A stretch of DNA of 219 bases, taken from the NCBI RefSeq assembly GCF_003334785.1, contig NZ_QOWV01000095.1. One strand, 5' to 3'. Below the pieces are notes generated by a model that worked only from the letters and a program-made list of their open reading frames with translations, was not told where the DNA came from and searched no databases. Origin of the DNA: Escherichia coli. GTDB taxonomy: Bacteria; Pseudomonadota; Gammaproteobacteria; Enterobacterales; Enterobacteriaceae. Positions 1-219 of this stretch are shown here, one piece after another. Both the position numbers and the translations under genes were made by a program. Numbering within the stretch: position 1 is the first letter of the stretch; each line of letters opens with the position of its first letter.

Positions 1-34
1 TAGGCCGGATAAGGCGTTCACGCCGCATCCGGCA
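1..34 (-). repeat. REP element, Y-like (GCCGGATG type), copy 1; left end possibly truncated by the window edge
   Basis: Reverse complement of 1-33 reads gccggatgcggcgtgaacgccttatccggccta, the classic E. coli REP sequence. Imperfect palindrome with outer arms gccggat (4-10) and atccggc (27-33). Confidence 0.9.
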
Positions 35-47
35 GTCGTGCGCAGAT

Positions 48-83
48 GCCTGATGCGACGCTAACGCGTCTTATCAGGCCTAC
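48..83 (+). repeat. REP element, Z-like (GCCTGATG type), copy 1
   Basis: Plus strand reads gcctgatgcgacgctaacgcgtcttatcaggcctac. Imperfect palindrome with arms gcctgat (48-54) and atcaggc (73-79) and inner arms acgc/gcgt, ending in the REP-typical ggcctac tail (77-83). Confidence 0.9.
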
Positions 84-100
84 AAATTCCCGCGCCATCC

Positions 101-135
101 GTAGGCCGGATAAGGCGTTCACGCCGCATCCGGCA
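101..135 (-). repeat. REP element, Y-like, copy 2 (complete, including the terminal G at 101)
   Basis: Identical to copy 1 shifted by 101 bp. Reverse complement of 101-134 reads gccggatgcggcgtgaacgccttatccggcctac. Confidence 0.9.
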
Positions 136-148
136 GTCGTGCGCAGAT

Positions 149-184
149 GCCTGATGCGACGCTAACGCGTCTTATCAGGCCTAC
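149..184 (+). repeat. REP element, Z-like, copy 2
   Basis: Identical to 48-83 shifted by 101 bp. Confidence 0.9.
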
Positions 185-201
185 AAATTCCCGCGCCATC
201 C

Positions 202-219
202 GTAGGCCGGATAAGGCGT
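202..219 (-). repeat. REP element, Y-like, copy 3, partial (truncated by the window end)
   Basis: gtaggccggataaggcgt matches the first 18 bases of the copy at 101-135; the window ends before the palindrome is complete. Confidence 0.8.

Follow-up and report, generated by a model that had tools for sequence, protein, structure and literature searches.

A REP31-type BIME-2 array between mhpE and mhpT of Escherichia coli and the variation of its copy number between strains

The stretch of Escherichia coli DNA analysed here (219 nt in its full length, hereafter the window) is, as judged from its sequence and genomic matches, near certain to be the inside of a REP31-type BIME-2 array located between mhpE and mhpT. 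The type of array, the annotation of the locus as REP31 and the family are all already known, and the element is an ordinary one; BIME-2 arrays have been described since 1991. It therefore carries little weight as a discovery, and only its copy number, which varies widely from strain to strain, is notable. Our best explanation overall, to which we assign a probability of roughly 0.6, combines the identity of the array with REP31, the turnover of its units, an action of its transcript through RNA hairpins, and a role of its DNA as a gyrase and rearrangement site.

Tandem Repeats Finder described positions 1-219 as a single tandem array with a period of 101, 2.2 copies, 100% matches, 0 indels and a score of 438, which corresponds to a 101-nt unit repeated perfectly, head to tail, 2.17 times. 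A repeat search of the window gave the same picture, with positions 1-101 and 102-202 identical at 100% and positions 1-17 recurring at 102-118 and 203-219; the 118 consecutive positions that match between the copies are far above chance expectation. Read from the sequence, the unit consists of a Y REP, a 12-nt linker, a Z2 REP and a 17-nt linker. The REPs form inverted-repeat pairs, in which the heads of Y and Z2 face each other over 12 nt and the tail of Z2 is joined to the tail of the next Y over 17 nt, and two complete Y REPs and a partial third one fall within the window. Y REP copy 1 has its consensus orientation, TGCCGGATG...GGCCTAC, on the minus strand, and the plus strand reads (G)TAGG first; its first G is lost at the window edge, and G101 together with positions 1-34 gives the full 35 nt. 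The preliminary description of this DNA had reported a 101-bp Y/Z unit repeated head to tail more than twice, which is confirmed by these data. Its two REPs and 17-nt linker also stand, whereas its 13-nt linker is 12 nt here, because the REP edge was drawn 1 nt differently. The features of the window are as follows.

Positions 1-219, minus strand: inner part of the REP31 BIME-2 array that lies in the mhpE-mhpT spacer, placed by perfect genome matches between the minus-strand genes mhpT and mhpE.
Positions 1-34, minus strand: Y REP copy 1, aligned with the first (Y) hairpin of the naRNA4 family in Rfam; the hairpin has a 2x2 internal mismatch and an energy of -20.9/-21.3 kcal/mol.
Positions 35-46, no strand: head-to-head linker GTCGTGCGCAGA, short S-type, 12 nt, read from the sequence; equivalent to linker 'l' of the naRNA4 model.
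Positions 47-83, plus strand: Z2 REP copy 1, TGCCTGATGCGACGCTAACGCGTCTTATCAGGCCTAC, 37 nt, aligned with the second (Z2) naRNA4 hairpin; -21.4/-21.9 kcal/mol.
Positions 84-100, no strand: 17-nt tail-to-tail linker AAATTCCCGCGCCATCC, whose plus strand is C-rich; the same 17-mer is found in REP325 of O157:H7.
Positions 101-135, minus strand: Y REP copy 2, complete with GTAG, 35 nt, from the tandem repeat and the naRNA4 alignment.
Positions 136-147, no strand: head-to-head linker copy 2, from the tandem repeat.
Positions 148-184, plus strand: Z2 REP copy 2, from the tandem repeat and the naRNA4 alignment.
Positions 185-201, no strand: tail-to-tail linker copy 2, from the tandem repeat.
Positions 202-219, minus strand: first 18 nt of Y REP copy 3, cut by the window end, from the tandem repeat and a partial naRNA4 match at 205-219.

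The assignment of the second REP to Z2 rather than Z1 was made partly on the Bachellier consensus of Z2, with 37 nt and a GCGACGC...GCGTC inner stem. Every REP of the window carries GTAGGCC..., in line with the REP hallmark of a conserved GTAG located 5' of an imperfect palindrome with a stem mismatch (PMC3333891). BIME-2 elements are defined by Y and Z2 REPs, a short linker S and tandem copies that are conserved within a locus and vary in number between strains (PMC3333891). Correspondingly, in the mhp array Y and Z2 REPs alternate in inverted orientation, the linker is short, the copies stand in tandem at an extragenic position between same-strand mhp genes, and the copy number is variable. 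Every sequence-level feature of BIME-2 that could be tested was thus found, which supports the array type proposed in the preliminary description.

The Rfam family naRNA4 (RF02564; gathering score 59.5) matched positions 3-80 and 104-181, scoring 85 bits for the plus strand and 62.7 for the minus strand, and the window and the Y-linker-Z2 covariance model of this family aligned end to end. The weaker minus-strand match represents the sense RNA, because the flanking genes lie on the minus strand. The naRNA4 model was built from REP325, the yjdM-yjdN array of naRNA1-6, whose 77-nt unit is made of a Y and a Z2 motif around a linker and whose 'U' spacers, which join the units, are identical (PMC4550694). 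Like the mhp array, REP325 is a tandem of Y, short linker, Z2 and tail-to-tail spacer with a period of 100-101 nt, and each of the two arrays lies between two same-strand genes. The units of REP325 in MG1655 (100-nt period) are 89-90% identical to the window unit, the 'U' spacer of MG1655, AAATTCCCGCACCCTCC, is close to the 17-nt linker of the mhp array, and the 17-nt tail-to-tail linker of REP325 in O157:H7 is identical to it. In contrast, the head-to-head linker of the mhp array (GTCGTGCGCAGA) differs from that of REP325 (AACGGTGCCGAC). Moreover, the mhp array is inverted relative to transcription when compared with REP325, its sense RNA being the complement of the naRNA orientation. The copy number of REP325 also varies, with 2.6 units in O157:H7 (1426-1690 of the extracted locus) and 6 in MG1655 (643-1299).

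Of the 5,426 E. coli genomes, 4,997 contained the tail-to-tail junction, the median number of places being 2. Among species-representative genomes it was found only in Escherichia sp. E1V33, by an exact match that is too strict for other genera, and it occurs at three loci in that strain. Contig NZ_RHJI01000028 of E1V33 stops inside the array just downstream of mhpE (11080-11147 of the extracted locus), a typical repeat assembly break, and the two other loci carry the same linker variant at 724-750 and 361-387 of the extracted loci.

Tandem Y and Z2 REPs are also shared with the BIME-2 elements at sucC-sucB and tldD-yhdP, which are reportedly gyrase targets (Espeli & Boccard 1997; Sutormin et al. 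2019). BIME-1 elements (RIP/RIB elements) consist of Y and Z1 with a long L linker containing an IHF site. They resemble the mhp array in having an inverted REP pair that includes Y, but they differ from it in their Z1, long L linker with an IHF site and single copy, as against the long Z2, 12-nt linker and multiple copies of the mhp array. The IHF consensus WATCAANNNNTTR had no match on either strand of the window, and BIME-1 was excluded on the grounds of this result, the lack of a long linker and the multi-copy state. Other Rfam matches, to plant and animal miRNA models, were far below their thresholds and were regarded as chance matches to hairpins. RRS elements (222-bp repeats) were rejected as a different kind of repeat at other chromosomal positions, from which BIME-2 is treated separately (PMC11194060).

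A megablast search of the window against 5,426 complete E. coli genomes detected relatives in all of them, at a median of 32 places per genome, and an exact 219-nt match in only two, the laboratory strain XL10-Gold and the Norwegian pig isolate 2015-01-466. In both genomes the match lies between mhpT and mhpE, two genes that occupy the minus strand when the window is read as plus, and the mhpE-mhpT spacer is also the site of the best near-matches, in K-12-type strains, F'128-type plasmids and MG1655. The locus was found between mhpE and mhpT in every genome examined. Its neighbours are mhpE, mhpT, yaiL and fghA. The mhpABCDFE catabolic operon ends with mhpE, and mhpT encodes the substrate transporter. 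The first REP lies ~47 nt past the stop codon (TAA) of mhpE, and the last REP ends 93 nt before the start codon of mhpT. The operon has been taken as mhpABCDFE, with mhpT outside it (PMC5553809), and the MG1655 array is listed as REP31 (374931-375366, 'Tandem', mhpE/mhpT; supplement of bioRxiv 10.64898/2026.03.23.713779).

The preliminary description had also placed both ends of the window inside the array. This is not visible from the window itself and was seen in the matching genomes, where it holds in two of two: the array spans 2901-3344 of the extracted locus in the pig isolate and 2800-3344 in XL10-Gold, with the window at 3001-3219 in both. Inspection of the flanks and counting of the units, as suggested there, gave mhpE and mhpT on the two sides and an array of 444 bp (4.4 units, 9 REPs) in the pig isolate and 545 bp (5.4 units, 11 REPs) in XL10-Gold, and the unit proved to be related to sequence in all 5,426 E. 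coli genomes. The findings that would have spoken for another kind of repeat, transposon ends or a coding region, did not appear, the flanks being mhpE and mhpT and the ORFs of the array reaching at most 41 aa. In MG1655 the array likewise has 4.4 units and 9 REPs, in a spacer of 577 bp.

The length of the array was taken as the span of each match to the two joined unique flanks, in 58 genomes sampled evenly down the ranking, with the following distribution.

Single Y REP: 31 of 58 genomes, the commonest state.
Y-Z2 pair: 1 of 58 genomes.
1.4 units: 8 of 58 genomes.
2.4 units: 2 of 58 genomes.
3.4 units: 4 of 58 genomes.
4.4 units: 12 of 58 genomes.

The long alleles in this sample cluster where the flanks are closest to K-12. 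In the joined-flank search of E. coli, ~500 genomes were without the mhp region altogether, in agreement with its reported absence from most phylogroup B2 strains (PMC11728103). Over all alleles found in E. coli, the array ranges from 0.4 to 7.4 units, that is, from 1 to 15 REPs and from about 35 bp to 747 bp. Alleles with 1, 2, 3, 5, 7, 9, 11, 13 and 15 REPs have identical flanks and differ nearly always by whole 101-nt steps, and at least one REP is kept at the site in every mhp-positive genome examined. Comparison of these alleles demonstrates, at the level of sequence, that the array grows and shrinks almost wholly by whole units, which appear to be kept alike by recombination or gene conversion.

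The longest allele found is that of strain DLI.5a, with 7.4 units and 15 REPs in an 880-bp spacer (308-1187 of the extracted locus), and strain D8 carries 6.4 units and 13 REPs (308-1088 of the extracted locus). The unit variants of DLI.5a follow the order 3-SNP, 0, 1, 3-SNP, 0, which looks like a duplicated three-unit block. When an artificial 8-unit query was used, its coverage was misleading because pieces were joined over short subject stretches, and only two long places were usable. An odd allele was observed in strain N3 (808-1021 of the extracted locus), which has Y, linker and Z2 only and in which the right-hand unique flank (TGGGATGGG...) follows immediately on the Z2 tail (...TATCAGGCC), pointing to a deletion off the unit boundaries.

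Instability of the array is seen even among laboratory K-12 lineages. REP31 of MG1655 has the locus, flanks and unit architecture of the window, but the best placement of the window on it has 3 mismatches, because unit 2 of MG1655 differs from the window unit at 3 SNPs (MG1655 374700-375600), and the window is not the MG1655 allele. In the mouse-gut-evolved K-12 strain PG20180062 (2808-3384 of the extracted locus), one of these three SNPs is gone and two are left, and in XL10-Gold (2707-3384 of the extracted locus) all three are gone and there is one extra unit (11 vs 9 REPs). These differences suggest that conversion or unequal exchange is still going on, or else that the XL10-Gold assembly contains an artefact. 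To match the window, an array must have two internal units that are identical and, after them, the beginning of a further Y REP, and both the identity of the window's copies and the rarity of this state, found in 2 of 5,426 complete genomes, can be attributed to unit turnover.

RNA and single-stranded DNA folding indicated that each REP alone forms a stable imperfect hairpin with a conserved internal mismatch, at -20.9 to -21.9 kcal/mol as RNA (z = -5.2 to -6.6 against shuffles) and -11.3 to -12.9 kcal/mol as single-stranded DNA. For the RNA fold of the whole window, the z scores against shuffled sequences were -10.2 on the minus strand and -7.3 on the plus strand. In the minimum-energy fold of the minus-strand window RNA (-131 kcal/mol), the Y REP is paired with the neighbouring Z2 in a long imperfect duplex, so that local hairpins and long-range pairing would compete in the transcript or in single-stranded DNA.

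Judged by analogy alone with REP325, its close paralogue in a comparable tandem-gene setting, the array most likely acts at the RNA level at the mhp locus. During mhp transcription, RNA polymerase would pass from mhpE into the array shortly after the stop codon, and in the array RNA one hairpin after another would form, each at about -21 kcal/mol. These hairpins would be expected to block 3'-to-5' exonucleases and thereby stabilize the upstream mhpABCDFE mRNA, and also to pause or partly terminate transcription, with less read-through into mhpT as a result. Indeed, REP325 has been reported to stabilize the mRNA of yjdM, the gene upstream, and to reduce transcription that continues into yjdN, the latter partly via Rho and only with the full array (bioRxiv 10.64898/2026.03.23.713779). 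An intrinsic terminator scan found none in the array, its sole match being inside mhpT. No sigma-70 promoter was recognized in the array or in the 93-nt spacer before mhpT, and because of this result for the spacer mhpT may partly depend on read-through. Translation control by REPs, which reportedly needs a REP within ~15 nt of the upstream stop codon (Liang, Rudd & Deutscher 2015), was rejected here, as the first REP lies well beyond this distance from the mhpE TAA.

Read from the sequence, the mhp sense RNA has G-rich linkers (C7/G11 per unit) and the antisense RNA C-rich ones, and with G-rich linkers the sense RNA would be a poor Rho substrate. An in vitro NusG-dependent Rho-binding fragment has been listed at MG1655 375401-375492, minus strand, 35 nt from REP31 (supplement of bioRxiv 10.64898/2026.03.23.713779). 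This fragment is antisense to the 5' UTR of mhpT, and its strand corresponds to the plus orientation of the window. The fragment and the C-rich plus-strand linkers hint that the array could terminate antisense transcription better than sense transcription.

A bolder extension, which we think has only a slim chance of being right, is that the copy number of 1-15 REPs serves as an evolvable dial that would grade both the read-through from mhpABCDFE into mhpT and the stability of the operon mRNA. If so, the fast gain, loss and homogenization of units would provide a quick route to regulatory variation, and weak Rho dependence of the sense RNA together with strong antisense termination would be expected. 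The dial idea is directly testable with the natural series of 1 to 15 REPs. With its identical flanks, this allelic series could also put the current dual terminator/stabilizer model of REP function to the test in another operon, with the array oriented the other way.

Against an effect of copy number on mhp expression, the array could be essentially neutral, selfish or hitch-hiking, and be shaped by unequal crossing-over, slippage or the REP-associated transposase TnpA_REP (RAYT). The ladder of 1-15 REPs between identical flanks, with a single REP as the commonest state, and the changes among laboratory K-12 derivatives are what such a history would leave. In addition, TnpA_REP can cut BIME substrates in vitro and recombine them, and strain-to-strain variation in copy number at one locus is typical of BIME-2 (PMC3333891). 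The presence of a single REP in more than half of the sampled genomes implies that the multi-copy state is dispensable, and this state may be near-neutral. However, the closely similar REP325 measurably affects both of its neighbouring genes, and a REP is retained in every mhp-positive genome examined. We consider neutrality a possible but rather unlikely account. As an account of origin it is compatible with our best explanation, and it is a rival to it on function only.

Alternatively, the array might work mainly at the DNA level, as a cluster of strong, transcription-independent gyrase sites or as a topological insulator between the supercoiling domain of the induced mhp operon and mhpT with the DNA downstream. 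The Y REPs of the array, of which the window holds two complete copies and part of a third, are indeed expected to be gyrase binding and cleavage sites, as also included in our best explanation. Gyrase cleaves the Y REPs of a subset of BIME-2 elements in vivo, independently of transcription; its sites are over-represented in BIME-2 with a preference for Y REPs, and blocking transcription increases the signal (PMC6379681). Family-wide, BIME-2 elements also tend to lie at supercoiling borders, with 70-77% of their sites between supercoiling regions, and an inserted BIME-2 stops the diffusion of supercoils (PMC11194060). However, cleavage affects only a subset of BIME-2 elements, mhpE and mhpT are not named in the text or the text-form supplement of the gyrase Topo-seq study, and most strains have just one Y REP at the locus. 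A mainly DNA-level function is improbable in our view. The mhpE-mhpT REP array has also been reported as a rearrangement hotspot that takes part in ~20% of the lac-amplification and rearrangement junctions listed (PMC3161906).

A further proposal is that the array produces nucleoid-condensing naRNA4-like RNAs, which would bind HU and bridge cruciform DNA according to the model originally put forward in PMC4550694. The naRNA4 scores of the window are above the gathering score on both strands, but the stronger match (85 bits) is antisense to the mhp genes. Moreover, a 2026 preprint, one of whose authors also took part in the original study, reported that nucleoid size is unaffected by deletion or overexpression of REP325, that a stable HU-DNA-RNA complex was not found and that Hi-C showed no contacts between REPs (bioRxiv 10.64898/2026.03.23.713779). 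The nucleoid-condensing role is thus largely refuted for the founding member, REP325, and is very improbable for the mhp array.

Scarcely any credence is left for the array as part of a coding repeat, an inverted-repeat-bounded transposon, a CRISPR or a phage element, since its period of 101 is not a multiple of 3 and its short ORFs restart in each unit, its flanks are conserved housekeeping genes and a transposase is absent, its would-be CRISPR 'spacers' are identical and whole 101-nt units are the same with both linkers included, and phage records have only single 35-nt REPs in common with it. A REPtron, in which REPs flank tnpA_REP/RAYT, was likewise rejected, there being no transposase within 3 kb of the array, as was a plasmid origin, the plasmid matches being F' plasmids with a chromosomal mhp segment or other E. 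coli replicons. The one annotation in favour of a coding repeat comes from strain HS-01 (NZ_CP172817.1 364988-365230), where a 'hypothetical protein' is annotated over the window match. This gene call is probably spurious, because the ORFs of the array are only 34-41 aa long and restart in each unit. In practice, the array interrupts short-read assemblies and is liable to be annotated wrongly as a gene. Two Campylobacter phage records (MG065686.1, 110192-110226; MG065691.1, 63897-63931) were also seen to hold a perfect 35-nt E. coli Y REP, which is surprising in phages of this host and may reflect contamination or chimeric assembly.

Follow-up and report, generated by a model that had tools for sequence, protein, structure and literature searches.

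A BIME-2 array of variable length between mhpT and mhpE of Escherichia coli

BIME-2 elements, defined by Gilson, Bachellier and Hofnung and summarised in Ton-Hoang et al. 2012 (PMC3333891), consist of y and z2 REPs arranged in tandem and in inverse orientation, with a short S linker and a flank of s, l or r (PMC3333891). Copies within one locus are well conserved and their number differs between strains, and TGCC|TGAT sites are present in z units and absent from y units (PMC3333891). BIME-2 elements act as strong, transcription-independent gyrase sites and are over-represented among gyrase cleavage sites, y units being cut more often than z2 units (PMC6379681). Transcripts of the REP325 array bind HU and help to condense the nucleoid, and the complementary RNA works in vitro too (PMC4550694). 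BIME-2/REP arrays, the conservation of units within a locus and copy-number polymorphism are thus phenomena already known, described since the 1990s. Here we analyse a stretch of E. coli DNA of 219 nucleotides, which as a whole we call the window, and compare the array from which it comes with these systems. An initial annotation, made from the sequence alone, missed that the repeated unit is a classical REP/BIME-2 module, an element for which such behaviour has already been described.

Identity and anatomy of the repeated unit

Direct string comparison showed the window to be a perfect tandem repeat, with positions 1-101 identical to 102-202 and positions 1-17 identical to 203-219. TRF returned a period of 101, 2.2 copies, 100% matches, 0% indels and a score of 438, and a repeat-family search of the window recovered the same repeat families. 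All three approaches agree with the zero mismatches between copies that the initial annotation had reported, and chance could not produce 118 matching positions in succession at one constant offset. The window captures only part of its array: at the sole locus at which it occurs exactly, the array extends on both sides with non-identical units, to the left with a 99-nt first unit (A) and to the right with a unit that carries three substitutions (D), followed by a terminal lone palindrome. Because these outer units differ from those of the window, the description of the copies as 100% identical covers only two or three inner units and not the entire array.

The unit is a BIME-2 module composed of a Y palindrome, a head linker, an inverted Z2 palindrome and a tail linker (Table 1). 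Its two palindromes, in the inverse orientation of y and z2, align to the two hairpins of naRNA4, which are named Y and Z2 (PMC4550694); the assignment to z2 as against z1 rests on this alignment and on the tandem, short-linker context. TGCC|TGAT occurs only in the second palindrome, which fits the z-type assignment of that palindrome, and the Z2 unit holds both this motif and GGCC|TAC, as described for z iREPs (PMC3333891). The first imperfect palindrome, at 4-33, reads GCCGGATAAGGCGT-TC-ACGCCGCATCCGGC (GCCGGAT...ATCCGGC) and is preceded by GTAG; the second, at 48-79, reads GCCTGATGCGACGC-TAAC-GCGTCTTATCAGGC (GCCTGAT...ATCAGGC) and is followed by CTAC. GTAG therefore lies 5' of each palindrome foot, as CTAC on the inverted copy. 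It is found at 101-104 and in truncated form at 1-3, where the window begins, with CTAC at 80-83 and 181-184.

The head linker is a short S linker of 12 nt and not the long L linker with an IHF site of BIME-1, and because it is unlike the REP325 linker we regard it as specific to this locus. Multiple copies (2.2 in the window, 4.4 in MG1655) stand in extragenic tandem in the interval that separates the mhpE stop from the mhpT start, and their number varies from 0 to 7 full units across genomes. Both strands of the window score above the gathering threshold of the naRNA4 model. Folds of the whole window as RNA gave long-range pairing between Y and Z2 with strong z-scores, a consequence of the palindromic architecture that is uninformative about function.

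Table 1. Features of the 219-nt window, with the basis on which each was assigned
Feature	Position	Strand	Basis and details
Full BIME-2 unit, copy 1; unit type C of the mhpT-mhpE array	1..101	+	TRF period 101; equal to unit 3 of the MG1655 array
Full BIME-2 unit, copy 2	102..202	+	Same as copy 1; TRF, repeat search, string comparison
Third unit, first 17 nt (start of Y palindrome), cut by window end	203..219	+	Repeat family D2
Y-type REP palindromic unit	1..34	+	Inverted repeat I11; first hairpin of Rfam naRNA4 model; without the TGCC|TGAT site that marks z-type units; (G)TAG foot on + strand; stem arms 4-17 and 20-33, loop 18-19; recurs at 102-135, truncated at 203-219
Head-to-head linker GTCGTGCGCAGA, 12 nt, "S" position of BIME-2	35..46	.	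Read from sequence; recurs at 136-147
Z2-type REP palindromic unit	47..83	-	Inverted repeat I15; second hairpin of naRNA4 model; GTAG foot on - strand ("iREP" on + strand); stem arms 48-61 and 66-79, loop 62-65; recurs at 148-184
Tail-to-tail linker AAATTCCCGCGCCATCC, 17 nt	84..100	.	Read from sequence; recurs at 185-201; near-identical tail linker in REP325
Rfam RF02564 naRNA4 match (Y + Z2 double hairpin)	3..80; second 104-181	+	85 bits on + strand, 62.7 bits on - strand; gathering score 59.5
ATCAGGCCTAC, natural IS621 insertion target	73..83; second 174-184	+	Target sequence from PMC11208160; once per unit

Several other identities were considered and rejected. The open reading frames of the window are only 22-39 aa long and unsupported, which excludes a coding repeat; a CRISPR-like array is excluded because the whole period repeats and there are no unique spacers; and the other Rfam matches, all to microRNA families of plants and animals, score far short of the thresholds of those families and amount to hairpin-derived noise. 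In some genomes RefSeq/PGAP lays a "hypothetical protein" over the REP array (NZ_CP172817.1 and NZ_CP100941.1, in the mhpT-mhpE interval). Given the shortness of the open reading frames, these calls are probably spurious.

The mhpT-mhpE locus and its alleles

Sequence related to the window was found in all 5,426 complete E. coli genomes, at a median of 32 places per genome. The full 219 nt matched at 100% in two of the 5,426, the Norwegian pig isolate 2015-01-466 and XL10-Gold, and both exact matches lie between mhpT and mhpE, with both genes on the minus strand of the window. Searches of GTDB and of metagenomes used an exact 198-nt core of the window that includes all diagnostic positions. 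This core had no match in GTDB representative genomes and was found in three metagenome contigs (9, 45 and 186 kb), in all of them at mhpT-mhpE. The only plasmids that matched well were F' factors with a lac-mhp segment, which carry the MG1655-type allele. An origin from a plasmid or phage was rejected, the plasmid matches being this F' lac-mhp segment and the phage matches covering 35 nt only. Two Campylobacter phage records (MG065686.1, 110192-110226, and MG065691.1, 63897-63931) contain these 35 nt, identical to an E. coli Y-type REP unit; an E. coli REP stretch is odd for a Campylobacter phage and may reflect contamination or chimeric assembly. A literature search for mhpT together with REP found no paper.

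To describe the alleles we call the first, 99-nt unit of the mhp array A, the window unit C and the terminal lone Y palindrome p; relative to C, unit B has changes at positions 19, 90 and 98 and unit D at positions 78, 90 and 92. The MG1655 array reads A-B-C-D-p. The pig isolate 2015-01-466 and two of the metagenome contigs carry A-C-C-D-p, the third contig carries A-C-C-D'-p' with SNPs in the flanks, and XL10-Gold carries A-C-C-C-D-p.

Array length was read from the span of matches to a query made only of the flanks, 600 nt on each side. The flanks were present in 4,924 of the 5,426 complete genomes, with both in one place in 4,829, and were unmatched in 502 (~9%), where the whole locus is absent or replaced. 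One genome has a truncated mhpT beside a 4-unit array. Copy number was then scored in two evenly spaced samples that together gave 108 distinct genomes with both flanks present. Besides the terminal palindrome, 0, 1, 2, 3 and 4 full units were found in 61, 12, 7, 3 and 25 of these genomes, so that 56% of sampled strains have a single palindrome only at the mhp site. Outside the sample we found 5 units in XL10-Gold and in ETEC L6_E562, and 7 units in DLI.5a. The initial annotation had proposed a VNTR-like locus of variable copy number, and the range of alleles bears this out: the same unit count conserved across many strains, which it had named as evidence to the contrary, is not what related strains carry at this locus. 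The 5-unit allele of ETEC L6_E562 (NZ_LR883000.1; ~650-1200 of the extracted segment) is natural and reads A'-B''-B-C-D, with B duplicated rather than C and an additional 6C>A change in one B copy.

Seven unit orders occur on K-12-type flanks: A-B-C-D, A-C-C-D and A-C-C-C-D, together with A-C-D (XL1-Blue, TOP10), A-[19T]-D (PSS-08-1), A-D (NCTC13148) and A-B-C-[41T]-B-C-D (DLI.5a). Six of the seven have flanks with 0 mismatches to MG1655 in 1,100 nt, and the DLI.5a flank has 1 mismatch in 862 nt. Laboratory derivatives of K-12 differ among themselves, with A-B-C-D in MG1655 and F128, A-C-D in the XL1-Blue chromosome and TOP10, and A-C-C-C-D in XL10-Gold; the array span of Stbl4 and Origami2 equals that of XL1-Blue. 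The accession numbers of XL1-Blue, XL10-Gold and Stbl4 are consecutive and those of TOP10 and Origami2 lie nearby. Because a shared assembly pipeline could have shaped these particular alleles, we treat the differences between laboratory strains as provisional.

Gain and loss of units

We consider it very probable that the window is the inner part of an mhpE-mhpT BIME-2 array whose units are gained and lost by misalignment and conversion-like overwriting. Neighbouring direct-repeat units, which are 94-100% identical, would allow sister or nascent strands to pair out of step by one or more full units; units would then be added or removed in 101-bp steps through slippage during replication or unequal homologous exchange, and the sequence of one unit could be copied over that of the next in conversion-like patches. 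The identical pair of C units in the window would be the product of the latest such event, which may have been a duplication of C (A-C-D to A-C-C-D to A-C-C-C-D) or a replacement of B by C (A-B-C-D to A-C-C-D). The agent may have been RecA-dependent exchange, RecA-independent slippage or action of the REP transposase; this enzymology, like the direction of the last step, is something that we infer, whereas the identity and locus of the element, its copy-number polymorphism, the hybrid units and the lack of divergence in the flanks are shown directly.

Hybrid units mark individual exchanges. In PSS-08-1 the 19T-only unit is a B/C recombinant and the array is one unit shorter, which is what a single unequal exchange of B with C leaves on the deletion side. 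The 41T-only unit of DLI.5a, in an array three units longer, joins a 5' portion of D to a 3' portion of A, and is the duplication product of exactly one unequal exchange between D and A. Both kinds of hybrid are expected products of single in-register unequal exchange. The A-C-C-D allele equals A-B-C-D in length and has all three B-specific bases replaced, as would result from conversion over 80 nt or more or, equally well, from loss of B (giving the observed A-C-D allele) followed by duplication of C. In other lineages, variant bases are common to different units, as expected from exchange within the array. The presence of many unit orders on near-identical flanks implies that the array rearranges faster than its flanks gain point mutations and that the C-C adjacency is young. 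The recent duplication by slippage or unequal recombination, or the gene conversion, that the initial annotation had put forward thus gains support from the varied unit orders and hybrid units on flanks 0-1 base from MG1655.

The REP325 array of MG1655 (NC_000913.3, yjdN-yjdM; 4806-5385 of the extracted segment) has a 100-nt period and 5.8 copies, two of its units being 100% identical, so that perfect identity between units is found in a second BIME-2 array too. Units share on average 98% identity inside REP325 and 94% inside the mhp array of MG1655, as against 88.6% between the two arrays, with the differences between REP325 and mhp units lying mostly in the head linker and the Z2 loop. Identity that is higher within arrays than between them indicates that units multiplied in place and were not inserted singly.

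As the initial annotation had cautioned, the identical copies, or their count, could instead be the work of an assembler, through collapse, inflation or looping; in the extreme case the window would be a loop contig from a k-mer graph, made of one unit and a k-1 overlap. The source sequence of the window is only 219 nt long, and 219 = 101 + 118 is the length of a period-101 de Bruijn loop written once at k = 119, an agreement of arithmetic only; such a contig would still demand real reads over at least 219 periodic bases. Perfect periodicity extends over 339 nt (A-C-C-D) or 440 nt (A-C-C-C-D), which exceeds the length of a typical short read and leaves the count beyond what short-read assemblies can fix, and the laboratory-strain assemblies with unusual alleles have neighbouring accession numbers. 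However, the C-C junction with all its diagnostic positions spans just 122 nt, and a single read can therefore prove it. The exact window also lies inside five independent long assemblies (the complete pig-isolate chromosome, the XL10-Gold chromosome and the three metagenome contigs described above), one of these contigs differs from the others in neighbouring units and flank SNPs, and the metagenome scan returned only long contigs, none of 219 nt. We judge an assembly artefact unlikely.

We find it similarly improbable that multiplication of the units was due to the REP-associated tyrosine transposase (TnpA-REP/RAYT; yafM in K-12), which would cut CT sites of the inverted REP or of the linker and rejoin the strands. 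In vitro, TnpA-REP cuts BIMEs at TGCC|TGAT, GGCC|TAC and linker C|T sites and yields products with added REPs, and the authors proposed this cleavage as a route of BIME amplification, although their paper reports no amplification by TnpA-REP in vivo (PMC3333891). Every unit of the window holds both TnpA-REP motifs (47-54 and 78-84, read directly). XL10-Gold, a strain described as recA1, moreover carries an expanded allele. Yet direct repeats of ~100 bp are well known to undergo slippage without RecA, and expansion in a recA1 strain consequently needs no transposase. The observed gains and losses are of whole units in register, which ordinary misalignment explains without a dedicated enzyme, and the inferred interval of the D/A exchange (unit positions 25-40, + strand) is shared sequence without a CT dinucleotide.

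Two further possibilities, which even taken together seem to us distinctly unlikely, concern the pace and the meaning of array change. The differences among laboratory K-12 strains (4 units in MG1655, 3 in XL1-Blue and TOP10, 5 in XL10-Gold) may record RecA-independent, possibly REP-transposase-driven, amplification within decades of culture; or the length of the mhpE-mhpT array may be a tunable, fast-mutating setting rather than neutral. If the latter were true, each 101-bp step would alter how many gyrase sites and RNA hairpins separate the mhp catabolic operon from its transporter gene, and mhpT expression or local supercoiling would shift.

Function, practical use and comparison with known arrays

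REP hairpins stabilise upstream mRNA. By analogy with the BIME/REP family, the mhp array may supply gyrase sites, mRNA-protecting stem-loops and HU-binding transcripts. A transcript that reads through from mhpE would carry the minus-strand hairpins of the array. A promoter scan of the MG1655 mhpT-mhpE intergenic region found no promoter-like site, and a terminator scan of the same region found one terminator-like site, inside mhpT. In the supplementary files of PMC6379681, mhpE and mhpT are not mentioned. Since 56% of the strains sampled have just one palindrome at the mhp site, the length of the array is probably near neutral.

Roles of this kind could in principle keep the units identical through selection on each of them, as a gyrase site, an mRNA-stabilising hairpin or a naRNA4-like HU-binding RNA, and not through recent duplication. 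Among 12 distinct 101-nt units of the mhp locus, the loops and linkers, which make up 37 of the 101 unit positions, hold 8 of the 11 variable positions where ~4 are expected (binomial P = 0.017), and this concentration indicates that the stems are constrained. That BIME-2 elements are preferred gyrase cleavage sites (PMC6379681) and that REP325 RNA acts jointly with HU (PMC4550694) points the same way. However, selection on stems leaves the identity of linkers and loops unexplained, the units at the mhp locus differ from one another in most strains, and a given number of identical units is evidently not required where 56% of sampled strains have a single palindrome and 502 of 5,426 genomes lack the flanks. 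We therefore regard selection as a highly improbable source of the identity, which we continue to attribute to recent rearrangement within the array.

Each unit also contains the natural target sequence of IS621, as given in PMC11208160 (Table 1), so that the copy number of the array sets the number of docking sites for this element. In isolate SC475 (NZ_LR778148.1; 2650-3945 of the extracted segment), IS621 is inserted at exactly this target of the mhpT-mhpE array. The junction reads ...TTATCAGGCCT^[IS]^ACAAATTC and falls in the CTAC tail of the Z2 unit. IS621 belongs to the IS110 family and is a bridge-RNA recombinase element.

As a discovery the array carries little weight, being real but ordinary. 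Its practical meaning is that the BIME-2 family should be recognised and masked before tandem repeats are called novel, and that copy numbers taken from short-read assemblies are unreliable for the mhp array. The locus does provide a clean series of alleles, some with recombinant units, whose flanks are identical or nearly so, and it could serve as a PCR-sized marker or as a reporter of repeat instability in E. coli.

Set against the described systems, the array shows no essential difference from BIME-2: it has the same inverse y/z2 palindromes, head and tail linkers, extragenic tandem copies, conservation of units and variable number. With REP325/naRNA4 (RF02564; Qian et al. 2015, PMC4550694) it shares the Y + Z2 double-hairpin module of ~100 bp in tandem. 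It differs from REP325 in locus, mhpE-mhpT as against yjdN-yjdM, and in head linker and Z2 loop, the units of the two arrays being 88.6% identical on average; the genes that flank the mhp array also lie on the strand opposite to the better-scoring naRNA4 orientation. MLVA-type VNTR or minisatellite loci likewise have a unit of ~100 bp and undergo stepwise gain and loss among close strains. Unlike such loci, the mhp array is built from a family dispersed across the genome, with ~32 matching places in each genome.

Follow-up and report, generated by a model that had tools for sequence, protein, structure and literature searches.

Neighbouring REPs in the 219-nt stretch of Escherichia coli DNA analysed here (the window) can pair extensively with one another, which raises the question of whether this pairing is a selected property of the array or simply follows from the way in which the array is built. 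The window is an internal piece of the BIME-2 array annotated as REP31 in K-12, an array that lies in the spacer of the tandem gene pair mhpE-mhpT; REP31 is listed at MG1655 374931-375366 as ‘Tandem’, mhpE/mhpT (Harris, 2026, supplement, bioRxiv 10.64898/2026.03.23.713779). We found it in the mhpE-mhpT spacer in 3/3 genomes examined, with both genes on the window minus strand. The strand presented in the preliminary description is antisense to these flanking genes, the mRNA sense being the minus strand of the window. At 100% identity the window occurs in 2 of 5,426 complete genomes, and related copies are present in all of them, at a median of 32 places. The best explanation overall, which we consider likely to be correct, is that this is the REP31 BIME-2 array, that its inter-REP complementarity is a by-product and that the local hairpin is the maintained unit.

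The window comprises 2.17 exact copies of a 101-bp unit (1-101 is identical to 102-202, and 203-219 to 1-17), so that every feature is present twice. Within each unit, a plus-strand y REP headed at its 5′ end by GTAG is separated by a 14-nt spacer from an inverted z2 REP, after which comes a 17-nt linker. The first y-type REP (1-33, plus strand) retains only TAG (1-3) of its GTAG head, which is cut by the window edge; its core palindrome occupies 4-33 and forms a stem (4-17/20-33) with a 2x2 internal mismatch, which is the first hairpin of Rfam naRNA4. It is followed by the tail-to-tail y/z2 spacer of 14 nt (AGTCGTGCGCAGAT, 34-47), by the first z2-type REP (48-83, minus strand, read on that strand as GTAGGCCTGATAAGACGCGTTAGCGTCGCATCAGGC), with its core at 48-79 and CTAC, the complement of GTAG, at 80-83, and by the head-to-head linker of 17 nt (AAATTCCCGCGCCATCC, 84-100). 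In the second copy, the y-type REP (101-134, plus strand) has a complete GTAG head (101-104) and a core at 105-134, the 14-nt spacer (135-148) is a 100% identical direct repeat, the z2-type REP (149-184, minus strand) has its core at 149-180 and CTAC at 181-184, and the 17-nt linker lies at 185-201. A third y REP on the plus strand (202-219) is represented by its GTAG head and 5′ arm before being cut by the other window edge, and gives a truncated naRNA4 match at 205-219. The exact 101-bp tandem repeat is absent from the preliminary description.

By definition, a BIME-2 element combines a y REP with an inversely oriented z2 REP (Ton-Hoang et al., 2012, PMC3333891), and its REPs are imperfect palindromes of 30-40 nt in which a conserved GTAG precedes the stem foot on the 5′ side. 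The plus strand of the window carries GTAG at 101-104 and 202-205, and CTAC, which is GTAG on the minus strand, occurs at 80-83 and 181-184. The y stem (GCCGGATAAGGCG...CGCCGCATCCGGC) contains 12/14 Watson-Crick pairs and the z2 stem (GCCTGATAAGACGC...GCGTCGCATCAGGC), which is read on the opposite strand and hence inversely oriented, contains 12/14 together with one G.U pair. Both stems carry a two-base mismatch: in y, A11A12 faces G25C26, and in z2, G55C56 faces T71T72, where the G55.T72 pair could wobble in RNA. What we take to be the y and z2 consensus underlies this type assignment in part, besides the Rfam RF02564 alignment and the type names of Ton-Hoang et al. (PMC3333891). The array as a whole is tandem, with a period of 101 bp, 4.4-5.4 units and 97% matches, and is extragenic between the mhpE and mhpT coding sequences. 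Structurally it does not differ from BIME-2 arrays, of which it is a member: common to both are inverse y and z2 REPs, the GTAG head, the 2-nt mismatch, short linkers, near-identical tandem units, an extragenic site and a strain-variable copy number.

Two pairings between the arms of adjacent REPs had been reported, and all four of the segments concerned are present letter for letter. Positions 70-83 (CTTATCAGGCCTAC) pair with 101-114 (GTAGGCCGGATAAG) at 13/14 Watson-Crick positions across the 17-nt linker, with A76.G108 as the sole mismatch, while 21-33 pairs with 48-60 at 11/13 positions over the 14-nt spacer, with mismatches C23.A58 and C30.T51. In extended form the inverted repeats cover 14-34/47-67 (21 nt, 81%) and 67-83/101-117 (17 nt, 88%), each recurring one unit on. 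The first corresponds to an inter-REP helix (helix A, 14-67) formed by the 3′ arm of y (14-34) and the 5′ arm of z2 (47-67), with 17/21 Watson-Crick pairs around a 12-nt loop; it includes 21-33/48-60 and has a second copy at 115-168. In the second (helix B, 66-118), the z2 3′ arm with CTAC (66-83) pairs with GTAG and the y 5′ arm (101-118) through 15 Watson-Crick and two G.U pairs of 18, around a 17-nt loop; it includes 70-83/101-114 and has a second copy at 167-219. When the window was shuffled 500 times with its dinucleotides preserved, a 13/14 inverted repeat within 20 nt arose in 0.4% of cases, and the window itself has 18 sites that match at 11/13 or better, compared with a mean of 0.11 in the shuffles. 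The comparison of folding energy with shuffled controls, which the preliminary description had proposed as a check, gave RNA MFE z-scores of -7.25 (plus strand) and -10.2 (minus strand) for the whole window against 200 shuffles, none of which was as good (0/200). The pairing is therefore real and non-random. Comparison of the arms likewise bore out the view that Y- and Z(2)-type REPs alternate in orientation, neighbours being inverted homologues.

Neighbouring REPs pair because a REP is almost palindromic and the one beside it is an inverted homologue, and the inter-REP complementarity is an arithmetic by-product of BIME-2 architecture rather than a separately evolved structure. When the 14-nt arms of y are compared with those of the reverse-complemented z2, differences are found only at stem positions 4 (G-C versus T-A), 11 (G-C versus A-T) and 14 (T-A versus C-G), and at each of these both sides have changed so that the intra-REP pair is kept. 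The same three positions give rise to the inter-REP mismatches A76.G108, C23.A58 and C30.T51, to which A20.C61 is added in the extension. The differences between y and z2 are thus compensatory inside each REP and mismatched between REPs, which argues against selection for inter-REP pairing. Bases that differ between the REP types yet remain complementary had already been marked in the Figure 1 legend of Ton-Hoang et al. (PMC3333891). If only the 14-nt core arms are compared, inter-REP pairing (11/14) does not surpass intra-REP pairing (12/14), and the inter-REP helix owes its extra length solely to the GTAG/CTAC heads and a handful of bases beside them. The bases of the conserved 2-nt stem mismatch (AA opposite CG), on the other hand, do find partners in the inter-REP helix, since the adjacent REP is a copy in inverted orientation.

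The preliminary description also held that the array offers mutually exclusive folds, and their coexistence is thermodynamically correct. The unconstrained MFE of the window, which uses nested long-range inter-REP helices, is -112.6 kcal/mol on the plus strand and -131.4 kcal/mol on the minus strand. The four local REP hairpins of the window give -84.6 and -86.4 kcal/mol, respectively, whereas the four arm-to-arm helices as originally described give -68.0 and -77.0 kcal/mol; these are weaker than the four intra-REP hairpins on both strands, which counts against their having been selected. At the level of single doublets, the whole y:z2 hairpin lies ~1-5 kcal/mol from two separate REP hairpins. 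For the y..z2 doublet, local versus long-only folds amount to -41.9 versus -36.3 kcal/mol (plus strand) and -42.7 versus -41.9 kcal/mol (minus strand), and for the z2..y doublet to -42.4 versus -41.5 kcal/mol (plus) and -48.3 versus -53.0 kcal/mol (minus). On the mRNA-sense strand the head-to-head doublet consequently favours the long hairpin by 4.7 kcal/mol; the advantage on the minus strand arises from G.U pairs, which are C.A mismatches on the other strand. With DNA parameters, the long form of the head-to-head doublet is slightly preferred (-24.3 versus -23.6 and -28.2 versus -26.3 kcal/mol). Against our best explanation, long-range folds win clearly at equilibrium, in the window and also in the whole spacer, for which the mRNA-sense MFE is -417.5 kcal/mol compared with -318.1 kcal/mol for local pairs only.

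These energies could be read as the signature of a conformational switch, in which the array toggles between local hairpins and long hairpins or cruciforms and thereby regulates mRNA stability, termination or supercoiling. The long-range helices of the MFE, with z-scores of -7 to -10, are in keeping with such a switch, as is the fact that local and long folds are near iso-energetic both in the window and among 172 strand-doublets from the family survey described below (long minus local: median -0.2 kcal/mol, IQR -4.9 to 4.3). This near-degeneracy is, however, generic to the REP family and not specific to the locus. In addition, the local-to-long direct path has a barrier of 15-22 kcal/mol, a heuristic upper bound that ignores helicases, the degradosome and strand-invasion routes. 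Combined with the usual prefactors, such a barrier implies refolding times far beyond mRNA lifetimes, and since the 4-nt loop of each REP closes upon transcription, local hairpins would form first and then persist. Long inter-REP folds are therefore probably kinetically disfavoured in RNA. For cruciforms, inter-REP loops of 12-17 nt are unfavourable for extrusion, which also counts against a switch. RNA products of REP325, a related array, step by single hairpins, which likewise speaks against a switch.

To ask which of the two kinds of helix is maintained in the family, we scanned reference genomes with GTAGGCCKGATAAGRCG, which yielded 120 loci (~1 Mb), mostly from Citrobacter werkmanii and E. 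albertii; the survey covers these two species. REPs were called with an outer-stem regular expression fixing 12 bases, with and without a folding filter, the scan being anchored on one REP head. An asymmetric internal loop in the Citrobacter REPs means that a fixed 14-nt register misses most of them. The regular expression returned 283 REPs, and in these the intra-REP pair at position 4 is Watson-Crick in 90% (G-C 162, T-A 82, C-G 8, A-T 4; n=283), compared with 47% expected under independence. The inter-REP pair at position 4 is Watson-Crick in 17% of 86 adjacent doublets, in which the intra-REP pairs reach 93%. With the folding filter applied, the corresponding values are 92% for intra-REP pairs, 15% for inter-REP pairs and 94% for intra-REP pairs within doublets.

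To assess covariation, the four arms of 25 different doublets were aligned without gaps and compared with 500 shuffles. Intra-REP covariation amounts to 0.248, compared with 0.183 in shuffles (0/500 reach this value), with double changes in 9/28 pairs. Inter-REP covariation is 0.199, compared with 0.178 in shuffles (37/500 reach it), and is thus marginal, not absent; only two inter-REP pairs show double changes, both of which involve orientation-linked internal-loop bases, and the inter-REP position-4 pair is formed in 4/25 doublets. The stem-mismatch columns (8-21 and 9-20) are mostly or wholly unpaired in the 25 doublets, and the same bases are paired away in the inter-REP alignment columns 20-37 and 21-36. 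Covariation across other genomes therefore backs the intra-REP stems and not the inter-REP helix, contrary to what selection for inter-REP pairing would predict, and what evolution maintains is the hairpin of the single REP, including the GTAG head and the mismatch of 2 nt in the stem.

Partner swapping pointed in the same direction. When partners were exchanged within the same species and orientation, the long hairpin of the swapped doublets was 7-10 kcal/mol more stable than that of the real ones, in 4/4 classes and in 20/20 permutations of each, and median long minus local energies are +1.1 kcal/mol for heterotypic and -9.7 kcal/mol for homotypic doublets among the survey strand-doublets (n=172). 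Because swapped partners pair better, neighbouring REPs are preferentially of unlike types, and inter-REP pairing is weakened. That real neighbours are less complementary than swapped partners, and that refolding is estimated to face a barrier of ~15 kcal/mol or more, further argues against selection for inter-REP pairing. For the conformational switch, the preference for unlike neighbours costs the long hairpin ~10 kcal/mol, and together with the marginal inter-REP covariation and the barrier this leads us to regard a switch as quite unlikely.

The alternation of y and z2 types might itself be under selection, holding each doublet at a tipping point between local and long hairpins, as the deficit of 7-10 kcal/mol in real neighbours and the median difference of about 0 kcal/mol between the two folds would allow, although we give this only a small chance of being true. 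On that rather improbable reading, the local hairpins, which are relevant to TnpA(REP) and exonucleases, would stay accessible while long perfect palindromes, which E. coli does not tolerate, would be avoided; equally doubtful is its further element, that an occasional long hairpin in single-stranded DNA would drive the gain and loss of units. If type alternation is selected, mhpT read-through would be tunable by the copy number of the array.

The long hairpin has a precedent in the REPINs, which were defined as inverted REP doublets forming hairpins in single-stranded DNA or mRNA, with E. coli K-12 included (Bertels & Rainey, 2011, PMC3116915). The array shares with them inverted REP pairs that can fold into one long hairpin in ssDNA or mRNA, as our long-only folds predict, and ordered tandem clusters of nearly identical units were also described there. 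In a REPIN model, the long-hairpin y-z2 doublet in ssDNA would be the replicative or transposition unit of RAYT/TnpA(REP) and the array would be several of these clustered together. The substrate of TnpA(REP) is a BIME and not a lone REP, and in models the enzyme can add or excise BIME units (PMC3333891); identical tandem units, variable copy number and the preference for the long head-to-head hairpin with DNA parameters would also fit. In K-12, rayT adjoins REP19 (Harris, 2026, supplement; PMC3333891). However, binding and cleavage by TnpA(REP) require the REP's own stem mismatch, the repair of which abolishes activity (PMC3333891), and the long hairpin pairs precisely those bases. Whereas compensatory changes reportedly keep the long hairpin in Pseudomonas REPINs (PMC3116915), the doublets here are heterotypic, with built-in mismatches and marginal covariation, they are less complementary than random partners, and compensatory changes maintaining the long hairpin were not seen among the 25 aligned doublets. 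Gain and loss of units could arise equally from slippage or from unequal recombination between the 101-bp repeats. Taking these points together, we judge the REPIN model unlikely to explain the array, and prefer the reading in which the local hairpin is the maintained unit.

A further possibility is suggested by Rfam RF02564 (naRNA4), which is the y-z2 unit of REP325 and matches the window at 3-80 and 104-181 with 85.0 bits on the plus strand and 62.7 bits on the minus strand, both above the gathering score of 59.5; the window unit aligns over all 77 consensus positions. In the model of Qian et al. (2015, PMC4550694), y-z2 units are processed into RNAs of ~77 nt that join HU in bridging REP cruciforms and condensing the chromosome. 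REP325 and the array analysed here share a multi-unit y-z2 organisation between tandem genes (PMC4550694; Rfam RF02564) but differ in locus and linkers and in the number of elements (12 hairpins there, 11 or 9 REPs here), and the higher-scoring naRNA4 orientation is here antisense to mhpE and mhpT. RF02564 also matches all units of the array, as well as arrays in Escherichia albertii and a second REP cluster, located between fghA and yaiL; it is a generic BIME-2 detector. A stable HU-cruciform-naRNA4 ternary complex and REP-REP Hi-C contacts were both not found, and the nucleoid is unchanged on deletion or overexpression of REP325 (Harris, 2026, bioRxiv 10.64898/2026.03.23.713779). A nucleoid RNA function for these units is therefore highly improbable. 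The consensus structure of RF02564 consists of two local hairpins, the fold that we regard as the maintained one. Matches to microRNA families in a permissive Rfam scan scored 14-24 bits against gathering scores of 44-100 and were dismissed as hairpin noise.

The full array contains 5.4 units in XL10-Gold and 4.4 in the two other genomes examined (11 or 9 REPs), arranged as a degenerate first unit of 99 nt, two or three identical 101-nt units (among which the window lies), a unit carrying three substitutions and, at the end, a lone REP. Using the spacer and both gene ends as a query, we sampled 60 genomes evenly down the ranking and observed locus spans of 1101, 1000, 901, ~800, ~698 and ~598 bp. 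Steps of ~101 bp imply about 5.4 down to 0.4 units per genome, the lowest copy number (~0.4 units) being found in roughly half of the 60 sampled genomes. This polymorphism agrees with the observation that BIME copy number at a locus is strain-variable while copies within a locus are well conserved (PMC3333891). RRS elements, 222-bp GC-rich repeats considered for their similar size, are located near dusC and lysO and are G-quadruplex-dependent (PMC11194060), and were set aside. The array begins 48 nt past the mhpE stop codon (stop at 3385-3387, nearest REP core end at 3336, in L001 coordinates), beyond the limit of 15 nt or less downstream of the upstream stop codon that has been used for translation-linked REPs (quoted in PMC12306157); 96 nt separate the other end of the array from the mhpT start codon. 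No intrinsic terminator (GC-rich hairpin followed by a U-run) was detected in the array on either strand, the REPs being followed by CAGUCG... or CUACAAAUUCC and not by a U-run, and a crude scan of the mhpE-mhpT spacer revealed no sigma-70-like promoter.

All of the in vivo roles that we infer for the array at this locus are based on sequence and on analogy with better characterised arrays. REP325 is a 12-hairpin array between the tandem genes yjdM and yjdN, where expression of the downstream gene is decreased 8-10-fold in a partly Rho-dependent manner (Harris, 2026, bioRxiv 10.64898/2026.03.23.713779); it also stabilises the upstream mRNA, and its product ladder differs by hairpins. By this analogy, and given that the scans described above revealed neither U-tract terminators in the array nor sigma-70-like promoters in the spacer, the array may act both as an attenuator and as a stabiliser. 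On the mhpE-to-mhpT transcript, which corresponds to the window minus strand, each REP would fold locally during synthesis and become kinetically trapped. The array might then present a barrier to 3′-5′ exonucleases on this transcript and could, as with REP325, bring about partial attenuation with the help of Rho and so uncouple mhpT from mhpE, the strength of both effects presumably being set by copy number. The mhp genes are silent in the absence of inducer.

On single-stranded DNA, the REP hairpin with its GTAG and mismatch would be the form bound by TnpA(REP), an enzyme that needs both the GTAG and the stem mismatch of the individual REP and for which a perfect palindrome abolishes binding (PMC3333891). 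The alternative long hairpins may matter mainly in this context, by favouring slippage and template switching, which would explain both the 0.4-5.4-unit polymorphism and the record of the locus as a hotspot for amplification junctions. A REP cluster near lac is reported to account for ~20% of the rearrangement junctions in one study, which attributes this to its secondary structure (Lin et al., 2011, PMC3161906), and Figure S1 of that study presents a predicted structure of the mhpE-mhpT REP array with amplification junctions marked. The locus is the same, but that work concerns DNA template switching in stress-induced amplification and not RNA folds. Of the junction microhomologies of at least 9 nt in Table S1 of Lin et al. 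(2011), 13/25 are verbatim substrings of the window, including the segment at 70-83 quoted above and, on either strand, the 36-nt y REP at 100-135. By analogy with other BIME-2 elements, the array in duplex DNA is likely to be a gyrase site: gyrase cleavage is enriched at BIME-2, which contains preferred cleavage sites, and BIME-2 elements are possible topological barriers. In the part of the gyrase Topo-Seq supplement that was covered, mhpE and mhpT do not appear.

The element and the idea of an inverted-doublet hairpin are both already known, from REPINs (PMC3116915), BIME-2 (PMC3333891) and the structure figure for this very array (PMC3161906), and as REP/BIME arrays, REPINs and the structural potential of the locus have all been published, the observation of inter-REP pairing matters little in itself. 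Our analysis adds a reason against over-reading such complementarity, namely that the single-REP hairpin is conserved and that unlike neighbours weaken the long hairpins. The equilibrium MFE of tandem quasi-palindromes points to long-range structures that are probably kinetically inaccessible in transcripts. Similarly, the naRNA4 model picks up BIME-2 units in general, whichever the strand, and a match to it is no evidence of an sRNA gene. Finally, the polymorphism of 0.4-5.4 units between mhpE and mhpT constitutes a natural allelic series for testing the terminator/stabiliser model of REP arrays.

Unit-by-unit comparison of the mhpE-mhpT array in three E. coli genome loci (L001 of XL10-Gold, 2800-3347; L002 and L003, both 2901-3347) revealed that the array is graded along its length. 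The first unit, of 99 nt, is degenerate and has 2 nt missing from its y REP, in the penultimate unit the 3′ arm of the z2 REP has the substitution G79A and the linker has two changes, and the inner units are identical to one another. XL10-Gold has one extra identical unit compared with L002. In L003, an MG1655-like genome, unit 2 carries two substitutions and the window is therefore not exactly matched there. About 2 kb from the array, the interval separating fghA from yaiL contains a second y-z2 REP doublet (L001 697-774, minus strand), which gives an Rfam naRNA4 match of 79.6 bits; a REP block near yaiL was likewise marked by Lin 2011 (PMC3161906).

Related REPs were recovered by the reference-genome scan. 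An E. albertii BIME-2 array (L080 6754-7095) contains the same REPs as the mhpE-mhpT array but has shorter linkers, and its period is 92 bp rather than 101 bp. The y-type REPs of Citrobacter werkmanii (loci L010-L079, for example L015, L030 and L052) have an asymmetric internal loop in which AA lies opposite GCC (...CGCCGCCATCCGGC), and stem position 4 of their partner REPs is G-C, T-A or C-G, with compensation inside the REP every time. The REP at 172-211 of locus L072 (GTAGGCCGGATAAGGCGCGTCAACGCCTTATCCGGCCTAC) has the GTAG head and a CTAC tail without a stem mismatch, forming a perfect palindrome, and should not be bound under the rules for TnpA(REP). Complete enterobacterial y-type REPs were also observed at L006 5540-5574 and L007 2896-2930, in contigs of a MAG labelled Pseudomonadales; these contigs are probably enterobacterial and mis-binned. 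The matches in L008 and L009, from Bacteroidaceae and 'Proteobacteria' MAGs, have no 3′ arm and appear to be chance hits.

A scan of both strands of the 678-bp mhpE-mhpT spacer (L001 2707-3384) detected no sigma-70-like promoter. Expression of mhpT may rely on transcription that reads through the array, or on a promoter that departs from the consensus; the literature searched yielded no paper on this point. The sole terminator-like site of the region, an 8-bp stem followed by a T-run on the minus strand (L001 2672-2652), is located outside the window within the first codons of the mhpT coding sequence, and probably arose by chance, given that 0.7 such sites are expected from shuffles. A rut (Rho-binding) peak is present on the minus strand of MG1655 at 375401-375492 (data of Delaleau et al. 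2022, tabulated in Harris 2026, Table 15), 35 bp from REP31 and antisense to the mhpT 5′ region. This strand corresponds to the plus-strand sense of the window. The peak hints at Rho termination of antisense transcription running into the array.

At 3-80 and 104-181 of the window, either strand scores above the gathering threshold of the Rfam model RF02564 (naRNA4), since a y-z2 pair in inverted orientation becomes z2-y when read from the opposite strand. Automatic annotation would call an sRNA gene at these intervals whichever strand is considered.

Follow-up and report, generated by a model that had tools for sequence, protein, structure and literature searches.

A BIME-2 array between mhpE and mhpT

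The window, by which we mean the whole 219-nt stretch of E. coli DNA analyzed here, is part of an extragenic repeat array that lies between the stop codon of mhpE and the start codon of mhpT. Relative to the window, both genes lie on the minus strand, and mhpE is the upstream one. Among 5,426 complete E. coli genomes, two contain the exact window, namely XL10-Gold (NZ_CP081008) and an isolate from a pig in Norway (NZ_LR882052), and most of the others carry near matches at the same locus. A 101-bp unit is repeated 2.17 times in the window without a mismatch (TRF score 438, 100% matches); in order, it comprises a Y-type REP, a linker of 12 nt, a Z2-type REP in inverted orientation and a linker of 17 nt (Table 1). 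Each unit contains two oppositely oriented hairpins, the first, formed by the Y REP, with the sequence GTAGGCCGGATAAGGCGTTCACGCCGCATCCGGCA and the second, formed by the Z2 REP, with the sequence TGCCTGATGCGACGCTAACGCGTCTTATCAGGCCTAC.

Table 1 Features of the 219-nt window and the evidence for each; carets mark points of cleavage
Feature	Positions	Strand	Evidence or source
Y-type REP, copy 1	1–34	+	33/34 against Y consensus TGCCGGATGCGGCGTAAACGCCTTATCCGGCCTAC; inverted repeat; DNA-fold hairpin
Y-REP loop GTTCAC, IS1397 insertion point (duplication GTTC or TCAC)	16–21, repeated 117–122		natural alleles; CFT073
GCCG, 4-bp gyrase stagger by homology to K-12 Y REPs	22–25, repeated 123–126		sites 374263 and 374465
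S linker GTCGTGCGCAGA, 12 nt, joining Y and Z2 REP heads	35–46		read from sequence; kept in every array unit
Z2-type REP, copy 1, inverted	47–83	+	34/36 against Z2 consensus GCCTGATGCGACGCTGGCGCGTCTTATCAGGCCTACG; inverted repeat
Exact wild-type IS621 target ATCAGGCCTAC, core CT at 80–81	73–83 (second copy 174–184)	+	pattern search; natural insertions
RayT 'iREP II' cleavage motif GGCC^TAC, overlapping the IS621 target	cut between 80 and 81	+	PMC3333891
17-nt linker AAATTCCCGCGCCATCC, joining REP tails	84–100		read from sequence
Y-type REP, copy 2, complete, GTAG at 101–104	101–135	+	34/35 against Y consensus; inverted repeat
Y-REP tail ATCCGGCCTAC, one mismatch (position 4, C) from IS621 target	101–111, also 202–212	-	pattern search
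S linker, second unit	136–147		sequence
Z2-type REP, copy 2	148–184	+	34/36 against Z2 consensus; second exact IS621 target at 174–184
17-nt linker, second unit	185–201		sequence
Y-type REP, copy 3, partial (window ends)	202–219	+	18/18 against Y consensus
Rfam naRNA4 (RF02564), one Y-Z2 pair	3–80, second 104–181	+	85 bits plus, 62.7 minus; gathering score 59.5

The first Y REP is an imperfect palindrome, GCCGGAT-AA-GGCG / CGCC-GC-ATCCGGC, and the window begins at its TAG, the G of the GTAG head being cut off by the window edge. In the Y REPs that follow, GTAG lies directly 5' of the palindrome foot, at 101–104 and 202–205. The palindrome arms, GCCGGATAAGGCGT and ACGCCGCATCCGGC, are 86% complementary and carry an AA/GC stem mismatch. 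In the first Z2 REP, GTAG is on the minus strand and appears as CTAC at 80–83, and the Z2 copies that match their own consensus at 34 of 36 positions score only 29/36 against Z1 and 30/37 against Y. The earlier note on this DNA described Y-like REP copies in positions 1–135. These copies are real, with consensus matches of 33/34 and 34/35, and the range, which runs Y, S linker, Z2, linker, Y, holds a Z2 REP in addition to the two Y REPs. Chance origin of the repeat is excluded because the REP-tail 11-mer motif occurs four times versus 0.00 expected in shuffles, and because the z-score of single-strand folding is -3.5 when one unit is folded as DNA and -10.2 when the 219-nt minus strand is folded as RNA. 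The original definition of the BIME-2 class reportedly comes from Gilson and Bachellier. As described more recently, BIME-2 elements combine y and z2 REPs with a short S linker in tandem copies whose number varies among strains (Ton-Hoang et al. 2012, PMC3333891). The window is a textbook BIME-2 and thus a known kind of element.

Alleles of the locus differ in copy number. A query with the coding flanks located it in 4,924 genomes, in 4,829 of which the flanks were at most 1 kb apart; a 2.1-kb joining limit joined 4,889 genomes, and the flank query covered genomes with joined flanks, leaving 95 apart at the 1-kb limit and 37 at the 2.1-kb limit. Two evenly spaced samples of the flank-query ranking supplied 114 alleles free of IS elements, and their intergenic lengths form discrete classes separated by 101-bp steps: about 175 bp (0.4 units, 65 alleles), 274 bp (1.4 units, 9 alleles), 377 bp (2.4 units, 6 alleles), 476 bp (3.4 units, 4 alleles) and 577 bp (4.4 units, 30 alleles). 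The 175-bp allele, as found in O157:H7 strain F1273, consists of one Y REP without a Z2 REP, and such single-Y alleles make up ~57% of the sample. Across genomes, we found alleles of 0.4, 1.4, 2.4, 3.4, 4.4 and 5.4 units; the longest is that of XL10-Gold, whereas MG1655 and the pig isolate each have 4.4 units. As the discrete 101-bp length classes show, alleles differ by gain and loss of whole Y-S-Z2-linker units. Expansion and contraction in such whole-unit steps could proceed by slippage, by unequal exchange or by amplification driven by RayT.

Where 101-bp units are identical, assemblies easily go wrong and spurious genes are easily called. XL10-Gold, a K-12 derivative (5.4 units, locus coordinates 3800–4344), lacks the variant unit 2 of MG1655 (3901–4344), which is marked by a T in the Y loop and by the linker TCGCGCCACCC; either the laboratory lineage has truly changed or the identical repeats were misassembled. 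PGAP places a 'hypothetical protein' within the REP array of some genomes, and such gene predictions in repeat DNA are probably spurious.

Gyrase, insertion sequences and a possible role of RayT at the REPs

Cleavage of BIME-2 elements by DNA gyrase was reportedly the subject of earlier studies by Yang and Ames in 1988 and by Espeli and Boccard in 1997. In Topo-Seq experiments, a subset of BIME-2 elements is enriched in gyrase cleavage sites, with y REPs cut far more often than z2 REPs (Sutormin et al. 2019, PMC6379681). Table DS3 of that study lists a 435-bp BIME-2 at 374155–374590, with three sites in ciprofloxacin and zero in the other three conditions. This interval is the mhpE–mhpT array because the corresponding gene ends in W3110 (mhpE end at 374105, mhpT start at 374683) flank it, provided that the W3110 Mu SGS reference of that study and NC_007779 are collinear as far as 374 kb; the ends of the interval match to within 2 bp. 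The trusted ciprofloxacin sites in the interval are 374227, 374263 and 374465 (PMC6379681 supplement). Mapped on W3110, the last two occupy an identical offset in two Y REPs, TGCCGGATG^CGGC^GTGAAC, and 374227 maps to a Z2 REP. In single replicates, raw signals recur at the Y position with a spacing of 101 bp across three Y REPs in succession. The expectation for 435 bp is ~0.45 sites, giving P(≥3) = 0.011 for a dataset that describes the K-12 allele, not the allele of the window, and in which reads from near-identical repeats may be mis-assigned. The signals are weak here, with N3E values of 6–8 versus >150 at strong sites in the same table. For the K-12 allele, these published Topo-Seq data show that gyrase cuts the Y REP beside its loop.

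Natural target sites of IS621 are also, reportedly, attributed to work published by Choi in 2003. IS621 belongs to the IS110 family and is a bridge-RNA-guided recombinase, whose natural target is ATCAGGCCTAC and which tolerates, at position 4, a mismatch to the guide-encoded ATCGGGCCTAC (Durrant 2024, PMC11208160). Both exact targets in the window form the tail of a Z2 REP. We built the junction expected for insertion into this tail from the IS621 ends given in Supplementary Table 1 of PMC11208160, and used the 17-nt linker as a locus-specific tag in junction searches; this linker had no match in the parts of the PMC11208160 supplements that were searched. The predicted Z2-IS621 junction is found with 100% identity over all 177 nt in strain CUVET17-972, in which an 'IS110-like element IS621 family transposase' is annotated between mhpT and mhpE. 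A query with the whole disrupted allele was at least 80% covered in 59 genomes and 70% covered in one more, for a total of about 60. In sheet 'IS621 sequences' of the same Supplementary Table 1, the row labels 'Donor' and 'Target' are apparently swapped.

The wild-type junctions have the structure ...CGTCTTATCAGGC-CT, IS621, CT-ACAAATTC..., in which the element measures 1,279 bp including one core. All six wild-type junctions that we checked at intact alleles (five genomes) lie at the CT core in the Z2 tail of unit 1, 2 or 3, and in two further genomes with a 1.4-unit allele IS621 is likewise at the CT core of the Z2 tail. Insertion in unit 1 of the 1.4-unit allele is the commonest class (for example, MEI2A-0323 and S3); IS621 occupies unit 2 in strain 5444 and GZ04-0086, unit 3 in CUVET17-972 and ws5-3, and units 1 and 3 together in 23CRST029. 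These positions in differing units and backgrounds represent several independent insertions. Wild-type IS621 is directed by its bridge RNA to ATCAGGC-CT-AC in the Z2 tail, as some 60 natural alleles show.

Some genomes carry more than one copy of the element near the array. In NZ_AP045796, two IS621 copies in the same orientation (848–2124 and 2329–3605) occupy one Z2 REP each, in unit 1 and in unit 3, and are separated by two units. Strain M23314 (NZ_CP133916 319578–327331, 326500–343000) carries three or more copies of IS621, and its gene order is scrambled, running mhpT, IS621, codB codA, inverted IS621, yahI to prpB, IS621 and yahG; here, the IS621 of the mhp array was apparently involved in the rearrangements that parted mhpT from mhpE. 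For applications of the IS621 bridge recombinase, the K-12 allele is relevant as a source of off-target sites, having three exact wild-type targets, and the same applies to NEBExpress, a B-strain derivative whose 2.4-unit allele should hold two Z2 REPs.

A query for the modelled Y-tail junction gave a 97.8% match in PT62 and LP5-1, two isolates from pigeons whose genomes have the same length. PT62 carries an oppositely oriented element of the IS621 family within the Y REP nearest to mhpE, with the junction ...CCTTATCCGGC-CT, IS, CT-ACGGGTGG.... At its left end, this element departs from the wild type in the stretch containing the guide-encoded target ATCGGGCCT plus several bases downstream of it: its left guide is ATCCGACCT rather than the ATCGGGCCT of the wild type, and the right guide region differs too. 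The ATCCGACCT guide restores the match to the Y tail at position 4. Relatives of IS621 with different target loops are known to occupy different targets, and the data file of the study that established this lists 834 natural sites under loop ATCGGGCCTAC and 245 under ATCCGGCCTAC (PMC11208160). The PT62 variant in the Y tail, which here comes from one lineage, fits this published diversity of target loops.

IS1397, a member of the IS3 family, is said to insert into the loops of palindromic units, as reported by Bachellier in 1997 and Clement in 1999. In CFT073, the element lies in a Y-REP loop, between TGCCGGATGCGGCGTG and AACGCC... (Tobes and Pareja 2006, PMC1525189, Additional file 13). An empty-site query derived from this example was swamped by REP matches in every genome and was rejected. 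An evenly spaced sample from the flank query with the 2.1-kb limit included one genome in which an 'IS3-like element IS1397 family transposase' is annotated in the interval between the two genes, and a query with the resulting IS1397 allele was at least 80% covered in seven genomes, five with the element at mhpE–mhpT, of which two are apparently one strain, and two with it at the neighbouring yaiL–fghA BIME. In each of three mhpE–mhpT alleles examined, a 1,432-bp IS1397 lies in the Y-REP loop with a 4-bp duplication. The junctions read GGCGTTCAC^IS^TCACGCC in a 3.4-unit array and GGCGTTC^IS^GTTCACGCC in both a 1.4-unit array and a single-Y allele. These natural alleles show that IS1397 enters the array at the Y-REP loop. 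In NZ_CP054371 (283–1714), the yaiL–fghA BIME carries IS1397 in the loop of a Z2-like REP, with the duplication GCAA; because of this insertion, the element is not confined to Y REPs.

RayT acts on single-stranded BIMEs and needs the GTAG head, the stem mismatch and C^T cleavage motifs (Ton-Hoang et al. 2012, PMC3333891). The window has all of these features, namely GTAG, the AA/GC mismatch, TGCC^TGAT (47–54) and GGCC^TAC (77–83), and its plus strand has a y REP and then an inverted z2 REP, which is the arrangement of the active substrate B268 (PMC3333891). The pig isolate with the exact window (NZ_LR882052) carries a single rayT at 3542646–3543143, ~94 kb from the array. We infer, from these features of the sequence, that RayT (TnpA-REP) may act on the mhpE–mhpT array, where the GTAG head and AA/GC stem mismatch of each REP would serve the enzyme on single-stranded DNA. 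In NZ_CP100994 (2520–4273) and NZ_LT795502, IS621-family and IS1397 elements adjoin rayT, in the BIMEs that flank the RAYT gene.

The RayT cut GGCC^TAC coincides with the IS621 CT core (C80^T81) in the Z2 tail, and again at 181–182. We know of no discussion of this coincidence. One could speculate that IS621-family elements of E. coli have diversified their bridge-RNA loops so as to split the REP subtypes of a single BIME-2 array, the wild type taking the Z2 tail and the ATCCGACCT variant the Y tail, and that, as the core GGC-CT-AC includes the dinucleotide cut by RayT, RayT nicking and IS621 recombination could compete or cooperate at one phosphodiester bond. We consider this scenario, as a whole, unlikely.

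Insertion frequency and interpretations of the array

Docking of IS elements on the array is real but infrequent. Roughly 4,925 genomes include ~67 with an IS-bearing allele at the locus, many of these insertions being of shared ancestry, and IS1397 is rare here (5 of about 4,925 genomes). By comparison of the 2.1-kb and 1-kb limits of the flank query, ~60 genomes have an interval of 1.0–2.1 kb, which is of the same order as the ~67 counted directly; the gap between these counts probably reflects differing flank lengths. Near-complete IS621 copies are found in 1,636 genomes, at a median of five places per genome, and about 130 exact IS621 targets are usable per genome (PMC11208160). Uniform use of these targets would give ~4% occupancy per target in IS621-bearing genomes, and the occupancy observed here is ~60/1,636, or 3.7%, for zero to four targets, a rough estimate that ignores shared ancestry. 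Hence the suggestion in the earlier note that the array might be an insertion 'hotspot' is not supported, as a handful of ordinary target sites would lead to roughly this occupancy.

Other expectations of the earlier note fared better. Its view of the Y REP as a gyrase site agrees with the K-12 Topo-Seq data, in which two of three sites fall in Y REPs. Its proposal that Y REPs are docking sites for IS elements stands for IS1397, found in the Y loops of five genomes, but not for wild-type IS621, which uses the Z2 tail; on the Y REP, IS621 is represented only by the target-loop variant in two genomes. The note also advised looking for a RAYT gene, for REP-targeting elements elsewhere in the genomes, for variation among strains and for disrupted alleles, and each was found: a search with one PGAP-annotated copy detected rayT in 3,575 of 5,426 E. 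coli genomes (66%), including the exact-window genome NZ_LR882052; IS621 is present in 1,636 genomes and IS1397 in at least 25 among the matches listed; the locus varies by whole 101-bp units; and IS621 disrupts it in ~60 genomes and IS1397 in five.

Taken together, the window is very probably an internal piece of the mhpE–mhpT BIME-2 array that serves as a set of short structured recognition sites, each used by a different known machine. The Y REP is the site of gyrase, IS1397 and the guide-loop variant of IS621, and the Z2 REP is the site of wild-type IS621. A different role, compatible with the recognition-site explanation, would place the main function at the level of RNA, with the array forming the minus-strand 3' tail of the mhpE message, its hairpins shielding upstream mRNA from 3' exonucleases and partly terminating read-through into mhpT, and docking on the DNA being incidental. 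The co-directional arrangement of mhpE and mhpT, with the array between them on the transcribed strand, speaks for such a role, as do the failure to find a sigma-70-like promoter in the intergenic region, the predicted fold of the minus-strand RNA (-131 kcal/mol, z = -10.2) and the behavior of REP325, which is both a partial Rho-dependent terminator and a stabilizer of upstream mRNA (bioRxiv 10.64898/2026.03.23.713779). By contrast, a multi-unit array cannot be required when ~57% of sampled genomes have a single Y REP, and the array contains no site resembling an intrinsic terminator. Weighing these points, we regard the RNA-level role as a serious candidate that comes close to being probable.

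Several further observations touch on transcription and RNA. Searches found no sigma-70-like promoter in the mhpE–mhpT intergenic region and no promoter-like or intrinsic-terminator-like sites in the array. Matches to Rfam microRNA families scored 9–24 bits versus thresholds of 44–153 and were discarded as hairpin noise. A study of the mobilome lists EcoCyc REP31a-g and REP32a-d among the REP regions that are protected against exonuclease under stress (bioRxiv 10.1101/2024.07.17.603846); by map order, REP31a-g and REP32a-d may be the mhpE–mhpT and yaiL–fghA arrays, respectively.

The array could also be selfish or neutral repeat DNA, composed of REPINs that are kept by RayT and replication slippage and have no host function, in which case gyrase, IS621 and IS1397 would merely exploit its sequence. 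Free variation in copy number from 0.4 to 5.4 units is consistent with this possibility, and near-identity of units within an array is as expected of recent amplification. The presence of rayT in 66% of genomes and of the GTAG and stem mismatch needed by RayT points in the same direction. We hold this explanation to be possible, and advance it tentatively. Finally, it is very unlikely that each Y-Z2 pair is a naRNA4-like nucleoid-associated small RNA that would condense the chromosome with HU: RF02564 does score above its gathering score of 59.5 bits on both strands (85 and 62.7 bits), but this model is effectively a profile of any Y-Z2 pair, and a 2026 preprint found REP325/naRNA4 to be without measurable nucleoid compaction (bioRxiv 10.64898/2026.03.23.713779).

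Comparison with known systems

The recognition-site explanation that we favor joins systems that are individually well known, and all mechanisms at the array have already been described, so that current understanding is unchanged. The value of the locus is as a worked example, in that one intergenic region shows each classic REP interaction at base resolution. As to the repeat itself, alternation of Y and Z2 REPs in inverted orientation, a short S linker, tandem repetition and strain-dependent copy number are all present, and we find no substantive difference between this array and BIME-2 elements of E. coli. Gyrase-cleaved BIME-2 elements share with it a preference for the Y REP, cleavage near the loop and stem mismatch and repetition with the period of the unit. 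In contrast, the locus is itself a weak site, with three sites, in ciprofloxacin only, compared with 11 in the eco-mqo array and six at sucB–sucC.

For IS621, the window holds two copies of the natural 11-bp target ATCAGGCCTAC, each including the CT core, and natural insertions at this locus occupy that exact position; the target lies in the Z2 REP, in contrast to the Y REP named in the earlier note. Insertion of IS1397 into palindromic units follows the CFT073 example in its Y-loop position and 4-bp duplication, and we found no difference. The REPIN–RAYT system (TnpA-REP/RayT, yafM in K-12) has its GTAG, mismatch, C^T motifs and single-copy rayT in common with the array and the genomes that carry it, whereas RayT activity on the array is predicted from these sequence features. 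REP325/naRNA4 shares the architecture of a Y-Z2 pair and a covariance score above the gathering threshold, but lies at a different locus, and its proposed role in the nucleoid is now disputed.

Follow-up and report, generated by a model that had tools for sequence, protein, structure and literature searches.

A 219-nt tandem repeat that very probably derives from the mhpE-mhpT BIME-2 array of Escherichia coli

The window, by which we mean the whole 219-nt stretch of DNA analysed here, is a fragment of a tandem array from end to end (positions 1-219). Self-comparison revealed 2.17 perfect copies of a unit with a period of 101 nt at 100% identity, positions 1-101 being identical to 102-202 and positions 203-219 to 1-17. 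This perfect repetition of the whole window was absent from a preliminary finding made from the letters alone (the sequence-only reading). Within each unit, a Y REP with its GTAG tag is followed by a 14-nt linker, and an inverted Z2 REP by a linker of 17 nt. The first Y REP (1-33, + strand) is identical to the corresponding part of the second (102-134), coincides with hairpin 1 of the Rfam naRNA4 model and has lost the first G of its 5' GTAG to the window start, leaving only TAG at 1-3. The second Y REP (101-134, + strand) is complete, and the third (202-219, + strand), recognised by repeat identity, is cut by the window end and consists of the GTAG and the 5' arm only. In both of these the GTAG lies directly 5' of the palindrome on the + strand, at 101-104 and 202-205. 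The Z2 REPs occupy 48-83 and 149-184 on the - strand and thus appear as iREPs on the + strand, where the CTAC at 80-83 corresponds to the GTAG of the first copy. An S-type linker, AGTCGTGCGCAGAT, joins the GTAG-distal ends of Y and Z2 at 34-47 and again at 135-148. A 17-nt linker, AAATTCCCGCGCCATCC, joins the GTAG-proximal ends tail to tail at 84-100 and again at 185-201, and this linker is locus-specific.

On the + strand, the complete Y REP at 101-134, which is of the E. coli group-2 REPtron type, reads GTAG-GCCGGATAAGGCG-TTCA-CGCCGCATCCGGC. The sequence-only reading had described the Y-like element as an essentially exact match to the classic E. coli REP consensus, and the 34-nt sequence GCCGGATGCGGCGTGAACGCCTTATCCGGCCTAC was indeed found at 101-134 with no mismatches and in 0/200 dinucleotide-preserving shuffles. 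As it was written there, the consensus sits on the - strand, the GTAG-first form being on the + strand. Compared with Table 1 of Nunvar 2010, the 3' arm of this Y REP (121-133) is the E. coli-type CGCCGCATCCGGC and not the ..CGCCATCCGGC of Salmonella, Citrobacter and Klebsiella. The Z2 REPs read GTAG-GCCTGATAAGACG-CGTTAG-CGTCGCATCAGGC on the - strand. Their earlier assignment to the GCCTGATGCGACGCT...GCGTCTTATCAGGCCTAC family also held, this pattern being exact at 48-83 and at 149-184 and again absent from all 200 shuffles of the same kind. The Z2 form GTAGGCCTGATAAGACG-loop-CGTCGCATCAGGC is present and equals the Z2 entry in Nunvar's Table 1 save for the loop. The Y REP folded into a lower stem of 7 bp and an upper stem of 4 bp, separated by a 2x2 internal mismatch and closed by a 4-nt loop (-12.1 kcal/mol, z -4.5), and none of 200 shuffles folded as stably as the Y palindrome. 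The Z2 REP folded on the same plan with a 5-bp upper stem, longer than that of Z1 (-12.8 kcal/mol, z -5.3). The Y-linker-Z2 dyad can alternatively form a single 84-nt hairpin (-26.3 kcal/mol, z -4.6).

E. coli REPs are imperfect palindromes of 30-40 nt with a 5' GTAG, and they fall into the types y, z1 and z2 (Ton-Hoang 2012). They are combined into two kinds of composite element, and the BIME-2 family of E. coli is named after the scheme of Gilson, Bachellier and Hofnung. BIME-2 consists of y and z2 in inverse orientation with a short S linker, is arranged in tandem, is well conserved within each locus and varies in copy number between strains, whereas BIME-1 combines z1 with y through a long, conserved L linker carrying an IHF site and is present in single copy (Ton-Hoang 2012). 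In the window, Y on the + strand alternates with Z2 on the - strand, the linker between them is 14 nt long with no L linker or IHF site, and the tandem copies are conserved without a single difference over their 2.17 periods. The REPs are imperfect palindromes with two mismatched stem bases, which form the bulge. BIME-1 (RIP/RIB with an IHF site) resembles the window in pairing a Y REP with an inverted Z-type REP, and differs from it in its z1 type, long L linker and single copies; the Z1 pattern is absent from the window. Pseudomonas REPINs (Bertels & Rainey 2011) are similar in that two inverted REPs are separated by a short spacer and can form one long hairpin, and in their association with a single-copy RAYT/TnpAREP. 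Unlike the window, they belong to another REP family and are dispersed single elements, whereas the dyads here are of Y and Z2 and lie in tandem. The window is thus a member of the BIME-2 family, and its sole peculiarity, the locus-specific linkers, is itself a described property of that family.

To locate the array, we used megablast against complete E. coli genomes. Related copies were found in all 5,426 of 5,426 genomes, at a median of at least 32 places, and the best place reached at least 95% identity in 1,854 of 5,476 matching records. All 219 nt were matched at 100% identity in two records, E. coli XL10-Gold and an isolate from a Norwegian pig. These matches and the other top matches sit in the spacer between mhpE and mhpT, both of which are encoded on the minus strand of the window, so that the element is extragenic as well as high-copy in E. 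coli. A gap of 48 nt separates the mhpE stop codon from the array, and another of ~90 nt lies between the array and the mhpT start. The mhpE-mhpT region is also carried on F' lac-pro plasmids. The RefSeq record of MG1655 has no repeat_region annotation for this spacer. The array itself has already been published, as a rearrangement hotspot (Lin et al.), and the element, its family and its variability in copy number are likewise in the literature.

The number of units at mhpE-mhpT differs between strains, as is expected of BIME-2. Across strains the locus ranges from a lone Y REP, the allele with zero units found for example in O157, up to five units followed by a terminal Y. Both flanks of the spacer are present in 4,829 genomes. 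In a sample of 58 genomes, obtained with a flank-only query and taken evenly down the ranking, 0, 1, 2, 3 and 4 full units were present in 30, 9, 3, 2 and 14 genomes, respectively, and XL10-Gold has 5. The genomes compared unit by unit have 4-5 units, and their internal units differ by 0-3 mismatches within a genome. MG1655 carries a degenerate first unit, three more units and a terminal Y, that is 9 REPs, and it lacks the exact window because its second unit bears 3 mismatches. In the pig isolate, two consensus units follow one another, and the window therefore occurs once; XL10-Gold has one extra unit, and the window therefore occurs twice. XL10-Gold is a K-12 derivative, and of its five units three are identical, whereas the second of the four units in MG1655 has diverged. 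This difference implies a recent expansion or gene conversion in the laboratory lineage.

The two linkers of the window were absent from all of the other 120+ loci compared. The orthologous spacer was inspected in a divergent Escherichia lineage, E. coli SCPM-O-B-8794, which is a separate GTDB species representative with an MhpT that is 95% identical. Its mhpE-mhpT spacer also holds a BIME-2 array, which has a 91-nt period and different linkers and is ~83% identical to the window. The mhpE-mhpT site is an old BIME locus, and turnover or homogenisation of its units has proceeded independently from lineage to lineage. Arrays of 101/102 nt in E. whittamii were considered as orthologues and rejected, as they lie at other loci and have different linkers.

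Nothing speaks against the identification of host and element, and every sequence-level feature of BIME-2 that was checked is present. The window very probably represents an internal segment of the chromosomal mhpE-mhpT BIME-2 array of E. coli, with the origin, the local roles and the value as a host marker that we infer for it below. Three other readings of the repetition are barely credible. The regular spacing of the palindromes and the four ORFs of 22-39 aa that can be drawn through the window might be taken for small genes, a CRISPR-like array or stacked intrinsic terminators. These ORFs span the palindromes on both strands, so that coding potential was rejected, and the region is non-coding in the annotation of every genome examined. 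A CRISPR array was rejected in turn, as its "spacers" would be identical rather than unique. As for terminators, the hairpins are followed by AGTCG.. or AAATTCC.. instead of a T-run, and a terminator scan of the array was empty, the single terminator-like match lying inside the mhpT coding sequence.

The sequence-only reading had concluded from the REP types that the host is Escherichia/Shigella-like. The identity of the window with the E. coli mhpE-mhpT spacer supports this, and E. coli and Shigella have been treated as one REP-bearing group (Ton-Hoang 2012). The exact Y 34-mer was scanned against 100,044 species-representative genomes, which returned at least 120 stretches. At least 94 of these were in Escherichia, in five species representatives with 17, 24, 28, 32 and at least 9 per genome. 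Pseudocitrobacter contributed at least 13 stretches (3, 3 and 8 per genome among the matches listed) and Citrobacter at least 3 (1 and 2 per genome among the matches listed). Among the matches listed, counts of Y were highest in Escherichia, and the equal abundance in distant genera that would have spoken against the earlier conclusion was not seen; its statement that the Y/Z pair is typical of E. coli and its closest relatives stands, with 17-32 exact Y copies in most of the Escherichia genomes and fewer in Pseudocitrobacter and Citrobacter. A stringent megablast search of 72,556 plasmids with one dyad matched 63 records, all 63 of them from Escherichia. A more sensitive blastn search with the whole window matched plasmids of Escherichia (104), Salmonella (8), Klebsiella (6), Citrobacter (4) and Shigella (1); the rows displayed for genera other than Escherichia had either low identity or low coverage.

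Salmonella REPs were compared in 120 kb of the S. Infantis (SARB27) chromosome, which contains 22 REP-like elements. They resemble those of the window in their GTAG tag, in their 5' arms (GCCGGATAAG.. and GCCTGATAAG..), in falling into Y-, Z1- and Z2-like classes and in forming dyads. In contrast, none of the 22 was an E. coli-type Y, Z1 or Z2, and 18 of the 22 had a 3' arm of the type ..CCATCNGGC with one extra C (GCCATC vs GCATC), as ..GCCATCCGGC or ..GCCATCAGGC. The extra-C arm agrees with the entries for Salmonella, Citrobacter koseri and Klebsiella in Table 1 of Nunvar 2010. It is a single-base, genus-wide difference, and it would alter the stem bulge needed by TnpAREP. The best matches of the window to Salmonella chromosomal contigs were ~78-82% identical.

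Pseudocitrobacter presented a different case. Pseudocitrobacter faecalis, P. vendiensis and a MAG were observed to carry E. coli-type Y, Z1 and Z2 REPs together with some of Salmonella type. Contamination and horizontal transfer were both considered for the Y matches; contamination was rejected, as two of the REP loci have core-genome surroundings that share only 78-85% identity with E. coli. REPs of the E. coli types are thus not restricted to Escherichia. The general claim of the sequence-only reading, that REP consensus sequences are species-specific among enterobacteria, is slightly too strong for Y alone, which is also native to Pseudocitrobacter. At a further REP locus, an 8-kb segment of P. 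vendiensis (NZ_CALSBS010000002.1, 127195-135214) is 92-96% identical to the Flag-2 (lateral flagella) island of E. coli. The similarity suggests a recent horizontal exchange of this island between the genera, because 92-96% is far above the 78-85% of core genes.

These data bear on whether the window could itself come from a non-Escherichia enterobacterium with the same REP types, such as Pseudocitrobacter or Citrobacter. Both genera hold exact Y 34-mers (3, 3 and 8, and 1-2, among the matches listed), the Pseudocitrobacter copies stand in native core contexts, and P. vendiensis has two Y-S-Z2 dyads. Nevertheless, such an origin is highly improbable: an E. coli locus matches the window at 100% identity over its whole length, the two linkers of the window are not shared by the other loci compared, the best match among loci outside E. 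coli proper reached no more than 88%, the stringent plasmid records were all from Escherichia, and the Pseudocitrobacter and Citrobacter loci examined showed no BIME-2 units in tandem. The Y/Z2 REP type alone indicates Escherichia or near neighbours, because the Pseudocitrobacter core carries E. coli-type REPs; for E. coli itself, the marker is the exact unit together with its linkers. A short and purely repetitive fragment can thus be assigned to E. coli from its REP and BIME sequence, within the limit that the REP type resolves the genus and near neighbours while the linkers resolve species and locus.

The window was searched against Rfam. RF02564 (naRNA4), whose gathering score is 59.5, matched positions 3-80 and 104-181 on the + strand with 85 bits (E 3.7e-16). 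The minus strand also exceeded the threshold, with 62.7 bits. The other Rfam matches, to plant and animal miRNA families, scored 9-24 bits against thresholds of 44-153 and were dismissed as palindrome noise. The RF02564 family derives from REP325, itself a Y-linker-Z2 array between yjdM and yjdN, and it therefore recognises BIME-2 dyads generally. REP325 is similar to the mhp array in its Y-linker-Z2 dyad, in its multi-copy tandem arrangement between co-oriented genes, in scoring above the Rfam threshold and in its period, which is 100 nt compared to the 101 nt of the window. It differs in its linkers and in its orientation to flanking transcription, and the nucleoid function claimed for it is disputed. 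In MG1655, the Y REPs of REP325 are GTAG-first on the sense strand; the mhp array runs the other way with respect to the transcription that flanks it. Between genes of like direction, BIME-2 arrays can therefore take either orientation, and the two orientations would put different sets of hairpins, REP or iREP, into the mRNA.

The Rfam matches raise the question of whether the units are genes for the nucleoid-associated naRNA4 (CssrE) RNA, which would act with HU to bridge cruciform DNA and condense the chromosome. Both dyads of the window score above the gathering threshold, and the condensation model by HU and naRNA4 was reported for REP325, a similar array (Qian 2015). Against this, RF02564 in effect models any Y-S-Z2 dyad of BIME-2, the minus strand scores above the threshold as well, and the Y-first strand is antisense to mhpE-mhpT but sense for yjdM-yjdN in REP325. 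Furthermore, no promoter-like site was found in the array, and in a 2026 preprint, one of whose authors also took part in the original study, neither compaction of the nucleoid nor contacts between REPs could be attributed to REP325 or naRNA4. We regard this possibility as very unlikely and judged that the window should not be read as an sRNA gene; it is better described as part of a BIME-2 array.

The origin of the BIME-2 array may lie with TnpAREP. This protein, also called RAYT, binds the REP via its GTAG and bulged stem, cuts at CT sites in linkers and at the iREP, and can recombine BIMEs in vitro; of 110 E. coli/Shigella genomes, 74 possess its gene (Ton-Hoang 2012). The sequence requirements of TnpAREP, namely the GTAG, the stem mismatch and CT, are all matched in the window. 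Comparison with the consensus of Ton-Hoang 2012 predicted an iREP type I site, TGCC|TGAT, at 47-54 and 148-155 on the + strand and an iREP type II site, GGCC|TACA, within the CTAC at 77-84 and 178-185 on the same strand. The window is therefore a predicted substrate of TnpAREP as far as its sequence goes. REPs would be non-autonomous relatives of IS200/IS605 ends, with the single-copy Y1 transposase TnpAREP (RAYT, yafM) recognising the GTAG and bulged hairpin and cleaving at CT sites. Tandem expansion and contraction might then arise from TnpAREP-mediated recombination, from replication slippage or from unequal exchange between units.

What the array does between its two genes can be approached by analogy with other REP loci. 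At REP325, the array makes the upstream mRNA more stable and acts as a partial attenuator that depends on Rho, and tandem gene pairs split by REPs show upstream-biased expression genome-wide, with a large, context-dependent spread (2026 preprint). By this analogy, the hairpins in a transcript running from mhpE to mhpT may form a 3'-UTR element that shields the upstream mhp mRNA from 3' exonucleases, and may partly attenuate, in a Rho-dependent manner, read-through into mhpT. A promoter scan found no sigma-70-like promoter in the array or the spacer. Most plausibly, then, the array would be a 3'-UTR stabiliser or attenuator between the mhp operon and mhpT, because it lies 48 nt past mhpE and ~90 nt before mhpT and has neither a promoter nor an intrinsic terminator. 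The opposite orientation of the two arrays with respect to transcription weakens the analogy with REP325. As roughly one in two of the strains sampled carries just one Y REP at mhpE-mhpT, the array is not essential and any role would be modulatory. On the DNA, the array may be a preferred site of gyrase binding and cleavage and a rearrangement hotspot prone to secondary structure; BIME-2 reportedly has the higher affinity for gyrase and is cleaved in vivo (Espeli & Boccard 1997, as cited elsewhere). A bolder proposal is that the 0-5 lineage-specific units act as a heritable dial on the amount of transcription that passes from the mhp catabolic operon into the transporter gene mhpT, and that the REP/TnpAREP system predates or crosses the genus boundary, as its occurrence in Pseudocitrobacter might indicate. 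We hold this combined proposal to be doubtful. If the dial were real, strains would differ in 3-hydroxyphenylpropionate uptake with no change in coding sequence or promoter.

The exact Y 34-mer was also returned from non-enteric assemblies, as at least 10 stretches on short or MAG contigs. They were observed on short contigs in assemblies of Desulfosporosinus, Alkalicoccobacillus, Bacillus coahuilensis and Methylobacterium and in MAGs of Collinsella, Bacteroidales and Clostridiales. All three of the non-enteric contigs that were checked proved to be E. coli DNA (99.7-100% identity), the mhp locus itself being among them. The three contigs therefore represent contamination or misbinning in reference genomes. 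In keeping with what the sequence-only reading had anticipated from a search of this kind, the best exact matches of the window were to E. coli and none of the three non-enteric matches tested was genuinely non-Escherichia. The remaining seven non-enteric stretches comprise five on contigs of 234-807 nt, one on the other Collinsella MAG contig of ~1.6 kb and one on a further short contig, and by analogy with the three we presume these to be contaminants too. In practice, REP and BIME sequence can thus help to spot misbinned contigs or contaminating E. coli DNA in other assemblies.

The window could likewise stem from E. coli DNA contaminating an assembly that bears the name of another organism, or be a collapsed or misbinned repeat contig there, and it would then tell nothing about the labelled host. 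The source is only 219 nt long and pure repeat, much like the 234-807-nt contigs with exact Y REPs in the Desulfosporosinus, Alkalicoccobacillus, Bacillus and Methylobacterium assemblies and the MAG contigs found to be E. coli, and an UNVERIFIED Campylobacter phage record holds E. coli-like DNA as well. We consider this possible but on the unlikely side, and it is compatible with an origin in the mhpE-mhpT array, as the DNA would be from E. coli either way. Scanning of viral contigs for a Y 30-mer gave two uninformative matches. The record MG065686.1 ("UNVERIFIED: Campylobacter phage A18a") has three REP places; its segment 107692-112726, with 50-58% G+C, bears a Z1 REP as well as an exact Y REP of E. 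coli. MG065691.1 was likewise noted. The MG065686.1 record is probably a chimeric or contaminated assembly. Whole-genome contigs of Salmonella Infantis SARB27 were also observed to be filed in a phage collection.
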